From positions 32,001 to 96,000 of IMG/VR virus record IMGVR_UViG_3300021093_003900: 64,000 bases of DNA; one strand, written 5' to 3'. The position numbers were made by a program, and so were the translations under genes. Each line of letters starts with the position of its first letter. The stretch's first letter is position 1. Source of the stretch: a virus. The notes under the pieces were generated by a model. That model was not told the DNA's origin. It saw only the letters and a list, made by a program, of their open reading frames with translations, and searched no databases. Positions 1-64,000 of the stretch are shown here, piece by piece.

Positions 1-663
1 CGTAAATCATTTTTTGATAATCAAAATTATAATTGGGTATATGTGTGTAATTCTAATGAAGGACATCACGGATGGGTTTCTGAACACAAATTAATTGCTG
101 AATGGTATTACGACAAAAAAGTTAGTGTTGACGAAGAAATTCATCACAAAGATTTTAATGGTAAAAATAATAACCCTGAAAATTTGCAAATTATGAATAT
201 TTCAGAGCACAGGGCTTATCACAGAAAATTGAATAATGAAAAACTTTGGGCTAATCCAGAATTCAGAGAAAAAATGTCAATTGTTGCTAAAAAAAAGGGA
301 AAACTAAGTTGGAATGGGAGGAGAGTGGGTGTCAAGAACCCGTCTTATTTTCACATACCCTACGATTTAATAGTTCAAAAAGCTACTGAGCATAAAACTT
401 TAATGGGTACAGCTTCGGCACTTAATATTTCATACAAAAAATTACAAAGAGAAATAACATATGCTGGGTATAAAGATTGGAGTACTTTTTGTTTTGCTTA
501 TGGTATTGGAAAATCGAAATATTCAATCGCTAAGGTTAAAGGTGATAGTTATGTTTTTAACCATAAAATTGTAAGTATTGAACCGCACGGAGTTGTGCCA
601 GTGTATGACTTGAGTGTACCTGGATATAAAAACTTTGCAACTGACACCATATTTTCCCATAAC
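1..663 (+). mobile_element. Intein with HNH homing endonuclease in the portal gene (C-terminal part visible)
   Basis: Block F/G KIVSIEPHGVVPVYDLSVPGYKNFATDTIFSHN|T (His 658-660, Asn 661-663, +1 Thr 664-666); HNH motif EHKLIAE...IHHKDFNGKNNNPENL...EH. Confidence 0.9.
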
Positions 664-2229
664 ACACCAGAAATCGCGTCAGCATTGGATACATATGCTG
701 AAGAATCAACCACCGTTGATGAAAATGGTTTTATGTTACAGATTTATTCTGATTCGCCCAGAATAAAATCTATTCTAGCGGATTTATTTAATAACGCTCT
801 TGACATCAACACAAACTTACCGATGTGGACACGTAATACCGCCAAATATGGTGATAATTTTGTGTTTCTGAAATTAGACCCTGAAAAAGGTGTTGTGGGT
901 TGTTTACAACTACCTAACATTGAAATAGAAAGAATTGAGGTAGGAATGAAAGGGAGAGCAACCTCAGGATTTGGAGCTGCACAAGCATCCAACGCCGATA
1001 CAAAAAGTTTAACATTTACTTGGAAAAACAAACAACTGGATTTTAATAGTTGGGAAATTGCCCACTTCCGATTGTTAGGTGATGATCGTAAATTACCTTA
1101 CGGAACAGCGATGACCGAAAAAGCAAGAAGGATTTGGAAACAATTGGTATTAGCTGAGGATGCAATGCTTGTTTATCGAACATCTAGAGCCCCTGAAAGA
1201 AGGGTATTTAAAGTTTATGTTGGTAATATGGACGACGCGGATGTTTATCCATATGTCCAAAGATTTGCACAACAATTTAAAAAAGATCAGATTGCAGACC
1301 CAAAAACAGGTAATGTTGACATGAGATTCAATCAGATGGCGGTAGACCAAGACTTTTTTATCCCTGTTAGAGATCCTGCAGCACCTACACCAATTGACAC
1401 TTTAGCTGGTGCTCAAAATCTGTCAGAGATTGCAGATATCGAGTACATTCAGAAAAAACTCTTGACGGCACTTAGAATTCCGAAAGCATTTTTAGGATTT
1501 GAGGAACCTGTTGGTGATGGTAAAAATTTATCACTACAAGACATTCGTTTTGCAAGAACAATTAATAGAATTCAAAAGTGTATGATTTCGGAGTTAAATA
1601 AAATTGCTATTATACACTTGTTTTTACTTGGTTTTGAAGATGAACTTGGTTCATTTCAATTATCACTGACTAATCCATCTAAACAAGCCGATTTACTCGC
1701 AGTAGAAGTTTGGAAAGAAAAAATGTTATTGTATAGAGATTGTGTCACTAAAATTGAAGGTATTGCACCAGTATCTCAGGCTTGGGCCAAAAAACACGTT
1801 CTTGGATTTTCAGATGATGAAATCAAACTTGATTTACAACAACAAAGAATGGAAATGGCGGTAGCGACAGAACTCACAAATACGCCTAATGTTATTAACA
1901 GAACAGGTATATTTGACAGTATCGATAAGTTGTACGGAAAACAAGTTATGAGTGGAGAATCATCAACCACAGGTACACTACCTATGGGTGGTGTAGAACC
2001 ATTACCTCCTAGTGGTGGTGGATTTGGTGGAGATATAGGTGTGGGTGGAACACCACCACCACCTCTAGGGGTACCCACATTAGCACCAGAAAGTAGGAAA
2101 AAAACACCAAACATAATCTTAGAAAGGATGGAAATAGAAAATAGAGAAGAAATAGATTTTGACAAAGGTGAAAAAATATTATCATCAATTCAAAATGAGT
2201 TGGACAAATTATCAGATGAAACTATTTAA
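1..2229 (+). CDS. T4 gp20-like portal protein containing an intein; 5'-partial (frame is open to the window edge)
   Basis: Portal-like motifs PEIASALDTYAEEST, KYGDNF, LAEDAMLVYRTSRAPERRVFKVYVGN, DIEYIQKKLLTALRIPKAFL, QDIRFARTINRIQ; lies upstream of protease, scaffold and capsid genes. Confidence 0.92.
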   Translation, partial: RKSFFDNQNYNWVYVCNSNEGHHGWVSEHKLIAEWYYDKKVSVDEEIHHKDFNGKNNNPENLQIMNISEHRAYHRKLNNEKLWANPEFREKMSIVAKKKGKLSWNGRRVGVKNPSYFHIPYDLIVQKATEHKTLMGTASALNISYKKLQREITYAGYKDWSTFCFAYGIGKSKYSIAKVKGDSYVFNHKIVSIEPHGVVPVYDLSVPGYKNFATDTIFSHNTPEIASALDTYAEESTTVDENGFMLQIYSDSPRIKSILADLFNNALDINTNLPMWTRNTAKYGDNFVFLKLDPEKGVVGCLQLPNIEIERIEVGMKGRATSGFGAAQASNADTKSLTFTWKNKQLDFNSWEIAHFRLLGDDRKLPYGTAMTEKARRIWKQLVLAEDAMLVYRTSRAPERRVFKVYVGNMDDADVYPYVQRFAQQFKKDQIADPKTGNVDMRFNQMAVDQDFFIPVRDPAAPTPIDTLAGAQNLSEIADIEYIQKKLLTALRIPKAFLGFEEPVGDGKNLSLQDIRFARTINRIQKCMISELNKIAIIHLFLLGFEDELGSFQLSLTNPSKQADLLAVEVWKEKMLLYRDCVTKIEGIAPVSQAWAKKHVLGFSDDEIKLDLQQQRMEMAVATELTNTPNVINRTGIFDSIDKLYGKQVMSGESSTTGTLPMGGVEPLPPSGGGFGGDIGVGGTPPPPLGVPTLAPESRKKTPNIILERMEIENREEIDFDKGEKILSSIQNELDKLSDETI

Positions 2230-2242
2230 CAAATAAAAAACT

Positions 2243-2944
2243 ATGAAATTCGGAGAACTATTTTCAGCAATCGAAAGCCATTTGTTATCCTCTTACAAGA
2301 AAGGAATTTTTGAATCACAAATAAACGGCTTCAACAATTTGGTACTTAAAAATAAAAAATTATCATCAATATTCTATCTTTATAATCAATTAGACAAAAC
2401 CAATTCTTTAGACCGAGAATCAGCTGAATTATTAATTCAGGAAACGGTCAAACAAATTGAAAATATTAAACTTGACGTAAAAAAGAAATTAGTGGAACTA
2501 TGGTTGAAAGATGTAAAAACTGAGAATGTCTACAAAGATATCGATAATTTGATTTACACAGATATTACAAATTTAGTAGAAACAGTACAGTCTAAAAAGA
2601 AATTGATTTCAACACTTACAGAAACAGTTCAACCAAAAGAAAAAGTTAATATACCAATAACAACTCTTTTCAAAATCGCAAATAGAACAACATCAGAATA
2701 TGTCCAAAGTTTGGATGAGGACACGAAAAAAGAATTGACAAATATTCTTACCGAAGATATTGAGGTGTTAGAAAACAAATATACTGAACTTAAAAAAGAC
2801 ACAATAGAAAAATTAAGACAAAAATTGTCTGAGAATTCTGGTGAAGTTTTTAATAAAATTGAAGAAGTTCTTTATCAGATCGACAGAGAATCGTTTGACA
2901 GGATTAATTACGTGAGGTTAAAGTCCTTATCGGACAATTTGTAA
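2243..2944 (+). CDS. Hypothetical helical protein of the head module
   Basis: 233-aa ORF directly after the portal; no recognised motif. Confidence 0.7.
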   Translation: MKFGELFSAIESHLLSSYKKGIFESQINGFNNLVLKNKKLSSIFYLYNQLDKTNSLDRESAELLIQETVKQIENIKLDVKKKLVELWLKDVKTENVYKDIDNLIYTDITNLVETVQSKKKLISTLTETVQPKEKVNIPITTLFKIANRTTSEYVQSLDEDTKKELTNILTEDIEVLENKYTELKKDTIEKLRQKLSENSGEVFNKIEEVLYQIDRESFDRINYVRLKSLSDNL

Positions 2945-2946
2945 TT

Positions 2947-3138
2947 TCAGTTCTCCGCGTCACGTTTTCTTTGAATGAATTGAGCCTTCAAAACTTCTTT
3001 TCTTCTTTTTTGAGCCTTACTCTCAAAAGAAAGTCTTGACAATAATCCTTCATTTTGTTTTGTTTTGATAATTTTTCCTTTTAATAATTTCAAGGATTTA
3101 TCAAGACTAGATGTTCCGTTTACTTTAATTTTAATCAT
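2947..3138 (-). CDS. rpsU: Phage-encoded ribosomal protein bS21 (Bacteroidota-like)
   Basis: 63-aa basic protein; pattern IKV...SLDKSLKLLKGK..KTK...L.SR..F....QKRR....KAQFIQ resembles bS21 from memory; opposite strand between portal and protease genes. Confidence 0.8.
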   Translation of the reverse strand: MIKIKVNGTSSLDKSLKLLKGKIIKTKQNEGLLSRLSFESKAQKRRKEVLKAQFIQRKRDAEN

Positions 3139-3233
3139 GTGCTATAAATAATAGAAAAGTTAAAAAAAATTTGATTTGTATCAATAATTGTGTTATTTTT
3201 TTGTAAAAATAAACGAGTATAGAATATGGATAA

Positions 3234-3683
3234 ATGAAAAAAGGCAAAACCTGTAAATTGAACGGATTTACAAGATTGAAAAGTACGTATGGAACAGTAG
3301 ATTCTAAAACATTTAAATCTTTGTATTTGAACATACAAAGTTGGGTGACACCTCAAAAAAGTGTCGAAAATTGGTCAAGAGTGGTAAACATTCTAAATAG
3401 AGAAATAAAGGAGACCATAAATGAAATTTTAGATCTTACATTATTACAACCAAAATTTATTTTAGACCTAGACCTAAGAACCAGTGGATTAGTTGTTGGG
3501 AAAAAAAGTTTTATGAATTTGGAAATAACATTCTTTGTGGCGAAAAATGTAGAATTCAAATCAACATTACTAAAAACACATCTTCAAAATCTTACATCAT
3601 TTATAAATTCACACAATTTTACAAAAAACACTTACTTTAAATTTGAAAAAACAAAGAAACTGAAAACAATTGATATTATCTAA
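3234..3683 (+). CDS. Hypothetical protein
   Basis: 149-aa ORF divergent from bS21. Confidence 0.7.
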   Translation: MKKGKTCKLNGFTRLKSTYGTVDSKTFKSLYLNIQSWVTPQKSVENWSRVVNILNREIKETINEILDLTLLQPKFILDLDLRTSGLVVGKKSFMNLEITFFVAKNVEFKSTLLKTHLQNLTSFINSHNFTKNTYFKFEKTKKLKTIDII

Positions 3684-3704
3684 TATTTATCAATAAATTT
3701 TTTT

Positions 3705-4436
3705 ATGAAAATATTAAGGTCAAACGAAGTAGGTAGAGGAATTTTAATTGAAATGGATGCTGGATATATTTCAGCAACTGATGAAAGAAATTTGAAAGTA
3801 ATTCAAGAACAGAAAACTCAATTAGATCATTCTAAACCTTTTGAATTTTATGCTGTACTTCAAAAGTACAACACACCAAACAGAAATGGTAGAGTATATC
3901 CTGAAGAAATTCTCAAAAGAGAAGCTGAAAATTATAGAAAATTAATCAAAAAGGGAGTGGCTCTTTCAGAACTTAATCACCCAGAATCTTCACTTATTGA
4001 TTTAGATCGAGTATGTCACGTTATTACTGATTTATGGTGGGAAAACCAAATGCTTTTAGGAAAATTAAAATTATTGACATCACCGGGTTTTCACGAGAGA
4101 GGTATCGTTTCAACAAAAGGAGACCAAGCAGCTAACTTACTCAGGCAAGGAGTTACTTTGGGTATATCCTCAAGAGGTGTAGGATCCTTGAAAAAGGTAG
4201 GTGAACAAAATGAAGTTCAGAAAGATTTCGAATTAATTTGTTTTGATTTGGTATCATCACCCTCAACACCCGGAGCGTATCTATTTACAAATATTGATGA
4301 TAAATATTCGTTTGATGAAAATATTGAAGAAGAAAAAAAAATGAGACAAATATCTACTGAATCATCAAATGACGGTAATCCTATGAATCGCTCTATTGAT
4401 TTAATGAATAAATTGAATAACTTTTTAAAAAAATAA
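3705..4436 (+). CDS. Prohead core protease (T4 gp21-like)
   Basis: NRNGRVYP, ELNHP, LGISSRGVGS, FDLVSSPSTPGA motifs. Confidence 0.93.
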   Translation: MKILRSNEVGRGILIEMDAGYISATDERNLKVIQEQKTQLDHSKPFEFYAVLQKYNTPNRNGRVYPEEILKREAENYRKLIKKGVALSELNHPESSLIDLDRVCHVITDLWWENQMLLGKLKLLTSPGFHERGIVSTKGDQAANLLRQGVTLGISSRGVGSLKKVGEQNEVQKDFELICFDLVSSPSTPGAYLFTNIDDKYSFDENIEEEKKMRQISTESSNDGNPMNRSIDLMNKLNNFLKK

Positions 4437-4439
4437 TTT

Positions 4440-4652
4440 ATGGAAGAATCAAAGTATTTTGTATCAAAAATACAATATGATCTACCCGATGAAAATTCAG
4501 GTAAGATCAAAAAGATCACTGAAATGAAACTTGTACGAGCAATTTCAGTTACAGATGTTGAAGCCAAAGTAACTGAAAAGTACCAAGGTTTCCAACACGA
4601 TTGGCGAATAACTTCGGTAGTCGAAAGTAAAATTGACGAAGTGATTGAGTGA
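4440..4652 (+). CDS. DUF4494-like small protein
   Basis: YFVSKIQY...GKIKKITEMKLVRAISVTDVEAKVTE resembles the Bacteroidota DUF4494 pattern (from memory). Confidence 0.55.
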   Translation: MEESKYFVSKIQYDLPDENSGKIKKITEMKLVRAISVTDVEAKVTEKYQGFQHDWRITSVVESKIDEVIE

Positions 4653-4657
4653 AAATT

Positions 4658-4686
4658 AACCCCACAAATTAGTGGGGTTTTTTTTT
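4658..4686 (+). terminator. Rho-independent terminator
   Basis: Stem AACCCCAC/GTGGGGTT followed by a T run. Confidence 0.85.
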
Positions 4687-4770
4687 GAAAATTTTTTTTA
4701 CAACAAAAATTCTAAAAATTAATATTTTTTACGTTATGGGTATATTTATATGGAAAAATTTAATATTTCT

Positions 4771-6459
4771 ATGGCAGACAAAAAGTCATTAGTAGAGGAA
4801 GCACTTCTTCAGATGAAAAATCTTGAAGATGTTGTTACTGAAAACGCAAAAGGAATACTTGCTTCAACTATGAAGGAAGAAATCTCTGAGTTGGTAAAAG
4901 AGTCTTTGAAAAACAAGGCTAAAAATAAATTGAAAGAACAAGACGAACCAGATACTGATCCTGATGATGTGGATATGGATCCTGATGACATGGATATGGA
5001 TTCTGATGATGAAATGGATATGGATCCTGATGATGACATGGATATGGATCCTGATGATGACATGGATATGGATCCTGATGATGACATGGATATGGATCCT
5101 GATGATGAAATGGATATGGAACCTGAGGTTAATATTGACATTGAAGACGATGTGGTGGAAATCCCAGACGACGCTTCAATGGAAGACGTTCTTAGTGTAT
5201 TCAAAAAAATGGGGCCGTCAGATAGAATAATCGTTAAAAAAGAAGGTGATAAAATTCACCTTGACGACGAAGATGAAGATGTTGAATATATCATCTCAAC
5301 TAACGAATCGATTTCAGAAAAAGAACGGATGTCAGATAGGGATTTAGATCGAATTATGAATGATATCTTCGAAGATGAAGATGTAGTCGATGATTTTGAC
5401 GAAGATGACTTGGATGATACTCTTGGTGAAGATATGGATTCTGATATAGATGTGGAAACAGACGAAGTTGTATATGAAATTTCAATGGACGAAGAAATGG
5501 ACGAAGAAATGGACGAGGAAATGTATGAGGGAATGGACGAGGAAATGTATGAGGGAATGGACGAGGAAATGTATGAGGGAATGGATGAGGAAATGTATGA
5601 GGGAATGGATGAAGAAGTAGAGGAAACTATGTATGAGTCCAAGTTTGGTATGAAACCTATTATGTTTTCTAATTGGAAATCAGGAAAAAAATTGGGTTCT
5701 AAAACTGAAACTAAAGAATCTACTACAACAAAACCCAAAGAAAAAGAAAAGGTTGAAACTGGTAAGGAAAAATCAAAAAGTCCTTTCCATAGACCAGGTG
5801 AAAAAACAGCGCCTAAAGCTAAAAAAACCGAAACTAAAGAAGGTATGGGTAAATTCAAACCAAAGGGTACTGGAATGAATCTTTCTCCGAAAAAATTTGA
5901 ATACAAAGAAGGAAAGAAACATGACATATCAGCGGTTGAAAAAAGAATTGCTGGAGCATTCTCCAAAGGTGAAACTAAAGAGGCGGCTAGAACTCTAGGT
6001 AATGGAACAAGAAACTTTGCTCCAAGAAAAGGTCTACCAAAAATGAAAGTGATTCCCAATTCTGCAATTAGAGAAGAAGTTGAATCTTTGAGACAAAAAA
6101 ATGTTGAGTATCAAAAAGCATTGAATGTTTTCAGAGAAAAACTTAACGAAGTTGCTGTCTTCAATTCAAATTTGGCTTACGCTACAAGGTTATTCACAGA
6201 ACATCCTACGTCCAAACAAGAAAAGATTAACATCTTAAGAAGATTTGATGAAGTTGAGACAATTAAAGAATCTAAAAATTTGTACAACGCAGTCAAAAAT
6301 GAATTAACAAATTCAAATAAAAATGTGGTTACTGAATCAATAGAAAAAATCGAAAAAACACATTCTTCAGGATCATCACAAAATTTAATTGAATCAAAAA
6401 CTTATGAAAATCCTCAGTTCATGCGAATGAAGGATATCATGCAAAAAATAAATAAATAA
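4771..6459 (+). CDS. Prohead scaffold/core protein (gp22-like), very acidic; alternative start at 4750
   Basis: Between protease and capsid genes; Asp/Glu-rich repeats, C-terminal coiled coil, many (L/I/V)xE sites. Confidence 0.75.
   Translation: MADKKSLVEEALLQMKNLEDVVTENAKGILASTMKEEISELVKESLKNKAKNKLKEQDEPDTDPDDVDMDPDDMDMDSDDEMDMDPDDDMDMDPDDDMDMDPDDDMDMDPDDEMDMEPEVNIDIEDDVVEIPDDASMEDVLSVFKKMGPSDRIIVKKEGDKIHLDDEDEDVEYIISTNESISEKERMSDRDLDRIMNDIFEDEDVVDDFDEDDLDDTLGEDMDSDIDVETDEVVYEISMDEEMDEEMDEEMYEGMDEEMYEGMDEEMYEGMDEEMYEGMDEEVEETMYESKFGMKPIMFSNWKSGKKLGSKTETKESTTTKPKEKEKVETGKEKSKSPFHRPGEKTAPKAKKTETKEGMGKFKPKGTGMNLSPKKFEYKEGKKHDISAVEKRIAGAFSKGETKEAARTLGNGTRNFAPRKGLPKMKVIPNSAIREEVESLRQKNVEYQKALNVFREKLNEVAVFNSNLAYATRLFTEHPTSKQEKINILRRFDEVETIKESKNLYNAVKNELTNSNKNVVTESIEKIEKTHSSGSSQNLIESKTYENPQFMRMKDIMQKINK
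4951..5121 (+). repeat. Coding tandem repeat, about 24 bp unit (DMDPDDDM)
   Basis: About six copies of gatatggatcctgatgatgacatg-like units. Confidence 0.9.
5485..5613 (+). repeat. Coding tandem repeat, 24 bp unit (EEMYEGMD) x4 plus MDEE units
   Basis: gaggaaatgtatgagggaatggac repeated. Confidence 0.9.
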
Positions 6460-6460
6460 A

Positions 6461-6490
6461 CAAAACTAAATAAAACTAAATAAAACTAAA
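6461..6490 (+). repeat. 10-nt repeat x3 forming the capsid gene leader
   Basis: CAAAACTAAA TAAAACTAAA TAAAACTAAA directly before the ATG at 6491. Confidence 0.85.
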
Positions 6491-8353
6491 ATGGGTGCAT
6501 TATTAGAAAGCGGTCTAGTTGGTAATATCGGGTTGAAACACCTTAAAGTTATCAAAGAAGACACAATTAACAAGTGGGACAAACTTGGGTTCCTAGAAGG
6601 ACTTAGAGGCCACATGAAAGAAAACGTTGCTCAATTGTATGAGAACCAAGCGTCTTTCTTGATAAACGAAGCTTCATCAACTTCAGACAGCGGTTCATTT
6701 GAAACTGTTGTATTCCCTATCGTGAGAAGGGTTTTCTCCAAACTTTTGGCGAACGATATCGTATCGGTTCAAGCTATGAATTTACCTATTGGTAAATTGT
6801 TCTACTTTGTTCCAAAGATCCAAGGTTATTCTGGTGGTACTTCACCAAACGACTTAGGTTGGTTAGGACAGAGTGGTGACCACTATGCTCCGATCGGTTC
6901 ACCAGGAAACTATCCGGGTAACCAAAATGCGGGTTATACTGCTGGTGATAGTACAGGTGATTACAATCCTTATTACAAAAAAGATCTTTACGATCTATTT
7001 TATGAAGGTGATGAGGCAACTCTTAACCCTCCAGGTCTTTTTGACTATTCAAAAGGTAAATGGACAGCAACAACAGCAACTACAGTAACTGTTGCGTGGA
7101 ATGCTGGTGGAAATCTAGTTGTTTCTGGTTATGGCTCAACTGATTATCGTAAGGTAATCTTGGCTATGAGTGGTTTCTCTAACGCTGGTGCTGGTCAATT
7201 GATCGGACCAAATGGTAATACAATGGACACCGAAGAATTCCTTTCTGGATTAAATATCTTTGGTGTGTATGCCAACACAACAACAGCTAGCCAAGCACCA
7301 GGTGCTGGTAATCCATTCCTTTTCAGAGTTGTAACTCAGAAATATGGTAAAGGTATCGTTCAATACGGATCACAAACTAACACAACATGGCCAATCGGTA
7401 ATAACTCTGGTGGTGCATACAATAATGTATGTGATGCAAATGGTGTTATCTATCTCGAAGTGGATCTTCAACAACCAGTTTGTGTATCTTGTGGACAAAC
7501 AACACCTGATGGTTATACAGGTTCAACATTCTCTTCCTCAACTGCGAATAACAATGCTTTCATTGCTATTTACAGAGTGTACAAAGAACTTGAATTTGAA
7601 GATCAGATTGGTGAGGTTTCTTTTGATTTGGAATCTGTCACAGTTTCTGTTACAGAAAGAAAATTGAGAGCCCAATGGTCTCCTGAACTTGCTCAAGACG
7701 TTTCGGCATTCCACAACATTGATGCAGAAGCTGAGTTAACAGCTCTTCTTTCTGAACAAGTTGCGGCTGAAATCGACAGAGAAATTTTGAGAGATTTGAG
7801 AAAAGGTGCTGCATGGAACTTGAGATGGGATTACAACGGTTGGAAGAGATTAGCTTCTACTGGTACAACCCCTTACACTCAAAAGGACTGGAATCAAACA
7901 CTTATCACTGCTATCAATCAGTTGTCGGCACAAATTCACAAGTCGACATTAAGAGGTGGTGCTAACTGGGTTGTTTGTTCTTCAGAAATTTCTGCGATCT
8001 TCGATGATTTGGAATATTTCCACGTATCGAACGCGGCTCCTGAACAAGATCAATACAATATGGGTATTGAGAGAATTGGTACACTATCTGGTAGATATCA
8101 GGTTTATAGGGATCCTTACTTCCCACCGAACCAACTTATCATCGGACACAAAGGTACGTCATTGTTAGATACTGGTTACATTTACGCTCCGTATGTACCT
8201 CTACAATTGACACCTACAATGTACAATCCATTCAACTTTACACCTATCAAAGGAATAATGACAAGATACGCCAAGAAAATGGTTAACAACCGTTTCTACG
8301 GACGTGTCACATGTGATGGTATTCGTACTTTCGATTTGAGAGAATTGCGTTAA
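6491..8353 (+). CDS. Major capsid protein (T4 gp23-like) with an internal insertion
   Basis: VSVQAMNLPIGKLFY, RKLRAQWSPELAQD, IDAEAELTALLSEQVAAEIDREIL, YAPYVPL, KGIMTRYA. Confidence 0.95.
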   Translation: MGALLESGLVGNIGLKHLKVIKEDTINKWDKLGFLEGLRGHMKENVAQLYENQASFLINEASSTSDSGSFETVVFPIVRRVFSKLLANDIVSVQAMNLPIGKLFYFVPKIQGYSGGTSPNDLGWLGQSGDHYAPIGSPGNYPGNQNAGYTAGDSTGDYNPYYKKDLYDLFYEGDEATLNPPGLFDYSKGKWTATTATTVTVAWNAGGNLVVSGYGSTDYRKVILAMSGFSNAGAGQLIGPNGNTMDTEEFLSGLNIFGVYANTTTASQAPGAGNPFLFRVVTQKYGKGIVQYGSQTNTTWPIGNNSGGAYNNVCDANGVIYLEVDLQQPVCVSCGQTTPDGYTGSTFSSSTANNNAFIAIYRVYKELEFEDQIGEVSFDLESVTVSVTERKLRAQWSPELAQDVSAFHNIDAEAELTALLSEQVAAEIDREILRDLRKGAAWNLRWDYNGWKRLASTGTTPYTQKDWNQTLITAINQLSAQIHKSTLRGGANWVVCSSEISAIFDDLEYFHVSNAAPEQDQYNMGIERIGTLSGRYQVYRDPYFPPNQLIIGHKGTSLLDTGYIYAPYVPLQLTPTMYNPFNFTPIKGIMTRYAKKMVNNRFYGRVTCDGIRTFDLRELR

Positions 8354-8371
8354 TTTTCTCAATGGTAATTG

Positions 8372-8404
8372 AAAAAAGGGACAATTACTTGTCCCTTTTT
8401 TTTT
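8372..8404. terminator. Bidirectional intrinsic terminator after the capsid gene
   Basis: AAAAAAGGGACAA-TTAC-TTGTCCCTTTTTTTTT between convergent genes. Confidence 0.9.
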
Positions 8405-8409
8405 GTATA

Positions 8410-8640
8410 TTATTTTGGAGAAGATAGGATTAAAATCCTCAATGATTTTGAAATTACTTCACTTTCTTTCAGTGAAAAAACACCATTCATATGTGCATAA
8501 TTCAATGCTTGTTGAATACAATACGCCGCTTGAGCTGAATTAATATCATCAATGAACTTTGACAGATTTTCTTCAGAATCATAATTTATTACCCCAAATA
8601 AAGTTCCCAAAATTTTAAGTTTTTCCTGTTCATTTTCCAT
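8410..8640 (-). CDS. Hypothetical protein
   Basis: 76-aa ORF filling the gap between terminator and next gene. Confidence 0.65.
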   Translation of the reverse strand: MENEQEKLKILGTLFGVINYDSEENLSKFIDDINSAQAAYCIQQALNYAHMNGVFSLKESEVISKSLRILILSSPK

Positions 8641-8674
8641 AATGAATGTATTTACATTAAGGTAGTAAAAAAAA

Positions 8675-9253
8675 ATGAATAATCAACTCAGGGAAGATTT
8701 AGCCGTTTGGTTTGGAACCAAAAAAAAGAAGAAAGGTAGTAAAGAACCACAAGGGCCTTGGGTTAACATTTGCCGTAAAAAAGAAGGTGGTGGACATCCA
8801 CCATGTGGGAGAGGTGACACAGATAAAGGCTCATATCCGAAATGTAGGGCTAAGAGTGTTGCATCAAGGATGACAGACGCACAAAAGAAAGCGGCTTGTC
8901 AACAAAAAAGAACTGCAGAAAAAAAAGACACACAATCAGGTAAAGGTCAAAAACCTGTGTATACATCATATAAACCAAAAAAAACCAAAAAAAACGAGGC
9001 TATGAGAGCCATTATTAAAAATCTTCTGCAGGAAACAATTAATCGAAAACAAATGCTCGAACTAGGGACATTAGTAGAATTGGAGCACACTAAAAATCCA
9101 AAAAGGGCAAAAGAAATTGCCAAGGATCATTTAGAACAAAATTCCAAATACTATTGTCTAATGTTCAGAATAGGACTCATTGATAAAAAAGATGCCAAGA
9201 AAATGGCAAAAGAGATTTGCCCTACGATTCAAGAAAATGAAGAATACCTCTAA
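8675..9253 (+). CDS. Basic Cys-containing protein with a C-terminal DUF5661-like segment
   Basis: WVNIC...PCGR...YPKC domain plus ELGTLVELEHT...AKEIAKDHLEQNSKYY. Confidence 0.6.
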   Translation: MNNQLREDLAVWFGTKKKKKGSKEPQGPWVNICRKKEGGGHPPCGRGDTDKGSYPKCRAKSVASRMTDAQKKAACQQKRTAEKKDTQSGKGQKPVYTSYKPKKTKKNEAMRAIIKNLLQETINRKQMLELGTLVELEHTKNPKRAKEIAKDHLEQNSKYYCLMFRIGLIDKKDAKKMAKEICPTIQENEEYL

Positions 9254-9626
9254 GGGAATATTTAATATTCTGGGTAATCTTTTTTTCCATCAGAGATCTT
9301 TTTAATTCAATTTTTTGGTTGAATTTTTCAATTAATTTTTGGTGGAGAAATTCATTTAAGTAAACATTGTAAGCACAATGTTCATTTACAATGTTTACAT
9401 TGACTGAGTCAATTGTAATAAACAAGTTTTTATCATCATTTTTGATGTACCGTTTGTTTGTAATTGGTGCCATTAAAAGCTCACTTGTATCATCTTCAAT
9501 TAAATTTATACAAATTTTAAATGCAATCATCTCATATCTTGATTGCATTTTTGGTCTTAAGTACCTAAGAGTTTCGATGTACTTTTTTTTGAAAAATCGT
9601 TTAACTTCTAAATAGATTTTTTTCAT
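9222..9626 (-). CDS. Hypothetical protein
   Basis: 134-aa ORF with a Bacteroidota-type promoter upstream. Confidence 0.7.
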   Translation of the reverse strand: MKKIYLEVKRFFKKKYIETLRYLRPKMQSRYEMIAFKICINLIEDDTSELLMAPITNKRYIKNDDKNLFITIDSVNVNIVNEHCAYNVYLNEFLHQKLIEKFNQKIELKRSLMEKKITQNIKYSLRGILHFLES

Positions 9627-9643
9627 TGTCTAAGTTCTTGTCA

Positions 9644-9674
9644 CAAATATAAATTAAATATTCAAAAAACCAAA
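9644..9674 (-). promoter_or_regulatory. Bacteroidota housekeeping-type promoter
   Basis: TTTG (9674-9671), 19-nt spacer, TATATTTG (9651-9644), matching -33 TTTG / -7 TAnnTTTG. Confidence 0.7.
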
Positions 9675-9679
9675 TAAAA

Positions 9680-10165
9680 TTACAACTTCATAACTTTCAA
9701 AAACTCAGTCCAAGTCTCAAGGTCAGTTTCGTTTCTACCAATATTCGCAGCATACGTACACAAAACTACATTATCGATAGTATAACCCCTGTTTCGATCT
9801 AAACGATCAATAGATGGTTGTTGGGGGTGTTTGTTTTTATTTGATGGAACCATAGGAATTTTAAACCAATAACATAATCCAAGTTGATTTTCATACATTT
9901 TTTTTATATCTCCAACGGTAATATTGTGCTCAACTCCACGACGTTTTGAGGTATGGATCAATGTATTTTCCCATAATTTTATTCTTCTTTCAATTTGTTT
10001 GAGTGACTCAATTTTTTTAAAATTTAAATCTCTCCGTTTATCTCTTTTATATTGTCTAGTGGTCTCAAGTGTGCATAATTTACATCTTGTACCTCTCTGA
10101 CTTTTATAGTATTCATCGTAGGATTTCATTATTCCACAAACACTACATTTTTTTTGTATATCCAT
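9680..10165 (-). CDS. Free-standing HNH/His-Me endonuclease, probably homing; start revised to ATG at 10165
   Basis: CSVC...CKLC zinc finger; PSIDRLDRNRGYTIDNVVLCTYAANIGRN nuclease motif. Confidence 0.75.
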   Translation of the reverse strand: MDIQKKCSVCGIMKSYDEYYKSQRGTRCKLCTLETTRQYKRDKRRDLNFKKIESLKQIERRIKLWENTLIHTSKRRGVEHNITVGDIKKMYENQLGLCYWFKIPMVPSNKNKHPQQPSIDRLDRNRGYTIDNVVLCTYAANIGRNETDLETWTEFLKVMKL

Positions 10166-10193
10166 AAATATAAATATGGATAAACTTGTTTTT

Positions 10194-10823
10194 TTAACAA
10201 TAAGGTGGTGAACATCTTTTTTTACCATCCAATCCTTTAATTTTTCCTTTACAAACTTGAACGCCGTAACCCGAACTATAAGCGCTAGGGTAGACATCAA
10301 ATTTTGCTTTAGCGGCCGATTTACCACGCGCACATAATTTAGTTCCAGTTTTTTTACGACCCTCTTGAACTTGAAGTTGGTTTGATTTAGATTTATTTTC
10401 CAAATATTTGATATACATCTCTAAGTCATTCATTCCAAAATAATCAACATCATTTTCATTAAACCAAGCTAATACATCTTTCCAATTAGTTGTTCGATTT
10501 ATATTTTTTAAACATTCAACTTCACCCCCCATACTAGAGAAAGTCGATTGTTCTTGCATCATATTAGGTTGATTATTAAAATTATTTTTCATAAAATCAT
10601 AAACTTGATCAATTGACTCGGTTGATGATGCAATATGATCTTGAGCCCAATCATGACCATTATCCAATAATTGCTCAACTTGATTTTTATCATATTTTAA
10701 TAATTCACTAGCTTGATCTCTAATTTGTTCCAAGTTGGAAAAAAACATATATCTATCCTCTTGTTCAGATAGAATTTTTGATAGTTTTTCGTATTGTTCT
10801 TTAGTTAAAATAAGTTTTTTCAT
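10194..10823 (-). CDS. Hypothetical, putative head-internal protein
   Basis: N-terminal leader ending LSEQ; GHDWAQDHI segment; C-terminal LCARGKSAAKAKFDVYPSAY..GY.VQVCKG. Confidence 0.6.
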   Translation of the reverse strand: MKKLILTKEQYEKLSKILSEQEDRYMFFSNLEQIRDQASELLKYDKNQVEQLLDNGHDWAQDHIASSTESIDQVYDFMKNNFNNQPNMMQEQSTFSSMGGEVECLKNINRTTNWKDVLAWFNENDVDYFGMNDLEMYIKYLENKSKSNQLQVQEGRKKTGTKLCARGKSAAKAKFDVYPSAYSSGYGVQVCKGKIKGLDGKKRCSPPYC

Positions 10824-12301
10824 TTTTCGTTTACGATTTGAAAAGTTAATTGTCTTTTATAAGTATCTTTTTGTCCACTAGTATTCACTTTGATATCAAC
10901 ATAATATTCATTAGGAATTTTATCTCTAGTATCGAAAATAAAATAGTATTCATTTGGTGTTCTGTTAATTGGTGTCCATCCCTGAACTTCAACTTCCGTT
11001 TGTCCTTCCCTCACATATACTCTGTATTGAGCTTCGATGTTTTGTAAAACAAACGCACTTGTGTAAGCTTGTTTTATCACAACCATTACTTTACGAATGT
11101 CTGTGTTTACGATTTTTTCATTTTGTTTTATACCACTAAAATCGAAACCATATAAAATAGGGTCTTTTGAAACACTTCCGATTTGATAAAAAGCTGAATA
11201 AGATTGTAATACAAATTGATTTTCAATGTCATCAAGATTATTTCCTTGAGCGATAATATTTGTCCACTTGTCGGTAAATTGACACGGTGTATTATATCCT
11301 GATAATGGCGGTATTGTAACTTCATAAACCCCCCTACTAATAAGACAACTTGTAAGTCCTGTGTAACCCGATATTGGTTCATCATCTGGATCTAAGATAT
11401 CCACGATTGGGTTTTGATCTAAGTTTAGATAATCACCATTTGCAAAAATGTAGAGATACAATTTATTGGTTCTACCTTGTACAAAGGTAACTCTATTATC
11501 TTGAATCAAATCATCAAATGTGGTTTGTAGAAATGGTTGATAAAAAGTTTGGGTATGTCTTGTGAAAAATCCCACAGAATACGTTACGGTGAGCCCTGTG
11601 ATGTTTTCTATTTGAGGGACATACGCAATACCCCATCCTGTAGAACCTGTCGTAGAACCCGTTAAAATCGAATTTATTTCGTGGGTCATATCAAAGTTGA
11701 TATCTTCATTTCCAAATTCGAAATGTTGTGTATCAACGATCGTAAGTGCTGAGTAGTTAAGTCCAGTATTTCCACTGCTTGTGTTATTATTACTGTATAT
11801 TCCCGGATATGACCAATTTGTAATTGTTGTTGTTTGATACCAGTTTGATGGTCTTGTAGAGAAAGCTTTATTAAAACCCCAACTATCCAGTGCGGGTGTA
11901 TCAACGTAATCATATCCAACACCTTCGTCCCAAGTTTGTGAATTACCTGTGGAACCTGATGTTTTTGGAATACGGAATAATATTAAATCAAAAGATGCTG
12001 TTCGAATTGATCCGTCCGAAGCTTCGGTATTAAGAAGATCTATATCAAAACTTGAAGTGTTTGTCATCTTGAGTGTGTGTGTCATTGCTGACGTACACCC
12101 AGTTGATATGGTACCAGATGCAATATTTTCTATCAAGGGTGTTAGATCTAGATCAAAAATAAATCGTGTAAAACCGTTTGGTGCCGTTGTTTGTAGACTT
12201 GTACCATAAAATAATTGCATTACAGGATTACGACCCGTATTTACAAAACTATTTTTTTGTATGGTATTATTTTTTGAAAAGTAGGAACGAAAAATCGACA
12301 T
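10820..12301 (-). CDS. Putative virion structural protein (beta-rich)
   Basis: 493 aa, Thr/Ser/Asn-rich; RFIFDLDL, TWDEGVGYDY, FFTRHTQTFYQPFL; late-type motif upstream. Confidence 0.6.
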   Translation of the reverse strand: MSIFRSYFSKNNTIQKNSFVNTGRNPVMQLFYGTSLQTTAPNGFTRFIFDLDLTPLIENIASGTISTGCTSAMTHTLKMTNTSSFDIDLLNTEASDGSIRTASFDLILFRIPKTSGSTGNSQTWDEGVGYDYVDTPALDSWGFNKAFSTRPSNWYQTTTITNWSYPGIYSNNNTSSGNTGLNYSALTIVDTQHFEFGNEDINFDMTHEINSILTGSTTGSTGWGIAYVPQIENITGLTVTYSVGFFTRHTQTFYQPFLQTTFDDLIQDNRVTFVQGRTNKLYLYIFANGDYLNLDQNPIVDILDPDDEPISGYTGLTSCLISRGVYEVTIPPLSGYNTPCQFTDKWTNIIAQGNNLDDIENQFVLQSYSAFYQIGSVSKDPILYGFDFSGIKQNEKIVNTDIRKVMVVIKQAYTSAFVLQNIEAQYRVYVREGQTEVEVQGWTPINRTPNEYYFIFDTRDKIPNEYYVDIKVNTSGQKDTYKRQLTFQIVNEK

Positions 12302-12322
12302 TCATAAATTTTATTATAAATA

Positions 12323-13813
12323 TCAATTTATTCGGATATTTTCATTTAGAGCTCTAAATCTCCAAGGAAAAGAAAATAAATCTGATTTTTGATCTCCAGC
12401 CCATGTAAGTGCGTCTGGTGGTAAACTCGGATGAGAGTGAACGTGATTCTGCAAGAACCTAGATATTTTTTCTAGATAATCAAATAATATTTCACCCCTG
12501 ATCATAGAATAGGTGTTTGGTATTACATTATCCTGAAGTTGTTGTTGTGAAATACCCATTAAAGTATTTGGGTTTGGGGATAGTGACGGATCAAATACAA
12601 TGTTACCAGTTCTGTGCGACATCATTACTATCGTGTCAGCAGCACTCATCATATAGGTTCCAGAATCAGTCGTTACTTGTTTGGGGGTTATTGTTTCAAT
12701 AACAAATTCACTAGGTTTTCCAATTAAACCTTTACTACTTACTAGACCGAAAGAAAATCCTTTTGGCCCTTGACCCGGATTAAGTGTTATTTTAGAAATG
12801 AATTGAGACGCATTAGAGAACTCAATTGGGTTATTCACACTTGAACCGGGTTTGAGTAAATTTCTGATTTGAATATTGGGTCTGTAAACAAATGGAAATC
12901 TATTGTTACCCAAACTAGGGCCGTTTGTTATATTGCCATCGTTGATTTGATTGATAAATGAATTGATTGCTATAACCGTGTTTTCTAATGTTGAACCAAG
13001 AAATTGTTGGGTATAAACAACATAAGAAACATCACTTAAATCAGAATCATAGTTGATGTTATCTGTAAGTGTTTTTTCGACAGATTTGAGTTTATACAAC
13101 GTAATATCACCAGTAAAAGCATTTTGTTGATTATCTAAGTTATAAACATTCCATTCAATAAGATATTGGGTTTCTTGATTTAATTGATTTATTTTGATTA
13201 AATCTTGTGATTTTAAATCTTGGGATTTTACATCAAATGATGAAACTTGGATATATGCACGTTTTTCGTTTGCAATTGGAAACTTATTTGTCTTCAAATC
13301 CAAAGTTTTTCCAGCTCTGATTAGGACACCATTAGGTTTAACAATGATATCAGAAGTGCCACGACCTAGAACTGAGACATCGTTCAGTTCTGGGAATACT
13401 CCAAAACTTTGGACATTTTTTAATGAACCATCTTTATTTTTAAGTGCCAAGTTTTGTTTAATTCTATAACCCAATGAAGTGTTTTTACCAGCCCCTTGAG
13501 CATTTTCATACTTCATTGTCATAGGGCTACTATAAGCTCCTTGAACATAGTACGCGTCTTGGTATCTTCTCTCACTATTTTGAAAAATTACACTAATTCT
13601 TTCTCCAACTGCGGGTACTTGGGATAAAAACATTGGAAGAAGAGGTGAAACAATAAATGGATCTTTCAACGTGAACTCATCTTTTCCTACCTGAAAGTTA
13701 TATGCTTGAAGAGCCGATTCGATGTTTTGATCAAAAGGATACGCTCTTACACGGCCTAACATCATAGGATCTTCGTTGTCTACAACAGTTGCTGGATATA
13801 AAATTTTATTCAT
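12323..13813 (-). CDS. Baseplate central spike-like protein (gp5/gpV N-terminal OB fold)
   Basis: ATVVDNEDPMMLGRVRA...VPAVGERI N-terminus; GRGTSDI; C-terminal NHVH apex-type motif. Confidence 0.7.
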   Translation of the reverse strand: MNKILYPATVVDNEDPMMLGRVRAYPFDQNIESALQAYNFQVGKDEFTLKDPFIVSPLLPMFLSQVPAVGERISVIFQNSERRYQDAYYVQGAYSSPMTMKYENAQGAGKNTSLGYRIKQNLALKNKDGSLKNVQSFGVFPELNDVSVLGRGTSDIIVKPNGVLIRAGKTLDLKTNKFPIANEKRAYIQVSSFDVKSQDLKSQDLIKINQLNQETQYLIEWNVYNLDNQQNAFTGDITLYKLKSVEKTLTDNINYDSDLSDVSYVVYTQQFLGSTLENTVIAINSFINQINDGNITNGPSLGNNRFPFVYRPNIQIRNLLKPGSSVNNPIEFSNASQFISKITLNPGQGPKGFSFGLVSSKGLIGKPSEFVIETITPKQVTTDSGTYMMSAADTIVMMSHRTGNIVFDPSLSPNPNTLMGISQQQLQDNVIPNTYSMIRGEILFDYLEKISRFLQNHVHSHPSLPPDALTWAGDQKSDLFSFPWRFRALNENIRIN

Positions 13814-14027
13814 AGTTATTCCTCAAATTATATTCGTGTAATACTTTGTTGTATAGATTTTCAACGTTGTCTAAATGTGTCGACAGATTGATAATCATTT
13901 GTTTGGTTTCCTCGAAATCCTCAGCTAAAAAATCCATAGCCTGAACCAATTCATTATTACCACTGGATTTAATCTCTGTAATAATACTGTTTAATTTATC
14001 AATATCAATTTTTGGCGTCTGTATCAT
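13806..14027 (-). CDS. Hypothetical coiled-coil protein
   Basis: 73-aa ORF closely coupled to its neighbours. Confidence 0.65.
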   Translation of the reverse strand: MIQTPKIDIDKLNSIITEIKSSGNNELVQAMDFLAEDFEETKQMIINLSTHLDNVENLYNKVLHEYNLRNNYE

Positions 14028-14028
14028 A

Positions 14029-16104
14029 TTACAAATTTAATCCAAATGCTTCAACTGGAGGTTGTGGTACCCCAAATCCTACAGCTGGTGGTAATGGTAC
14101 TAAAACACTTGTTTTTGAATTCAAGTATCGTTCCCTTTCTATCCCTTGTTGTGAACCGAAAAATGATTGTGTCATAAAGTTTGGTGCACCACTAGGCATC
14201 GCTCCAGTTGGAATTCCAACACTTTGAAACTCTTTGACTATTTCTAGATTTGCTCTGACTTCTGAGAAACCAGATCTGAATTTTGACAAAGGTAAAAATA
14301 TCGCTGGTATTTGTATTCTTGTACCCGCAAGTGCCACTTGAAATATTTGTTGGATCTCATCAATAATACTCTGACATCTTCGGTAATCTCCAAATAATTT
14401 GACCAATATTCCACCTACAGTTAGAAGTTGAAGAATTATAGCTTCTTTTTTGGAGCCATTTTCTTTCAGTTTTCTGATCAAAATTCTTAATAATAAAACA
14501 ATTTCTTTTTTTATTTCTTGAACCAATATCTTTAAAAATTTAGAAATCACTTTTGATGAAAGGTTGATAAATAATTTACTGAATATTACAGAAAATTGTA
14601 AAATGTTTGTAACTTTACTTAGTATTTGACGATATGTGGGTAAAATAGTCGCAAGCATTAAGTAAAAACCTAACAAAATTTTTGGTGATAGAATTGAAGA
14701 AAAAAATGCTTGTGGAATTTTCTTCAGTAATTCGGTATCCACAACCAATCTAAAATTCAAACCGGGTATAGAAACATTGTTTTGTAGATTATCAACAAAT
14801 GTACTTTCTACCGATTCAAATGCTTGTAGAATTTCTCCTGCGGTATTGGCACTCAAAACTAACAATATTTGGTTTGTGATTTCTTCATTATTTACTGGTA
14901 ATTTGATATTATCACAGTCTTGAAACTCAACAACCCCCTTTCTCAAATTTTCGATTGTGTAATCAATTTCCCTAAGATCGATTTCGTTAAATTGAAAAAA
15001 ACTAGCATCAACGTCTTGAGTTGGGGAAACCTTCGCAATACCAGACACATCGATTTCGTTTCTGTCATCGAAACATAAACCCAACACTCTTTGCAATAAT
15101 AATTGATATTTTCCTTTCAATTCAAGTTGTTGTGAGGATAAATTCATTTGTATACTTAAAGATCCACAAACTGAATCAAAAATTTGTCCAAATACATTTT
15201 GTAAATCAACAATCTCAAGTTTACCATAATAGTCCGTCAAAAATTGTGAAACGACATTATTTTGTGGTCTGTTAATTAAATCAATTTTGTAAAATGCGCC
15301 AGTGTTTCCTAAGTTATCAGTTGTTGTAAATTGTATATTGAATAGTGGTTGAGTTGAAACACCGTTAAAAAATTGTCCTGTCGTTGCAAAATATGATTGT
15401 CCGGGTGTTTGGGTTAATTCGTAGAGATCTTTATTAAAAGGGTATTTACCGTTTGTTTGTGTGGTGTATGGGACTCCAGTTTCGTAAAAAATTTTACCTA
15501 CTTTTGAGTTTGGATTAGTTTGTAACATACCAAACAAGTCAATTGATTGAACTGGTATGTACAATGAATCGGTATTCACCCCAACTTGATTTATTAAATT
15601 TGAGGTATCATTACCCAAAAAGGTTTGTTCTTGAGAACATCCTAGTTGATTAATAATTTCAGAAGTAAGTAGTTCTGGTAATTCTGATCGAACTTTATTA
15701 ATAACTTTTACAAAAATTTTCTTTACTGAATCAACTTTAGACTTTGCTTGATCCACTTTATTTTTTGCTTTATCTAACGAACTAGAGATTTGAGTCCCAA
15801 CCGAATTCACGCCACCTTCCACTGATCCGATAGCGGAAGTTACTTGCGAAGTTAGGGTTTGAACAGGAATTGTTTTTAAGATCTCAACAAGTTGTTCCAA
15901 TTTATTTTTTACTTGTCTTTGATATTCTTTCTTTTGATCCTGAATTTTTTTTAATTGTTCAACAAGTTTTTTTTCTCCGATTTCAAGATTGGATTGTCTT
16001 TTTTTGACAATTTCTTGTTTTTGGGTTTCAACTTCGTTATAAGCGGCAACAGCTTCTATTTCATCTCTGATACCTTGCCATTGTTGATCATATACACCAC
16101 CCAT
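14029..16104 (-). CDS. Hypothetical protein, possibly structural
   Basis: 691-aa ORF in the same run as the spike gene. Confidence 0.7.
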   Translation of the reverse strand: MGGVYDQQWQGIRDEIEAVAAYNEVETQKQEIVKKRQSNLEIGEKKLVEQLKKIQDQKKEYQRQVKNKLEQLVEILKTIPVQTLTSQVTSAIGSVEGGVNSVGTQISSSLDKAKNKVDQAKSKVDSVKKIFVKVINKVRSELPELLTSEIINQLGCSQEQTFLGNDTSNLINQVGVNTDSLYIPVQSIDLFGMLQTNPNSKVGKIFYETGVPYTTQTNGKYPFNKDLYELTQTPGQSYFATTGQFFNGVSTQPLFNIQFTTTDNLGNTGAFYKIDLINRPQNNVVSQFLTDYYGKLEIVDLQNVFGQIFDSVCGSLSIQMNLSSQQLELKGKYQLLLQRVLGLCFDDRNEIDVSGIAKVSPTQDVDASFFQFNEIDLREIDYTIENLRKGVVEFQDCDNIKLPVNNEEITNQILLVLSANTAGEILQAFESVESTFVDNLQNNVSIPGLNFRLVVDTELLKKIPQAFFSSILSPKILLGFYLMLATILPTYRQILSKVTNILQFSVIFSKLFINLSSKVISKFLKILVQEIKKEIVLLLRILIRKLKENGSKKEAIILQLLTVGGILVKLFGDYRRCQSIIDEIQQIFQVALAGTRIQIPAIFLPLSKFRSGFSEVRANLEIVKEFQSVGIPTGAMPSGAPNFMTQSFFGSQQGIERERYLNSKTSVLVPLPPAVGFGVPQPPVEAFGLNL

Positions 16105-16105
16105 T

Positions 16106-16477
16106 TCATTTGTTCATTTTGTATTTATCATCCTCAAATGATTCAACATCCTTCATAATTAATGATTGTAACATATCCTCATCAATATCGGTCAATGACA
16201 TATCTGATTGATGACTCAAAGATTTTTCCCAAATTGTAGACTGGAGCTTGGCCAACGTAAGTTTTTTTTCAACAACGTCATTTATGATTTTTTGTTGTTT
16301 TTCCAACACAGGACCTATATTCTGCATATCATCAGGTTCTTTTAAAAAAGACAACATTTTATTTTGAACTCTGATCGCTGTAGTTCTTTGTTCTACCAAT
16401 TCGTTGTAAATTTCCTGCATTAAAGCAAGAATTGAGTCCTTGGATAAATTGATTTCTTTTCTTCTAGGTGTTGCCAT
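16106..16477 (-). CDS. Hypothetical protein
   Basis: 123-aa helical ORF; TATTTAT 4 nt upstream. Confidence 0.7.
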   Translation of the reverse strand: MATPRRKEINLSKDSILALMQEIYNELVEQRTTAIRVQNKMLSFLKEPDDMQNIGPVLEKQQKIINDVVEKKLTLAKLQSTIWEKSLSHQSDMSLTDIDEDMLQSLIMKDVESFEDDKYKMNK

Positions 16478-16503
16478 ACAAATAAATAGTTAAAACGCGA
16501 TAA

Positions 16504-17229
16504 TTAATCGATAAGTTTATTTAAAACACTTACATACAATTTTTTGAATTTTTTCATAGATGATCTTATTTCTTTGGTATTCAAATTTGTCATCTCTCGT
16601 ATTGAAAGTAATATAATATTTTTATTGTACTTATTATTTTCTGTACCTTCGAAATTAGTTTTATAATTTTCAAATAATTCCAAAAGTGAAATACCTAGTT
16701 TTATTTCGTTATCAGATAAATTTCGTTCATCCAAATAGATCTTAAGTTCAGAAATAAAAACTTGAATTATATCATCGGCTTCGTTTTTTTCATTTTCCAA
16801 GTAATAGACCATATCAGGTCGATTTTCTAAAGTAGACGATATATCTTCATATGAAATGTTTCGATTTGTATCTTTTTGGTCTTTTATAATTTGACCCATA
16901 AGATAATTTTTACAAATTGTACCGAAATAAGAGTAGGCTTTTTTGTTTTTGGCTGGTTTGAATTTTTCTACTTTTGTCATCAAAAACCCATGAGTGTCAT
17001 GATGAATTTCGTGGAAATCCATATCTTTACGATACAACTTATATCTCCTAATAATAGAAGATATCATTTTGTCTAAAGGAGCTTTTAAGTAGGTATTGTA
17101 GATTTCATTTTTTTCTTCAGCTGAGTCGGTCGCAAGAAATCTTAAGACCGCATCTTCTTCTCTTTGATCAAAATAGTTTTCTTTAGATACCTTTTTCTTT
17201 TCCTTTTTTTCTTCGTTTTCGATGGACAT
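16504..17229 (-). CDS. Late-transcription sigma factor (gp55-like)
   Basis: NYF N-terminus and KVEKFKPAKNKKAYSYFGTICKNYL resemble sigma region 2 of gp55-like proteins. Confidence 0.65.
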   Translation of the reverse strand: MSIENEEKKEKKKVSKENYFDQREEDAVLRFLATDSAEEKNEIYNTYLKAPLDKMISSIIRRYKLYRKDMDFHEIHHDTHGFLMTKVEKFKPAKNKKAYSYFGTICKNYLMGQIIKDQKDTNRNISYEDISSTLENRPDMVYYLENEKNEADDIIQVFISELKIYLDERNLSDNEIKLGISLLELFENYKTNFEGTENNKYNKNIILLSIREMTNLNTKEIRSSMKKFKKLYVSVLNKLID

Positions 17230-18032
17230 TAACCCATTTGTAGTTCAAATTTTATGTTCCTGTCATCTTTAAAGTAAAACTCTTTCTTTGCACAAGCGAT
17301 CCAAAATTTAATTTCATCTTCTGTCATTAGAGAGGATCCATTTTTGTAGTTCCAGAAAATAGAACCTTCTCTCATCGTTGTGTGTTTGTAGCCAATTCTG
17401 GGAATTGTCATTATTTTGGCTGTGTTATATGTCATCCTCAACAATAACTCATAAACAAATGTCAATTTCATAGATGCTTTGAACCCTCCGTACTCTAGAA
17501 TACTTGATTTTTTAACCACACAACCAGACGTTTGAAAATTTTGGTATTGTAATAAAGTTTCATTTGATAAATACCCAATTTCTTGGGAGAAGTTTGCGGC
17601 AAAAGTTGCTTCATTTGTGAAACCAAGAAATACACCCTTATCATCAACATCAACTACGATTGGTAAAAACACATCTACCTCAGGGTAAAAATTAATATAT
17701 TTCTGAACGTTTCTGAACCATACATTAGAATATTCATCATCGAATTCAAAAAAACTTACATAAGTTGATTGTGCATTTTCAACGCCATGATTGAGTTGAG
17801 ATTGAAAATTTGGTTCCTTAGTGTACGGTAACAATTTAACATTCAAATTTTCAAAATTGTAGTTTTTTAATTTTTCGACTAAAGTTTCTTCTTCAGTATG
17901 AACAATAATTACTTCATTGAGGGATATGTCTTGAATTTGGAGGGATTTGATCGCCTTATCAAAGTATTCATCAAAATCTCTAACTAATCCTGATTTTATC
18001 GGTAATATTATAGTTATGTCTAAACTTTCCAT
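17229..18032 (-). CDS. Glycosyltransferase, GT2/GT-A fold
   Basis: ITIILPI, LNHGVENA, FFEFDDEY, YGGFK, YELLLRM. Confidence 0.75.
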   Translation of the reverse strand: MESLDITIILPIKSGLVRDFDEYFDKAIKSLQIQDISLNEVIIVHTEEETLVEKLKNYNFENLNVKLLPYTKEPNFQSQLNHGVENAQSTYVSFFEFDDEYSNVWFRNVQKYINFYPEVDVFLPIVVDVDDKGVFLGFTNEATFAANFSQEIGYLSNETLLQYQNFQTSGCVVKKSSILEYGGFKASMKLTFVYELLLRMTYNTAKIMTIPRIGYKHTTMREGSIFWNYKNGSSLMTEDEIKFWIACAKKEFYFKDDRNIKFELQMG

Positions 18033-18033
18033 T

Positions 18034-19089
18034 TTAGTTTTCATTTAATTGGTTTAATTGTTGAAAGAAAAATTCCTTTCTTTTAAGTTGAAATTCGTTG
18101 AAAATTTTACTTACTTCAGTATCAAAACTTTCAGTCATTCTATAATTGTTAGCGGTAACTTCACCTTCACTGTATAATGTAGTAAGTACGCTATCTTCTA
18201 ACCATGTTTGAGCAAAGTCTGCAATCACATCAACAATTTGTAATGTATTTTCTACCCAGACACCATTTTTTTCATTCATCCACTCAGGTTTTAAATTTGG
18301 AATTTTACCAATTACAGGTATACCAGACGCCATACACTCAATAGGAAAAGTACCAAATGATGATGTTGGATCCAACCAAACACCTAAGAAAGCATCTTTC
18401 ATTGCATTTGAAAATTCTTCTTCACTCAATCCTCTGAGATCTCTGAAAGTAAAAAACCTAAATTGTGGATATTTGAGGTAAAAACTTTTGATTAAATTGA
18501 GACCATCACGTTGTTCTCTAGAGTGAACTAATATGATCGGTTTTGGTGGATGTGTTTGTTTAACAAAACAGTCTGAAATTGTTGGTTTTAGAATATCAAA
18601 AGATATATTTCTCATAATTTTGGAAATCTCATCTTTTTGTGTTTCTGAAGTCGCAATACATTTATAAAAACCGTATTGTTGCCAAGCAGCTCCAGGTGTC
18701 AATGTTTCTAGAACATGGTCATATGCTTGACAGAGTACAATTTTACCACAAGGTAAATTTTTTACTTGTTCCATAACAAATCCAAAAATTTCAGGTATAA
18801 CTAAAATATCTTCAGGAGCAATTTGTAAATTTGTACCTTCAATAACTTGAAACTCAAGACCTTCATATTTTTTGAATGACCAACTATCGATCGGTGTGTA
18901 ATCAGATTTTTCATACAACATAACTACCTTATAACCCTCTTTGGTTAGAGAATTGGCAATGTCGTAAATGAATCTGATGGATGCCTTAGCATTTCCTTTT
19001 GTGTCTTGGACAAAAAAATATATTTTGTTCGACTTGGTGTCTATATTGTAAAGAGACCTTTGTAGATTTTGTTTTAAATCTTCACTCAT
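18034..19089 (-). CDS. GT-B (GT4-like) glycosyltransferase
   Basis: SSFGTFPIECMASGIPVIG C-terminal motif; LVIPEIF. Confidence 0.7.
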   Translation of the reverse strand: MSEDLKQNLQRSLYNIDTKSNKIYFFVQDTKGNAKASIRFIYDIANSLTKEGYKVVMLYEKSDYTPIDSWSFKKYEGLEFQVIEGTNLQIAPEDILVIPEIFGFVMEQVKNLPCGKIVLCQAYDHVLETLTPGAAWQQYGFYKCIATSETQKDEISKIMRNISFDILKPTISDCFVKQTHPPKPIILVHSREQRDGLNLIKSFYLKYPQFRFFTFRDLRGLSEEEFSNAMKDAFLGVWLDPTSSFGTFPIECMASGIPVIGKIPNLKPEWMNEKNGVWVENTLQIVDVIADFAQTWLEDSVLTTLYSEGEVTANNYRMTESFDTEVSKIFNEFQLKRKEFFFQQLNQLNEN

Positions 19090-19091
19090 TT

Positions 19092-19358
19092 TTAAAGTTT
19101 TTGTATAAATTTATTGAATAACATTGTATTCCAAGCTAATCGAAATGAAACACTCAAATCTTGTGATTTACTGACCATTTTTTCATCGATTGGTTGCATT
19201 TCAGAAAAAACAACTTCAGTTAATGTTTTTATAACTTCGTATTTTATGACAGAAATATGTTGACTTTCACCAGTTCCTGAAAACTCAGGGCGATCGACGA
19301 AAGAATCAATCGCATTGATGTTCAAATAGTATTTTTCACCTAAAACGTCTAACATCAT
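19092..19358 (-). CDS. Hypothetical protein
   Basis: 88-aa coupled ORF. Confidence 0.65.
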   Translation of the reverse strand: MMLDVLGEKYYLNINAIDSFVDRPEFSGTGESQHISVIKYEVIKTLTEVVFSEMQPIDEKMVSKSQDLSVSFRLAWNTMLFNKFIQKL

Positions 19359-19951
19359 ATTAAATTTTTAATGTAATCATTTAATTCACCGATAGAATTT
19401 ATAGTAATATTGGTTTTTATTTCCGAATTATATGGTTTTTCGAATTTAATTAAAGTTTTATTTTTATTAATTTGTAATAATTCAGGTTCTGCCGTAACTA
19501 AAATATCAAATTCTTTCCAGATTTTTCTTTTATTCTTATGGTTGTAAAAAATTATTTTTTCAATTTCACATCCGAACTTGGATATAAAAAACAGAGTTGC
19601 TGGTTTACTTTTACCAACCTGTTTGGAAATTAATAAAAACTCAACTTTACCAAAATACTCCCTGTAAATTTCGTTTAAAATATGGAACGTACTCATCTCT
19701 GTCGATGGCGCATGTCCAAAAATTTGCATAGCGAATTCGTTATACATAAAGTTGTAATACTCTTCATCATTCTTAAAATTGAAATGATTTTTATAGTTAG
19801 ATGTATTGTATGGTTTATAGATTTCAAATTTAAAATCTTTGTCAACCAATTCTAATTCATCGATAAAGAATTTTTGATAGATCTGTTCTATTTTTTCGAA
19901 AGTGTCCCTCAGAACACCTTCAATATCAATTGCTATTCGAAATTTTGGCAT
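19355..19951 (-). CDS. HAD-fold 5'(3')-nucleotidase-like protein; start revised to ATG at 19951
   Basis: RIAIDIEGVLRD (DxD-like motif, second Asp replaced by Glu), KPYN near the C-terminus. Confidence 0.55.
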   Translation of the reverse strand: MPKFRIAIDIEGVLRDTFEKIEQIYQKFFIDELELVDKDFKFEIYKPYNTSNYKNHFNFKNDEEYYNFMYNEFAMQIFGHAPSTEMSTFHILNEIYREYFGKVEFLLISKQVGKSKPATLFFISKFGCEIEKIIFYNHKNKRKIWKEFDILVTAEPELLQINKNKTLIKFEKPYNSEIKTNITINSIGELNDYIKNLI

Positions 19952-21062
19952 ATGTTTTTTTTTGTTGAACCATTTTGTTAATCCATTCGTATGTTTTTTC
20001 AATACCTTCTTTGAGTGGCATTGTACTTTCCCACCCAACTTTTTCTTTGTATAATTTATTATCGGAGTTTCTACCTCTGACCCCAGTTGGGCATTTAAAT
20101 CCGTATTTTTTTATAAACTCATCGCCATCAATATTAGTAATTTTGATATTCTTACCTGATATATTGATTGCAAGTTGTGCCAATTCATTAATTGAAACCA
20201 TTTCTTCTGACCCAATGTTCACTGGCCCTGTGAAATCGCTTTCCATTAATCTTAAAACCGCCTCAACACATTCCTCAACATACATAAATGATCGTGTTTG
20301 CTTACCATCACCCCAAACTTCAATTTCATAATCAGGTCTTGATTGTTCTTCGATTTTGATTGCATCATCGATTTCTGCGACTTTTCTACACATTGCTGCT
20401 GGTGATTTTTCTTTACCACCAATCCAAGTACCTTGTGGGCCAAAAATATTATGAAATCTTGCAATTCTAACATTAAGACCATAGTTTCGAGAAAATGCTA
20501 GATATAAACGTTCAGAAAAAAGTTTTTCCCAACCATACTCCGAATCTGGATTCGCTGGATATGCCGATGATTCTTCACAGTTTGGATTATCTGGATCTAG
20601 TTGATTATGTTCAGGATACATACAAGCCGAAGAAGAGTAAAATACTTTACCTACTTTTGTTTTGACAGCTTCATGAGCAACATTAAGATTTATTGTTGCT
20701 GAGTTATGCATTACATCCGCATCGTGATTACCTGTAAAAATGTATCCAGCACCACCCATATCTGCAGCAAGTTGGTAGACCTCATCAAAACCTTGGGTTT
20801 TCAGGAAAGGTTGTTTGAGATATTTGAATGGTTGTGGGTACCCACTATTGTTGACTTCTAATCTCATTATCGCTTCCACGTTATGAGAATCTCTTAAATC
20901 ATAGGTGAGAAATTCATCACATATTTCATTTTCAGGGAAGTATTCGTGTCGTTTTAAATCAACTACTCGTACATAATGTCCTTCGGACTTTAATCTTTTT
21001 GCTAGATGTCCTCCAATGAAACCTCCTCCACCGAGAACTAAAATATTTTTAAATTGTTTCAT
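19926..21062 (-). CDS. GDP-mannose 3,5-epimerase-like extended SDR
   Basis: GGGGFIG, QLAADMGGAGYI, YSSSACMYPE, SEYGWEKL, RFHNIFGP, EKSPAAMCRK, GVRGRNSDN. Confidence 0.9.
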   Translation of the reverse strand: MKQFKNILVLGGGGFIGGHLAKRLKSEGHYVRVVDLKRHEYFPENEICDEFLTYDLRDSHNVEAIMRLEVNNSGYPQPFKYLKQPFLKTQGFDEVYQLAADMGGAGYIFTGNHDADVMHNSATINLNVAHEAVKTKVGKVFYSSSACMYPEHNQLDPDNPNCEESSAYPANPDSEYGWEKLFSERLYLAFSRNYGLNVRIARFHNIFGPQGTWIGGKEKSPAAMCRKVAEIDDAIKIEEQSRPDYEIEVWGDGKQTRSFMYVEECVEAVLRLMESDFTGPVNIGSEEMVSINELAQLAINISGKNIKITNIDGDEFIKKYGFKCPTGVRGRNSDNKLYKEKVGWESTMPLKEGIEKTYEWINKMVQQKKTYAKISNSN

Positions 21063-21066
21063 AATA

Positions 21067-21639
21067 TTATTTAATATAAATAACTAATCTATCGGTTGGA
21101 TCTAGAACACTAGGCATTAACCAATAATCAATAATTTTTTTATTTTCAAATGTTCCTAATATTTTATCAATTGTCAGGGTTATTAGTGAATCATCTATTT
21201 GAACACTATGTCCCACACCAAATAATCGTACATCATCAATCAAAACCAACCCCAAATCACCAGTAAAATGTTTGTCAATAATACTACACTCTTGTAAAAC
21301 TGGAAAATCTATCTTACCTACCGAGGTACCAGGGCCAGAGTTGTGACCATCCAACCAAAATAAACTATTTCTAGGTTCTAATCTAAGTATGGTGCTAAGT
21401 ATGTCTATGGTATCTCCGTACATAACAGAAGTGTTAGATACCTCTTTGAATAACGCTTCGGCTCTATTATAAAGAGGCACATCAATTTCGATTGTGTATA
21501 CTTTCTCAAAAAGACTAGAAGCTAATTTTGTGGTTTCACCCATATATGTACCAGATTCAATGAATACTGGAAAATCCTGATATGTTTTGTCTATTTTATG
21601 TAGACATGTGTCTAGTAAATTTTTTTCTAAAGCTGGCAT
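21067..21639 (-). CDS. SAM-dependent methyltransferase-like protein
   Basis: FIESGTYMGET, VYTIE, FWLDGH, LIDDVRLF. Confidence 0.65.
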   Translation of the reverse strand: MPALEKNLLDTCLHKIDKTYQDFPVFIESGTYMGETTKLASSLFEKVYTIEIDVPLYNRAEALFKEVSNTSVMYGDTIDILSTILRLEPRNSLFWLDGHNSGPGTSVGKIDFPVLQECSIIDKHFTGDLGLVLIDDVRLFGVGHSVQIDDSLITLTIDKILGTFENKKIIDYWLMPSVLDPTDRLVIYIK

Positions 21640-21726
21640 AAATTCGCGGTTTAATTAATTTTTATATTTTTAAAAAAAAATAAAAATATTCGAAACAAAG
21701 TAAATATGTTATTGAATCTTATCGAT

Positions 21727-22662
21727 TCAATTGAAGTATGTTCGGTACTCTTTGAAATACAAATTTGTATTTTCAGGTAAATGATCAGTAAAATTGTGTA
21801 TATTATCAATAAACTTTAAAGTATTTCGATAACCAATTATTTCGTTCTCTAAGTTACGAATAAGATCTTGAGGATTTCTTTCTTGATAGACTGAAGCTGA
21901 AGTAAAAATAACAGAGTTGGGATGATAAAATTGTTGAATGTATGCACCCCAAATGTCATCCATTCTTCCGACAAATGGTAAAACTGAATAATTTTTCAAT
22001 ACACTTCTGTGCAGAAAAGTATTTTGTGAATTATATGGTGTCATTTGGTGTGTTGTGAATGGGTCAAATTTTTCAAATTTTACAATTGGTTTTTTACTCA
22101 ATCTACAGATCGCATCAATATCTGGATCACCATCCCAAAATTCAGCTTGTACTAAGGGTACAATTTCAATCTTTCCTTTATATTCAATATCGTTTTTGAC
22201 TTTCAAGTATTCAATAGGAAATCCTCTGTGCCACAAATCATTGTGACTAGTGATAGACAATGGATCAAAGTACGAACAATTAATGTTTTCATAGAGATCG
22301 ACAATAACCTTTTGTCCAACATAAATTTGATCACCCCAAAAATCGTAAGGGATATTATCATCATCTACTGTTGCAACTATCTCAGCTTGATTGAGGTAAG
22401 CGTAAATAAAACCGATATTTCTTCTTTGTATAGTATTCCAACCAATTACGTTAGATATTTTTGGAAATAATGTGTCTTGTTGTTCGGGGGAAAGATAAAC
22501 TACATTTTTGTAGTTTTTTTCTAGTTTTCTATATTCATTATGTGGTGTTTTTTTATCACCAACTATTATAAACTGAAAACCTTTTTTGTCAGCAATCTCA
22601 CAAAATTTTAGTGTTGCTTTAGTCGGACTATTAATCGTTGTGGTAACTATAAACTTTATCAT
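21727..22662 (-). CDS. STELLO/DUF288- or RGP-like glycosyltransferase; start revised to 22662
   Basis: IVTTTINSPT, VGDKKTP, RRNIGF, VDDDN, WHRGFP, GDPDIDAI, NSQNT, RMDDIW. Confidence 0.75.
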   Translation of the reverse strand: MIKFIVTTTINSPTKATLKFCEIADKKGFQFIIVGDKKTPHNEYRKLEKNYKNVVYLSPEQQDTLFPKISNVIGWNTIQRRNIGFIYAYLNQAEIVATVDDDNIPYDFWGDQIYVGQKVIVDLYENINCSYFDPLSITSHNDLWHRGFPIEYLKVKNDIEYKGKIEIVPLVQAEFWDGDPDIDAICRLSKKPIVKFEKFDPFTTHQMTPYNSQNTFLHRSVLKNYSVLPFVGRMDDIWGAYIQQFYHPNSVIFTSASVYQERNPQDLIRNLENEIIGYRNTLKFIDNIHNFTDHLPENTNLYFKEYRTYFN

Positions 22663-23381
22663 ACAAATTCTGGTGAGGGTAAACACATACCGTCAGTCCT
22701 GCGATTATGACGTTGTGTTCTTTCATTTGTTCTATGATTATGATATGTTGGATATCTTATTGCGGCTGATTTTGGTTTAAATCCTGCTTCGTAAATTTTA
22801 TTCAGAAAGCAATTTTCCCCACCTTGATTACCTAGAAAACAACCAGATTCTGCTATAAACTTTTTTGTTTTCCAAGCCCACCCACAATGGGCACATGGAA
22901 CAAACGATCGTACAGTTTCGTCATTCATAAACCAATTTTTATCTATAATTTTTTGAGTATTAAACATATTAAGACCATCATTATCTGATTGTTTATAAGC
23001 TTCTGGAGACTGACCAATACTCGGATCTCTCATAGATCGATTTGTAAAAAGTAAAAAAACATTATCGTCACATTCAAAATTCATAATTTCTTCTCCGAAT
23101 GTCGTGTCGGAATTTGTAAAAAACTTAAAATCCGTATCACTCGATACTTCATTTGTAAAATCATATAACTGTTTCATGGATATCATTCCCGTTTTATTCA
23201 AGTTATGGACACATATTTTATCAGAATCATAATCTTTAAACTTGAGATAGTCTTCGTTTTCTTGACACCAAACGTGTATAACATCAAAAAATTTCGAATT
23301 CCACTCCAAAGTATTCTTTATTTCTCTTAATCTTTCGTCACTATTATAACGAAATCCATCAATACTTAAAATTTTACGCAT
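22659..23381 (-). CDS. Hypothetical, possibly a GT-A protein
   Basis: FTNSDT, LGNQGGEN, TYHNH; lies within the glycan cluster. Confidence 0.5.
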   Translation of the reverse strand: MRKILSIDGFRYNSDERLREIKNTLEWNSKFFDVIHVWCQENEDYLKFKDYDSDKICVHNLNKTGMISMKQLYDFTNEVSSDTDFKFFTNSDTTFGEEIMNFECDDNVFLLFTNRSMRDPSIGQSPEAYKQSDNDGLNMFNTQKIIDKNWFMNDETVRSFVPCAHCGWAWKTKKFIAESGCFLGNQGGENCFLNKIYEAGFKPKSAAIRYPTYHNHRTNERTQRHNRRTDGMCLPSPEFV

Positions 23382-23384
23382 ACA

Positions 23385-24218
23385 CTAAATTTGTTCAATA
23401 TTAAATAAATATTCTCCTTTACCCCAATTTTCCGAGTTTTCAGTTTGTTGAAAATTCTGAATATATTTATGTTTATCATTACTAATTGTAACACCACCAG
23501 AACCATCACCGTGCCCATAATGGTTCATATGGAACACTGGTAAGTCCAATTTAGAAATGACCCCACACATAGCACCTTTCTTCATTAGGTTACTATCTGC
23601 AAAATTTCTGTAAATCATAGATTCTTCAAACCCCTTCATTTTGTACCATAAATTTCTGTGTGCAAGTTGATAGTCTCCACAACAAACAACAGTAGACCAC
23701 GGATCACCCACATCTTCAGGGATCCTATTTGCGTCAGGTTTTGCAAGATAATTTTGGAAATTAGTGATTAAATAATCACCAAAATCTTTATGATTTTGTA
23801 CACTTAAAAACTCATGTGGTTCCACATCTCTTCTAGGTGCGGCATACAAGGTGTTATGATCCAAAGAAGTTAAGTTTGGTCGATCAGCAATAATATCGAT
23901 GTTTGTTGATACAATAAAATCAGAAGTTGCAAGTCTTATACCAATATTTCGGGCTAAAACCTCGACAATTTGTATATTGGATAACCCTAAACCAAAATCC
24001 TCGATCATTTGTTTAGTTACTTCTATGTGTTTAAGTCTTCCTTTTTTTGGTACTAGTGATCTTATTTCTTCAATTAGAGACCTGTTCTCTGAATTCCAAT
24101 CTACATAAATAACTTCATCGTACCTTTCAATAAAATTTATTAAACATAGAGCACTACGATGATTTAAGTGTCCACCATAGTCATCATTTCTAGAAATTAT
24201 TACAGCAGTAATCGTCAT
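23385..24218 (-). CDS. GT-A glycosyltransferase
   Basis: SRNDDYGG, YVDWNS, ARNIGIR, STNIDI, CGDYQL, GFEESM. Confidence 0.75.
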   Translation of the reverse strand: MTITAVIISRNDDYGGHLNHRSALCLINFIERYDEVIYVDWNSENRSLIEEIRSLVPKKGRLKHIEVTKQMIEDFGLGLSNIQIVEVLARNIGIRLATSDFIVSTNIDIIADRPNLTSLDHNTLYAAPRRDVEPHEFLSVQNHKDFGDYLITNFQNYLAKPDANRIPEDVGDPWSTVVCCGDYQLAHRNLWYKMKGFEESMIYRNFADSNLMKKGAMCGVISKLDLPVFHMNHYGHGDGSGGVTISNDKHKYIQNFQQTENSENWGKGEYLFNIEQI

Positions 24219-24221
24219 TTT

Positions 24222-25223
24222 TTAATTTTTTAATTTTTTTAACCAATAGTTTAATAGATCTTTCATAGTTTGTTCCAGTGTATACTCGGGTTTCCAACCT
24301 GTAATTTCAAATAACTCTGTAGAATCACCTACTTGTACCTGTATGTCTATCGGTCTGTATAATTTATCATCTATTCTTTGTTCTATCTCGTTATAAGGAA
24401 TTCCAGACGCTTCAATTAATTTATCTGTAAAATATTGCATTTTATGTACGTCAGAACCACAAACGTTAAATACCTTTCCATCCGAATCTGGTGTCATCAT
24501 AAGAAGATAATATGCATTTACACAATCTCTTACATCTATAACAACTCGTTCAGTTTTGAGATTACCGACTCTGAGTACTTTTTCTTGTAAACCTAGAACC
24601 ATTTTAGCTATTTGGAATGCGTCAGATGAAATCGAAAAATTAAAACCTCGACGAGGGCCAGTATGTGAGAACGCTCTTGTAATAAAACCTTTTATAAAAC
24701 CATTTTTGAACCTTTCCTGAAGATATAAATCTATCGCGGCCTTAGATGCTGCGTATGGATTTGAAGGAGTTAACGGATCAGTAACTTTCAATATCCCTTT
24801 ATCTTTACAAGTGTCACCATATACCTCAGATGTTGAACAAAACATTAATTTAGTTTCTGTTTTTTCTAAGACAGTGATAATATTCATACTAGCCGTAACA
24901 TTTTCTTCAAACGTTAAAATTGGATCCGCAAAACTTGTTGGTGGATGTGATTGAGCGGCCAAATGAAAGACACCATCAAAAACTTGATTAAAAAATAATT
25001 TATGAACGGAGTGGTAAACTCTAAGATCCAAATTGTGAAAAGTAATAGAGTTGTATTCTTCTAAAGTTAGTATATCAAGTAGATCTGTTTGTCTACCATT
25101 TGGACATCGTATCACTCCGTGTACTTCATGTCCTTTTGATAACAAAAGTTTTGCTAAATTTGGTCCAGCAAATCCTGTTATTCCTGTGATTAAAAATTTC
25201 TTTTTCATTTCAGATAAATCCAA
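24222..25223 (-). CDS. gmd: GDP-mannose 4,6-dehydratase-like SDR
   Basis: ITGITGFAG, HLAAQSH, STSEVYG, PYAASK, FSHTGPRRG, RPID. Confidence 0.8.
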   Translation of the reverse strand: MDLSEMKKKFLITGITGFAGPNLAKLLLSKGHEVHGVIRCPNGRQTDLLDILTLEEYNSITFHNLDLRVYHSVHKLFFNQVFDGVFHLAAQSHPPTSFADPILTFEENVTASMNIITVLEKTETKLMFCSTSEVYGDTCKDKGILKVTDPLTPSNPYAASKAAIDLYLQERFKNGFIKGFITRAFSHTGPRRGFNFSISSDAFQIAKMVLGLQEKVLRVGNLKTERVVIDVRDCVNAYYLLMMTPDSDGKVFNVCGSDVHKMQYFTDKLIEASGIPYNEIEQRIDDKLYRPIDIQVQVGDSTELFEITGWKPEYTLEQTMKDLLNYWLKKLKN

Positions 25224-25915
25224 TTTTGTTTGAATAAGTTAATTATATGATAAAAGTTTGGAGTTGTAAATCTTGAAGTTAAAAACATTTTATCAGCTTT
25301 CAATTTCAATTTCTCCAATATGTAATTGAATGATGTATCTACTATCGAAATTTCTTTTGCGTTTTCAAAAACTTTGGCCCAGTCAAAGGGGGTAAATTCG
25401 TCTGTAATCTCAACTTTTATAACTTTGTAAAGTTTATTGTAAGGAACTGGTTTCGATGCTGTATGAGGAGGGGTACCCCATGTGTTTGAAACAACTACAT
25501 AGTCCTCATCATCTTTCAATCCCAAAAAATTGTAGTATAGATTATTTTCTTTCTCTTTGTTTCTTTTCCAAGTGAAATGACCTTGCCAACCATTGAAATC
25601 ATGTCCAACGAAAGAATATTTCACTTCCATACATGAACCAGGTAAGTGTTGATCGGCAAAACGAATTGGATAATATTCAAACTCAGGTTCTCTTACAATC
25701 TGACTACTACTCATAAATTGCTTGTATGGAAAACTTTCACTTAGCGTGTAAAACTCTAAGTTTGGTTTGGAAATATAATCTTTAACGAATATAAGATTGT
25801 CAGCAACAGGAAATATTACTTTAAACCCCTCTTGTATTTTCAAATCAACAAACTTTTGGAGAAAAAAAATATCTCCAAGACCAGCAGGTTGGTTTATTAA
25901 ACATGTTTTAAACAC
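25205..25915 (-). CDS. Putative glycosyltransferase
   Basis: QPAGLGDIFF N-terminus; AKEISIVDTSF. Confidence 0.5.
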   Translation of the reverse strand: MFKTCLINQPAGLGDIFFLQKFVDLKIQEGFKVIFPVADNLIFVKDYISKPNLEFYTLSESFPYKQFMSSSQIVREPEFEYYPIRFADQHLPGSCMEVKYSFVGHDFNGWQGHFTWKRNKEKENNLYYNFLGLKDDEDYVVVSNTWGTPPHTASKPVPYNKLYKVIKVEITDEFTPFDWAKVFENAKEISIVDTSFNYILEKLKLKADKMFLTSRFTTPNFYHIINLFKQNWIYLK

Positions 25916-26717
25916 AATTTTTTATGTAATTTTCAAACAACCAATCATCTAAAATTTCATATTGGAGTGCCCTCTCAAAGTTTTCTTTTATTGAATTGAT
26001 TTTTGAATGATAAAGTTCTGGTGTTAGTAATGATAGATCTTCTAAATCATCCAAAAATATTATACCGTCGGAATTGAAATGTTGAACAATTTTTTTAGTA
26101 CCTTTAAATACTGGGATTGTTCCAGTCAAAAAACAATCTAATATTTTTTCAGTAAAATAGGTATCATACGTATTATTTTCAATTGCTATCGAAAACATGT
26201 AGTCAACTAACCCTGTTTCTTTTTTTTCAATTTCTCCGAAACCTCTACCAAACAAGTCTAATTTGTCTCTATTTTGAAGAGCAAAATTATATCTAAACCT
26301 ATGTTGTTCAGTAGCTTGTTTATCTGAAGTTATCATTGAAATCAACTTAGATTTAGTGTAAATTTTAGGTTCCTCGATATAAGACCCATAAGCTGGAGAC
26401 CATTTAAAAATAGGATCAAGTTGAACTAGTTCGTCATTGTGTGTCCAAACTTGTTCGTAGGTATTCTTAATTTTTTCGACTTCAGACTTTGCTTGTTCCG
26501 ATGTACCACCATCGTAGGATTTACTTTCGAGGATCCATAGAAACTTTTTTTTACCATCGTTAGCATCTCCGAATCCAGCCCACATACCGCCATCAATATA
26601 AACAGATATTGGATTTTCACGTGAAAAAAAATCCCATTTAATGTGTTTAGAAACTTTCCACCAAGTTGAGCAATATGCATGAGCAAAATTACCCGATAAC
26701 ATATTCAAATGTACCAT
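25908..26717 (-). CDS. GT10-like (alpha-1,3-fucosyltransferase-type) glycosyltransferase
   Basis: YMFSIAIEN...YFTEKILDCFLTGTIPVFKG. Confidence 0.8.
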   Translation of the reverse strand: MVHLNMLSGNFAHAYCSTWWKVSKHIKWDFFSRENPISVYIDGGMWAGFGDANDGKKKFLWILESKSYDGGTSEQAKSEVEKIKNTYEQVWTHNDELVQLDPIFKWSPAYGSYIEEPKIYTKSKLISMITSDKQATEQHRFRYNFALQNRDKLDLFGRGFGEIEKKETGLVDYMFSIAIENNTYDTYFTEKILDCFLTGTIPVFKGTKKIVQHFNSDGIIFLDDLEDLSLLTPELYHSKINSIKENFERALQYEILDDWLFENYIKNCV

Positions 26718-26721
26718 ATTA

Positions 26722-27333
26722 TTATTTTTTTATGAAGAAACCATCACCCCAAGTACCACCATCCCAAGTTTGCTCAACTAATTCGAAACCGTACGGGGAT
26801 AAGAAATCGATTAATTGTTCAATACGCGTACAGTCTTGGTAGAGCTCGTCTCGATTTATTTCGGACATAATATAGTCAATATTGTGTAAAGTTTTCTCGG
26901 CACCTTTAAATACCTCCAATTCATAACCTTGGACATCAATATTTATAAAGTTGAAACCTAAAAGATCAATACCCAAATCGTCTAATCGTTTCATTTCAAC
27001 TTCTTCAGTTGACTCAAATTTGATATGTGGATATTGTGTAAGATGTAATACTGGATTCAAAATCGAACTAGATTGACCGTTATTAGCTGTTTCAACATTC
27101 ATTGAAATTTTTTTATTATCATTTCCTAAGGCAATATTCATCAACGTATAGTTTTCACCAATATTGTTTTTTAATACTTTAAAGTTTGATGATAAAGGTT
27201 CAAAAAAAATTCTTCTTTGTATACCAAGATCGTTATATGCATTGTTTTCCTCACCGAAGTGGGCACCAATATGAAGAACGCCATTGATCTTCATATTGTA
27301 TTTATTGACGATTGCGTTTAAGTTAAGCAACAT
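26722..27333 (-). CDS. FkbM-family methyltransferase
   Basis: LHIGAHFGEE, FEP, QSSSIL, NIDVQGYELEVFKG, WGDGFF. Confidence 0.88.
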   Translation of the reverse strand: MLLNLNAIVNKYNMKINGVLHIGAHFGEENNAYNDLGIQRRIFFEPLSSNFKVLKNNIGENYTLMNIALGNDNKKISMNVETANNGQSSSILNPVLHLTQYPHIKFESTEEVEMKRLDDLGIDLLGFNFINIDVQGYELEVFKGAEKTLHNIDYIMSEINRDELYQDCTRIEQLIDFLSPYGFELVEQTWDGGTWGDGFFIKK

Positions 27334-28147
27334 ATTCTAATATTCCATTTTTTGATTCTACGTTTATGATAATCCAATTTGATTCGTAAATGTCTTTAAA
27401 GTTTGATGGACCACCAGTACCAAACCAAATCGACGGTGCAATTACTTTTTTATTTTCATTTCTATTGAGAAAACTTCCCCACCACGAGAAAGTTGAATTA
27501 CAAATGATATTATTTTTACACAGCGACATTAACCAAATTTCTTTATAATCTTCATCCTCTTCTACTATAATCATATTGGGAAAGTTCAGATTTTCTTTTA
27601 CCCAGTTTTTGTCTTCCGAAAAAACAAAAATTGTAGAATAATCTTGTACCAAATGCAAAGCTCTTTGGATGTAACTTAAACCAACACTAGGATGGATGTG
27701 AGGGTTCATCAAATAGTCACCTCTTCTGATATGAATTGAGACGGTATTTGAGTCATTCAATTGGGGATATTTATAGAAAAAATCTGTAACTACATCATTA
27801 GTAGGTGAAAAAAGTTCACGCACCTCATTATCGTATCCTAAAAAATTTTTACTACTTTGAAAGTATCCAGTAAAAACAGTTTTTTCATCAAATGGTTTTA
27901 CTGAACTATATTCCCATTCCCAAGGGTTTATAACCACTTCCTTGAATCCATTGTGAGATGTACCAAACTGAAAATTTTTAAAAATATTTTTAGTGTAGTT
28001 TTCAATACCTTTACCTTGCATAGGTGTCCATGAATGAGGTAAAATAAAAACTGGTCGATTATGTTTTAATCCTTGACAATAGGCATGTGCTGCCTGAAAC
28101 ATTTGGTTCCCTAGACCACCCATCAACTTACATGAAATATAATTCAT
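27323..28147 (-). CDS. GT11 alpha-1,2-fucosyltransferase-like protein
   Basis: GGLGNQMFQ, GYFQS, HIRRGDY, NSTFSWWG. Confidence 0.9.
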   Translation of the reverse strand: MNYISCKLMGGLGNQMFQAAHAYCQGLKHNRPVFILPHSWTPMQGKGIENYTKNIFKNFQFGTSHNGFKEVVINPWEWEYSSVKPFDEKTVFTGYFQSSKNFLGYDNEVRELFSPTNDVVTDFFYKYPQLNDSNTVSIHIRRGDYLMNPHIHPSVGLSYIQRALHLVQDYSTIFVFSEDKNWVKENLNFPNMIIVEEDEDYKEIWLMSLCKNNIICNSTFSWWGSFLNRNENKKVIAPSIWFGTGGPSNFKDIYESNWIIINVESKNGILEYVA

Positions 28148-28869
28148 CGATTGAGTGTTTTTAATTTGGGTTTATTACGAATTTGGTCAGCGTTTTTATT
28201 TTGAATACTTACACCACCACCAGCACTTAAATCTTTATGGTCATTATATGGGGATTCAGCGTTATAAACATATGAAATTTTATCAATGAATTTATAGTGT
28301 TTTTTTCCCGCTAATTCGATTAGAGGAAATGAGTATGCAACGTCAGCCCCAGATTTATAATACTCATTATTTTCATCTAAAAAGTTTTCTTTTGGTATAT
28401 TTTTCCATAAGAATGACTTCCAAGTTCTTAAATGTGAAAATCTGAAAGGATCCGACCTGATCGTATCAGGGTTACATTCTTGAGAAAATCCACTATTTCC
28501 ATTACTATACATAAAAGACCCGTTGGTTAACCAAATATTTTTGTCGGAATAAGTCTTATTTATCAATGATAATACATCATTACCCAGAAGAAAATCATCA
28601 GCATCCACTTCAACTACAATATCTTCATCATCAAATTGAGAAATTAATTCGTCCATATTTTTCAATTTAAACTTTTTTTCATCGTTCTTGATTAAAATGA
28701 ACCGATCATCCCCGCCTATAAGTTCTTGTGCAAATTCATATCCACCGTCGGTAGATAAATCATCAATCATATAAACGTAGAAGTGATTCAAAGTTTGTAT
28801 TTTCAAACTTTTTACGTATGTCGAAAGATAATTTTTTGCGTTCCAAAAACACGATACTACTTTGATCAT
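28144..28869 (-). CDS. GT2 glycosyltransferase
   Basis: IDDLSTDG, EVDADDFL, SHLRTWK. Confidence 0.85.
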   Translation of the reverse strand: MIKVVSCFWNAKNYLSTYVKSLKIQTLNHFYVYMIDDLSTDGGYEFAQELIGGDDRFILIKNDEKKFKLKNMDELISQFDDEDIVVEVDADDFLLGNDVLSLINKTYSDKNIWLTNGSFMYSNGNSGFSQECNPDTIRSDPFRFSHLRTWKSFLWKNIPKENFLDENNEYYKSGADVAYSFPLIELAGKKHYKFIDKISYVYNAESPYNDHKDLSAGGGVSIQNKNADQIRNKPKLKTLNR

Positions 28870-28870
28870 A

Positions 28871-30514
28871 TTATATCTGTTGATTTACTACTCGATAGTA
28901 TTTGTCCTCAATTAATTGACCAACAACATCACTATTAAATTTATTTAACTCTTCACTAGATGGTGGTGTGGTCAAAGTTTTTTCTATAATATTTCCAGAT
29001 GAATCAACTTTATAAATCCACGCTGGTTTTCCGCAAAACCAACTTTCGATTGTCGTGCGACCAAGTAATATACCTGCAGTTTCACTAACTCTCTTAATGT
29101 AATCTTCAGTTCTCCATGTTGAGTTAAAGTATTTGACATGGGAATTTTGTAGTAAAGTTTCTAGATAATTTGATTTATTATCACCGACAAGCCACAATTC
29201 TTTTCCATTTTCTTTTGTGTAAGAAACTAAATCCTTGATTGTGTTTTCTCTTAAGTAATCAATACTACCAACAAATAAGACCGCATTCTCGACTTGAGTA
29301 TTTTTTTGAGAAAATCGTTCATTATCAACAGGGTTATAAATTACAGAAGTTCTTTCTCTAGGTATTTCATAAACGTCAATAATATGTTCTTGAATTTCTG
29401 GACGAATACAAATATATTCACGAATTGTTTCATTAATTACTGGTTTTTCCAAACGTATTACTTCTGAATGAATAGTTGAAATTTTTGGAATATTCGGATA
29501 AAGTTGACAAATATAATTTGTTGTAGGTTCGTGCTGAACATGTATAATATCAAAATTCACTTCAGATACTTTATACATTGTATTAGGTATAGATAAGACC
29601 ATTCCTTCTTGTGTTCTTAAACTCCATTTACCATCACCCAATTTGAACCCAGGTGGTTCTTTTAATGAGTACACCTTGATTCCTAGTTTTTTTGCCATGT
29701 CTTCTAAAGGTCGCCCAATATCAGAAAGCACCGAGACATCATGACCTAATTTTACAAGTGTCTTTGCTAATTCGTAAACATAAACTTCAGAACCTGTAAA
29801 TGTTTTAAAAAAGAGACAAGACAACAAAATTTTTAGTTTTTCTTCTTTTTTCTTCGGTAGAATTTTCGGAAGTTCATTTGAATATCTTTCAATAAATTTA
29901 ACTCTATTTTCTTCCCACTTTTCGTTTGTCATACCGATAGACTTATGTGTGACACGTATATCAAACATAACTCCAATTTGTACTCCTTCCAAAAAGTTTT
30001 GAAATGAAAAGTTAACATCGTAAAAATGAAAACCTTTGACAGTTTCATCAAATCTAGTTTTAATTCTGGATTTACTTAAACAAATAAATAATCCATCAAC
30101 CATAACAACGTCTTTTAGTTTATCGCCTAAACTAGAACTATATTTTGATTCCCATTTTTTACCATCACTTTCATGATTTACAATACCAAACATTTTACTC
30201 CTATCTTCCCACCACATTCCACTTTTTGGTACATACGTTGTTCCAGCCAAACCAATTATTCCGTGTGGATTTTTTTCAAAGTGTCTTGTCAGTTTTTTTG
30301 CCCAATTTTTAGTATCAAAGTAAATGTCATCATGACATAAAACAACTATATCATTTGAGGCTTCATTCAAAATTTCATTATAAACTTCTGTTAATGAACG
30401 ACCGTTTGAATTTACTTTTTCGATAATTTCGACTTTTGGTAAACCACTTGATTTACGAAGTAACTCTTTGAATTCTTCTGAAGAATTTCTTGTACTATAT
30501 CCTATCGTAATCAT
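28871..30514 (-). CDS. Bifunctional GT2-like plus GT4-like glycosyltransferase
   Basis: N-terminal YNEIL, LCHDDI, FHFYDV; C-terminal TGSEVYVYELA, YNPVD, LGRTTIESW. Confidence 0.8.
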   Translation of the reverse strand: MITIGYSTRNSSEEFKELLRKSSGLPKVEIIEKVNSNGRSLTEVYNEILNEASNDIVVLCHDDIYFDTKNWAKKLTRHFEKNPHGIIGLAGTTYVPKSGMWWEDRSKMFGIVNHESDGKKWESKYSSSLGDKLKDVVMVDGLFICLSKSRIKTRFDETVKGFHFYDVNFSFQNFLEGVQIGVMFDIRVTHKSIGMTNEKWEENRVKFIERYSNELPKILPKKKEEKLKILLSCLFFKTFTGSEVYVYELAKTLVKLGHDVSVLSDIGRPLEDMAKKLGIKVYSLKEPPGFKLGDGKWSLRTQEGMVLSIPNTMYKVSEVNFDIIHVQHEPTTNYICQLYPNIPKISTIHSEVIRLEKPVINETIREYICIRPEIQEHIIDVYEIPRERTSVIYNPVDNERFSQKNTQVENAVLFVGSIDYLRENTIKDLVSYTKENGKELWLVGDNKSNYLETLLQNSHVKYFNSTWRTEDYIKRVSETAGILLGRTTIESWFCGKPAWIYKVDSSGNIIEKTLTTPPSSEELNKFNSDVVGQLIEDKYYRVVNQQI

Positions 30515-30516
30515 AA

Positions 30517-31200
30517 TTAAATTCCTGTTGAACCAAACCCATTTTCACCTCGTTCCTTATCTTGTAAATTTTCTTGAAGTTGTAAATTAACTACAGATCC
30601 TACATAGACAGGATATAGTCCACATTGAGCGATTTTTTGTTGTTTTTTTATAACAATTGGGTCTGGTGTTGAGTTGTAAACAATCACTTTTATTTCACCA
30701 TTATAACCCGAGTCAATTGTTCCCGGACTGTTTAAAACGATCAATCCTTGATTGATAGCAAGACCACTTTTAGTTCTGACTTGTAATTCATTATGTGAAG
30801 GAATATCAAACTTCAACCCTGTCGGAATTAAAGCTCTCTGAAACCCATCTAATTTGTACTCAATTACCGAATGCAAATCGAAACAGGAGTCTGTTCCATA
30901 ATTATATTTGGGATCTACAGCATCAGGATGAATCTTGACGTAATTTAGTTTCATTCTTTGATCCATATTTGATTGATCAGATAATTCAGTCATAAAGTTT
31001 GAATTTTCTTCTGAAGAAAGAATTGCTATAAGGTTTTCTAGATCGAACCCGAGTTTTTGTGATAAATTTGACAACTCGTTTTCATCATCTTCTTTTGTAA
31101 ATTCTTGAGATAGATTTTTTAATTCTTCTTGAAGTTCAGACAATGTTTGATTTATCTCATAATCAGGATCGTCAAGTTTGTTTGTATTACTATTGTCCAT
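30517..31200 (-). CDS. dut: Trimeric dUTPase with an acidic N-terminal extension
   Basis: FDL, RTKSGLA, NSPGTIDSGYNGEI, KIAQ, RGENGFGSTG. Confidence 0.92.
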   Translation of the reverse strand: MDNSNTNKLDDPDYEINQTLSELQEELKNLSQEFTKEDDENELSNLSQKLGFDLENLIAILSSEENSNFMTELSDQSNMDQRMKLNYVKIHPDAVDPKYNYGTDSCFDLHSVIEYKLDGFQRALIPTGLKFDIPSHNELQVRTKSGLAINQGLIVLNSPGTIDSGYNGEIKVIVYNSTPDPIVIKKQQKIAQCGLYPVYVGSVVNLQLQENLQDKERGENGFGSTGI

Positions 31201-31901
31201 TATTTTAATTCTTTTAGTTTTTTTATTAAGTCAACTAATACTAAAACGTCCCTCTCACAATACTCAACAATCAAATTAAGTTGATTGTGTTCCCAGTATG
31301 CTTCGTGAACTCTATTACCCGTAATTTCACCTTCTTTAGATGATGGTACACCCATAGCTGAGCACATTAACTCCAAGGACGATAAACCAAAAGGATTACC
31401 AAATTTCCAGACATCCATAGTATCTATTGCTCTAATTTCCCAAGGTTTTGTTTCATAACTTGGTAGTAATGTTGAAGGTTTAATTCCGTTTATTACCATC
31501 CTTTTAAGTAAGTGAGGAATATCAAAATTTTTGACATTGTGACCACACAACCAAAAATCCGATTTTTGAACTTTATTGAATAAATGATTAATTTCAAATA
31601 GAGTTTGTTTTTCATCATGTCCTGAGATGGTTTGTTTGTGAACTTTTCCATCAGGTGTTACAAAAGCAAAACTAGCACAGACTATTTTTGAAAACTCGGG
31701 AACAAGTGCTGCTCGGTTTATAAACACTTGTTCTTTTGGTAATTCTTTATCTTCAGGAAATCTTTTCAAAAACCAGTCAAAATAGTTGTGAAATTGCTTA
31801 AACAACATTTCATTGTTCTTTTCAAGCTCTTCATAGTTTTTGAATAAACCTACAGTTTCAATGTCAAAAAAAAGGATTTTATTTATTGGTTGTGTAATCA
31901 T
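31200..31901 (-). CDS. PolB-type 3'-5' exonuclease (DnaQ-like)
   Basis: FDIET, GHNVKNFDIP, IDTM, YCERDV. Confidence 0.88.
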   Translation of the reverse strand: MITQPINKILFFDIETVGLFKNYEELEKNNEMLFKQFHNYFDWFLKRFPEDKELPKEQVFINRAALVPEFSKIVCASFAFVTPDGKVHKQTISGHDEKQTLFEINHLFNKVQKSDFWLCGHNVKNFDIPHLLKRMVINGIKPSTLLPSYETKPWEIRAIDTMDVWKFGNPFGLSSLELMCSAMGVPSSKEGEITGNRVHEAYWEHNQLNLIVEYCERDVLVLVDLIKKLKELK

Positions 31902-33153
31902 AATATGGATCTGTAAAATTCTGCTCTATCTTTTGTAACTTTTTCTAAACTATATTTTTCGTGGACAGTTTCATATAATCGTTCACCCAAGTCTTTGGCG
32001 AAGTTTGGATTTTGAATAAGTTTTTTAACATACTTAAACCAATCACCGTGATTTCTGTTTTCATCTACTAATAATGCGTTTCCGTTGGTAAATATACCAT
32101 TATCTAAGGCATGAGTCAAATCGATAGTATAAGGTCCGAGATTAGATGCAATCAAAGCTTTCTTGTAAAAACCAGCCTCAATTACTTTCAATTGAGATTT
32201 CATTCTATTGAAAATGTGATTCTTGATAGGTGCCAAAGATACATCAAATTTTGTATAATTTTTTGCGTATTGTTGAATCGGTCTTGTCCAAATTCTCTTA
32301 TAGAATTCGTGAGAAAATTGACTATCATCCTCCTCTTTAAATCTCATTAATAAATTATGATATTCAGGTGATATTAATTTATAATTGTCTGTGAATACTT
32401 GTTCATATTTGTACCACACAGTTTCATGTGGTTTAATATCTCGTTTTTTCTGTTCTCCAGTTTGTTGATTAATTTCAGTCACAGTACCTCGTATATCAAA
32501 CCCACAAAGATAAACTTCAGTTGTGCCTTTGTACTCGTGCATACGAGAAAAAATTGATTCAAGTATAGTAATGTCGTGTAAGTGAGATGAACCACCTAAC
32601 CATCCAAATCTTAACTTATCTGAAGGTTCTGTAACCGCATTAAATTGAGCCTCAGTTTTACTAATTGCATTAGGAAATACAACAGCGTTTTTATTATACT
32701 TTGTTATTTCCTGAGCAAAAATACTCGTTGTTGTCATCACATAATCACTAACTTTTAGATTTTCTATTATCTTTTCGTGAATTTTATTTGACACAACTAA
32801 GTCGTGAATAGGATGATCTTTTGTCGGTAACCAGTAGTCATCCAAGTCCATAACTGTCTTTACACCTAATTGACCAACCATTTTAATCAAATTGGCTGAG
32901 GTATCATAGTTTTGACCAATAGTTCTGTGGAAATGAACTATATCATATTTTCGCCAAAAATTGATATCGTTTATTTGGGGTTCATATTCAATATCAATAT
33001 GAAAGTCATTAGGATACATATTTTGTAAAAAAATATGTGGATCGATTGATCTGAATTTACCTTTAGTTAACCAACCCCCGTACGGTCAGATGGGACTACA
33101 AGAATCCTGATCTTTTCGCGACCATTTGGGGGTGGAATTGAATTTTGTTGCAT
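31898..33153 (-). CDS. GT-B glycosyltransferase with an interrupted reading frame (33153-33070 joined to 33058-31898)
   Basis: Main ORF has DLDDYW, GWLGGSSHLHD, FNRMKSQLKVIEAG but lacks the first beta-strand; the upstream segment MQQNSIPPPNGREKIRILVVPSDRTGVG stops at TAA, and the main frame reads KFRSIDPHIFLQNMYP from 11 nt further on. Confidence 0.75.
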
Positions 33154-33155
33154 AG

Positions 33156-33220
33156 TTAGAAATTATATTCTAAGAGTTTATTGTACTCGTAAAACGAATA
33201 ACTCTAGAATTATAATCTAA
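33156..33220 (-). promoter_or_regulatory. Long bulged hairpin in the 5' leader of the interrupted GT gene
   Basis: Arms TTAGATTATAATTCTAGAGTTATT and AATAAACTCTTAGAATATAATTTCTAA on the minus strand, ending 2 nt before the ATG. Confidence 0.6.
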
Positions 33221-33253
33221 AATACAATGATTTTCAAGGTAGAAATATAAATA

Positions 33254-33814
33254 TTACTTAATTTTTTTGATTTTTGTCACAACACCTTCAAATACGTGAC
33301 TTCCAACTCTGAAGGTTAGTGGTTGTTTTGTTGAAGAACTTTCTTCGTACAATAATCCTTTTTCTGATAACACTTCTTCTATTGTTTCTTTCAACATAGA
33401 TTTTAAAGTATTGTAATCAAAATTAGATTGAACCTTTTTGGGTTCTGCTTTTACATTTCCAGCTGGATCTGTTTTCATTAATCTAGTTGCCGCTTCGACT
33501 AATTCATTTGATAAAACAGATTGACTTTGTGATTGAGGTTGTTCTATCGGATGTTCCAACATCAATCTTTTTATTTCATCTGGTAGTTTAGAATTTTGAA
33601 TTCTCTGTGTCATTGGAACATTCGAGTTTTGTTGTGGAGCCTGTCTTTGTTCTTGTAAAAATTCTTGTGGAATGTTATAGTTTGCATTTACAGGTTCAAA
33701 CGATTGAACACTAGGCGATGAAATACTCATAGGTGAATTACCTCTTGGCATTTCAGTTTGTTTATCCATAATTTTTTTAGCTACTGCTAATTTTTGTAAT
33801 AAATCTTGATTCAT
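33254..33814 (-). CDS. Hypothetical protein
   Basis: 186-aa Gln-rich ORF; SKLPDEIKRLMLEHPI. Confidence 0.7.
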   Translation of the reverse strand: MNQDLLQKLAVAKKIMDKQTEMPRGNSPMSISSPSVQSFEPVNANYNIPQEFLQEQRQAPQQNSNVPMTQRIQNSKLPDEIKRLMLEHPIEQPQSQSQSVLSNELVEAATRLMKTDPAGNVKAEPKKVQSNFDYNTLKSMLKETIEEVLSEKGLLYEESSSTKQPLTFRVGSHVFEGVVTKIKKIK

Positions 33815-33816
33815 AG

Positions 33817-34212
33817 TTATACAGTTTGAGTATTGAACTTTGCATTAATTATAACACTATTCATGCTTTTGTCACCATTAAAATTATAATTTGGTCGAGG
33901 TTCATTAAAATTTGAACGCAAAGGTTTATACATAGTGATTTTATCAACTCTAAATAGTCTCCATCCCGGAAGGGGTTGAGTTCCCAAATAACCAGTATGC
34001 GACGCTCCAGTTCTGTCCCAAGCTCTTAATACCAAATTATTTGACTTAGAGCGACCTAAACAGACAGGTTCAATTTCTCTTAATCCACGACCACCTGGTT
34101 CATCTCCAGTGTAATAAATTGTACATACTTGTTTCTTCTCTATCGAATTTTTTATGTCATTGATAGACGTAGCCTCTATTATAAGACCAGATAGAGATTT
34201 AAGTAGTTTCAT
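33817..34212 (-). CDS. Stand-alone WYL-domain protein
   Basis: IYY...REIEPVCLG...VLRAW...GWRLFRVDKI. Confidence 0.75.
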   Translation of the reverse strand: MKLLKSLSGLIIEATSINDIKNSIEKKQVCTIYYTGDEPGGRGLREIEPVCLGRSKSNNLVLRAWDRTGASHTGYLGTQPLPGWRLFRVDKITMYKPLRSNFNEPRPNYNFNGDKSMNSVIINAKFNTQTV

Positions 34213-34213
34213 T

Positions 34214-34504
34214 TTATTGTTCCACTTTATATGGTTTGTTTGGTTGATACAAATTAAATTTAACGTTCAATTTTCTCTCAAGAATATCAACAGATGTACC
34301 TGCAGCTTCGTTGTGTACATCCAAGAAAGACCCTGTACCTCTTCCTATTTCATCACCATCTCCAACGGCTGCGGGATTTGTTGATGAATATTCATTTCCT
34401 TGTTGTTTGAAGTCATTTTTGACTAAATTCTTTTTTCTTTCGATATCAGCAATTGCGCTTAATCTGTTTTCTGGTTGAGAAAAATCTAGTGGTTCTAGTG
34501 TCAT
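34214..34504 (-). CDS. Hypothetical protein
   Basis: 96-aa ORF in a co-oriented run. Confidence 0.65.
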   Translation of the reverse strand: MTLEPLDFSQPENRLSAIADIERKKNLVKNDFKQQGNEYSSTNPAAVGDGDEIGRGTGSFLDVHNEAAGTSVDILERKLNVKFNLYQPNKPYKVEQ

Positions 34505-34509
34505 AATTT

Positions 34510-34977
34510 TTAAATTTTACTGAAAATTTCGTTTATTCTTCTAAGGTTTTCCATAACCTTAAGATCGTATTGTTGTATATTTGTTTTTTTGGGAGTAGTA
34601 TTAGCGATGTTAAGATTAATATCAGCTGTCGGTGTTTGAATGTACTCGTTATCCATTCCAGTAGTCCGTCTTATTTTTTCAGACCCTTGAACACCCTGTC
34701 TTGATGTTGAAAGACATGTGTTAACAAAATCTTTCATTTTATTTTCACCGTTCAAAATAAAAGGCGCATCCACATTTCTTCCTTGGAAGTTATCAAAAAA
34801 GTTTTTTATTCTTTTTAATTCAGGATATGATAGTTGTTGCGCGTTTTGTAAACGGACATTACGATTATAACCCTCAGTATTTTGATTGGCGCCTTTTACT
34901 TTTGTAAAACAAATTTTCATATGATTTCTCATATCTTCTGGAAAGTTCCAAGTTTTATGATACAATTGACTATTCAT
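34510..34977 (-). CDS. Hypothetical protein
   Basis: 155-aa ORF; LKRIKNFFD. Confidence 0.65.
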   Translation of the reverse strand: MNSQLYHKTWNFPEDMRNHMKICFTKVKGANQNTEGYNRNVRLQNAQQLSYPELKRIKNFFDNFQGRNVDAPFILNGENKMKDFVNTCLSTSRQGVQGSEKIRRTTGMDNEYIQTPTADINLNIANTTPKKTNIQQYDLKVMENLRRINEIFSKI

Positions 34978-35782
34978 TTTCAGAGTTTTTTATCATTTTA
35001 ATAATATCTACCATTTCCAAATTTTCTTTCTTGGCCATTTTGACCAAAGATTTAATATTTTTTTTCAAAACCTCAGATACTTCGATTTCCTTATTTTTGA
35101 TATCACCATCCGAATGTCTTTTGGCTAAAATATCTTCGACAACATCTTTCATTTTATTTTTTCTTTCTTTCACGATCATTCGAATATCTGTACCAGGAAG
35201 TTTCTTTTTGTTTACTTTAGGAACTTTACCAAACTCTTCAGCCCTATCTTCAGCATTTTCAACACCCATATCCTCAAGAGTGTCTATTGTTTCTTCTGGC
35301 GATAAGTCCATAGTCTCTTCCCATCCAAAAGCTTTGGATAAATCCTCTTCTCTTTGAACACTTTCACCCCAATACACTCTGTATCCCCTCGTCAAAGGGT
35401 TTCCTGGTTGTGCAACTGAGAATACGGTTTGATCCATAGTTTTACGTGGTGACATTTTGGGGTCGTGTATTGGTATTTTAGAATTACTCAAACTACCATC
35501 AAAATCAACCAATTCATCTATTTCACCATTCTTATCTGTTTTAATTTTTGACAAGATTTTTTGAATTTCTTTCTTCGAAAATCTTTTTTTAGATTTTTGA
35601 AATTTTTCGAATATTAAATTAAGTAATTTTTCTGATGACTTGGGTATTGACATAATGTCTTCATTAAGTCTAGACTCAGACAAATTTCTCCCGACCGAAT
35701 AATAAACATCAATATCGTTGATGTTTTTCTTCAGAAAGAAGTACATATTGTTAAAAAAATATTCTTCCCCGTATTGAATCAT
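34970..35782 (-). CDS. Hypothetical protein
   Basis: 270-aa ORF with a late-type motif upstream. Confidence 0.7.
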   Translation of the reverse strand: MIQYGEEYFFNNMYFFLKKNINDIDVYYSVGRNLSESRLNEDIMSIPKSSEKLLNLIFEKFQKSKKRFSKKEIQKILSKIKTDKNGEIDELVDFDGSLSNSKIPIHDPKMSPRKTMDQTVFSVAQPGNPLTRGYRVYWGESVQREEDLSKAFGWEETMDLSPEETIDTLEDMGVENAEDRAEEFGKVPKVNKKKLPGTDIRMIVKERKNKMKDVVEDILAKRHSDGDIKNKEIEVSEVLKKNIKSLVKMAKKENLEMVDIIKMIKNSENE

Positions 35783-35824
35783 AATTTTTTTTAATATAAA
35801 TACTTTCTAAATGTATTTATTACT

Positions 35825-37993
35825 ATGGCTTATCAAAACATTAATCAGTATGTCAAATCAAAATTGTATTTACAACCTGTTTTACAAATTTCTGACATTT
35901 CATTGGCCGCTGATGAGAGAGAATACAATGAAGAAGTTGTGTTCTCACCACTTATTATTGGTGCAAATGATGGTGATGTTTTACCTGTAAAAATTGATTT
36001 AAATTTTTCTGGATCCTCTCAAAAAATCAATTTGACTTTTGGTGATTACAAAAGAGAAAACGTAATCATTTCTGAAAATTATTATAATCCATACGATTAT
36101 ATTTTAGATTGTTTTTCTGGAAAAAGTATTTGTGATATTGGTTTGACTGGTACGGATAATGGTTTGGTTACGGGAATGACGGGACAGAGTATTTCTTACA
36201 CCGAGGGACTATTGCCAAATAATACAAAATTTGATCGATTGAAATTTGACCGTAGATTGAAATTATTTCAAGTTACAGGATATACGAGCCATCCAAATCA
36301 TAGATTTTCAGGAATAACGGCTGAGACCTCGTATGAAATGGTTTCTTATACCGCAAACACCATAGGAACTTACAACGAATTATACGGTGGTTTTTACCAA
36401 GGGTTTTATGAACTATTTGGATATGAATACAAAATACTACCTGAAAGATATACCAAAGGTTGGACTGTAGAGATGACATTAAAGCCTAGGATCTACAATC
36501 AATATACAACCCCGTCTGGTAAAACAACATTAAATTCATATTACCCAAATAATTCTGGAATATTTTTTTATATGGGAACTCGTGCTGAAAACAAATACTG
36601 GCATTTTGCACAAGGTAAAAACCCAACAGATCCAAATTACGATAGAGTAACTAGAAGGCTTTTAGATTTAAGTACTTGTGATTGCAAAACACTTAATCCT
36701 GGTTATTCTACAAATTCAACAACTCATTTTGATTTAAGTGTTTCAGGTGCAACAATACAAGTAGGTCAAGATTTATTATGGGCATCAGGTGACATTTGTG
36801 TTGTTTATCATAACGAAATTGCATTCCTGACTGGGAATGTTATTGGGTATACAGCATCGACTAATTCATTACAATTTGTTACAACTTATCGTGTGGGTAA
36901 AGGAGATTTCAAATACTGGGTTGTGGATAAATTAAATTTCTTGGAATACAATAATTCCGATTGTTATTTTGTTTATCCCCCAACAGGCGTTACTGATTAT
37001 CACTACACGGAAAGTCCTTGTTGTCCAGATGAACCCCAAGTACCTGTCCCTGAGCAAGACGCGGCTTACAATGGAATGTCTAATGCTTTAGCTATACGAT
37101 TTAGTGGTGATCCAACTAACCCAAAAATTTGTATACGTACATTAACAATGACAGGTGATTGCATCACAAGTGGAAGTTGTGAAACTACTGGATATGAATC
37201 GCAAACAGGTTACTCAATAAATAACTATTGTACAACTAGGAGAATATACGATGATTGTAGTGGGACAACTTATTCTTTAGGTGAAAATTGGGTTCTAGTC
37301 GATGTTAGCTTTGAAAGGAACACCGCACTTGATGAGTGTGATTTGGTTTATCTTGGTGGATTAGGTGTAATATCGAATATGGTATTCACAGCATCTACGG
37401 ATAGTAATTCAGTATCACTTATCTCTCCACCAATAACTCATTACCAACTAAACCCAGAAACAGAAGAACTTGTACAACTGAACAATGATTGGCTTCTTGA
37501 AAAGGGGTTTCGGAAAGGTAAATTAAGAATTTTTGTTAATGGTAAGTTATTCGAAACTTTCGATAATGTTGAAGAAATAATACCTAGGGGTTTGTATGGA
37601 CACAAAGAAACTCAAGTGGGTGTACCATTCAATATTTCTTGGGGTGGTGGTACCCAAGGATTGCATGAAAACCTAGTATTCAGTGCTATACCAACAACCG
37701 ATTTAAACTATTACATACAAGACCCAGAATTGTTTCCACCAAATATTTTGAGTGGAACAAGTCTTAGTGCTTTAACAACAAATATTCTTATTGAACAAAA
37801 CTTTGCTGGCACTTTTGATGGGGGTATATCATCATTTTCTATGTATGCAAAACCTCTGACTATTCCTGAGGTTCAACATAATGCAAGAATACTTAAACCA
37901 AAATATAATTTTTTGAATCCTTTTTGCCTGAATTGTATTGATTCAACGCCAACACCTACCCCTTCAATAACCCCAACACCAACACCAACTTGA
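35825..37993 (+). CDS. Putative structural protein (LamG/ConA-like segments) with a Thr/Pro-repeat tail
   Basis: GWTVEM, LRIFVNGKL, FDGGISSFSMYAKPLT; Cys-rich; ends STPTPTPSITPTPTPT. Confidence 0.65.
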   Translation: MAYQNINQYVKSKLYLQPVLQISDISLAADEREYNEEVVFSPLIIGANDGDVLPVKIDLNFSGSSQKINLTFGDYKRENVIISENYYNPYDYILDCFSGKSICDIGLTGTDNGLVTGMTGQSISYTEGLLPNNTKFDRLKFDRRLKLFQVTGYTSHPNHRFSGITAETSYEMVSYTANTIGTYNELYGGFYQGFYELFGYEYKILPERYTKGWTVEMTLKPRIYNQYTTPSGKTTLNSYYPNNSGIFFYMGTRAENKYWHFAQGKNPTDPNYDRVTRRLLDLSTCDCKTLNPGYSTNSTTHFDLSVSGATIQVGQDLLWASGDICVVYHNEIAFLTGNVIGYTASTNSLQFVTTYRVGKGDFKYWVVDKLNFLEYNNSDCYFVYPPTGVTDYHYTESPCCPDEPQVPVPEQDAAYNGMSNALAIRFSGDPTNPKICIRTLTMTGDCITSGSCETTGYESQTGYSINNYCTTRRIYDDCSGTTYSLGENWVLVDVSFERNTALDECDLVYLGGLGVISNMVFTASTDSNSVSLISPPITHYQLNPETEELVQLNNDWLLEKGFRKGKLRIFVNGKLFETFDNVEEIIPRGLYGHKETQVGVPFNISWGGGTQGLHENLVFSAIPTTDLNYYIQDPELFPPNILSGTSLSALTTNILIEQNFAGTFDGGISSFSMYAKPLTIPEVQHNARILKPKYNFLNPFCLNCIDSTPTPTPSITPTPTPT

Positions 37994-38106
37994 GCGTCAA
38001 ATGATTCTTGACAAGTCGGTAATTAGTAATAGAACTTTTTGAAAAAAAACAAAGTGTTATTTATTTTAAAATTTAGAAAGTTATTTTTCAAATAAAATTA
38101 ATTTAT

Positions 38107-39360
38107 ATGAAAATATTCATTCAGATAGCATCTTACAGAGATCCTGAGTTGAAAAAAACTATAGCCAATTGCCTTGAAAACGCCGATAAACCTGAAAATT
38201 TAGTTTTTGGTATTGCACGTCAATTTCACCCTGATGATAAATTCGACGACTTAACTGAGTATATGACAGATGAGAGATTTCGAATTTTGAACATTCCATA
38301 CAATGAATCAAAAGGTGCGTGTTGGGCTAGAAACCAAATTCAACAACTATACAATAAAGAACAATATACAATGCAATTGGATTCCCACATGAGATTTGCA
38401 CCTCACTGGGACACTGAAATGATTGGTATGATAAAACAATTACAGAAAAAAGGATATAAAAAACCTTTGTTAACTGGTTATGTTTCTTCTTTTGACCCAG
38501 ATAACGACCCTAGTGCTAGAGTACAAGAACCTTGGAGGATGGTATTCGATCGTTTTATTCCTGAAGGTGCTGTATTTTTTCTTCCTGAAACAATACCAAA
38601 TTGGCAAACATTGACTGAACCAGTTCCAGCAAGATTCTACTCAGCTCATTACGCATTTACTTTAGGTAAATTTACTAAGGAAGTTCAGCACAACCCTGAA
38701 TATTATTTTCACGGTGAAGAAATTTCAATAGCGGCGAGAGCTTATACTTGGGGTTATGATTTATTTCACCCACATAAAGTTTTAATCTGGCACGAATACA
38801 CAAGAAAAGGTAGAACTAAACAGTGGGATGATGATAAACAATGGGTTGATAAAAACAATGTTTCCCATTTAACAAATCGAAAGTTATTTGGTATGGATGG
38901 ATTACCACAAGAAGGACATGACGGTAAATATGGATTCGGAAAGGCCAGAAGTCTCCAAGATTATGAAAAATATTCAGGATTACTTTTTGAAAAACGTGCT
39001 GTTCAACAATACACGCTCGATAAAAACTATCCACCAAACCCTTATAACTACTCAACAGAAGAAGAGTGGAAAGCCGATTTTGCAATGATATTCAAACATT
39101 GTATTGATATCGGATATTCACAGGTACCTGAAAAAGATTATGATTTTTGGGTTGTGGCTTTTCACGATGAAACTGATGAGACTATCTTCAGAAAAGATGC
39201 GGACAAGGGAGAGATCGCAAGAATGATGAACGACCCAGATGGGTATTGTAAAGTATGGAGAGAGTTCCAGACAGCACATAAACCAAAATATTGGGTAGTT
39301 TGGCCACACTCAGAGTCTAAGGGATGGTGTGAAAGAATTACTGGAAATTTACCATTTTAA
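38107..39360 (+). CDS. GT60-like polypeptide/hydroxyproline GlcNAc transferase
   Basis: IFIQIASYRDPE, GACWAR, MQLDSHMRF..HWD, LLTGY, YFHGEEISIAARAYTWGYDLFHP, WHEY. Confidence 0.85.
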   Translation: MKIFIQIASYRDPELKKTIANCLENADKPENLVFGIARQFHPDDKFDDLTEYMTDERFRILNIPYNESKGACWARNQIQQLYNKEQYTMQLDSHMRFAPHWDTEMIGMIKQLQKKGYKKPLLTGYVSSFDPDNDPSARVQEPWRMVFDRFIPEGAVFFLPETIPNWQTLTEPVPARFYSAHYAFTLGKFTKEVQHNPEYYFHGEEISIAARAYTWGYDLFHPHKVLIWHEYTRKGRTKQWDDDKQWVDKNNVSHLTNRKLFGMDGLPQEGHDGKYGFGKARSLQDYEKYSGLLFEKRAVQQYTLDKNYPPNPYNYSTEEEWKADFAMIFKHCIDIGYSQVPEKDYDFWVVAFHDETDETIFRKDADKGEIARMMNDPDGYCKVWREFQTAHKPKYWVVWPHSESKGWCERITGNLPF

Positions 39361-39364
39361 ATTT

Positions 39365-39994
39365 ATGATTGATTTAAAAAAAACATTTGAAGATTTTAAT
39401 ATCCAATGTTCGGGTATAATTCATGTCGGGGGGCACCAAGCACAAGAATATCAAACATATAAGGAAATTGGTATACAACATCAAATTTGGATCGAAGCTA
39501 ACCCGTTTTATTATTCACAAATATTGGAAGTAATTAAAAATGATGAGTTTTCTATCGCCTTTAATTATTTAATTCTTGATGAAGAAAAAGAAGTTTCATT
39601 CAATTTGGCTAATAATGGTCAATCATCATCTGTTTTACCACTCAAAAATCATATTAAATACTACCCAAATATCAAGTTTGATGGTCAAATGTTGACAACT
39701 AGTAAAAGATTAGACTCATTGATCAAAGAATACAAAATTGAAGTAGAGAACTATAATGGATTAGTTGTTGACGTACAAGGTGTTGAATTAAAAGTACTTA
39801 TGTCCTTGGGATCATTGTTACAAAACTTCAAATTTATACAATCAGAAGTTAATTTAGAAGAACTTTATGAGGGTTGTTGTCTTATAGATGATTTAGACAA
39901 ATATTTAGAACAATTTGGGTTTGAAAGGAAGATTACTAAGTTATGGGATAATGGTTCTGTAGGTTGGGGTGATGCTATGTATATTAAAATATGA
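39365..39994 (+). CDS. FkbM-family methyltransferase; start revised to ATG at 39365
   Basis: IHVGGHQAQE, WIEAN, QSSSVL, DVQGVEL, WGDAMY. Confidence 0.85.
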   Translation: MIDLKKTFEDFNIQCSGIIHVGGHQAQEYQTYKEIGIQHQIWIEANPFYYSQILEVIKNDEFSIAFNYLILDEEKEVSFNLANNGQSSSVLPLKNHIKYYPNIKFDGQMLTTSKRLDSLIKEYKIEVENYNGLVVDVQGVELKVLMSLGSLLQNFKFIQSEVNLEELYEGCCLIDDLDKYLEQFGFERKITKLWDNGSVGWGDAMYIKI

Positions 39995-40740
39995 TTAATT
40001 TTTGTATTTTATACTGGGATATGGGTTGTGAAATAAGGAAACAGAATTCTATTATTTCATGGTTTGAATTGAAAAAAATGACTTACTATTTGAAGTCAAG
40101 AGGTTTGAATATCAATGCTTATTTATTCGAATTCGGTAACAATTTTATATTTGAAGATTCAATAAAAATAAAAGATAAATTGGAATATTATGAAAAATCC
40201 AAAAAAAATAATCTAGCTATTAATCACAATTTGAATGACTATAGTGATTTTATAGCAATAATGGATTCTGATTTATTTTTTTGTGAAAATCAATATGAAA
40301 TGATTTATAATCATTTGACTGAATTAATTGAAAGTAAAGAACGGAAATTTTTTACATATAATTTACTTGATATTGATTATGAAGAAAGAAATCAAATTAT
40401 TGATTTTGAAAAAAATCAATTAATGTATGAAAAAATTGATGAGTTTAATTTGAAATATTCTTGGAGACATTCTTTTGGTGCTGGTGTATTGGGTGGTATT
40501 TTTATCGTACCAACACCAGAAATTAGGAAAATGGACGGGTTCGATGAAAATTTTCTTACATGGGGTGCTGAAGATGATGAAGCATTTGTAAGATTAAAAT
40601 ATTTTGCTACGTGGTATCCTAAAATGAATGAAGGACCATATCATCTATGGCATCCAAAAAATGAAACAGATCCCAAATATTATATTCCTGTATATTCAGA
40701 TGAATATTTTAAAATTAATAAAGTAAAAAATCCAAGATGA
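39991..40740 (+). CDS. GT-A glycosyltransferase (GT7-like C-terminus)
   Basis: IMDSD, GFDENFLTWGAEDDE, HLWH. Confidence 0.8.
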   Translation: MINFCILYWDMGCEIRKQNSIISWFELKKMTYYLKSRGLNINAYLFEFGNNFIFEDSIKIKDKLEYYEKSKKNNLAINHNLNDYSDFIAIMDSDLFFCENQYEMIYNHLTELIESKERKFFTYNLLDIDYEERNQIIDFEKNQLMYEKIDEFNLKYSWRHSFGAGVLGGIFIVPTPEIRKMDGFDENFLTWGAEDDEAFVRLKYFATWYPKMNEGPYHLWHPKNETDPKYYIPVYSDEYFKINKVKNPR

Positions 40741-41486
40741 AAAATAATTTAATTACTTTTGTTACATTTTGTGTCGACATTGGTCGTGGTGATTTACCTT
40801 TGGAAAATTCTATTCATAGAAACTTTGAGCTTTACAAGGCTGGTATGTATGAAAACATAAATACAAAAGTTCCAATGGTTCTTTTTTCATCCGTTGAAGA
40901 TTTAAAAATCCCTGACTATAGAAATTTAACAAACTTTCGTCATATACCTTTAACAAAATCATTAATTGAGAATGATTTCCCAAATTTTGAATTATATCGT
41001 GAATTTTACCCTGTAACAAAAAAAGACGAAATTGAAAATTCATTGTTTTATTATACACCTTTAGTTGTATTAAAAATGAAAAAAATGATAGAAATATCAA
41101 AATTAAATCCTTTTGGAAGTGAAATATTTTTATGGATAGATTGTTTTTTTACTAGAGGATTGCCAAATTTAGATTTCATGAATGAAGAAGTTGATTACCT
41201 AATGATGTGTGGAAATGTGAAAAAAAAGTTGAGTAATAACAAATTTGTTTTGTTAAATTGGGGTCCAAGACCTTTTGGTTTTTTTTGGGGTGGTACAACA
41301 CAAGCTTTGCAAAATATGTACGAACACTACTTTGAAATTTTCTTCGAGTATCTACCAACCAAATTAATGACAGAGGAATTAATCTTTAAAGAAATCAATG
41401 AAAGATATCCAAATTTAATCAATATGATACAAGTTGAAAATGCCATTGATTATAAATTAGCTTGTAGTAATTTTATGACAAAATGA
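40737..41486 (+). CDS. HtrL/WlaTC-like glycosyltransferase
   Basis: TFVTFCVDIGR, NPFGSEIFLWID, GFFWGG, TEE. Confidence 0.7.
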   Translation: MKNNLITFVTFCVDIGRGDLPLENSIHRNFELYKAGMYENINTKVPMVLFSSVEDLKIPDYRNLTNFRHIPLTKSLIENDFPNFELYREFYPVTKKDEIENSLFYYTPLVVLKMKKMIEISKLNPFGSEIFLWIDCFFTRGLPNLDFMNEEVDYLMMCGNVKKKLSNNKFVLLNWGPRPFGFFWGGTTQALQNMYEHYFEIFFEYLPTKLMTEELIFKEINERYPNLINMIQVENAIDYKLACSNFMTK

Positions 41487-42256
41487 TAGTATATTCTGAT
41501 TTTAATAAAGGTCGACTTGGAAATCAACTTTTTTTTGTGGCATCAACTATTGGTATAGCATATAAAAATCATACAAATTTTGGTTTTTCAACTCAAATGG
41601 CGTCTGGTACCGATAACTACCAATCTTTGTTTAAAAAAAATTTACCGATAGTTCATTCAGTGCCTGAAAATAAATTTCATCAAAATGGATTTAATTATCA
41701 AGACATACAAATCAATGACGTTGAATTGTTTGGATATTATCAATCTGAGAAATTTTTCAAGCATTGTGAAGATATAATTTTAGAACAATTTGATTTTAAT
41801 GAAAAATTTATTGAAATATGTTCTACACTATATCCGAATGTAACTAACTCATTATCTTTACATGTTAGACGTGGAGACTATTTGTCTCAACCAAACCATC
41901 ACCCAACATTACCTCTGAAATACTATGAAATAATACTCTCTGAAATTTCGAAAAATTATGAAAATATTCTTATTTTCAGTGATGATTCAGATTGGGTAAA
42001 AAGTAACTTTATTGGAGATAATTATATTTTTCCAACATTTGATACTGAAAATGTTTTAAAAAGTTTTGTATTAATGTCAATGTGCTCTGATAACATTATA
42101 TCAAACTCTACATACAGTTGGTGGGCGGCTTGGTTAAATAGGAATAAAAACAAAAATATTTATTCACCAAACCATAGTCAATGGTTTGGTTCGTCGTATT
42201 CCAATTTGGATACTTCTGATTTAATACCTAATAATTGGATACAAATCAAATTCTGA
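41483..42256 (+). CDS. GT11 alpha-1,2-fucosyltransferase-like protein
   Basis: GRLGNQLF, GYYQSEKFF, HVRRGDY, NSTYSWWAAWL. Confidence 0.9.
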   Translation: MIVYSDFNKGRLGNQLFFVASTIGIAYKNHTNFGFSTQMASGTDNYQSLFKKNLPIVHSVPENKFHQNGFNYQDIQINDVELFGYYQSEKFFKHCEDIILEQFDFNEKFIEICSTLYPNVTNSLSLHVRRGDYLSQPNHHPTLPLKYYEIILSEISKNYENILIFSDDSDWVKSNFIGDNYIFPTFDTENVLKSFVLMSMCSDNIISNSTYSWWAAWLNRNKNKNIYSPNHSQWFGSSYSNLDTSDLIPNNWIQIKF

Positions 42257-42891
42257 TGATACATAAAATAGTTTCTTTTTATCACAAAAACTTGAACCCT
42301 GAAATTAAGATTTTACAAAAAAAAGTTTTTGATTATTTAGATATTGATTTAGTTCAATTTGAATTTACTGACAGTCATCCAGTCGCCATTGAATTTTTTT
42401 TAGAAAATAACAAATGGGATTTGATTACATTATTCGATGTGGATTGTATTCCTACTGAAAAAAAAATTATAGATAATATATTGGAAATTATTGATGACAA
42501 TACAATTTATGGTAATGCTCAATTTTCTAATTGTTTACCTTATGTAGGCCCTAGTTTTATGTCATTTAATAAAAAATTATATGAAAATTCAATTCACAAA
42601 AAATTTCATGATGGTCTTTATCTTTGTGGAGATAAATTTCATCACTTAGATGTGGGTGAAATTTTTGTAAAAGAAAACTTAAAGTTTGGTAACAAACAAG
42701 TTCTCAGTTATCCAGTTTCAGTTGAAGAAAAAAAATGGAAATTTATAGGGAATGAATTATACCCAAGTTTTGAGTTTGGAGTTGGGACATTATTTGATAA
42801 TAAAACATTTCATTGTTTTCAAATTAGATTTGAGACTAATCAACACATTTTTAAACTTTTTGTTAATAATTTATTAAATGAAAAAAATTAA
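42256..42891 (+). CDS. Putative GT-A glycosyltransferase; start revised to the TGATG overlap
   Basis: LFDVDCIP DxD motif; YVGPSF. Confidence 0.55.
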   Translation: MIHKIVSFYHKNLNPEIKILQKKVFDYLDIDLVQFEFTDSHPVAIEFFLENNKWDLITLFDVDCIPTEKKIIDNILEIIDDNTIYGNAQFSNCLPYVGPSFMSFNKKLYENSIHKKFHDGLYLCGDKFHHLDVGEIFVKENLKFGNKQVLSYPVSVEEKKWKFIGNELYPSFEFGVGTLFDNKTFHCFQIRFETNQHIFKLFVNNLLNEKN

Positions 42892-43777
42892 ATTTATCAC
42901 TTGTATTTATACAGATCTATACGGTTCTGAACTAGGTGGGAGACCTGGTAGATTTCATCATTACAGGTGGAGTCTACTTTCGCTTTTGAAAATGACAGAA
43001 GCTGATTTTATTTGTTATACATCAGCCAGTGAATTTTTATCATTGAAACAATTTTTTTTTGAAGAAAATTCTATTTCTGAGGATCAATTGAAAATTGAAA
43101 TTTTTGATATTTGGAATTGTAAATATAAAAATTTACTAAAACAAACAAAAAATTTGGAATTTACTAAAGGGGGTGACCGTTGTATAGAAATACAATACTC
43201 TAAATTTGCATGGTGGTACTATGAAGATAAAACGTATGATTATTATTATTGGATAGACGCTGGACTATCACATTGTGGTTTAATCCCAGTAAAATACTTA
43301 GATCCAAAGTCTTATATGGCAAGTTTTTATGAATGTAATCTTTTCAATAATGATTTTTTAAATAATCTTATTGAATATACTCAAGACAAATTTTTTTTAA
43401 TTGGTAAAGACAATGTCCGTAACTTTTGGTCTCAAACCGTTGATCCTAAATGGTATAAAAATTATGATAATACTATTCACATAATTGGAGGATTATTTGG
43501 CGGCAAACGAGAAAAATGGGATGAAATTGTAAAATTGTTCGAAAATTACATTGAACAAATTTTGATTGATGACTTTAAGTCACAAGACAAAGAATTACCA
43601 CATGAAGAACAAATAATGTCCCTTATGTGGGTAAATCATCAAGATTTATTTATACGGAAACATTTTGACATATGGTGGTGTCCTGATAGTGGTCCTAGAG
43701 ATGCGTTACCAGAAATATACACACAAAATAAAAGTTTTTATAGAATCTTAGAGGAATTTAATAGAATTTATGAATAA
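42878..43777 (+). CDS. HtrL/WlaTC-like glycosyltransferase
   Basis: YYWIDAGLSH, IIGGLFGG, HEEQIM. Confidence 0.7.
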   Translation: MKKIKFITCIYTDLYGSELGGRPGRFHHYRWSLLSLLKMTEADFICYTSASEFLSLKQFFFEENSISEDQLKIEIFDIWNCKYKNLLKQTKNLEFTKGGDRCIEIQYSKFAWWYYEDKTYDYYYWIDAGLSHCGLIPVKYLDPKSYMASFYECNLFNNDFLNNLIEYTQDKFFLIGKDNVRNFWSQTVDPKWYKNYDNTIHIIGGLFGGKREKWDEIVKLFENYIEQILIDDFKSQDKELPHEEQIMSLMWVNHQDLFIRKHFDIWWCPDSGPRDALPEIYTQNKSFYRILEEFNRIYE

Positions 43778-45440
43778 TACAACTTTAGTCACTGGTTTAT
43801 GGAATATAAACCGCCACGCATTATCTGAAGGGTGGTCAAGAAATTTCGATCATTACTTATCGAAATTAGAACAATTATTAAAAATTGACGAAAATCTTAT
43901 TATTTTTGGAGATAAGGATTTAGAAAAATGGGTATTTGAACGAAGACAACAACATAATACTCAATTTATTGTAAGAGAATTGAATTGGTTCAAAAATGAA
44001 TTCCACAAAAAAATTCAAAGAATCAGATTGGATTCATCATGGTACTCACAATCAAGTTGGTTACCACAATCAACACAAGCAAAATTAGAAATGTATAATC
44101 CATTAGTTATGTCAAAAGTTTTTCTTTTACACGACGCAAAAATAATGGATCGATTTGATTCAACACATTTATTTTGGATAGATGCTGGTATAACGAACAC
44201 TGTTCATCCGGGTTATTTTACACATGACAAGGTTTTAAATAAATTGAGTAAATTAAAAAACATAACTTTTATCGCGTTCCCATACGAAGCTGAAAATGAA
44301 ATTCACGGTTTCGATTATTCGGAAATGTGTAGAATGGTAAATAAAAAAATTGATAAGGTATGTCGTGGTGGTTTTTTTGGTGGCCCAAAAGAAAAAATAG
44401 GAGATTTTAACCCTCTTTATTATAGTTTGATGAGTAATACATTATCTCGTGGTTATATGGGTACTGAAGAATCACTTTTTACACTTTTGACGTATCAACA
44501 CCCAGAAATTTTTGAATATTTTGAAATTGAGTCAAATGGTCTAATATCAAAATTTTTTGAAGATCTGAAGAATGATCAACACAAAATAAAAAGTGAGAGT
44601 TTAACACCTATCTCTGGAAACAATTTAGACATCAATAATTCCGCACTTTATGTAATCACATTTAATAGTCCAAAACAATTTGAAACTTTAATAGAGTCAA
44701 TGATTCAGTATGATTGTAATTTCATAGACAAACCAAAAAAGTACTTGTTAAATAATTCTAGTGATGATTCAACATTTGACAAGTATGATGAGTTGTGTGC
44801 ACAATATGAGTTTATTCATATCAAAAAAGATAATCTTGGAATTTGTGGTGGAAGACAGTTCATAGCTGAACATGCCGAAGCCAACGACTTTGATTACTAT
44901 TTCTTTTTTGAGGATGATATGTTTTTTTATCCAAAAAAAGGAGAAGTTTGTCGAAACGGTTTTAATAGATATGTGAGTAATTTCTATAATAATGTTCTCC
45001 AAATTATTCAAAAACACAATTTTGATTTTCTTAAATTTAATTATTCAGAATTTTTTGGAGATAATGGAACTCAATGGTCTTGGTATAATGTACCACAATT
45101 CGTAAGAGAACAATTTTGGCCGGGTAAAAATAGATTACCTGAGTTAGGGTTAGATCCTAATGCTCCTAGAACTAGATACGAACATATTTGGTCACACAAT
45201 GGTATTCCCTATGTGAGTGGTGAAGTTTACTACTCGAATTGGCCTCAAGTAGTTTCTAGAGAAGGAAACAAAAAAATGTTTTTGAATACAACTTGGGCAC
45301 ATCCTTTCGAACAGACGTGGATGTCTCATATTTTTCAGGAAACCAAAAAAAACAATATTAAACCTGCTTTGTTAATGATGACTCCAACCGAACACAACAG
45401 ATTCGAATTTTATGACAAAAATTTGAGAAAAGAATCTTAA
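43770..45440 (+). CDS. HtrL-like plus GT-A fusion glycosyltransferase
   Basis: TLVTGLWNINR, FWIDAG, RGGFFGG, GTEE; second domain NLGICGGR, FFEDDM. Confidence 0.75.
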   Translation: MNNTTLVTGLWNINRHALSEGWSRNFDHYLSKLEQLLKIDENLIIFGDKDLEKWVFERRQQHNTQFIVRELNWFKNEFHKKIQRIRLDSSWYSQSSWLPQSTQAKLEMYNPLVMSKVFLLHDAKIMDRFDSTHLFWIDAGITNTVHPGYFTHDKVLNKLSKLKNITFIAFPYEAENEIHGFDYSEMCRMVNKKIDKVCRGGFFGGPKEKIGDFNPLYYSLMSNTLSRGYMGTEESLFTLLTYQHPEIFEYFEIESNGLISKFFEDLKNDQHKIKSESLTPISGNNLDINNSALYVITFNSPKQFETLIESMIQYDCNFIDKPKKYLLNNSSDDSTFDKYDELCAQYEFIHIKKDNLGICGGRQFIAEHAEANDFDYYFFFEDDMFFYPKKGEVCRNGFNRYVSNFYNNVLQIIQKHNFDFLKFNYSEFFGDNGTQWSWYNVPQFVREQFWPGKNRLPELGLDPNAPRTRYEHIWSHNGIPYVSGEVYYSNWPQVVSREGNKKMFLNTTWAHPFEQTWMSHIFQETKKNNIKPALLMMTPTEHNRFEFYDKNLRKES

Positions 45441-45463
45441 CGAGTATTTATTGTAAAAATCGG

Positions 45464-45844
45464 ATGAATTTTTACATAAATAAAAACGCTAATTTACCGC
45501 TTCTAAAAATGCAAGTGGTGAAGGATGGTAGGAGTGAATATCAAGAGTTCATGCGACTACTAGAAACATCTTCAATCTTTTTCACAATGATCAATAGTGA
45601 ATCAGGTATTCCGAAGATTGTTTCAAAACCAGCGTACATTGTGGAGTTGACTAACGTTGACGACAACGCTCAAGTCGAATATTATGTTTATTTCAGGTTT
45701 ACAAAAAAAGATACAAATAAGGTAGGAACCTACAAAGGTCAGTTTTTGATTAAATCAACAGAGGGTGATCTTATTTTACCTTTGAGAGAAGAACTGAACA
45801 TTTATATCCAAGAAAGTTTTATCATTGACAGTCCTTGTTGTTGA
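45464..45844 (+). CDS. Ig-like (BppU-like) putative virion protein
   Basis: FYINKNANLPLLKM...YFRFTKKDT..VGTYKGQF.I...LILP. Confidence 0.5.
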   Translation: MNFYINKNANLPLLKMQVVKDGRSEYQEFMRLLETSSIFFTMINSESGIPKIVSKPAYIVELTNVDDNAQVEYYVYFRFTKKDTNKVGTYKGQFLIKSTEGDLILPLREELNIYIQESFIIDSPCC

Positions 45845-45864
45845 TCCATTTTTTACTATCTTTG
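45835..45864 (+). promoter_or_regulatory. Bacteroidota housekeeping-type promoter of the DNA polymerase gene
   Basis: TTG (45835-45837), 19-nt spacer, TATCTTTG (45857-45864). Confidence 0.7.
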
Positions 45865-45886
45865 ATAGGATAAGTCATAAACAAAA

Positions 45887-48643
45887 ATGATCACAACAGA
45901 AGAAATCAAAAGTTTTTTAGAGGGTAACGATCCAGAAGAGCATATAGTCGCACTTGAGTTCGATTATGCAAGTGAAGATATCTTTAAAATCAAGGAAATC
46001 CCTAGTAAAGGTAAACAAATTGTCAGGGATACTTTTATTCCGTTTTGTTGGGTTGGTGATTTACGTAAATTAAACTTTTATGGAGGATCAAAAGCTCAAC
46101 AGAAAGAGGCGATGTCCAAACATAAAATTCTTATTGAAAAACTAGAAACTCACGACAATGAAAGATTAACCCAAGGTCTTACATTCTTGGTAAAATCCTT
46201 AAAAGGATATAGAAATCTTATTCAGTTTTTTCGTGATGGTGGTATAGATCCTTGGGGTGATGCGGCAAAAGAACAATTTCTATTATTACCACCAGTTGAA
46301 CAATATTTGATTCAAAAAGAAAAAAGATTATTCAAAGGATATGAAGAATACAACGATATCACTCGATTTGTATTTGACTTAGAGACGACCGCACTTGATC
46401 CAAAAGATGGTCGTATTTTTATGATTGGTATGAAGACAAATAAAGGTTTTCATCAAGTTATTGAATGTCTCACAGAAGAACAAGAAAAACACGGATTGAT
46501 TGAGTTTTTCAGGACAATACACAAACTTAATCCAAGTATCATTGGTGGTTACAATAGCTTTAACTTTGACTGGCAATGGATCATTGAAAGATCCAAAGCT
46601 CTTGGTTTGGATATGAAGAAAATTTGTATAACCCTCAATCCAGAAAGACATTTCTCACAAAAAGAACAATTGCTCAAACTTGGTAATGAGGTTGAGAAAT
46701 TCAATCAGATTGGAATGTGGGGATATAATGTAATTGATATTCTTCATGCTGTGAGAAGAGCTCAATCAATCAATTCAAATATCAAAAGTGCTGGTCTTAA
46801 GTATATCACACAATACTTGGAACTAGAAAGTCCAAATCGTATTTACATAGATCATCAAAACATCGGTAAGATGTATGAAAAAAAAGAGGAGTATTGGTTA
46901 AATATTAACAATGGAAAATATAAAAAAGCTGATATTCCTGAGTTTGCAAACTTAGATCAAAGATTTCCATCAGTTTATGAAAAAGTTACTGGAGATAAAA
47001 TTGTTGAGATGTATCTTGACGATGACTTGGATGAAACTTTACGTGTTGATGAAGAGTTCAATCAAGGTTCTTTTCTTCTAGCATCTCTTGTACCAACGAC
47101 TTATGAAAGAGTTTCTACAATGGGAACCGCGACGTTATGGAAAATGATTATGCTCGCTTGGTCATACAAACACAACTTAGCAATTCCGAAAAAACAAGAA
47201 AAAAAGGATTTTGTGGGTGGATTATCACGTCTTATTAAAGTGGGTTATTCTACCAATGTTCTTAAACTCGACTTTAGTTCACTTTATCCTTCTATTCAAC
47301 TTGTACACGAAGTTTTTCCTGATTGTGATGTGACTGGGGTGCTCAGAGGATTTTTGAAGTTTTTCCGTGATTCTCGTATATTATACAAACAACTTGCGGA
47401 AGAATTACACGAGACAGATCCAAAAAAATCAAAATCATACGATAGAAAACAATTACCTATCAAAATCTTTATCAATAGTATGTTTGGTGCCCTGTCAGCA
47501 CCTCAAGTCTTTGCTTGGGGTGATATGTATATGGGAGAACAAATTACCTGTACTGGTAGACAATATCTTCGTCAAATGACAAAATTCTTTATGGCACGTG
47601 GTTATGAACCACTTGTGATGGATACGGACGGTATTAACTTCTCAGCACCAAACGGGGTTGAAGATCGAGTTTATATTGGTCGAGGTAACAATTGGAAAGT
47701 TAAAAAGGGTAAAGAGTACAAAGGCACTGCGGCTGATATTGCTGAGTATAATGATATTTTTATGCGTGGTGAGATGGCGTTAGATAACGATGGTGTGTGG
47801 CCAAGTTGTATAAACATCGCCAGAAAAAACTACGCACTTCTCACAGAAAAAGGAAAAATCAAGTTGGTTGGAAACACTATTAAGTCAAAAAAATTACCGG
47901 GTTATATCGAGGAGTTTCTTGATAAGGGAATTAAATTATTACTTCAAGGTAAGGGAAAAGAATTTGTCGAGTTTTATTATGAATATCTGACAAAGATCTA
48001 CAATATGGAAATTCCTTTAGTCAAAGTAGCTCAAAGAGGTAAAATAAAACAAAGTATCTCTGACTATGAAAAAAGATGTAAACAAACAACTAAGGCGGGT
48101 AATTTGATGGCAAGACAAGCACATATGGAACTTGTAATTCAAAAAGGGATGAGTGTTAATTTGGGTGATGTTATTTATTACGTCAACGATGGAACTAAAA
48201 TCTCTCAAGGTGATGTGTCCAAAAAGGGTGATACTATTACATTAAATTGTTATTTGGTAAGTCAAAGCGACATTGATAATAATCCGAATTTAACAGGTGT
48301 GTATAATGTTCCTCGAGCAATCTCAGTATTCAATAAACGTATTGAACCACTTTTGGTTGTGTTCAAACCAGAAGTTAGGGATATTTTGTTAGTCACCAAT
48401 CCAGAACAAAGAGAGTATTTCACAACTCTACAATGTCAACTTGTAAATGGACAACCTTTTAATGAAACCGATCAAGATAATTTACAAAGAGATGTCTTGG
48501 AAATTACCGAACAAGAGTTGGAGTATTGGAAAAAGAGGGGTCTTGATCCGAACTACATTTACGATCAAGCTGCAGATGGGTGGGAAAAAGTGGTAACTTA
48601 CCAAAGTTTAACACCATCAGAAGAAAGTATGTACCAATTGTGA
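45887..48643 (+). CDS. Family B DNA polymerase
   Basis: ExoI FDLETT, ExoII YNSFNFD, LDFSSLYPSI, KIFINSMFG, MDTDG, KNYA. Confidence 0.93.
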   Translation: MITTEEIKSFLEGNDPEEHIVALEFDYASEDIFKIKEIPSKGKQIVRDTFIPFCWVGDLRKLNFYGGSKAQQKEAMSKHKILIEKLETHDNERLTQGLTFLVKSLKGYRNLIQFFRDGGIDPWGDAAKEQFLLLPPVEQYLIQKEKRLFKGYEEYNDITRFVFDLETTALDPKDGRIFMIGMKTNKGFHQVIECLTEEQEKHGLIEFFRTIHKLNPSIIGGYNSFNFDWQWIIERSKALGLDMKKICITLNPERHFSQKEQLLKLGNEVEKFNQIGMWGYNVIDILHAVRRAQSINSNIKSAGLKYITQYLELESPNRIYIDHQNIGKMYEKKEEYWLNINNGKYKKADIPEFANLDQRFPSVYEKVTGDKIVEMYLDDDLDETLRVDEEFNQGSFLLASLVPTTYERVSTMGTATLWKMIMLAWSYKHNLAIPKKQEKKDFVGGLSRLIKVGYSTNVLKLDFSSLYPSIQLVHEVFPDCDVTGVLRGFLKFFRDSRILYKQLAEELHETDPKKSKSYDRKQLPIKIFINSMFGALSAPQVFAWGDMYMGEQITCTGRQYLRQMTKFFMARGYEPLVMDTDGINFSAPNGVEDRVYIGRGNNWKVKKGKEYKGTAADIAEYNDIFMRGEMALDNDGVWPSCINIARKNYALLTEKGKIKLVGNTIKSKKLPGYIEEFLDKGIKLLLQGKGKEFVEFYYEYLTKIYNMEIPLVKVAQRGKIKQSISDYEKRCKQTTKAGNLMARQAHMELVIQKGMSVNLGDVIYYVNDGTKISQGDVSKKGDTITLNCYLVSQSDIDNNPNLTGVYNVPRAISVFNKRIEPLLVVFKPEVRDILLVTNPEQREYFTTLQCQLVNGQPFNETDQDNLQRDVLEITEQELEYWKKRGLDPNYIYDQAADGWEKVVTYQSLTPSEESMYQL

Positions 48644-48933
48644 TATATGAAAACTAATTCAATACAAGATCCTTTTTCTATTTGAATTTCATCCCAATAC
48701 TCATCAATTCTATTTTCATCTGGAATGATCAAAACATTGGTCATAGCTTTGATTTTCACTCTATCTGTTGTTTGACTATTTAATTTAATTGTACAAATTT
48801 CAACATCTTTTACAACAATAGCATATTCTCCATTTGTTGTATACAACGCTTCGGATACAACGGCTAACTCAGAAGTTTTGACCTGTATTCCGTTAATTAT
48901 TTTTTCACTTGGTATTGTTCTTATTATTGCCAT
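48598..48933 (-). CDS. Hypothetical beta-rich protein
   Basis: 111-aa ORF coupled to the neck gene; overlaps the polymerase 3' end convergently. Confidence 0.65.
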   Translation of the reverse strand: MAIIRTIPSEKIINGIQVKTSELAVVSEALYTTNGEYAIVVKDVEICTIKLNSQTTDRVKIKAMTNVLIIPDENRIDEYWDEIQIEKGSCIELVFIYHNWYILSSDGVKLW

Positions 48934-48934
48934 C

Positions 48935-50050
48935 TTAGACTGTTGTAATTGGTACTGGGAAGGCTCTGTATTGCATTTGTTTATTCAGACTTTCAGCAAT
49001 ATCTGCTTCTCTTTTCATTAGAAATTCTGGTCTTAATCTTTCAAGTCTTTTTGTTAGTTCCTCTAATAAAATTGTTTTTTCATCTTTAGCCTCCGTAGAT
49101 AGTGATGCATAATCCATTTGAAGTTCACTATCTGGTGCTTTAAGATTTCCACTGAATTTACCTCTTACACGAGCTAAAGTTTCTTTAGCATAAGCTGTTA
49201 ACCACCTTCTTACCCATTGTTGAGCAGGATCATTCAGATCTTGCCATGATAGTACATCTAATGGGATATCGGAGGGTAATTTTACAATATCAGGATTATC
49301 CTTCAGACATTGATCCCTATCCTTATCATAGGTATCATAATACCAATACCACACTTTTCCTCTATTAAGTTCTGAATTACCAAAGTCAAATTTACCACCG
49401 GGTGTATTATAAAGCATAATCGCTTTTTTTCCATTAGGAAGTGCTGTAACTCTATATTGTAGATCTGGTTGAATAATTCTTCTTTTTATATTAATATCTT
49501 GTTGACGAGCTAATACATCATATGATGAAAAGAAAAAGTATCCACCACCACCCCAACCCGGTTGAGCATAACCACCAGCACCACCAATTCCAGGACCACC
49601 TAATCCTCCAAATGACCAAGGGTCAAAAAGAATGTTACTTTGTTCTGCTGGAGAAAACCATAAAAGTTCATTCAATTCACGTCCAGCTGGTATTTCGTAT
49701 ATTTGTTGATTTGCTTGTAATTGAATGTAATCTTTTTTTAGCACCCACGACCCTGAATTTTGTAAACCAACAATTTTAGAATAAGCGTAAGTATATTGAG
49801 TTTCCCAATCTAGTGATCTTCTAACCAATGCATTTGCCACTGATTGTGTTTCCAAGTTTAAACCATATAGGGATGTCCATTGAGACTCAATTAACCAGTC
49901 TTGTACGTACTGGGTGTAATCACCAATTGATAATTCCATAAGTGAATCCATCATTTCATCTGTAAGTTCTACAGAACGTAGAGGTGCTCCTAAGAGGTTA
50001 TAAATCCTCTTGTACATTCTACTTCTATCTGGTTCAGCTATTATTGTCAT
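48935..50050 (-). CDS. Neck protein (T4 gp13-like)
   Basis: LLGAPLRSVELTDEM N-terminus; WVRRWLTAYAKETLARVRGKF. Confidence 0.75.
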   Translation of the reverse strand: MTIIAEPDRSRMYKRIYNLLGAPLRSVELTDEMMDSLMELSIGDYTQYVQDWLIESQWTSLYGLNLETQSVANALVRRSLDWETQYTYAYSKIVGLQNSGSWVLKKDYIQLQANQQIYEIPAGRELNELLWFSPAEQSNILFDPWSFGGLGGPGIGGAGGYAQPGWGGGGYFFFSSYDVLARQQDINIKRRIIQPDLQYRVTALPNGKKAIMLYNTPGGKFDFGNSELNRGKVWYWYYDTYDKDRDQCLKDNPDIVKLPSDIPLDVLSWQDLNDPAQQWVRRWLTAYAKETLARVRGKFSGNLKAPDSELQMDYASLSTEAKDEKTILLEELTKRLERLRPEFLMKREADIAESLNKQMQYRAFPVPITTV

Positions 50051-50071
50051 AAATTACTCTAAATTTGTCGA

Positions 50072-50420
50072 GTTTCACTAGGTGTATTAGTTAAGGTTCT
50101 GTCGGTGTTGGTGTGTTTGTTACTGTTTCACTAGGTGTATTAGTTGGTGTTTCTGTCGGTGTTGGTGTGTTTGTTACTGTTTCACTAGGTGTATTAGTTG
50201 GTGTTTCTGTCGGTGTTGGTGTGTTTGTTACCGTTTCACTAGGTGTATTAGTTGGTGTTTCTGTCGGTGTTGGTGTGTTTGTTACTGTTTCACTAGGTGT
50301 ATTAGTTGGTGTTTCTGTATTCGTAGGTGTTATAGATGGTGTTTGTGTATGAGTAGGAGTTTGTGTTGGTGTTAGTGTATTTGTTGGTGTTTGTGTATTA
50401 GAAGGAGTTTGTGTTGGTGT
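50072..50420 (-). repeat. 54-bp coding tandem repeat (about 4 copies) plus degenerate TPT units
   Basis: gtcggtgttggtgtgtttgttactgtttcactaggtgtattagttggtgtttct recurs every 54 nt. Confidence 0.92.
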
Positions 50421-50618
50421 GGGGGGAAAATAAGTTGTATTTGTTATTAGTTGACCCTCACTTGCGGTAAGAAGAGTTCCTTCTATGTACCAAACATTAA
50501 CAACTTCATTTGGCATAAGTCGTTGGTCATTAATAAGCATATTATCACCACATCTTCTATAACTGATAGAACTTATTTGGGATAATTGATTTTCAATTGT
50601 GGATTTTTTACAAAACAT
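50091..50618 (-). CDS. Small protein with a mucin-like Thr/Pro repeat stalk
   Basis: About 65-aa head followed by [18 protein letters not shown] repeats. Confidence 0.75.
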
Positions 50619-50651
50619 TTTTTTTATTTTTTTTATAAATATACGTTGTTA

Positions 50652-51341
50652 CTATAATTTATCAGCCACGTACTCCCAATCAACAACTCTCCAAAAATTT
50701 TTTATGTATTCGTCTCTTCTGTTTTGATATTTTAGATAATATGCGTGTTCCCACACATCCAAACCAAGTATTGGTTTTCCGCCATCTTTAACAAAACTCA
50801 TCATTGGATTGTCTTGATTTGGTGTTGTTATAATTTTTAATTTACCATTATCTTTGAGTATTAACCAAACCCAACCAGAACCAAATACAGTTTTTGCTGC
50901 CTCATCAAACTTTTTTTTAAATTCCTTAAGGGTTCCAAAATTTGAATTTATTCTTGATTCAAGTTTTGTTGGTATTTTTGATGGATTAGGTGTCATCATT
51001 TCCCAAAATAAAGAATGATTATATGCTCCACCAGCATTATCACGAATTAATTTTTCGTTTTCTTTTACCGATGAAACAATCTCTTCCAACGACATATTTT
51101 CATATCGTTTTCCTTTAGTTGCAAGATTAAGTTTGTCCACGTATCCTTTGTAATGTTTTGTATAGTGAACATTCATCGTTGTTGGATCGATAAAAGCCTT
51201 TAGTGATGTAAATGAATATGGTAGTGGTTCAACAACAACATTACCTTGTTTAATCTTGGATTTTTTTTGTTCTTCTATTAATCTTCTACGTTCTTCAATT
51301 TTCTGTTCAATTAACTCAATTCTATTTTCCAAATATTTCAT
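50652..51341 (-). CDS. sod: Fe/Mn superoxide dismutase with a charged N-terminal extension
   Basis: HYTKHYKGY, NAGGAYNHSLFW, FGSGWVWL, NQDNP, DVWEHAYY. Confidence 0.95.
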   Translation of the reverse strand: MKYLENRIELIEQKIEERRRLIEEQKKSKIKQGNVVVEPLPYSFTSLKAFIDPTTMNVHYTKHYKGYVDKLNLATKGKRYENMSLEEIVSSVKENEKLIRDNAGGAYNHSLFWEMMTPNPSKIPTKLESRINSNFGTLKEFKKKFDEAAKTVFGSGWVWLILKDNGKLKIITTPNQDNPMMSFVKDGGKPILGLDVWEHAYYLKYQNRRDEYIKNFWRVVDWEYVADKL

Positions 51342-51377
51342 ACTCCACCAAGACTTTAGTGTCTCTAATAAGTATTT

Positions 51378-53135
51378 TCAATTTCTCTTTTGGTTGATAG
51401 ATTGAAGTATATTTTCAAGTGCATCTCCTTCAAACAACATTGTATCACCCATAACAGTATTGATAATTCTTTTTTTCTTATCTAGAATGTCATAGATAAT
51501 TCCTTCGATTGTATTTTCGAATAGAGGGTAATAAACTACTACTGTATTTTTTTGTCCATATCGGTACGCTCTATCTTCAGCTTGAGAGTGGTCTGATGGT
51601 AGAAACGACAAATCGTTCATAATAACAGTTTCGGCGGCAGTTAAAGTTAAACCAACACCCGCGGCTTTAATATTACCGACAAAGACTTTAACTTTATCGT
51701 CGGTTTGGAATTTATCCACAGCATCTTGTCTTTCTCCTTTTGGTGTTGATCCATCAAGTTTTACCGCGACTTTTTTGAAGTGATTATAAATTGCATTAAG
51801 AGAATCAGTAAAGTTACAAAAGATGATAACTTTTTTATCTTGATCTAAAATATTTTCACACAGTTCTATTGTTTGTGCAACTTTTTCATTTGCAATAATT
51901 TGTCTGACTTTTGCGATTTTGGAAAATTGCATAGTAAGAGAATCGGATTCACCACCTTTGTCATACCACTCGTAATATTCACCCATTACATCTTCATATT
52001 CTTTGGATCTTAATCTCATATAAACTGGTGAGATAATTTTTTCAGGTAGATCTAGTACATCATTTTTTAAACGACGTAGTACAAATGGTTTGGTTCTTTC
52101 GTATAGTTCTTCAAGATTGGAGGCACCACTCACATTCCAAATTTTTCGATTTCCTGCACGGAATTGATACCCATTGCAATATCTTTTGACGTAGGCCATC
52201 CAGTTTTGTGCGACATTACAATCAACAAGATTAAGTAGGTTGAAATAATTAATGGGTCGAGATGTGACGGGCGTTCCTGTTAACAACCAAACTTTATCTG
52301 ATATCTTGGCTATATCATTTACAAGTTTTGTTCTTTGTGCTTGTGTATTACAAATTGCATGAGCCTCATCAACAATAATTAAATCGAACCCTGAATTACG
52401 TATAATTGATTCTACACCCTTTTCCAAACTATGAAAGTTTTTGAGAATGTCGTAGTTGACAATTACATAATCACCATCTTCCCATTTTTTACCCTCAACA
52501 ATTGATATTTTTTTGTTGGTATGAAATTCGATTTCTCTTTTCCAATTAATTTTCAAAGATGCTGGACAAATTACAAGTGTTTTTTTTGAGTTCGACTCTA
52601 GGGACGCGACAATTGTTGTCATGGTTTTACCCAGCCCCAAATCGTCCGCTAAAATGTATTTTTTATTCTCACATAGGGTTTTGACACCTTCTTTTTGATG
52701 TTCGAGTAAAGGTCTATGACTATATTTGTCAAAATCAATTTCTACATTTTTAACCTTGTTGTCTTTGATAACTGCAGCTTTTGGGATCCAAAAGTCATGC
52801 AGCCCTTGGGTCTCAAAATAGTAACCCCAAATATGATAAGCGGTTTCTTTTTCAACCAAAAGTTTTTCTATCCAAATTTGACTGGGTACTTCGGTAAACA
52901 TTTTTTCATCCGCAATTTTATTTGCAAAATAGGAATCTAGTGTCACCCATTTTTTTGCGACCTTTGGTTCTCGTTTATGAAATTTGATGATATACTCGGT
53001 CTGAGTTGCGTTTGGAAAGAATTTAATATTCGTCAATTTTTTTTGACGAAGTTTTAGGATATAGTTATTTGCTCCCGAATAATTATCCAATATATCGAGT
53101 GCTTGGTTCTCTCTTGCGTTTAGTTGATTTTCCAA
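51378..53135 (-). CDS. SNF2-family helicase; probable start TTG at 53135
   Basis: LADDLGLGKT, ICPASL, VDEAH, LTGTP, LRRLK, GVGLTLT, QAEDRAYRYGQ. Confidence 0.92.
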   Translation of the reverse strand: MENQLNARENQALDILDNYSGANNYILKLRQKKLTNIKFFPNATQTEYIIKFHKREPKVAKKWVTLDSYFANKIADEKMFTEVPSQIWIEKLLVEKETAYHIWGYYFETQGLHDFWIPKAAVIKDNKVKNVEIDFDKYSHRPLLEHQKEGVKTLCENKKYILADDLGLGKTMTTIVASLESNSKKTLVICPASLKINWKREIEFHTNKKISIVEGKKWEDGDYVIVNYDILKNFHSLEKGVESIIRNSGFDLIIVDEAHAICNTQAQRTKLVNDIAKISDKVWLLTGTPVTSRPINYFNLLNLVDCNVAQNWMAYVKRYCNGYQFRAGNRKIWNVSGASNLEELYERTKPFVLRRLKNDVLDLPEKIISPVYMRLRSKEYEDVMGEYYEWYDKGGESDSLTMQFSKIAKVRQIIANEKVAQTIELCENILDQDKKVIIFCNFTDSLNAIYNHFKKVAVKLDGSTPKGERQDAVDKFQTDDKVKVFVGNIKAAGVGLTLTAAETVIMNDLSFLPSDHSQAEDRAYRYGQKNTVVVYYPLFENTIEGIIYDILDKKKRIINTVMGDTMLFEGDALENILQSINQKRN

Positions 53136-53147
53136 AAACAAATAAAT

Positions 53148-53178
53148 CAAATATAATAATAAAATAGATATTTATCAA
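53148..53178 (-). promoter_or_regulatory. Bacteroidota housekeeping-type promoter of the helicase gene
   Basis: TTG (53178-53176), 20-nt spacer, TATATTTG (53155-53148). Confidence 0.65.
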
Positions 53179-53180
53179 GT

Positions 53181-53696
53181 ATGGCACAAAATCAAGTTCC
53201 AATAACGAGGTTAGGTAAGTTTTTCGGTCAAGAAGACTTCGATTTGGATGTAAATATGGGTAGAGAATGGCTCGATGGGGATATGAATTTCACCATTGTT
53301 GTCTATCGTGTAAACAAACAAAAAACAAATCAAGACGATGTCTATGGTGAGGCTCTTCCCCAATCTATCGAATTTTTACCACCGATTTCTGTAAATGCTT
53401 ATCTACAGATTTTACAACCAGACAATTCATTTTTGGGTAATTCAAAAATATTACAAAACGAACCAGGTAATATAAAATTTGCAATTTATCAAAAAGATTT
53501 GGATGATTTACAAATATCTATCAGTTTGGGTGATTACATAGGTTATTGGATTACAGAAAATCAAGTAAGGTATTATTCTGTTGTTGATAAAGGTATTCCA
53601 AACTACGACAACAAACATACTTATGGTGGGTATAAACCTTTTTATGTTAGTTACATTGCAACACCTGTAACTGCAAATGAATTTATGGGGATTTAA
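53181..53696 (+). CDS. Head-tail connector/neck protein (gp14-like)
   Basis: VYRV...DDVYGEA, GDYI; first gene of the tail module. Confidence 0.6.
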   Translation: MAQNQVPITRLGKFFGQEDFDLDVNMGREWLDGDMNFTIVVYRVNKQKTNQDDVYGEALPQSIEFLPPISVNAYLQILQPDNSFLGNSKILQNEPGNIKFAIYQKDLDDLQISISLGDYIGYWITENQVRYYSVVDKGIPNYDNKHTYGGYKPFYVSYIATPVTANEFMGI

Positions 53697-53698
53697 CC

Positions 53699-54769
53699 AT
53701 GGCACTACCAAAAAAAGTAATACCAAATATAAATTTAGTTCCTCCAAAAATATTACTTGAGAGGAGAGAACAATTATTGGAGGATATTACAAAAGACGGA
53801 ACATATCTTCCAAAGAATTTAGGATACGCTGATTTAGATAGGGGGTTTTTGGATTTTGTCAAAAATGAACTTAAAACTGTTGTTGAAGGTAAAGTTATTC
53901 CTACTATTGATATTCTTATTACAACACAAAATTGGGCACAATTTACTCAAACATGGTCTTTCCAGGATTTGAATGGTAATACCGAACCACCATTCATTAC
54001 AGTTGTCAGGGTTCCTGAAGTAAAGTACGGTACAAATCCAGCAACACTATACAATATCCCAAATCAAAAAGAGTTTTTTTATGCTGCTGTTCCCACATGG
54101 AATGGTAATGTAAAAGGTTTAGACATTTATAAAATACCACAACCAATACCTGTTGATATTTCGTTTAGTGTGAAAATTATTTGTAATCGTATGAGAGAAC
54201 TCAATGAATTCAATAAAAATGTTTTACAGACATTTGCGTCACGTCAAGCATATACTAAGGTCAACGGACATTTCATTCCAATTGTTAACGCAAACATTAG
54301 TGATGAATCTGTAACCCAACTTGATAAACGAAGATTTTATATTCAAAACTACGATTTTACTTTATTGGGTTTTCTATTGGATCAAGATAAATTCGAAGTC
54401 GCGCCTGCGGTATCTAGAGTCTTGAATGTGTTCGAAACAAATTTCAAACCAATAAATAGAAAAAGAAAAGTTTTTCCAGTAAATGAGGGTGTATTTGATT
54501 TATTAGTGGAAGCAGAAGGAAGTTCACCTGTGATCAAAACTATCAGTGTTGATTATACAGGAACATTCACAATACTTTCAACTCAAAATGTAAGTTCATA
54601 TGATTTATTTGTGAGATTGAACAATAGTGCTGAATTCGACTTTTATGGTACCAATGTCACAAACTTTGAGGTGAATACTGGGGATCAATTAAGGTTTGAA
54701 ATTACACAAGAAAATGCGAATCCAACCTCAACTATTAGCTATGGTGTATCATTGTTAGGATCACCATAA
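53699..54769 (+). CDS. Tail terminator/sheath stabiliser (gp15-like)
   Basis: PPFITVVR, PIPVDISFSVKI; lies before the sheath gene. Confidence 0.55.
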   Translation: MALPKKVIPNINLVPPKILLERREQLLEDITKDGTYLPKNLGYADLDRGFLDFVKNELKTVVEGKVIPTIDILITTQNWAQFTQTWSFQDLNGNTEPPFITVVRVPEVKYGTNPATLYNIPNQKEFFYAAVPTWNGNVKGLDIYKIPQPIPVDISFSVKIICNRMRELNEFNKNVLQTFASRQAYTKVNGHFIPIVNANISDESVTQLDKRRFYIQNYDFTLLGFLLDQDKFEVAPAVSRVLNVFETNFKPINRKRKVFPVNEGVFDLLVEAEGSSPVIKTISVDYTGTFTILSTQNVSSYDLFVRLNNSAEFDFYGTNVTNFEVNTGDQLRFEITQENANPTSTISYGVSLLGSP

Positions 54770-54787
54770 AACTAGATCATACAAAAT

Positions 54788-54943
54788 TTAATTTTCCCCG
54801 TAGATATCTCTTTTCTTGGAACAGTTTTGTTCAATAAGTTTTTCCAAAAACTTGTAAATTTTTATTCCATTTTCATCACAATATTTTTTTAGTTTGGTGT
54901 GTGAATCCAATGAAATTTTAATGTTTTTGGTATTTTTTTTCAT
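54788..54943 (-). CDS. Small ribbon-helix-helix-like DNA-binding protein (51 aa, not in the ORF track)
   Basis: MKKNTKNIKISLDSHTKLKKYCDENGIKIYKFLEKLIEQNCSKKRDIYGEN, a strand-helix-G-helix pattern. Confidence 0.65.
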   Translation of the reverse strand: MKKNTKNIKISLDSHTKLKKYCDENGIKIYKFLEKLIEQNCSKKRDIYGEN

Positions 54944-55059
54944 AAAAGATAAAAAAAGATAATTTTTACTTACTAATATAAATAAGTTTTTGAAAAAAAA
55001 AATACTTTATCAATCGAGATAATATTTATATCAATAAAACCTAAAAAAAATTACATAGT

Positions 55060-58000
55060 ATGGCAACTACCAATAAAATATTTGTTTCCCCTGGTGTTTA
55101 TACATCTGAGAGGGATTTGAGTTTTGTAGCACAGAGTGTTGGTGTTACAACTTTGGGTTTGGTTGGTGAAACTCTTACTGGCCCAGCCTTTGAACCTATT
55201 TTCATAACTAACTACGACGAATTTCAAGCTTTCTTTGGAGGTACTATCCCCGAAAAATTTGTGAATACTCAAATTCCAAAATATGAATTAGCTTATATTG
55301 CAAAATCATATTTACAACAATCCAATCAGTTATTTGTAACTCGTGTATTGGGTCTTTCAGGGTATGATGCTGGACCGGGTTGGTCATTGTCTATTCAAGC
55401 AAATGTCGATGGAACAACAGTTGGATTAACAAGTACAGTATCAACATATACAATTAGTTTGTCCGCAACGACAGGGGGTACAGTTACGTTAACACCAGTT
55501 GGTTCTACATTGGTCGGAACTAATTTAAACAATCCTTTTACACTATTGAATGGAAACCAATCATCCTTTAATAGTCAATTGACTAATCAAATCACGGCTA
55601 TTGTAAATGCATCAGGAACTACAAGTGGTACTTCAATATATTATTTTGGTACTGTATCTGATGCTGAGTATAGTGCTCTCGGTGCTTACACTGCACAGAC
55701 AAACGTTTTTGGTGTTTCAGGATTAACAGATTCGGAAGCCGAATACACATCACCAAACAACGATGCTTGGTATTATTCTAATTTCGATGAAAGTTCCAAT
55801 GGAAATTATACAGGTTATTCATTTATGAGTATTGTAAGTTCTTTGACTGATACAGGATCAGGTAATTATACTGGTACAATTTCAGGAACCGTGTTTAATT
55901 ATTCAGGTGTTTCATACTTGGATTATAACGATGTTGTGGTAGCAACACTTCGTTCGAGAGGAATTTCGAACTATGGTTCAGGTGGAACTGGCCCAAGATA
56001 TCAAGTGACAGGTTTAACGAGTGTTACACTTAATACAACAGGAACTTACTCTGCAGTAACAGAAAACCCTTTTGCTAGATTTGCAATTTCTGGTATAACT
56101 GATGGCGCTAACTCACCAGAAAATTTCCAATTTGTGGTATCGTTGTCACAAACAGACCAAAACTACTTACCTGCTGTGTTGGGTAGAACTAATTTTAGTA
56201 GAAGTAGAACTGAGGTTCCGTTGTTTGTTGAGGAGATTTATCCGACATTACTTACTTATGGGTACAACAAAGGTTATATTAGAGGTATCAAAACCGACGT
56301 TATTGCTACTCCTGGTTTAAGATACACACCAACTACTGGTTCTATTGCAAACTATTTAGAAAGATATAGAGCCGCTGAATCTCCTTGGGTTGTGTCCCAA
56401 CTTCGTGGTAGTACAGTTGAAAGATTATTCAAAGTGTTAACGATTTCCGATGGTAATGCTGCAAATGCTCAAATTAAAATTTCAATTCAAAACATCTCGT
56501 TCAATAATTTAAATTTTGACTTAGGTGTTCGTGATTTCTTTGACACAGATACAAATCCTGTGTATCTGGAAAAATTCACAAATTGTAATATGGATCCAGC
56601 ATCGAATAATTACATCGGTGTTAAAGTGGGTACTTCTGACGGTGAATATACACTTAACTCTAAATTTATTATGTTGGAGTTAGATGCTGATGCACCAATT
56701 AGTTCTCTTCCATGTGGTTTCGAGGGTTATGTGATGAGAGAGTATCCCAATGGATTGCCCCCATTCCCGATCTACAAAACCGCTTATTATTTCCCGGGTG
56801 AAGTTATTTACAACCCCCCATTTGGAACAACTACTGGCCCAGTGTCTTCTCGTGGTATGTCCAATGCGGTACAAAGTTCTGGTGACAAGGTAAGAACTAC
56901 GTTCTTGGGAATCTCAAGTCAAATTGGTTATGATGTTGACTTTTACCAGTACAAAGGAGCACAATACCCTGTAAGTATCTGTGACTCAGAAGCCGCAGAA
57001 CCTTGGGATTACATCACTCAAGGTTTCCATATGGATTCAGGTGCGACAGTTGTACAAATCGCTGTTGGGCCAACTTCTGGTACTCCTGCATTCCAATGTG
57101 GTGATGCATCTTTCCAATCTGATCCTGAAACTTCCGCAAACCCATACTACCAAATCCAAGCTCGTAAGTTTACTTTTTTGGTACAAAAAGGTTTTGACGG
57201 TTGGGACATTTATCGTGAGTATCGTACAAACGGTGACTCATTCATACTAGGTGGTGCTGGGTATCAAAGAGGTGCTTGCGCTTCAACAAGATATCCGAAC
57301 GCAACTGGGTGGGGAGCATTCAAACCTATTAGTGTTTCTAACTTTACGGATTATGCCAATACGGATTACTACGCTTATTTACTTGGTATTAGTACTTTCA
57401 ATAATCCCGAGTCAACAAATATCAATGTGTTTGCAACCCCAGGTATTGATTACGTGAACAATTCAAATCTCGTTGAAGATGCAATTTCAATGATTACCTA
57501 CCAGAGGGCTGATTCAATTTATATTGCAACAACACCTGACTGTAATGTGTTCTTACCGACTATTAATGATAATTTTATTTATCCTACAGAAGCGGTAGAT
57601 AACTTGGATAACACAGGTATTGACTCAAACTACACAGCAACTTATTACCCTTGGATCTTGGTAAGAGATACTGTGAATAACACACAGATTTACATCCCAC
57701 CAACAAATGAAGTTTGCAGAAACTTGGCTCTAACGGATAATATTTCATTTCCTTGGTTTGCTACCGCTGGTTACACTCGTGGTTTGGTCAACGCTATCAA
57801 AGCTCGTAAGAAACTTACACAAGAAGATAGAGACACTTTGTATCAGGGTCGTATTAATCCTATCGCTACGTTTTCTGATGTTGGAACTGTAATTTGGGGT
57901 AACAAAACTCTTCAAATTGCTGATACGGCGTTGAATAGAATTAATGTGAGAAGATTGTTACTACAAGCTAGAAAACTTATTTCTGCAGTTGCCGTCAGAT

Positions 58001-58245
58001 TATTGTTTGAACAAAACGATGCTAAGGTACGTCAGGACTTCTTAGACAGCGTCAATCCTATTTTGGATGCCATCAGAAGAGACAGAGGTCTTTATGACTT
58101 CAGAGTGACTGTAAGCAGTTCTCCAGAGGATTTAGACAGAAACACACTCACTGGTAAAATCTATCTGAAACCTACTAAAGCGTTAGAATTTATCGATATA
58201 GAGTTCTTGATTACACCAACTGGAGCATCTTTTGAGAATATCTAA
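55060..58245 (+). CDS. Tail sheath protein (gp18-like)
   Basis: FVSPGVYTSERD, PWFATAGYTRG, RDTLYQGRINPI, IWGNKT, RINVRRL, LFEQND, KPTKALEFI. Confidence 0.95.
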   Translation: MATTNKIFVSPGVYTSERDLSFVAQSVGVTTLGLVGETLTGPAFEPIFITNYDEFQAFFGGTIPEKFVNTQIPKYELAYIAKSYLQQSNQLFVTRVLGLSGYDAGPGWSLSIQANVDGTTVGLTSTVSTYTISLSATTGGTVTLTPVGSTLVGTNLNNPFTLLNGNQSSFNSQLTNQITAIVNASGTTSGTSIYYFGTVSDAEYSALGAYTAQTNVFGVSGLTDSEAEYTSPNNDAWYYSNFDESSNGNYTGYSFMSIVSSLTDTGSGNYTGTISGTVFNYSGVSYLDYNDVVVATLRSRGISNYGSGGTGPRYQVTGLTSVTLNTTGTYSAVTENPFARFAISGITDGANSPENFQFVVSLSQTDQNYLPAVLGRTNFSRSRTEVPLFVEEIYPTLLTYGYNKGYIRGIKTDVIATPGLRYTPTTGSIANYLERYRAAESPWVVSQLRGSTVERLFKVLTISDGNAANAQIKISIQNISFNNLNFDLGVRDFFDTDTNPVYLEKFTNCNMDPASNNYIGVKVGTSDGEYTLNSKFIMLELDADAPISSLPCGFEGYVMREYPNGLPPFPIYKTAYYFPGEVIYNPPFGTTTGPVSSRGMSNAVQSSGDKVRTTFLGISSQIGYDVDFYQYKGAQYPVSICDSEAAEPWDYITQGFHMDSGATVVQIAVGPTSGTPAFQCGDASFQSDPETSANPYYQIQARKFTFLVQKGFDGWDIYREYRTNGDSFILGGAGYQRGACASTRYPNATGWGAFKPISVSNFTDYANTDYYAYLLGISTFNNPESTNINVFATPGIDYVNNSNLVEDAISMITYQRADSIYIATTPDCNVFLPTINDNFIYPTEAVDNLDNTGIDSNYTATYYPWILVRDTVNNTQIYIPPTNEVCRNLALTDNISFPWFATAGYTRGLVNAIKARKKLTQEDRDTLYQGRINPIATFSDVGTVIWGNKTLQIADTALNRINVRRLLLQARKLISAVAVRLLFEQNDAKVRQDFLDSVNPILDAIRRDRGLYDFRVTVSSSPEDLDRNTLTGKIYLKPTKALEFIDIEFLITPTGASFENI

Positions 58246-58251
58246 TTATAA

Positions 58252-59082
58252 ATGTTAACAGTTAAAAAAAAACGTAATATCATTTCGGAGGGTTTCGATC
58301 AGTTCGGAACCCCCGATTTGAAGTATTATGCCTTTGACTGGGATGATAATATTCTTCAAATGCCAACAAAGATAATGTTGATGGATGATGAGGGTAATGA
58401 AGTTGGTATGTCAACAGAGGACTTTGCAAAATTTCGATCTAAAATTGGAAAGAAAAACTTTGAATATGAAGGTCATAAAATCGTTGGGTATGCAGAAGAT
58501 CCTTTTAGATTTTTTAGGACATTGGGTGATAAAAAATTTTTGTTTGATACCATGAATGCTAAACCAGGACCAGCTTGGTCGGACTTCATTGAAGCTATCA
58601 ATAACGGATCTATTTTTTCTATCATTACAGCTAGAGGGCATAACCCGAGAACAATTAGAGAAGCTATTTATAATATGATCATACAAAATCATATGGGTAT
58701 CAACAGAGATTTACTGGTTAAAAACCTGAAGAAGTATAGAAAGATTACCAAGGAAGGCCCAACAAATACAAAAAATCTTATAAATTACTATTTAGATTTA
58801 AACAAATACTACCCAGTTACCTTTGGCGATGATGGTAGTGCTTCAAATCCAGAAGAACTCAAAGTAAAAGCACTGAGAGAGTTCATCAACTATGTCAAAC
58901 AACATGCTAAAAAATTAAATAAGAAACTCTTTATGAAAGATAAAATAAGTAATAGATTTTTACCAACAATTGGATTTTCCGATGATGATATAAAGAACTT
59001 AGAAAGAATTAAACAAGAATTTATTAAAGAACCTTTATTAAAAACTTATAACACTTCATCAGGAACAAAAACTAAATTCTAA
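58252..59082 (+). CDS. HAD-superfamily phosphatase-like protein
   Basis: FDWDDNI, IITARGH, K, GFSDDD motifs. Confidence 0.7.
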   Translation: MLTVKKKRNIISEGFDQFGTPDLKYYAFDWDDNILQMPTKIMLMDDEGNEVGMSTEDFAKFRSKIGKKNFEYEGHKIVGYAEDPFRFFRTLGDKKFLFDTMNAKPGPAWSDFIEAINNGSIFSIITARGHNPRTIREAIYNMIIQNHMGINRDLLVKNLKKYRKITKEGPTNTKNLINYYLDLNKYYPVTFGDDGSASNPEELKVKALREFINYVKQHAKKLNKKLFMKDKISNRFLPTIGFSDDDIKNLERIKQEFIKEPLLKTYNTSSGTKTKF

Positions 59083-59240
59083 AAAAAATTAAAATAAATT
59101 ATTATTAAGAACTTCTTCAAGAACATATAATCTTTTTTTATAAAATTAACCAAATTCATATAGACAATATCACATTAAAAATAAAAGTAAATAGAAAAAA
59201 ATTTAAAAGCTTATATTTATAAACAAAAAACAAAAAAGTT

Positions 59241-59729
59241 ATGGCTGATTTACTAATGAAAATGCCCGTTCCGTATGAACCGAAAAGGGTAAACCGATTT
59301 ATACTTAGATTTGATTCAACGTTGGGTATTAACGAATGGTATGTTGAATCTACTGATAGACCTTCAATTGATATAGCATCTGTTGCAATTCCATTTTTGA
59401 ATACAGAAACGTATGTGGCTGGAAGATTTAAATGGAATGCTATGAACGTAACATTCAGAGATCCTATTGGGCCTTCGGCAACACAAGCACTTATGGAGTG
59501 GGTTCGTCTGCATGCGGAATCAGTTACTGGTCGTATGGGATATGCTGCTGGATATAAAAAGAATGTTGATTTAGAAATGTTAGATCCAACAGGTGTAGTT
59601 GTTGAAAAATGGATTTTGGATTCATGTATGATAACTAAATCCGCATGGAACCAAGCACAGTATAGTCAAGACGGACTTGCAACACTCGCAGTGACACTTC
59701 AACCAGATCGTTGTATATTGGTCTACTAA
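59241..59729 (+). CDS. Tail tube protein (gp19-like)
   Basis: EPKRVNRF, YVAGRFKW, YKKNVDLEMLDPTGVVVEKW; follows the sheath gene. Confidence 0.88.
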   Translation: MADLLMKMPVPYEPKRVNRFILRFDSTLGINEWYVESTDRPSIDIASVAIPFLNTETYVAGRFKWNAMNVTFRDPIGPSATQALMEWVRLHAESVTGRMGYAAGYKKNVDLEMLDPTGVVVEKWILDSCMITKSAWNQAQYSQDGLATLAVTLQPDRCILVY

Positions 59730-59750
59730 ACTTTAAAAAAAAATATTATA

Positions 59751-59784
59751 AAAAAATCCTGTATATTAATATACAGGATTTTTT
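59751..59784. terminator. Perfect 34-bp palindrome, probable terminator after the tube gene
   Basis: AAAAAATCCTGTATATT / AATATACAGGATTTTTT. Confidence 0.8.
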
Positions 59785-59832
59785 GTTTACTTACAAAAAA
59801 TATCGATTATCTATTATAGTATTTAATTAATT

Positions 59833-60582
59833 ATGGACGAAAATTTGATGAAATACGGTCAAGAGAATTTTTCTCTACCGCACGATGTTGTAAAGCTACC
59901 TAGTGGAGGTAAGTTTTACCCAAATAAAAAAAAATCAGTAAAAGTAGGTTATTTGACCGCTAACGACGAGAATTTGTTAATGGCTACAAATACTGACGAT
60001 CTGATCATTAATCTTCTAAGATCCAAAGTATACGAACCAGATCTGAGACCAGATGAAATGATTAACGGTGATTTGGAAGCCATTCTTATTTTTTTGAGAA
60101 ATACATCATTTGGACACGAATACAATATTAGTGTAAATGATCCAACCACAGGTAAACCTTTCAAAGCTGTGATTGGGTTAGACGAACTCGAGTTTAGAAA
60201 ACCAAACGTAGAACCAGATGATAACGGAACTTGGACTGTTACACTACCAAAGTCACAAACATCTGTTACTATACGTCCATTATTGTATAAAGAAATTACA
60301 GATATTAATCGTCAAGCCGATTCTTATCCACAGGGACGTGTCGCTCCAAAAGTCACTTGGAGATTACAAAAACAAATTGTTTCAATTAATGGTGATAGTC
60401 AGAATCAAACAATTGCTAAGTTCATCGACACACTTCCAATTATGGATTCCAAGTTTATCAGGAATTTCTTGGATGAGAATGAACCAAAGATTGATCTAAA
60501 AAGAATAGTTACAGCCCCGTCAGGAAGTAAGGTCGATGTAGAAGTCACCTTTGGGGCGGAATTTTTTCGTGTATTCTTCTGA
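59833..60582 (+). CDS. Tail assembly chaperone / gp26-like baseplate hub assembly protein
   Basis: VKLPSGGKFY, LTANDENLL, GDLEAILIFLR, VTLPKS, C-terminal EFFR; lies between tube and tape measure. Confidence 0.75.
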   Translation: MDENLMKYGQENFSLPHDVVKLPSGGKFYPNKKKSVKVGYLTANDENLLMATNTDDLIINLLRSKVYEPDLRPDEMINGDLEAILIFLRNTSFGHEYNISVNDPTTGKPFKAVIGLDELEFRKPNVEPDDNGTWTVTLPKSQTSVTIRPLLYKEITDINRQADSYPQGRVAPKVTWRLQKQIVSINGDSQNQTIAKFIDTLPIMDSKFIRNFLDENEPKIDLKRIVTAPSGSKVDVEVTFGAEFFRVFF

Positions 60583-60709
60583 TTATAGAGCGTACCTAGT
60601 TGACGAGTTTTATATTCTGAATCAAAGATGTAATGTATCTTATTCAGACTATTTGAAAATGCCAATTTTTTGGAGAAAAAGATTATTGGATAAGATATCC
60701 ACAACATAA
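60566..60709 (+). CDS. +1-frame extension (gpT-like) of the tail chaperone
   Basis: FVYSSDYRAYLVDEFYILNQRCNVSYSDYLKMPIFWRKRLLDKISTT*; overlaps the chaperone stop; no ATG in the first 31 codons. Confidence 0.65.
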   Translation, partial: FVYSSDYRAYLVDEFYILNQRCNVSYSDYLKMPIFWRKRLLDKISTT

Positions 60710-60783
60710 TCTACCAATGAACTTAATAAATATCAAATTACTTATTTAATTTTGTAAATTTAAATATTTATAAAAAAAGATTG

Positions 60784-62727
60784 ATGCAGTCACAACCACC
60801 ACCACCACCCGGACAAGGGAACAGTTTTTTTGATGAACTTCAAAAAAACGTAAAAGACACTTATAATACCATAAATGAAAAACTTAAAGATATTAGGCGT
60901 CAAAACGAACTCCTAGATAAGAGTATTCTGGAAAAAAACGAAGCACTAGCAAAAACTTTTGGTCGTACTCAAGTTGCCGTAAAAGGTCTCCGATTATCGT
61001 TAGTTGAATCATTACCAACCATAACTACTTTGGGGGGTGGTCTTGAAGATGCTTTTAATATAATACATAAGACTTCCGATGAACTTGGAACTAATAGAAT
61101 ATTATTAGGTGAAACCACAAAAGACCTCTACGCTGTACAGAAAGCTTTCGGCTTAGAAGGCTATTATATGGGTACATACTTAAAAAATTTCCATGATGCG
61201 GGTATAGATGTTGGACTTATTAGGGATAGAATGGAAGAAACTTTGAATATTGCAAGATTAGTTGGGGCTAACTCGCACGCAGTGTTTACAAACGTAGCAA
61301 ATAGTTTAGATCAAATTAATAAGTATGGGTTTAAAGATGGTGTTGAAGGGTTATCACGTATGGCCGCCAAAGCAGTATCGATGAGGTTCGATATGTCACA
61401 GATATTTAGTTTCGCGGAAAAAGTTTTTAGTCCAGAAGGAGCAATTGAAGCCGTAGCTACTTTCCAAAGACTAGGTGTTGCCGTTGGTGATTTAGCAGAC
61501 CCTTTTAGACTTATGTACCTTGCATCAGAAGATGTAGAAGGACTTACAGATCAAGTTGTAAAAATGACAAGTAAGTTTTCTTATTTTGATGAAAAAAGCA
61601 AAGAATTCAAAATTTTTCCATACGCAAAAAGAGATATAAGGGATTTAGGAGCACAAATGGGCGCAACTTACGAAGAAATGGTAAAAATGTCTTTCGCACA
61701 AACTAAATTAAATAAATTATCTAGTGAATTTAAATTCAATGCTAATGTAAAAGAAACCGATAAACAATTAATTGCGAATCTTGCACAATACAGTAAAGAA
61801 AAAGGTGATTTTGTTGTTAAGGTCAATCGAGAAGAAAAATTGGTTACTCAACTTAGTGAAGAAGATATTGAAGAATTAAGAGGTAGACCAGAAACAGTGG
61901 AAGACGTTGCCAGAGCCCAACTTGAAGAAAGTGAATTAATCAAAAAGGCAGCAGAGGGTATTTTTGACCTACTGCGAGGAATAACTGTAGGTGCCAAACC
62001 AACACAAGATTTGGCTGAACTTGTAAGAGCCACAAAAGAAGGTGTTAATAAAGCGGCTACTAAAGCGAGCGGAAATGTAAGAGGTGGTATAAAAAAAGTC
62101 GACGAGTTTTACCTTGCCATCTCAAAAAATCTCAAAGCGATAATTGATGACTACAATAAGGGTACTATTAATTTTACAGAGTACATAGACAAAATGCAAA
62201 AAGCTTCAGAATCATACACTGGTAGTCTTGAAGACTTGTCAAAAAGAATTATAGAATATGATTTCCTAAAAAGTATTGATCCAAAAAACAACCCACTTAT
62301 TAGCAAGGATAATTTAATTGCAGGTGCTGTAGATTCAGTGATAACTGAACTGCTAAACGGGGCAAAAAAACTTAATGAGGTTTTCAAAGCCATTAATTTT
62401 AATAGCACCCCTAGTCAACAAACATCGTATCAATCTACACCTTCTATGAATCAGACAACCCCCCCTTTACAAGCTTATGCAGTTATATTGCCGACACCAC
62501 CAAAACAATTACCAACTGAATTTACATCAAATAATCAAAATGTTTCGTTTTCACCAATCAATGGAAACATAGAGTTGAAAGTTGTTACAGAAGACGGAAC
62601 AAAAGTAGATTTAACAAATCAAATTGTGAGTAGTGCTGAGTTCCAAAGAAGAGTCGTATCCCTTATTTCTGAAAGAATGCAAAACCAAAATTACAACAAC
62701 TTACCAAATTCAACAGCAATTTCGTAG
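60784..62727 (+). CDS. Tape-measure-like protein
   Basis: Long helical ORF after the tube and chaperone genes. Confidence 0.65.
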   Translation: MQSQPPPPPGQGNSFFDELQKNVKDTYNTINEKLKDIRRQNELLDKSILEKNEALAKTFGRTQVAVKGLRLSLVESLPTITTLGGGLEDAFNIIHKTSDELGTNRILLGETTKDLYAVQKAFGLEGYYMGTYLKNFHDAGIDVGLIRDRMEETLNIARLVGANSHAVFTNVANSLDQINKYGFKDGVEGLSRMAAKAVSMRFDMSQIFSFAEKVFSPEGAIEAVATFQRLGVAVGDLADPFRLMYLASEDVEGLTDQVVKMTSKFSYFDEKSKEFKIFPYAKRDIRDLGAQMGATYEEMVKMSFAQTKLNKLSSEFKFNANVKETDKQLIANLAQYSKEKGDFVVKVNREEKLVTQLSEEDIEELRGRPETVEDVARAQLEESELIKKAAEGIFDLLRGITVGAKPTQDLAELVRATKEGVNKAATKASGNVRGGIKKVDEFYLAISKNLKAIIDDYNKGTINFTEYIDKMQKASESYTGSLEDLSKRIIEYDFLKSIDPKNNPLISKDNLIAGAVDSVITELLNGAKKLNEVFKAINFNSTPSQQTSYQSTPSMNQTTPPLQAYAVILPTPPKQLPTEFTSNNQNVSFSPINGNIELKVVTEDGTKVDLTNQIVSSAEFQRRVVSLISERMQNQNYNNLPNSTAIS

Positions 62728-62766
62728 AAAAAAATCAAGGGTAGGTATTTATTTATTAAATAAAAT

Positions 62767-64000
62767 ATGCCATCTAGATTAACATTTGATGCGACTTCGG
62801 CAGTAAGGAATAGTTTGTTGACTAGAAACTTGAAACCTTATTATAAACCGGGTGCTTTTGGTTATTCAGTTTCTAATAGACCCGGTCAATATGAACCAAG
62901 TCAATATTCAGTAATTGATTCACCAGATCAATTAATTGATTTAGCCCCATTTGCGGATGGTCTATATTTAACCAATGAATTTGGCCCAGAGGGTGGTTTC
63001 AATAAAGACATAACTGGATTAATTAGTGTTTCACAAAATCCAACAAATAGAGGGCCATATGGGCCGTTTCCCCCATATACAGACGCACTCAAATTATTTT
63101 CCACAACCTTCCAAAAGAAAGGACAGATCAAAAACGAATATTCACCAAGAGATGGTTTCATAAGATATTATGATATTGGTGATATTGTCAAAGTACAAAA
63201 AAATGCAACATACTGGGATCCCCCTAGTTTTAGACCTTCATCGTATTCACCATTTAGTGTCTTATTACAAGAAATCCCAACTGGTTCAAATGGTCCTCTC
63301 ACAGATGACTCTGAATTAGCTAAATTAGGTGTTGAGTTTCTTAAAAAAGCATACCAACAAAGAATAGACCAAAACGTTAGAACAGAAACGTTAGGTCGTG
63401 TTAATATTTTAAACGGATTACAAGATCCAATTAACTTATCATTAATTGTTGCTGGTAAGAGACCTCTTATCTTTAGAGATTACAAAATTACCTCTGGAGG
63501 TGGTAATATTTTATCACAAGGACAAGATATTGTTCAAAGAATAGCTGGATTTACACTACCATTATCACCAATACCCGGTGATTATTTTACTGTTGATAAC
63601 CAAGAAAGAAATATTAACTCAATACAATCATTGGTAAAAGATAGTGATGGTGGAAAAAGAGGGGGTAAATTTGGTTTATTTGGAAGTCGACCAACATCAG
63701 CTTCACAATTATTTTTGGATTATACAGGGGAAGGACAAAGAGCACAATTAACCAATAATTTAGATTATAATAGATATAGACCTAGATATAATACTGGAGG
63801 ACGTGGGGTTATATCTGTACTTGGAGAGGCAATATTTGGTTCACAAGCACAGGACTTGGGTCAAGGTTTATATTATGTTGGATCTCCAGACAGAGAACCA
63901 ATTTATCTTAATTCACCACCGGGTGTAGTACCAATTAACGAATTTGATGAACAAATTTTAGCACCAGTATATGGTCCAGACGTTTTAGGTAAAGAATATG
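62767..64000 (+). CDS. Large putative tail/baseplate protein, 3'-partial (not in the ORF track)
   Basis: ATG at 62767 starts MPSRLTFDATSAVRNSLLTRNLKPYY...; the frame appears open to the window end; TATTTAT upstream. Confidence 0.7.
   Translation, partial: MPSRLTFDATSAVRNSLLTRNLKPYYKPGAFGYSVSNRPGQYEPSQYSVIDSPDQLIDLAPFADGLYLTNEFGPEGGFNKDITGLISVSQNPTNRGPYGPFPPYTDALKLFSTTFQKKGQIKNEYSPRDGFIRYYDIGDIVKVQKNATYWDPPSFRPSSYSPFSVLLQEIPTGSNGPLTDDSELAKLGVEFLKKAYQQRIDQNVRTETLGRVNILNGLQDPINLSLIVAGKRPLIFRDYKITSGGGNILSQGQDIVQRIAGFTLPLSPIPGDYFTVDNQERNINSIQSLVKDSDGGKRGGKFGLFGSRPTSASQLFLDYTGEGQRAQLTNNLDYNRYRPRYNTGGRGVISVLGEAIFGSQAQDLGQGLYYVGSPDREPIYLNSPPGVVPINEFDEQILAPVYGPDVLGKEY

Follow-up and report, generated by a model that had tools for sequence, protein, structure and literature searches.

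The question posed by this locus is how, if at all, one protein can be obtained from a gene that is broken by a stop codon near its start. In the 64,000-nt stretch of lake phage DNA analysed here (the window), an ATG at 33153 on the minus strand opens a 28-codon ORF (MQQNSIPPPNGREKIRILVVPSDRTGVG) terminating in GGT TAA. A second GGT, from which the sequence continues as AAA TTC AGA from 33058, shares its frame with a 373-aa ORF starting at 33019, and that frame is open upstream to 33085. Relative to the TAA, the downstream frame is offset by 11 nt, and the feature needed for readthrough is not met in the window. The succession GGT-TAA-CTAAA-GGT in frame with the 373-aa ORF, which an initial annotation had put forward as the site of a ribosomal hop, is exact in the sequence (33153-33059, minus strand; Table 1). 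From sequence analysis alone, we consider it probable that the minus-strand gene at 33153-31898 yields a single GT-B glycosyltransferase by way of programmed translational bypassing; evidence from protein, ribosome profiling or reporters is lacking.

Table 1. Features of the interrupted glycosyltransferase gene in the window, in the order of translation.
Feature	Position	Strand	Basis
Cassette leader: decayed 3'-end remnant of a homing-endonuclease gene	33154..33253	-	~85-nt alignment to the endonuclease ORF of relatives
N-terminal extension, codons 1-14 (MQQNSIPPPNGREK); encodes the 5' strands of the hairpin	33112..33153	-	Missing from uninterrupted homologs
66-nt predicted hairpin	33071..33136	-	Minimum-energy fold and RNAalifold consensus
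Region homologous to the native N-terminus, codons 15-28 (IRILVVPSDRTGVG): strand beta1 and Gly-rich loop; last codon is the putative take-off GGT (33072-33070)	33070..33111	-	Homolog alignment and P0009 model
Coding gap: TAA (33069-33067) and spacer CTAAA (33066-33062); 11-nt hop to the landing codon	33062..33069	-	Sequence and spacers of relatives
Putative landing GGT (33061-33059) and resume codon AAA, Lys (33058-33056)	33056..33061	-	Homology to uninterrupted locus L004 restarts at 33061
Glycosyltransferase body, 387 codons from the landing codon, and stop	31898..33061	-	PHROG 7162, fold search, homologs

The broken gene and its unbroken homologs

The bare motif GGTTAANNNNNGGT is not significant by itself, with one match in the window against 0.53 expected and at least one in 42 of 100 shuffles. 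What makes the junction significant is that it falls within the best-conserved N-terminal motif of the protein and recurs in relatives.

We found approximately 7765 homologs, thousands of which read ...PSDRTGVGKFRS... unbroken, which is what an 11-nt hop would produce. Those of 403-405 aa read ...PSD(R/T)TGVGKFRS(I/L/V)DPH... without interruption, the consensus at the site (junction marked by a hyphen) is KI.(I/V)LV.PSD..GVG-KFRS, and the GVGK motif is invariant in the alignment. The predicted hop product, ...PSDRTGVG-KFRSIDPH..., is collinear with thousands of these uninterrupted sequences. Two expectations of the initial annotation are thereby borne out, namely that homologs read TGVGKFR continuously and that skipping 11 nt would restore ...TGVG-KFRS.... 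Judged by the alignments, it also appears to hold that the gap-skipped product is collinear with uninterrupted homologs and that no other single recoding event suffices. At the nucleotide level, homology to the intact-type locus L004 ends where the upstream gene does, at its stop codon (33254), and restarts exactly at the second GGT.

The body matches the PHROG 7162 glycosyltransferase (E = 4e-45), and a fold search with Foldseek retrieved BshA, MshA, PglA and GlgM at E values of 5e-10 to 1e-7 and TM of 0.5-0.6; a match to Pfam Glyco_trans_1_4 was below threshold. In the model of an intact homolog (P0009, pLDDT 69), beta1 comprises residues 4-9, the loop residues 10-17, and alpha1 starts at residue 18. 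The body is thus predicted to be a GT-B fold of the GT4-like type, with the succession beta1, Gly-rich loop and alpha1 present in the model. Blastn comparisons with cultured phages gave no match, and tblastn comparisons with them retrieved only relatives at no more than 32% identity; as far as these searches can tell, the element is carried by no cultured phage.

A recurrent cassette with a hairpin and an endonuclease

The initial annotation had suggested looking for other matched-codon gaps in relatives, and these are present at the same site. Roughly 50 related contigs have the layout of Gly codon, stop, spacer and Gly codon, the hop being 6, 11, 12, 14 or 15 nt long; they are distributed among eight viral loci, 19 metagenomic loci and 24 viral loci with a 6-nt hop. 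The longer forms are GGT TAA N5 GGT (11 nt) and its N6 (12), N8 (14) and N9 (15) equivalents, and the shortest is GGY-TGA/TAA-GGN (6). Wherever the hop is of at least 11 nt (28 loci), it would lead from GGT to GGT. In the 6-nt class, 18 of 24 codon pairs are identical or differ by U/C wobble, and the other six are GGT>GGA, matching at two of three bases; this last pair involves a wobble-base mismatch for a tRNA-Gly with a GCC anticodon, and the tRNA set of the host is unknown. By sequence, therefore, the take-off and landing codons would be readable by the same peptidyl-tRNA. A stop would likewise occupy the A site at take-off, being TAA in the window and in all 11-15-nt forms and TGA or TAA in the 6-nt forms.

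The gaps comprise 3-12 nt between the two Gly codons and are A/C-rich and G-free. In relatives, the spacers are CCAAA, ATCAA, CAAAA, ACACA, CCAACA, CAAAAC, CAAAAAAA and CAAAAAACA; G is absent from all of them, and TAA is followed by C or A in every case. When 11-nt inserts were scanned without regard to the stop or to codon identity, no copy lacking GGT/TAA came up. Likewise, a scan anchored on the extension and the hairpin, and blind to the junction, returned only the same eight contigs, so we saw no healed junctions. Gaps of 11 and 14 nt are out of frame, whereas those of 6, 12 and 15 nt are in frame with the stop. Frameshifting would suffice for just one part of this series of lengths and readthrough for just another; given this mixture, only a hop would serve all forms.

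Every gapped copy carries an N-terminal extension of 12-14 residues. Among 78 viral loci, the extension is present if and only if the stop and gap are, without exception (11 with and 67 without), and both also occur together in all 19 metagenome loci and all 24 loci with a 6-nt hop. The extension is conserved in every copy, and its codons are also the 5' strand of the hairpin described below, so a nascent-peptide signal, or other constraint on amino acids, cannot be separated from constraint on RNA. Cassettes show less third-position diversity around the junction than intact genes do (0.86 vs 1.43 bits), although we do not count this as RNA-level constraint because the ancestry of the cassettes is narrower.

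An outer helix is predicted between 33136-33128 and 33079-33071, and an inner one between 33124-33116 and 33090-33083, with the 3' strand of the hairpin terminating at the second base of the take-off codon. The pairing of CCACCCCC (33135-33128) with GGGGGTTGG (33079-33071) noticed earlier is therefore found, within a longer hairpin and with covariation. The minimum-energy fold in the window is -25.7 kcal/mol (z = -2.1), and energies across copies range from -25 to -32 kcal/mol, compared with a mean of -10.9 kcal/mol for the same region of uninterrupted genes. The fold is common to 17 of 17 distinct cassettes, and RNAalifold predicts the same consensus hairpin independently. In the cassette alignment, 97.9% of the cells are paired vs 23-48% with the partner slid. 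Compensatory changes are present; for instance, pair 55-110 is GC in nine sequences, CG in seven and GU in one, and the equivalent hairpin of the 6-nt class contains a position with UG, AU and GC pairs. This covariation rests on few positions, and possibly on few independent events, most pairs being invariant. The apical part pairs in most sequences with shifting registers, and we make no claim of covariation for it. An mRNA structure thus appears to be present 5' of the hop, and that it stimulates the hop is inferred, not shown. A small hairpin 3' of the landing codon was dropped as a candidate, since it is accounted for by amino-acid conservation.

In most relatives, the cassette is adjoined by or fused to a gene for a NUMOD3/Vsr-like homing endonuclease (NUMOD3 at 33.9 bits against a cut-off of 20.4, matches to PHROG homing endonucleases, and a Vsr-like REase_MTES_1575 match below threshold). 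The endonuclease ORF overlaps the start of the first ORF (ORF1) by 29 nt, out of frame, and is full-length, a remnant or absent depending on the locus. The window leader aligns, with a 10-nt deletion, to the 3'-terminal ~85 nt of the endonuclease ORF in three loci (L097, L085 and L110), and a conserved ATAAACT motif lies in the leader about 25 nt upstream of the ATG. We infer from these alignments that the window has lost the endonuclease, of which a decayed remnant persists together with the bypass cassette. The features of a free-standing homing endonuclease seem to be met in the relatives, not in the window, and homing activity itself is an inference. The sequence comparisons delimit the cassette as a discrete module ending at the landing codon.

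The initial annotation missed this association, and the gap is more likely explained as part of a homing-endonuclease cassette. The gap interrupts what would be the target of the endonuclease in a highly conserved coding motif (...GGTGTTGGTAAATTT... when uninterrupted); it would shield genomes bearing the element from self-cleavage and leave the protein unchanged, as proposed for MobA/gene 60.

Other readings of the break

The alternative that survives best, although we consider it unlikely, is that the gene is dead, broken by a selfish element, the glycosyltransferase being dispensable and the downstream frame (ORF2) intact merely from recent invasion. Homing elements are able to spread despite their cost to the host genome, and the cassette does move among gene bodies, since its scattered distribution across the 66 rows of the gene-body tree involves 12 changes. 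Moreover, the body in the window shares 95% identity with an uninterrupted gene. Recent recombination may account for some junctions, and ORF2 in the window could therefore be intact partly for want of time to decay. However, all of the more than 40 complete gapped copies keep a frame of 386-403 codons, and dN/dS in ORF2 has a median of 0.17 and a maximum of 0.34, with values of 0.12-0.13 at dS ~1 in a clade in which all copies have the gap. The downstream frame is, from these estimates, evidently under purifying selection, and the relaxed selection that was to have refuted bypassing did not appear. Besides, endonuclease and body co-diverge (Mantel r = 0.67, 0/2000 permutations) up to amino-acid distances of 54% and 38%, respectively, and ORF1, the stop, the Gly codons, the G-free spacer and the hairpin are kept even where the endonuclease is decayed or gone, none of which a dead gene would constrain.

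A shade less plausible is a mixture of conventional recoding events, with a -1 frameshift in the 11- and 14-nt forms and readthrough in the 6-, 12- and 15-nt forms, adding 2-5 residues to the loop. The in-frame forms would indeed require readthrough only, and the window contains a G5 run just 5' of the stop, with the -1 frame open from 33085. Nevertheless, this would demand two mechanisms for one homologous cassette and product lengths varying inside the invariant GVGK, and it would leave unexplained the constant second Gly codon after the spacer, the absence of G from the spacers and the fact that in-frame forms never swap the stop for a sense codon. The -1 slip on the G5 run, listed as an alternative in the initial annotation, is ruled out: most relatives have another base within the run (GGGCG, GGGTG), no slippery heptamer is conserved, and gaps of 6, 12 or 15 nt leave the frame unchanged. 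The WLTKG junction that such a slip would create, and that would have spoken against a hop, is in no homolog. Stop-codon readthrough was also discarded, as the downstream frame is in frame with the stop only in the relatives with 6-, 12- and 15-nt gaps and not in the window.

We see little room for a two-piece enzyme, in which the 28-residue peptide and a separately initiated body would assemble non-covalently or the body would work alone. Proteins split by endonuclease insertion can reassemble, as in gene 39/60 and NrdA (bioRxiv 10.1101/2022.08.31.505936), and in the window there is an ATG 14 codons past the landing site. But no conserved internal start follows the landing site, the first in-frame start falling anywhere from codon 10 to codon 214 (codons 214 in L085, 106 in L038 and 101 in L095); nor did homologs show a conserved start at MYPNDF, an outcome that would have weighed against bypassing. 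In addition, the codons from the landing site to any start are conserved as protein, and a 28-residue strand-plus-loop is unlikely as a stable subunit.

Even less probable is the removal of the gap at the nucleic-acid level, either by RNA processing and religation or through a DNA subpopulation without the gap. The hairpin adjoins the gap and could be a processing signal, and RNA ligases are often encoded by large phages. Against this, contigs from four public runs, one of them from a metatranscriptome (RNA) library, are colinear across the junction without indels; all retain the 11 nt, whose absence from the data would have undone the proposed hop, and no gap-deleted form is reported. We also know of no mechanism precisely excising 3-12 nt. 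The contig evidence is weak, because rare variants get dropped in contigs; runs X15 and X16, labelled RNA-Seq, are probably DNA, and the contig of the RNA library, X18, may be carried-over DNA and was counted solely as 'no spliced form seen'. Finally, an assembly or sequencing artefact, for which we found no support, can be regarded as refuted, because the identical junction recurs in independent assemblies (L087/L096, L093 and L097) and runs, and diverged versions of it occur in about 50 contigs.

A putative mechanism and its known counterparts

Programmed bypassing, our preferred reading, would proceed as follows. The ribosome would pause with UAA in its A site while peptidyl-tRNA-Gly is paired to GGU in its P site; the C or A after UAA should make a poor context for termination. 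The tRNA-Gly would unpair from the mRNA, which would then slide, possibly driven by the 3' strand of the hairpin zipping onto the waiting 5' strand as it leaves the ribosome. As the G-free spacer offers no earlier landing site, the tRNA would re-pair at the next GGU, and decoding would restart at AAA. The hop product should yield the Lys-C peptide IRILVVPSDRTGVGK, the final Lys of which is encoded only past the landing codon. A search for tRNA genes in the window and in the 115-kb record found none; because the record is a fragment, a phage tRNA-Gly is neither invoked nor excluded. The earlier interpretation thus stands as regards the hop over TAA from GGT to a matched GGT, but not in its proposal of a recoding switch for a 16-kb run of glycan genes, since nothing shows a regulatory role. 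Going further, and only tentatively, the cassette (extension, hairpin and Gly-stop-spacer-Gly) might be a portable and self-contained 'translational intron', a third way, beside introns and inteins, for homing endonucleases to interrupt a conserved target without damage to the protein, with the hop driven mainly by zipping of the 3' strand of the hairpin; we would call this a suggestion that may nearly as well be right as wrong.

The simplest counterpart is stop-hopping, reportedly seen by Weiss et al. (1987) and O'Connor et al. (1989) as an inefficient event in engineered constructs in E. coli. There too, peptidyl-tRNA leaves a codon beside a stop, to pair again with a matching codon a few nucleotides further downstream, and the exact layout is that of the 6-nt GGC-UGA-GGU class; unlike stop-hopping, the glycosyltransferase cassette is a conserved natural element with its own hairpin and extension.

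The closest resemblance is to T4 gene 60 and MobA, whose architecture has been described by Manning & Atkins (bioRxiv 10.1101/2022.08.31.505936). In both cases, a stop directly follows the Gly codon used for take-off, and the landing codon is again a Gly codon; a new N-terminal extension, overlapped in another frame by the endonuclease ORF, leads into a short stretch with homology to the native sequence that was replaced, and then come the bypass and, at the landing codon, the end of the insert; the gap lacks premature landing triplets; and the endonuclease is progressively lost with the bypass kept. We detected no sequence homology between the glycosyltransferase cassette and MobA/gene 60, and the resemblance is, in our comparison, an apparent analogy of design and not membership. 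Indeed, there are several differences. The host of gene 60 is the gene for the Topo II large subunit, at Asp45/Gly46 of the Toprim domain, instead of the 5' end of a GT-B glycosyltransferase gene, which is not split in two; MobA is of the HNH type, whereas the endonuclease here has NUMOD3 and a Vsr-like domain; and the hop is of ~50 nt in gene 60 as against 6-15 nt. The gap of gene 60 contains a stem-loop for take-off and, 6 nt ahead of the landing site, a mini Shine-Dalgarno, for which there is no room here, and its 5' hairpin is not conserved among gene 60 homologs, in contrast to the strong conservation in the glycosyltransferase cassette.

The terminase of phage Hau3 offers a hop of comparable length (~10 nt) in a phage gene, also with a proposed 5' stem-loop stimulator (PMC10732093). 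Its inserts are 10-nt blocks, and detection by mass spectrometry of the junction peptide for a short insert indicates that hops this short are feasible in E. coli. By contrast, that bypass occurs in a different gene at a rare sense codon, UUA, as a proposed sensor of host tRNA supply, with no associated endonuclease and few copies known. Magnusiomyces capitatus mitochondria contain byp elements (Lang et al. 2014, via PMC10732093 and bioRxiv 10.1101/2022.08.31.505936), which are likewise mobile insertions in coding sequences that are skipped by the ribosome between matched or near-matched take-off and landing codons; they differ in being mitochondrial, in their size of 27-55 nt, in having hairpins inside the gap and in lacking an endonuclease.

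Programmed translational bypassing is among the rarest decoding events. The only established phage cases are T4 gene 60 and its homologs, with partial evidence for Hau3. The latest survey still calls the T4 gene 60 cassette unique (bioRxiv 10.1101/2022.08.31.505936), and we found no published description of a glycosyltransferase bypass cassette. If our reading is true, this would be a second, apparently independent family of endonuclease-linked bypassing, and the strategy would have evolved more than once. Natural variants in the family number in the dozens, their hop lengths are graded and their 5' hairpin is strongly conserved, which makes for a simple system in which to ask what drives the forward movement of the bypassing ribosome, including the model in which pairing of the exiting mRNA is the driver (bioRxiv 10.1101/2024.12.09.627546). 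Should the 'translational intron' reading also hold, the series of 6, 11, 12, 14 and 15 nt would calibrate the pull of this pairing.

Present annotation either truncates genes of this kind, as in P0058 and P0062 (366 aa), or reads through them as intact.

Recurrence of a Gly-stop-Gly junction

The window that holds the junction is part of an uncultured virus record, a fragment of 115 kb, and the sequencing runs in which the stretch is present are labelled as lake water or freshwater sediment. On its own, the motif GGTTAANNNNNGGT is near its chance expectation (0.53 in the window), and the case therefore rests on the location of the motif and on the evidence from relatives.

Features of the junction and of the conserved hairpin in the window
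Feature	Position	Strand	Details
ORF1	ATG at 33153	minus	28 codons, MQQNSIPPPNGREKIRILVVPSDRTGVG
Take-off codon GGT	33072-33070	minus	last codon of ORF1
Stop codon TAA	33069-33067	minus	followed by CTAAA
Landing codon GGT	33061-33059	minus	in frame with the long ORF (ORF2) reaching 31898
Outer helix	33136-33128 with 33079-33071	minus	RNAalifold, 17 distinct cassettes
Inner helix	33124-33116 with 33090-33083	minus	RNAalifold, 17 distinct cassettes

The same junction was found in independent assemblies (loci L087/L096, L093 and L097), and contigs of four public runs, one of them a metatranscriptome library, cross positions 33056-33080 without any indel. No gap-less form was reported among the contigs of these four runs, although rare variants can be hidden in contigs, and DNA contamination of the RNA library is possible for the metatranscriptome contig. 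Pattern scans retrieved the layout GGT TAA, spacer, GGT AAA TTY from 8 viral and 19 metagenome contigs, with take-off to landing distances, or hops, of 11 nt (spacers CTAAA, CCAAA, ATCAA, CAAAA and ACACA), 12 nt (CCAACA and CAAAAC), 14 nt (CAAAAAAA) and 15 nt (CAAAAAACA). Another 24 viral contigs show a hop of only 6 nt, with the stop alone between two Gly codons; 14 of them read GGC TGA GGT, and the others combine a GGT take-off codon and TAA or TGA with a landing GGA, GGC or GGT. Take-off GGT and landing GGA, which differ at the wobble base, coincide in six of the 24 (L113, L117, L124, L126, L130 and L132). The extension and endonuclease of L132 are much more diverged, at 39% identity.

A scan blind to the stop and to codon identity found no 11-nt inserts lacking GGT/TAA. 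Likewise, a scan keyed to the extension plus hairpin, and blind to the junction, retrieved exactly the same 8 viral contigs, with no healed or otherwise different junctions in that viral collection. In L088 (positions 2150-2172) the junction pattern is matched by chance at an unrelated site, where GGTTAAAACAAGGTAAG lies within the open frame ...VGGWLKQGKRRNENV... of another phage protein.

Extension, hairpin and endonuclease

An N-terminal extension of 12-14 residues is present in every gapped gene and in no uninterrupted one, splitting 78 viral loci into 11 and 67 with zero exceptions. Both 5' strands of a two-helix hairpin come from this extension, and base 2 of the take-off codon is the last base of the outer helix's 3' strand. 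This hairpin is the minimum-energy structure in all 17 cassettes (-25 to -32 kcal/mol), versus a mean of -10.9 kcal/mol for the same region of uninterrupted genes, and 97.9% of its cells are paired, compared to 23-48% after sliding of the partner strands. At one pair, nine sequences have G-C, seven C-G and one G-U, a change that exchanges Pro and Arg in the extension and is synonymous in the facing Gly codon; the 6-nt class forms an equivalent hairpin, in which one position is U-G, A-U or G-C. Most pairs are invariant and independent events are few. The structure is well supported and its role is inferred.

Compared with the uninterrupted locus L004, homology ends at the stop codon of the upstream gene (33254) and restarts exactly at the landing GGT (33061). 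In most relatives, an ORF of 300-328 aa lies between the upstream gene and the cassette, overlapping the start of ORF1 by 29 nt, out of frame. Its product contains an HTH, a NUMOD3 motif (33.9 bits, cut-off 20.4) and a Vsr-like nuclease region, the last below threshold, and has PHROG matches to homing endonucleases. This ORF is reduced to 3' remnants in some loci and lost in the window, L084 and L087; the window leader (33154-33253) aligns with its last ca. 85 nt. The stretch that aligns as a decayed endonuclease 3' end also holds a 65-nt bulged hairpin (33156-33220), which could be a leftover of that gene and not a regulatory element.

Mapped onto a 66-row tree of gene bodies, the cassette must have been gained or lost 12 times. 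Even so, divergence of the endonuclease tracks that of the gene body (Mantel r = 0.67, 0/2000 permutations), indicating long co-inheritance as well as transfer. In run X6, from one lake sample, DNA contigs end or begin exactly at the junction with a 30-nt overlap (33054-33083), which suggests an assembly-graph fork, with a single cassette linked to two or more gene bodies within that sample. By analogy with MobA/gene 60, it is inferred that the gap probably interrupts the site that the endonuclease itself would cut. Two other arrangements were observed. A contig from run X15 has 134 other letters in place of 33044-33253 (210 nt), and is a co-occurring relative whose 5' region is different and presumably uninterrupted. 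Viral contig 3300032053_004392 (L029, positions 1-440) carries an endonuclease-family fragment, and downstream of it a glycosyltransferase gene that is truly uninterrupted and has the short N-terminus, that is, an endonuclease without the bypass cassette.

Proposed expression of the interrupted glycosyltransferase

The ORF2 frame matches the PHROG 7162 glycosyltransferase (E = 4e-45) and has ca. 7765 homologs, mostly of 403-405 aa, with unbroken N-termini of the form M(S/E/K)KI.VLVLPSD..GVGKFRS.DPH. The predicted hop product, in which ORF1 is joined to the codon after the second GGT (...RILVVPSDRTGVG-KFRSIDPH...), is collinear with them. Residues G15, V16, G17 and K18 are invariant in the homolog alignment. 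The structural model of P0009, an intact homolog, has a pLDDT of 69 and resembles the GT4-like GT-B enzymes BshA, MshA, PglA and GlgM (E 5e-10 to 1e-7); in it, beta1 spans residues 4-9, alpha1 starts at residue 18 and the take-off Gly is at the end of the intervening loop. Another homolog, P0053 (443 aa, from NCBI), carries the KNHIFNRVKSQLKVIEAGF...HSL block twice within its sequence, reflecting either a chimeric assembly or a real duplication. In the window, the glycosyltransferase stop overlaps by 4 nt the start of a DEDD-type 3'-5' exonuclease-like ORF (31200-31901), which abuts a dUTPase-like ORF (30517-31200). Coupling among the three is tight.

Every complete copy retains 386-403 codons downstream of the landing site. 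The pairwise dN/dS of ORF2 is 0.17 at the median and at most 0.34, with 0.12-0.13 at dS of ca. 1 in a clade made up solely of gapped genes. By these sequence criteria the gapped gene is alive, although in the window itself the junction could have arisen by recent recombination; neither this nor the rescue mechanisms considered here have bench support. A -1 frameshift could rescue just the frame-shifting forms (11 and 14 nt), and stop readthrough just those that stay in frame and contain a stop (6, 12 and 15 nt); either would insert two to five extra residues in the invariant loop. The G5 run, considered in the initial annotation as an alternative slip site, is broken in most relatives (GGGCG or GGGTG). 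Initiation of the body separately from ORF1 is argued against by the lack of a conserved start codon past the landing site, the first in-frame start ranging from codon 10 to codon 214.

A Gly-to-Gly hop across the stop and spacer would give GVGKFRS for every gap length; the host and tRNAs are unknown. Such a hop would explain why the second Gly codon is always present, why the stop is always kept, never being swapped for a sense codon in gapped genes, why spacers lack G, leaving no premature landing site, and why the base after TAA is always C or A. TAA followed by C or A is a weak termination context in E. coli. The mRNA would be pulled forward, helped by the 3' strand of the hairpin zipping onto the waiting 5' strand as it exits the ribosome; pairing of the exiting mRNA is the driver in a model proposed for gene 60 of phage T4 (bioRxiv 10.1101/2024.12.09.627546). 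We found no support for the earlier suggestion that the site is a regulatory switch for the neighbouring glycan genes.

Relation to known bypass systems

In the MobA/gene 60 element, the endonuclease overlaps a newly added extension, which is followed by a stretch homologous to the native sequence that was replaced and then by a bypass that finishes on the landing codon; the endonuclease is lost later (bioRxiv 10.1101/2022.08.31.505936). The design of the glycosyltransferase cassette is the same, but the host gene, endonuclease type, gap length and gap signals differ, and no homology to MobA/gene 60 was detected. The cassette, whose bypass remains without experimental demonstration, works like gene 60 but fails the tests of family membership. 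No paper in the literature searched describes a glycosyltransferase gene read by bypass, or any further bypass family linked to an endonuclease. Inserts in the Hau3 terminase show that hops of ca. 10 nt can occur (PMC10732093), and the 6-nt class is laid out as in laboratory stop-hopping.

Follow-up and report, generated by a model that had tools for sequence, protein, structure and literature searches.

Does the gene that lies just upstream of the putative tape measure gene in this viral genome encode a single protein, or do some of the ribosomes that translate it change frame a few codons before its stop and produce a second, longer one? The DNA analyzed here is a stretch of 64,000 nt (hereafter the window) with a G+C content of 32.5%, taken from a 115 kb IMG/VR record that has an estimated completeness of 38% and is present in lake-water metagenomes. 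The original prediction for this locus proposed that a tail assembly chaperone gene ends in a +1 frameshift site, TTT TTT CGT, and gives rise to a short and a long protein in the style of the gpG/gpGT pair.

Results

Gene order and reading frames

On the + strand the tail genes run in the order tail sheath, an unassigned 276-aa ORF, tail tube, ORF1, and a 647-aa ORF. ORF1 and the +1 ORF that overlaps its end are a pair situated between the tube gene and the putative tape measure gene, an order shared by the database relatives. No tRNA genes were found within the window. The features of the locus are:

55060-58245, + strand: tail sheath gene, 1061 aa
59241-59729, + strand: tail tube gene (phrog_4542 tail tube, E 6e-25)
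59833-60582, + strand: ORF1, short form, 249 aa, ATG start at 59833 (PF12322, phrog_150)
60514-60557, + strand: upstream RNA hairpin, candidate stimulator of +1 shifting (fold energy, covariation)
60539-60541, + strand: TAG closing the +1 frame 5' of the shift site (from the sequence)
60562-60570, + strand: candidate shift cassette UUU UUU CGU (TTTTTTCGN invariant in 14 close loci; T6 and CGN counts)
60569-60709, + strand: +1-frame extension, 46 codons plus TAA, predicted three-helix module (codon variability, homology, model)
59833-60709, + strand: predicted trans-frame long form (P0001), 291 aa, with residues 1-245 in frame 0 and 46 in frame +1
60784-62727, + strand: putative tape measure gene, 647 aa (position, as in immuto, HSE3, and LIS04; look-alike clusters)

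The tube gene is directly 5' of ORF1 wherever it could be located in relatives (89 loci), and encodes 162 aa in almost all of them. The downstream gene had been taken as the tape measure outright; this stands only as a putative assignment, from its position and from its resemblance in a language model to clusters of PF10145 and TMP_3 (0.91-0.92), and nothing significant was returned for it by Pfam, by PHROGs, or by BLASTP against the immuto tape measure protein.

The reading frames at the end of ORF1 are as originally described. In frame with the ATG at 59833, the gene closes with GAA (60559-60561), TTT (60562-60564), TTT (60565-60567), CGT (60568-60570), GTA, TTC, TTC, and TGA (60580-60582), while the +1 frame is closed upstream by the TAG at 60539-60541 and is open thereafter to the TAA at 60707-60709. 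The +1 segment, first counted as 47 residues, comprises 46 codons past the run and translates as ...NFF VYSSDYRAYLVDEFYILNQRCNVSYSDYLKMPIFWRKRLLDKISTT. The frame that stays open is +1, the -1 frame closing at 60599, and there is no -1 arrangement of the X_XXY_YYZ type. The window has eight further in-frame TTT_CGN sites, none near a gene end, and a +1 stop follows each after 1-39 codons (within 15 codons for 7 of the 8). Because these sites are soon stopped and the ORF is kept in nearly all distant loci (see below), the +1 ORF at 60569-60709 is more than a product of chance.

Family and fold of ORF1

By profile comparison ORF1 is a member of the family of T4 gp26 and gp51, and by the name of that family a hub or tail assembly chaperone. 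It scores 44.5 bits with PF12322 (T4_baseplate; cut-off 24.5), residues 21-245 aligning to positions 8-218 of the 219 in the profile. A match to phrog_150 ('baseplate hub') was also obtained, at E 4e-14. Searching the whole genome with PF12322 found one such gene within the 115 kb of the incomplete record, at 41.9 bits. The gpG-like identity originally proposed for the protein thus gives way to PF12322 membership, and the reading as a short and long pair is retained. There are 3620 homologues of ORF1. Among 150 family representatives (clustered at 50% from 1601 hits), the full-length proteins stop 3-6 residues past the Phe-Phe, with endings such as FFWPDL, FFRPFF, and LFLNIS, and thousands of homologues share this spacing of 3-6 codons.

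The modeled structure hints at a body composed of chaperone-like domains. No solved structure in the PDB is similar to the modeled protein by sequence, and Foldseek against the PDB gave no match at E ≤ 0.001, with 2ob9 at E 0.88. Structure comparison with VIA-align against 48,161 representative chains placed at the top 3fgx, from Bacillus stearothermophilus and of no known function (Z 6.5), YqbN (3klu; Z 5.9), and 2ob9, the tail assembly chaperone of HK97 (Z 5.8), all with middling scores. YqbN is the counterpart, in the skin element, of XkdN, a tail chaperone of PBSX. The structural likeness of ORF1 to known tail chaperones, that of HK97 included, is weak.

Conservation across relatives

The site and the +1 ORF, whose conservation in homologs the original prediction had named as its check, are kept at every distance sampled. 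Of 15 close IMG/VR loci, 14 reach the site, and all 14 keep TTTTTTCGN, TTCTTCTGA, and the +1 ORF (97-55% aa identity). The wobble positions that flank the run drift in these close loci (GAA, GAG, or GAC 5' of the run and CGT, CGA, or CGG 3' of it). Two profile-guided scans gave 160 distant loci, where a +1 ORF was counted if it extended at least 35 codons past the ORF1 stop: 155 have a +1 ORF and none has a -1 ORF, with the remaining five being contig ends or a misplaced frame. By site, the non-redundant loci comprise TTT TTT TGG CCT (n = 75), the window-like TTT TTT CGN CCN (n = 42), and a mixed class with NTT TTC CTC, TTT CTC, and others. The 41 nt at 60549-60589 are the best-kept piece of the stretch and are still matched by the most divergent relatives. 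No indels were seen at the run in contigs of four runs (three DNA libraries and one RNA library); a single metatranscriptome contained a relative, in the form of contigs.

Seven database phages (5 cultured, 2 uncultured), with 24-32% identity to ORF1 or its relative P0135, all carry a homologous +1 ORF. In their records this ORF appears as a separate hypothetical gene, truncated, or is omitted. Their sites are:

Mel-JY01: TTT TTT TGG, homologous +1 ORF
immuto: TTT CTT TGG, homologous +1 ORF
SP-15: TTT TTT CAC, homologous +1 ORF
LIS04: TTT TTT AGT, homologous +1 ORF
GXN1 and HSE3: TTC TTT CGT, homologous +1 ORF
LR756508: TTT CTA, homologous +1 ORF

A frame relation that varied among homologs had been put forward as grounds against a shift, and the shift reading survives this check, with one exception to the +1 relation, in the distant relative LR756511. 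Here the -1 frame encodes the module, the Phe-Phe site is a T_TTT_TTC heptamer, and 23 codons further on a stop and a start overlap as TAATG. The module may thus be made separately in LR756511, and it is probably able to function as a protein of its own.

The candidate shift site

The Phe-Phe codons are written TTTTTT in 125 of 126 non-redundant loci (50/51 among the CGN loci), and the Arg codon 3' of the run is CGN in all 51 (CGT 25, CGC 17, CGG 7, CGA 2) and never AGR. Within the window AGA alone supplies 61% of Arg codons, and AGA and AGG together 72%. The preference for CGN keeps the C required for a slip from UUU to UUC, and a first base of the Arg codon that is fixed while the third drifts is what a need for UUU_C predicts. 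More broadly, a C or U follows the run in site class A, in class B, and in all but one of the 7 database phages. Codon use per 1000 is 5.6 for CGT (moderately rare), 21.7 for AGA, and 0.4 for CGG, the codon present in several relatives. It should be noted that TTT_CGN is not avoided in the window, with 9 in-frame occurrences against about 8 expected and a second TTT TTT CGT at 46226-46234, so the bare motif cannot be very efficient and its context should matter. Six loci have a TAG in the +1 frame 2 nt 5' of the run, and these stops, combined with the nearest ORF1 stop, confine the frame change to -2 to +18 nt around the run. Elsewhere, bacterial UUU_Ynn sites have a known tendency to shift by +1, and the influenza PA-X site is built around UUU_CGU (PMC5009743).

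The +1 extension

The variability of codon positions in the +1 frame follows the order 3>1>2 in all three locus groups, indicating that the extension evolves as a coding sequence in that frame. Among close relatives the substitutions 5' of the run are conservative in frame 0 (A/V) and radical in the +1 frame (R/W/L), and 3' of the run the SSD encoded in the +1 frame never varies. The extension carries the motif SSDY...DEFY...SY.DYL.MP..R, and its peptides align across all classes, with a core of S-S/T-D/E-Y, D/E-E-I/F-Y/F, and Y-x-D-x-L/M-x-M-P-x-x-E/x-R. The SY-D-LKMP-R pattern had been described as typical of gpT; it is instead the signature of the PF12322 proteins' own extension, and no support was found for a link to gpT.

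AlphaFold2 modeled the trans-frame protein with a pLDDT of 91.3 and a pTM of 0.82, residues 249-290 forming three predicted helices with block-mean pLDDT values of 82-93. A natural homologue, P0252 (304 aa, 6 ENA contigs), has body and extension in a single frame, and its alignment with the predicted trans-frame product runs end to end (E 2e-38 over residues 10-289). At its junction the DNA reads ...TTA TTA AAA ATG GAT GCA AAC TAT AGG..., with no T run. No relatives of P0252 were found in viral contigs, and a search for longer proteins with the extension gave one unrelated match; P0252 was the one fused form to be found, a negative that carries little weight. Compared with PHROGs and Pfam, the trans-frame protein gained no score over ORF1 alone, in libraries that contain neither a model of the extension nor PF28602. 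Among PDB sequences the extension profile gave nothing above chance level, and the class A extension gave no match to phage records by tblastn.

An upstream RNA hairpin

The stretch immediately before the shift site folds into a predicted hairpin, whose 3' end is 4 nt before the T run. GCCCCG (60514-60519) pairs with UGGGGC (60552-60557) in the outer helix, and 60529-60533 with 60547-60551 in the inner one, for a minimum free energy of -16.4 kcal/mol (74% of the ensemble, z -2.0). The outer helix is 97% paired in an alignment of 42 CGN-class sequences, above all 500 shuffles and all slid registers, and it is in the minimum free energy fold of 39 of the 42. Covariation occurs at pair 13-56 (AU 23, GU 13, GC 5) and at pair 18-51 (AU 16, GC 13, GU 11, never A-C). 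The stem is made of the rare synonymous codons GCC (10%), CCG (9%), GGG (8%), and GCG (13%). A single conserved register for the inner helix was considered and rejected, as the register shifts between subgroups and 72% of cells are paired; the alignment identifies the outer helix alone as the conserved part of the hairpin.

In vitro, with 70S ribosomes, hairpins that refold upstream, by the E site, have been found to promote +1 shifting and to reduce shifting by -1 (PMC6321510), and the stem at 60514-60557 may stimulate +1 shifting in the same manner. Stimulation by a Shine-Dalgarno sequence, as in prfB, was also considered. The GGGG located 5-8 nt upstream is the 3' arm of the stem, and the genes of this phage have A-rich leaders with no Shine-Dalgarno use (5/57 loose matches); given a phage without such use, this form of stimulation was set aside.

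Proposed mechanism and alternatives

Comparison of the sequences makes it highly probable that 59833-60582 undergoes a programmed frameshift into the +1 frame, yielding proteins of 249 aa and 291 aa. Most ribosomes would end at the UGA at 60580-60582 and release the short form of 249 aa, and some would enter the +1 frame on the UUU UUU CGU at 60562-60570. At this point the P-site tRNA-Phe would move from the UUU at 60565-60567 to the UUC at 60566-60568, with the infrequent CGU waiting in the A site and the hairpin probably refolding behind the ribosome to favor forward slippage. Shifted ribosomes would then decode GUG UAU UCU and onward as far as the UAA at 60707-60709, producing a long form of 291 aa with a helical C-terminal module of 46 residues and the junction peptide VDVEVTFGAEFFVYSSDYR. 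By analogy with lambda G/GT and T4 gp26/gp51, body and module together may assemble the tape measure, tube, and hub as non-virion proteins.

The sites of the relatives also bear on the direction of the shift. A slip of -2, in which tRNA-Phe on the UUU at 60565-60567 re-pairs with the UUU at 60563-60565 and decoding continues from the UUC at 60566-60568, would give a product with one extra Phe (...EFFFVYSSDYR; junction ...AEFFFVYSSDYR). The U6 run permits perfect re-pairing, the near-universal TTTTTT is kept although UUUC suffices for +1, and distant relatives with GUU UUC C (GUU UUC CUC) fit a -2 slip better. Conversely, +1 accounts for the strictly kept pyrimidine (C or U) that follows the run and -2 has no need of it, and in GXN1 and HSE3 (TTC TTT CGT) and LR756508 (TTT CTA) a -2 slip would place tRNA-Phe on CUU or ACU, where +1 works; the GXN1 and HSE3 sites therefore fit +1 only. 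A slip of -2 is the less likely of the two, and the +1 mechanism is favored.

It is far less probable that the second ORF is a separate small gene reached from its own start or by re-initiation. Two candidate starts, TTG at 60551 and GTG at 60569, are present in the window and had been raised from the outset as what could undo a frameshift reading, yet relatives have TCG in place of the first and GAG, GGG, or GGC in place of the second, so that neither is conserved and the frameshift reading survives. Indeed, 113 of the 126 non-redundant loci have no ATG before the conserved residues, 29 of the 126 have no ATG, GTG, or TTG there, and six loci have the +1 stop 2 nt 5' of the run. The genes of this phage have A-rich leaders, and the region before the second ORF, in contrast, is GC-rich and folded. 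Further support for a distinct gene comes from outside the window, in the TAATG overlap ahead of the module in LR756511, the in-frame ATG with an A-rich leader where the module begins in P0252, and the two-gene form reported for phage 0305phi8-36 (PMC2147016). A separate gene would leave the invariant TTTTTT, and CGN without AGR, unexplained.

Least credible is transcriptional slippage, by which RNA polymerase would slip on the T6 (one U fewer or two more) and minority mRNAs would encode the long form, since the conserved homopolymer of 6-7 T that invites it is short for efficient slippage and is interrupted in several lineages where the arrangement persists (with TTCTTTCGT or TTTCTA), the conserved C or CGN after the run would have no role, and the contig from the RNA library of a relative crosses the site without an indel, weak evidence as contigs hide rare variants.

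Discussion

The programmed +1 shift proposed here shares its architecture with lambda gpG/gpGT and the conserved tail-chaperone frameshift (Levin 1993 and Xu 2004, as cited in PMC5009743). As in lambda, the tube (major tail) gene is followed by two overlapping ORFs and then by the tape measure gene (putative here). The second ORF, which lacks a start, would be entered through a frameshift close to the end of the first, a few codons ahead of its stop, to give a C-terminally extended form. The two systems differ in direction, predicted as +1 (or possibly -2) here and -1 in lambda, a trait that is customary in such chaperone genes but does not strictly define them, and in the protein itself, gpG being about 140 aa and the window protein a 249-aa member of PF12322. 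Sequence similarity to gpG or gpT was not found.

A closer relationship is to T4, where gp26 (208 aa) and gp51 (249 aa) are hub assembly chaperones (Leiman et al. 2010, PMC3004832) whose non-virion role in hub assembly is known from genetics only (PMC3004832). PF12322 covers residues 1-206 of gp26 and 1-201 of gp51, such that T4 has a short and a long paralogue of the family. The end of gp26, ...KEFFELL, falls exactly at the shift point of the window gene, which makes the Phe-Phe at the shift site a conserved C-terminal motif of the PF12322 family. gp51 has a tail of 48 aa past the domain, comparable to the 46-aa extension in the window. Homology between this tail and the extension is suggested by a profile comparison that places the extension core on gp51 219-252, weakly (E 0.003, probability 10%). 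A HMMER search of the six-frame ORFs of T4 with a profile of the extension failed to single out gp51, and a profile of the whole fusion matched the gp51 profile weakly (E 0.0085) and on a body segment. The homologues of gp51 carry a second, newer Pfam family, PF28602. Unlike the arrangement in the window, the short and long forms of T4 are two divergently transcribed genes (26 and 51), away from the tube gene and with no frameshift, and in review T4 has been named the exception to G-T frameshifting (PMC5009743), the one long-tailed phage that goes without it.

The slip of tRNA-Phe from UUU to UUC that is proposed for the window has counterparts at E. coli UUU_Ynn sites, in Yersinia YopN-TyeA, and at the UCC_UUU_CGU of influenza PA-X (PMC5009743). 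The UUU_CGU core of PA-X is identical to the window site, including the infrequent CGU that comes next. Unlike these sites, that of the window occurs in a phage of a bacterial host, within a U6 run and with a conserved upstream hairpin, and unlike PA-X there is no UCC in the E site of the cassette. Forward shifts in phages have been annotated 350 times in SEA-PHAGES genomes (PMC10885494) and described for the haloarchaeal myovirus HSTV-2 (PMC5009743) and Listeria phage PSA (as cited in PMC9024508). These likewise involve +1 shifts in tail morphogenesis genes, with different families and shift motifs, and the literature searched reports no forward shifts of this type in PF12322 genes. No published description of a frameshift in the T4 gp26/gp51 family was found in a search that was thin in subscription journals. 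The predicted recoding into the +1 frame would therefore be the known G/GT principle, newly seen in the gp26/gp51 family.

It is an even call whether the PF12322 'baseplate hub subunit' proteins as a whole are tail assembly chaperones and form an ancient G/GT-type system, shared by T4-related phages and many giant myoviruses, in which the long form would arise through +1 shifting here, -1 shifting in other lineages, gene fusion in P0252, or a second gene in T4 (gp51). Should this be the case, T4 would be no exception to the G-T rule. And should the upstream hairpin act by refolding, it would be a natural stimulator of +1 shifting in hosts without Shine-Dalgarno pairing. The conserved U6-CGN cassette with its upstream stem would offer a natural, strongly conserved +1 site for studying how ribosomes shift forward in bacteria without Shine-Dalgarno pairing. 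The results also point to an annotation correction for SP-15, LIS04, immuto, Mel-JY01, HSE3, and GXN1, where the second ORF has been called hypothetical or was missed. For the family, the predicted shift would mean that T4's own gp26/gp51 family relies on G-T-like recoding in environmental myoviruses that form a large, abundant group, and may provide a functional lead for gp26 and gp51, the roles of which have been obscure for decades.

Conservation and arrangement of the candidate recoding cassette

The contigs of divergent relatives from lake, reservoir and marine runs match the window over 41 nt only (60549-60589), with flanks that are unlike; no other DNA in the region is as strongly conserved as this candidate recoding cassette. 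The same TTT TTT CGT string occurs in frame a second time in the window, at 46226-46234 within a 918-aa gene (45887-48643), where a slip would merely abort translation because the +1 frame is closed by a stop four codons on.

GenBank records of the cultured phages Mel-JY01, immuto, SP-15, LIS04, GXN1 and HSE3 (loci L018-L025) present the +1 ORF as a separate hypothetical gene, often truncated, or leave it unannotated, and none of them carries a frameshift annotation. Among the relatives of the TTT TTT TGG CCT class (L027-L106; e.g., L030, L033 and L055), a small hairpin lies ~40 nt 5' of the T7 run, with compensatory changes (GGACCC/GGGTCC, GGAACC/GGTTCC and GAGGTC/GACCTC) and a GGAGG-like loop over PGGGS codons.

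Two further relatives arrange the module differently. The 595-kb uncultured phage LR756511 (L026) encodes the homologous module in the -1 frame (3163-3435); there the Phe-Phe site reads as the heptamer T_TTT_TTC, and stop and start codons overlap in TAATG. The natural homologue P0252 (L187, 3-899) fuses the body and module in a single frame and has two CxxC pairs, a zinc ribbon also present in T4 gp26/gp51 and the Firmicutes phages. The lineage of the window has lost the cysteines and has APSGSK instead.

Neighboring genes and translation initiation

Two ORFs lie upstream of the tail tube gene:

55060-58245, tail sheath ORF, 1061 aa, sheath domains matched at residues 768-1059 only
58252-59082, 276-aa ORF, an insertion that separates the sheath gene from the tube gene

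The N-terminal ~760 residues of the sheath ORF are Thr/Ser/Gly-rich and match no family, and the 276-aa ORF has no family in Pfam or PHROG. A TATTTAT motif (60765-60771) sits immediately 5' of the putative tape measure gene.

Across the window, gene leaders are A-rich and Shine-Dalgarno motifs are nearly absent at gene starts (5 loose matches among 57), which points to a host that initiates translation independently of Shine-Dalgarno pairing.
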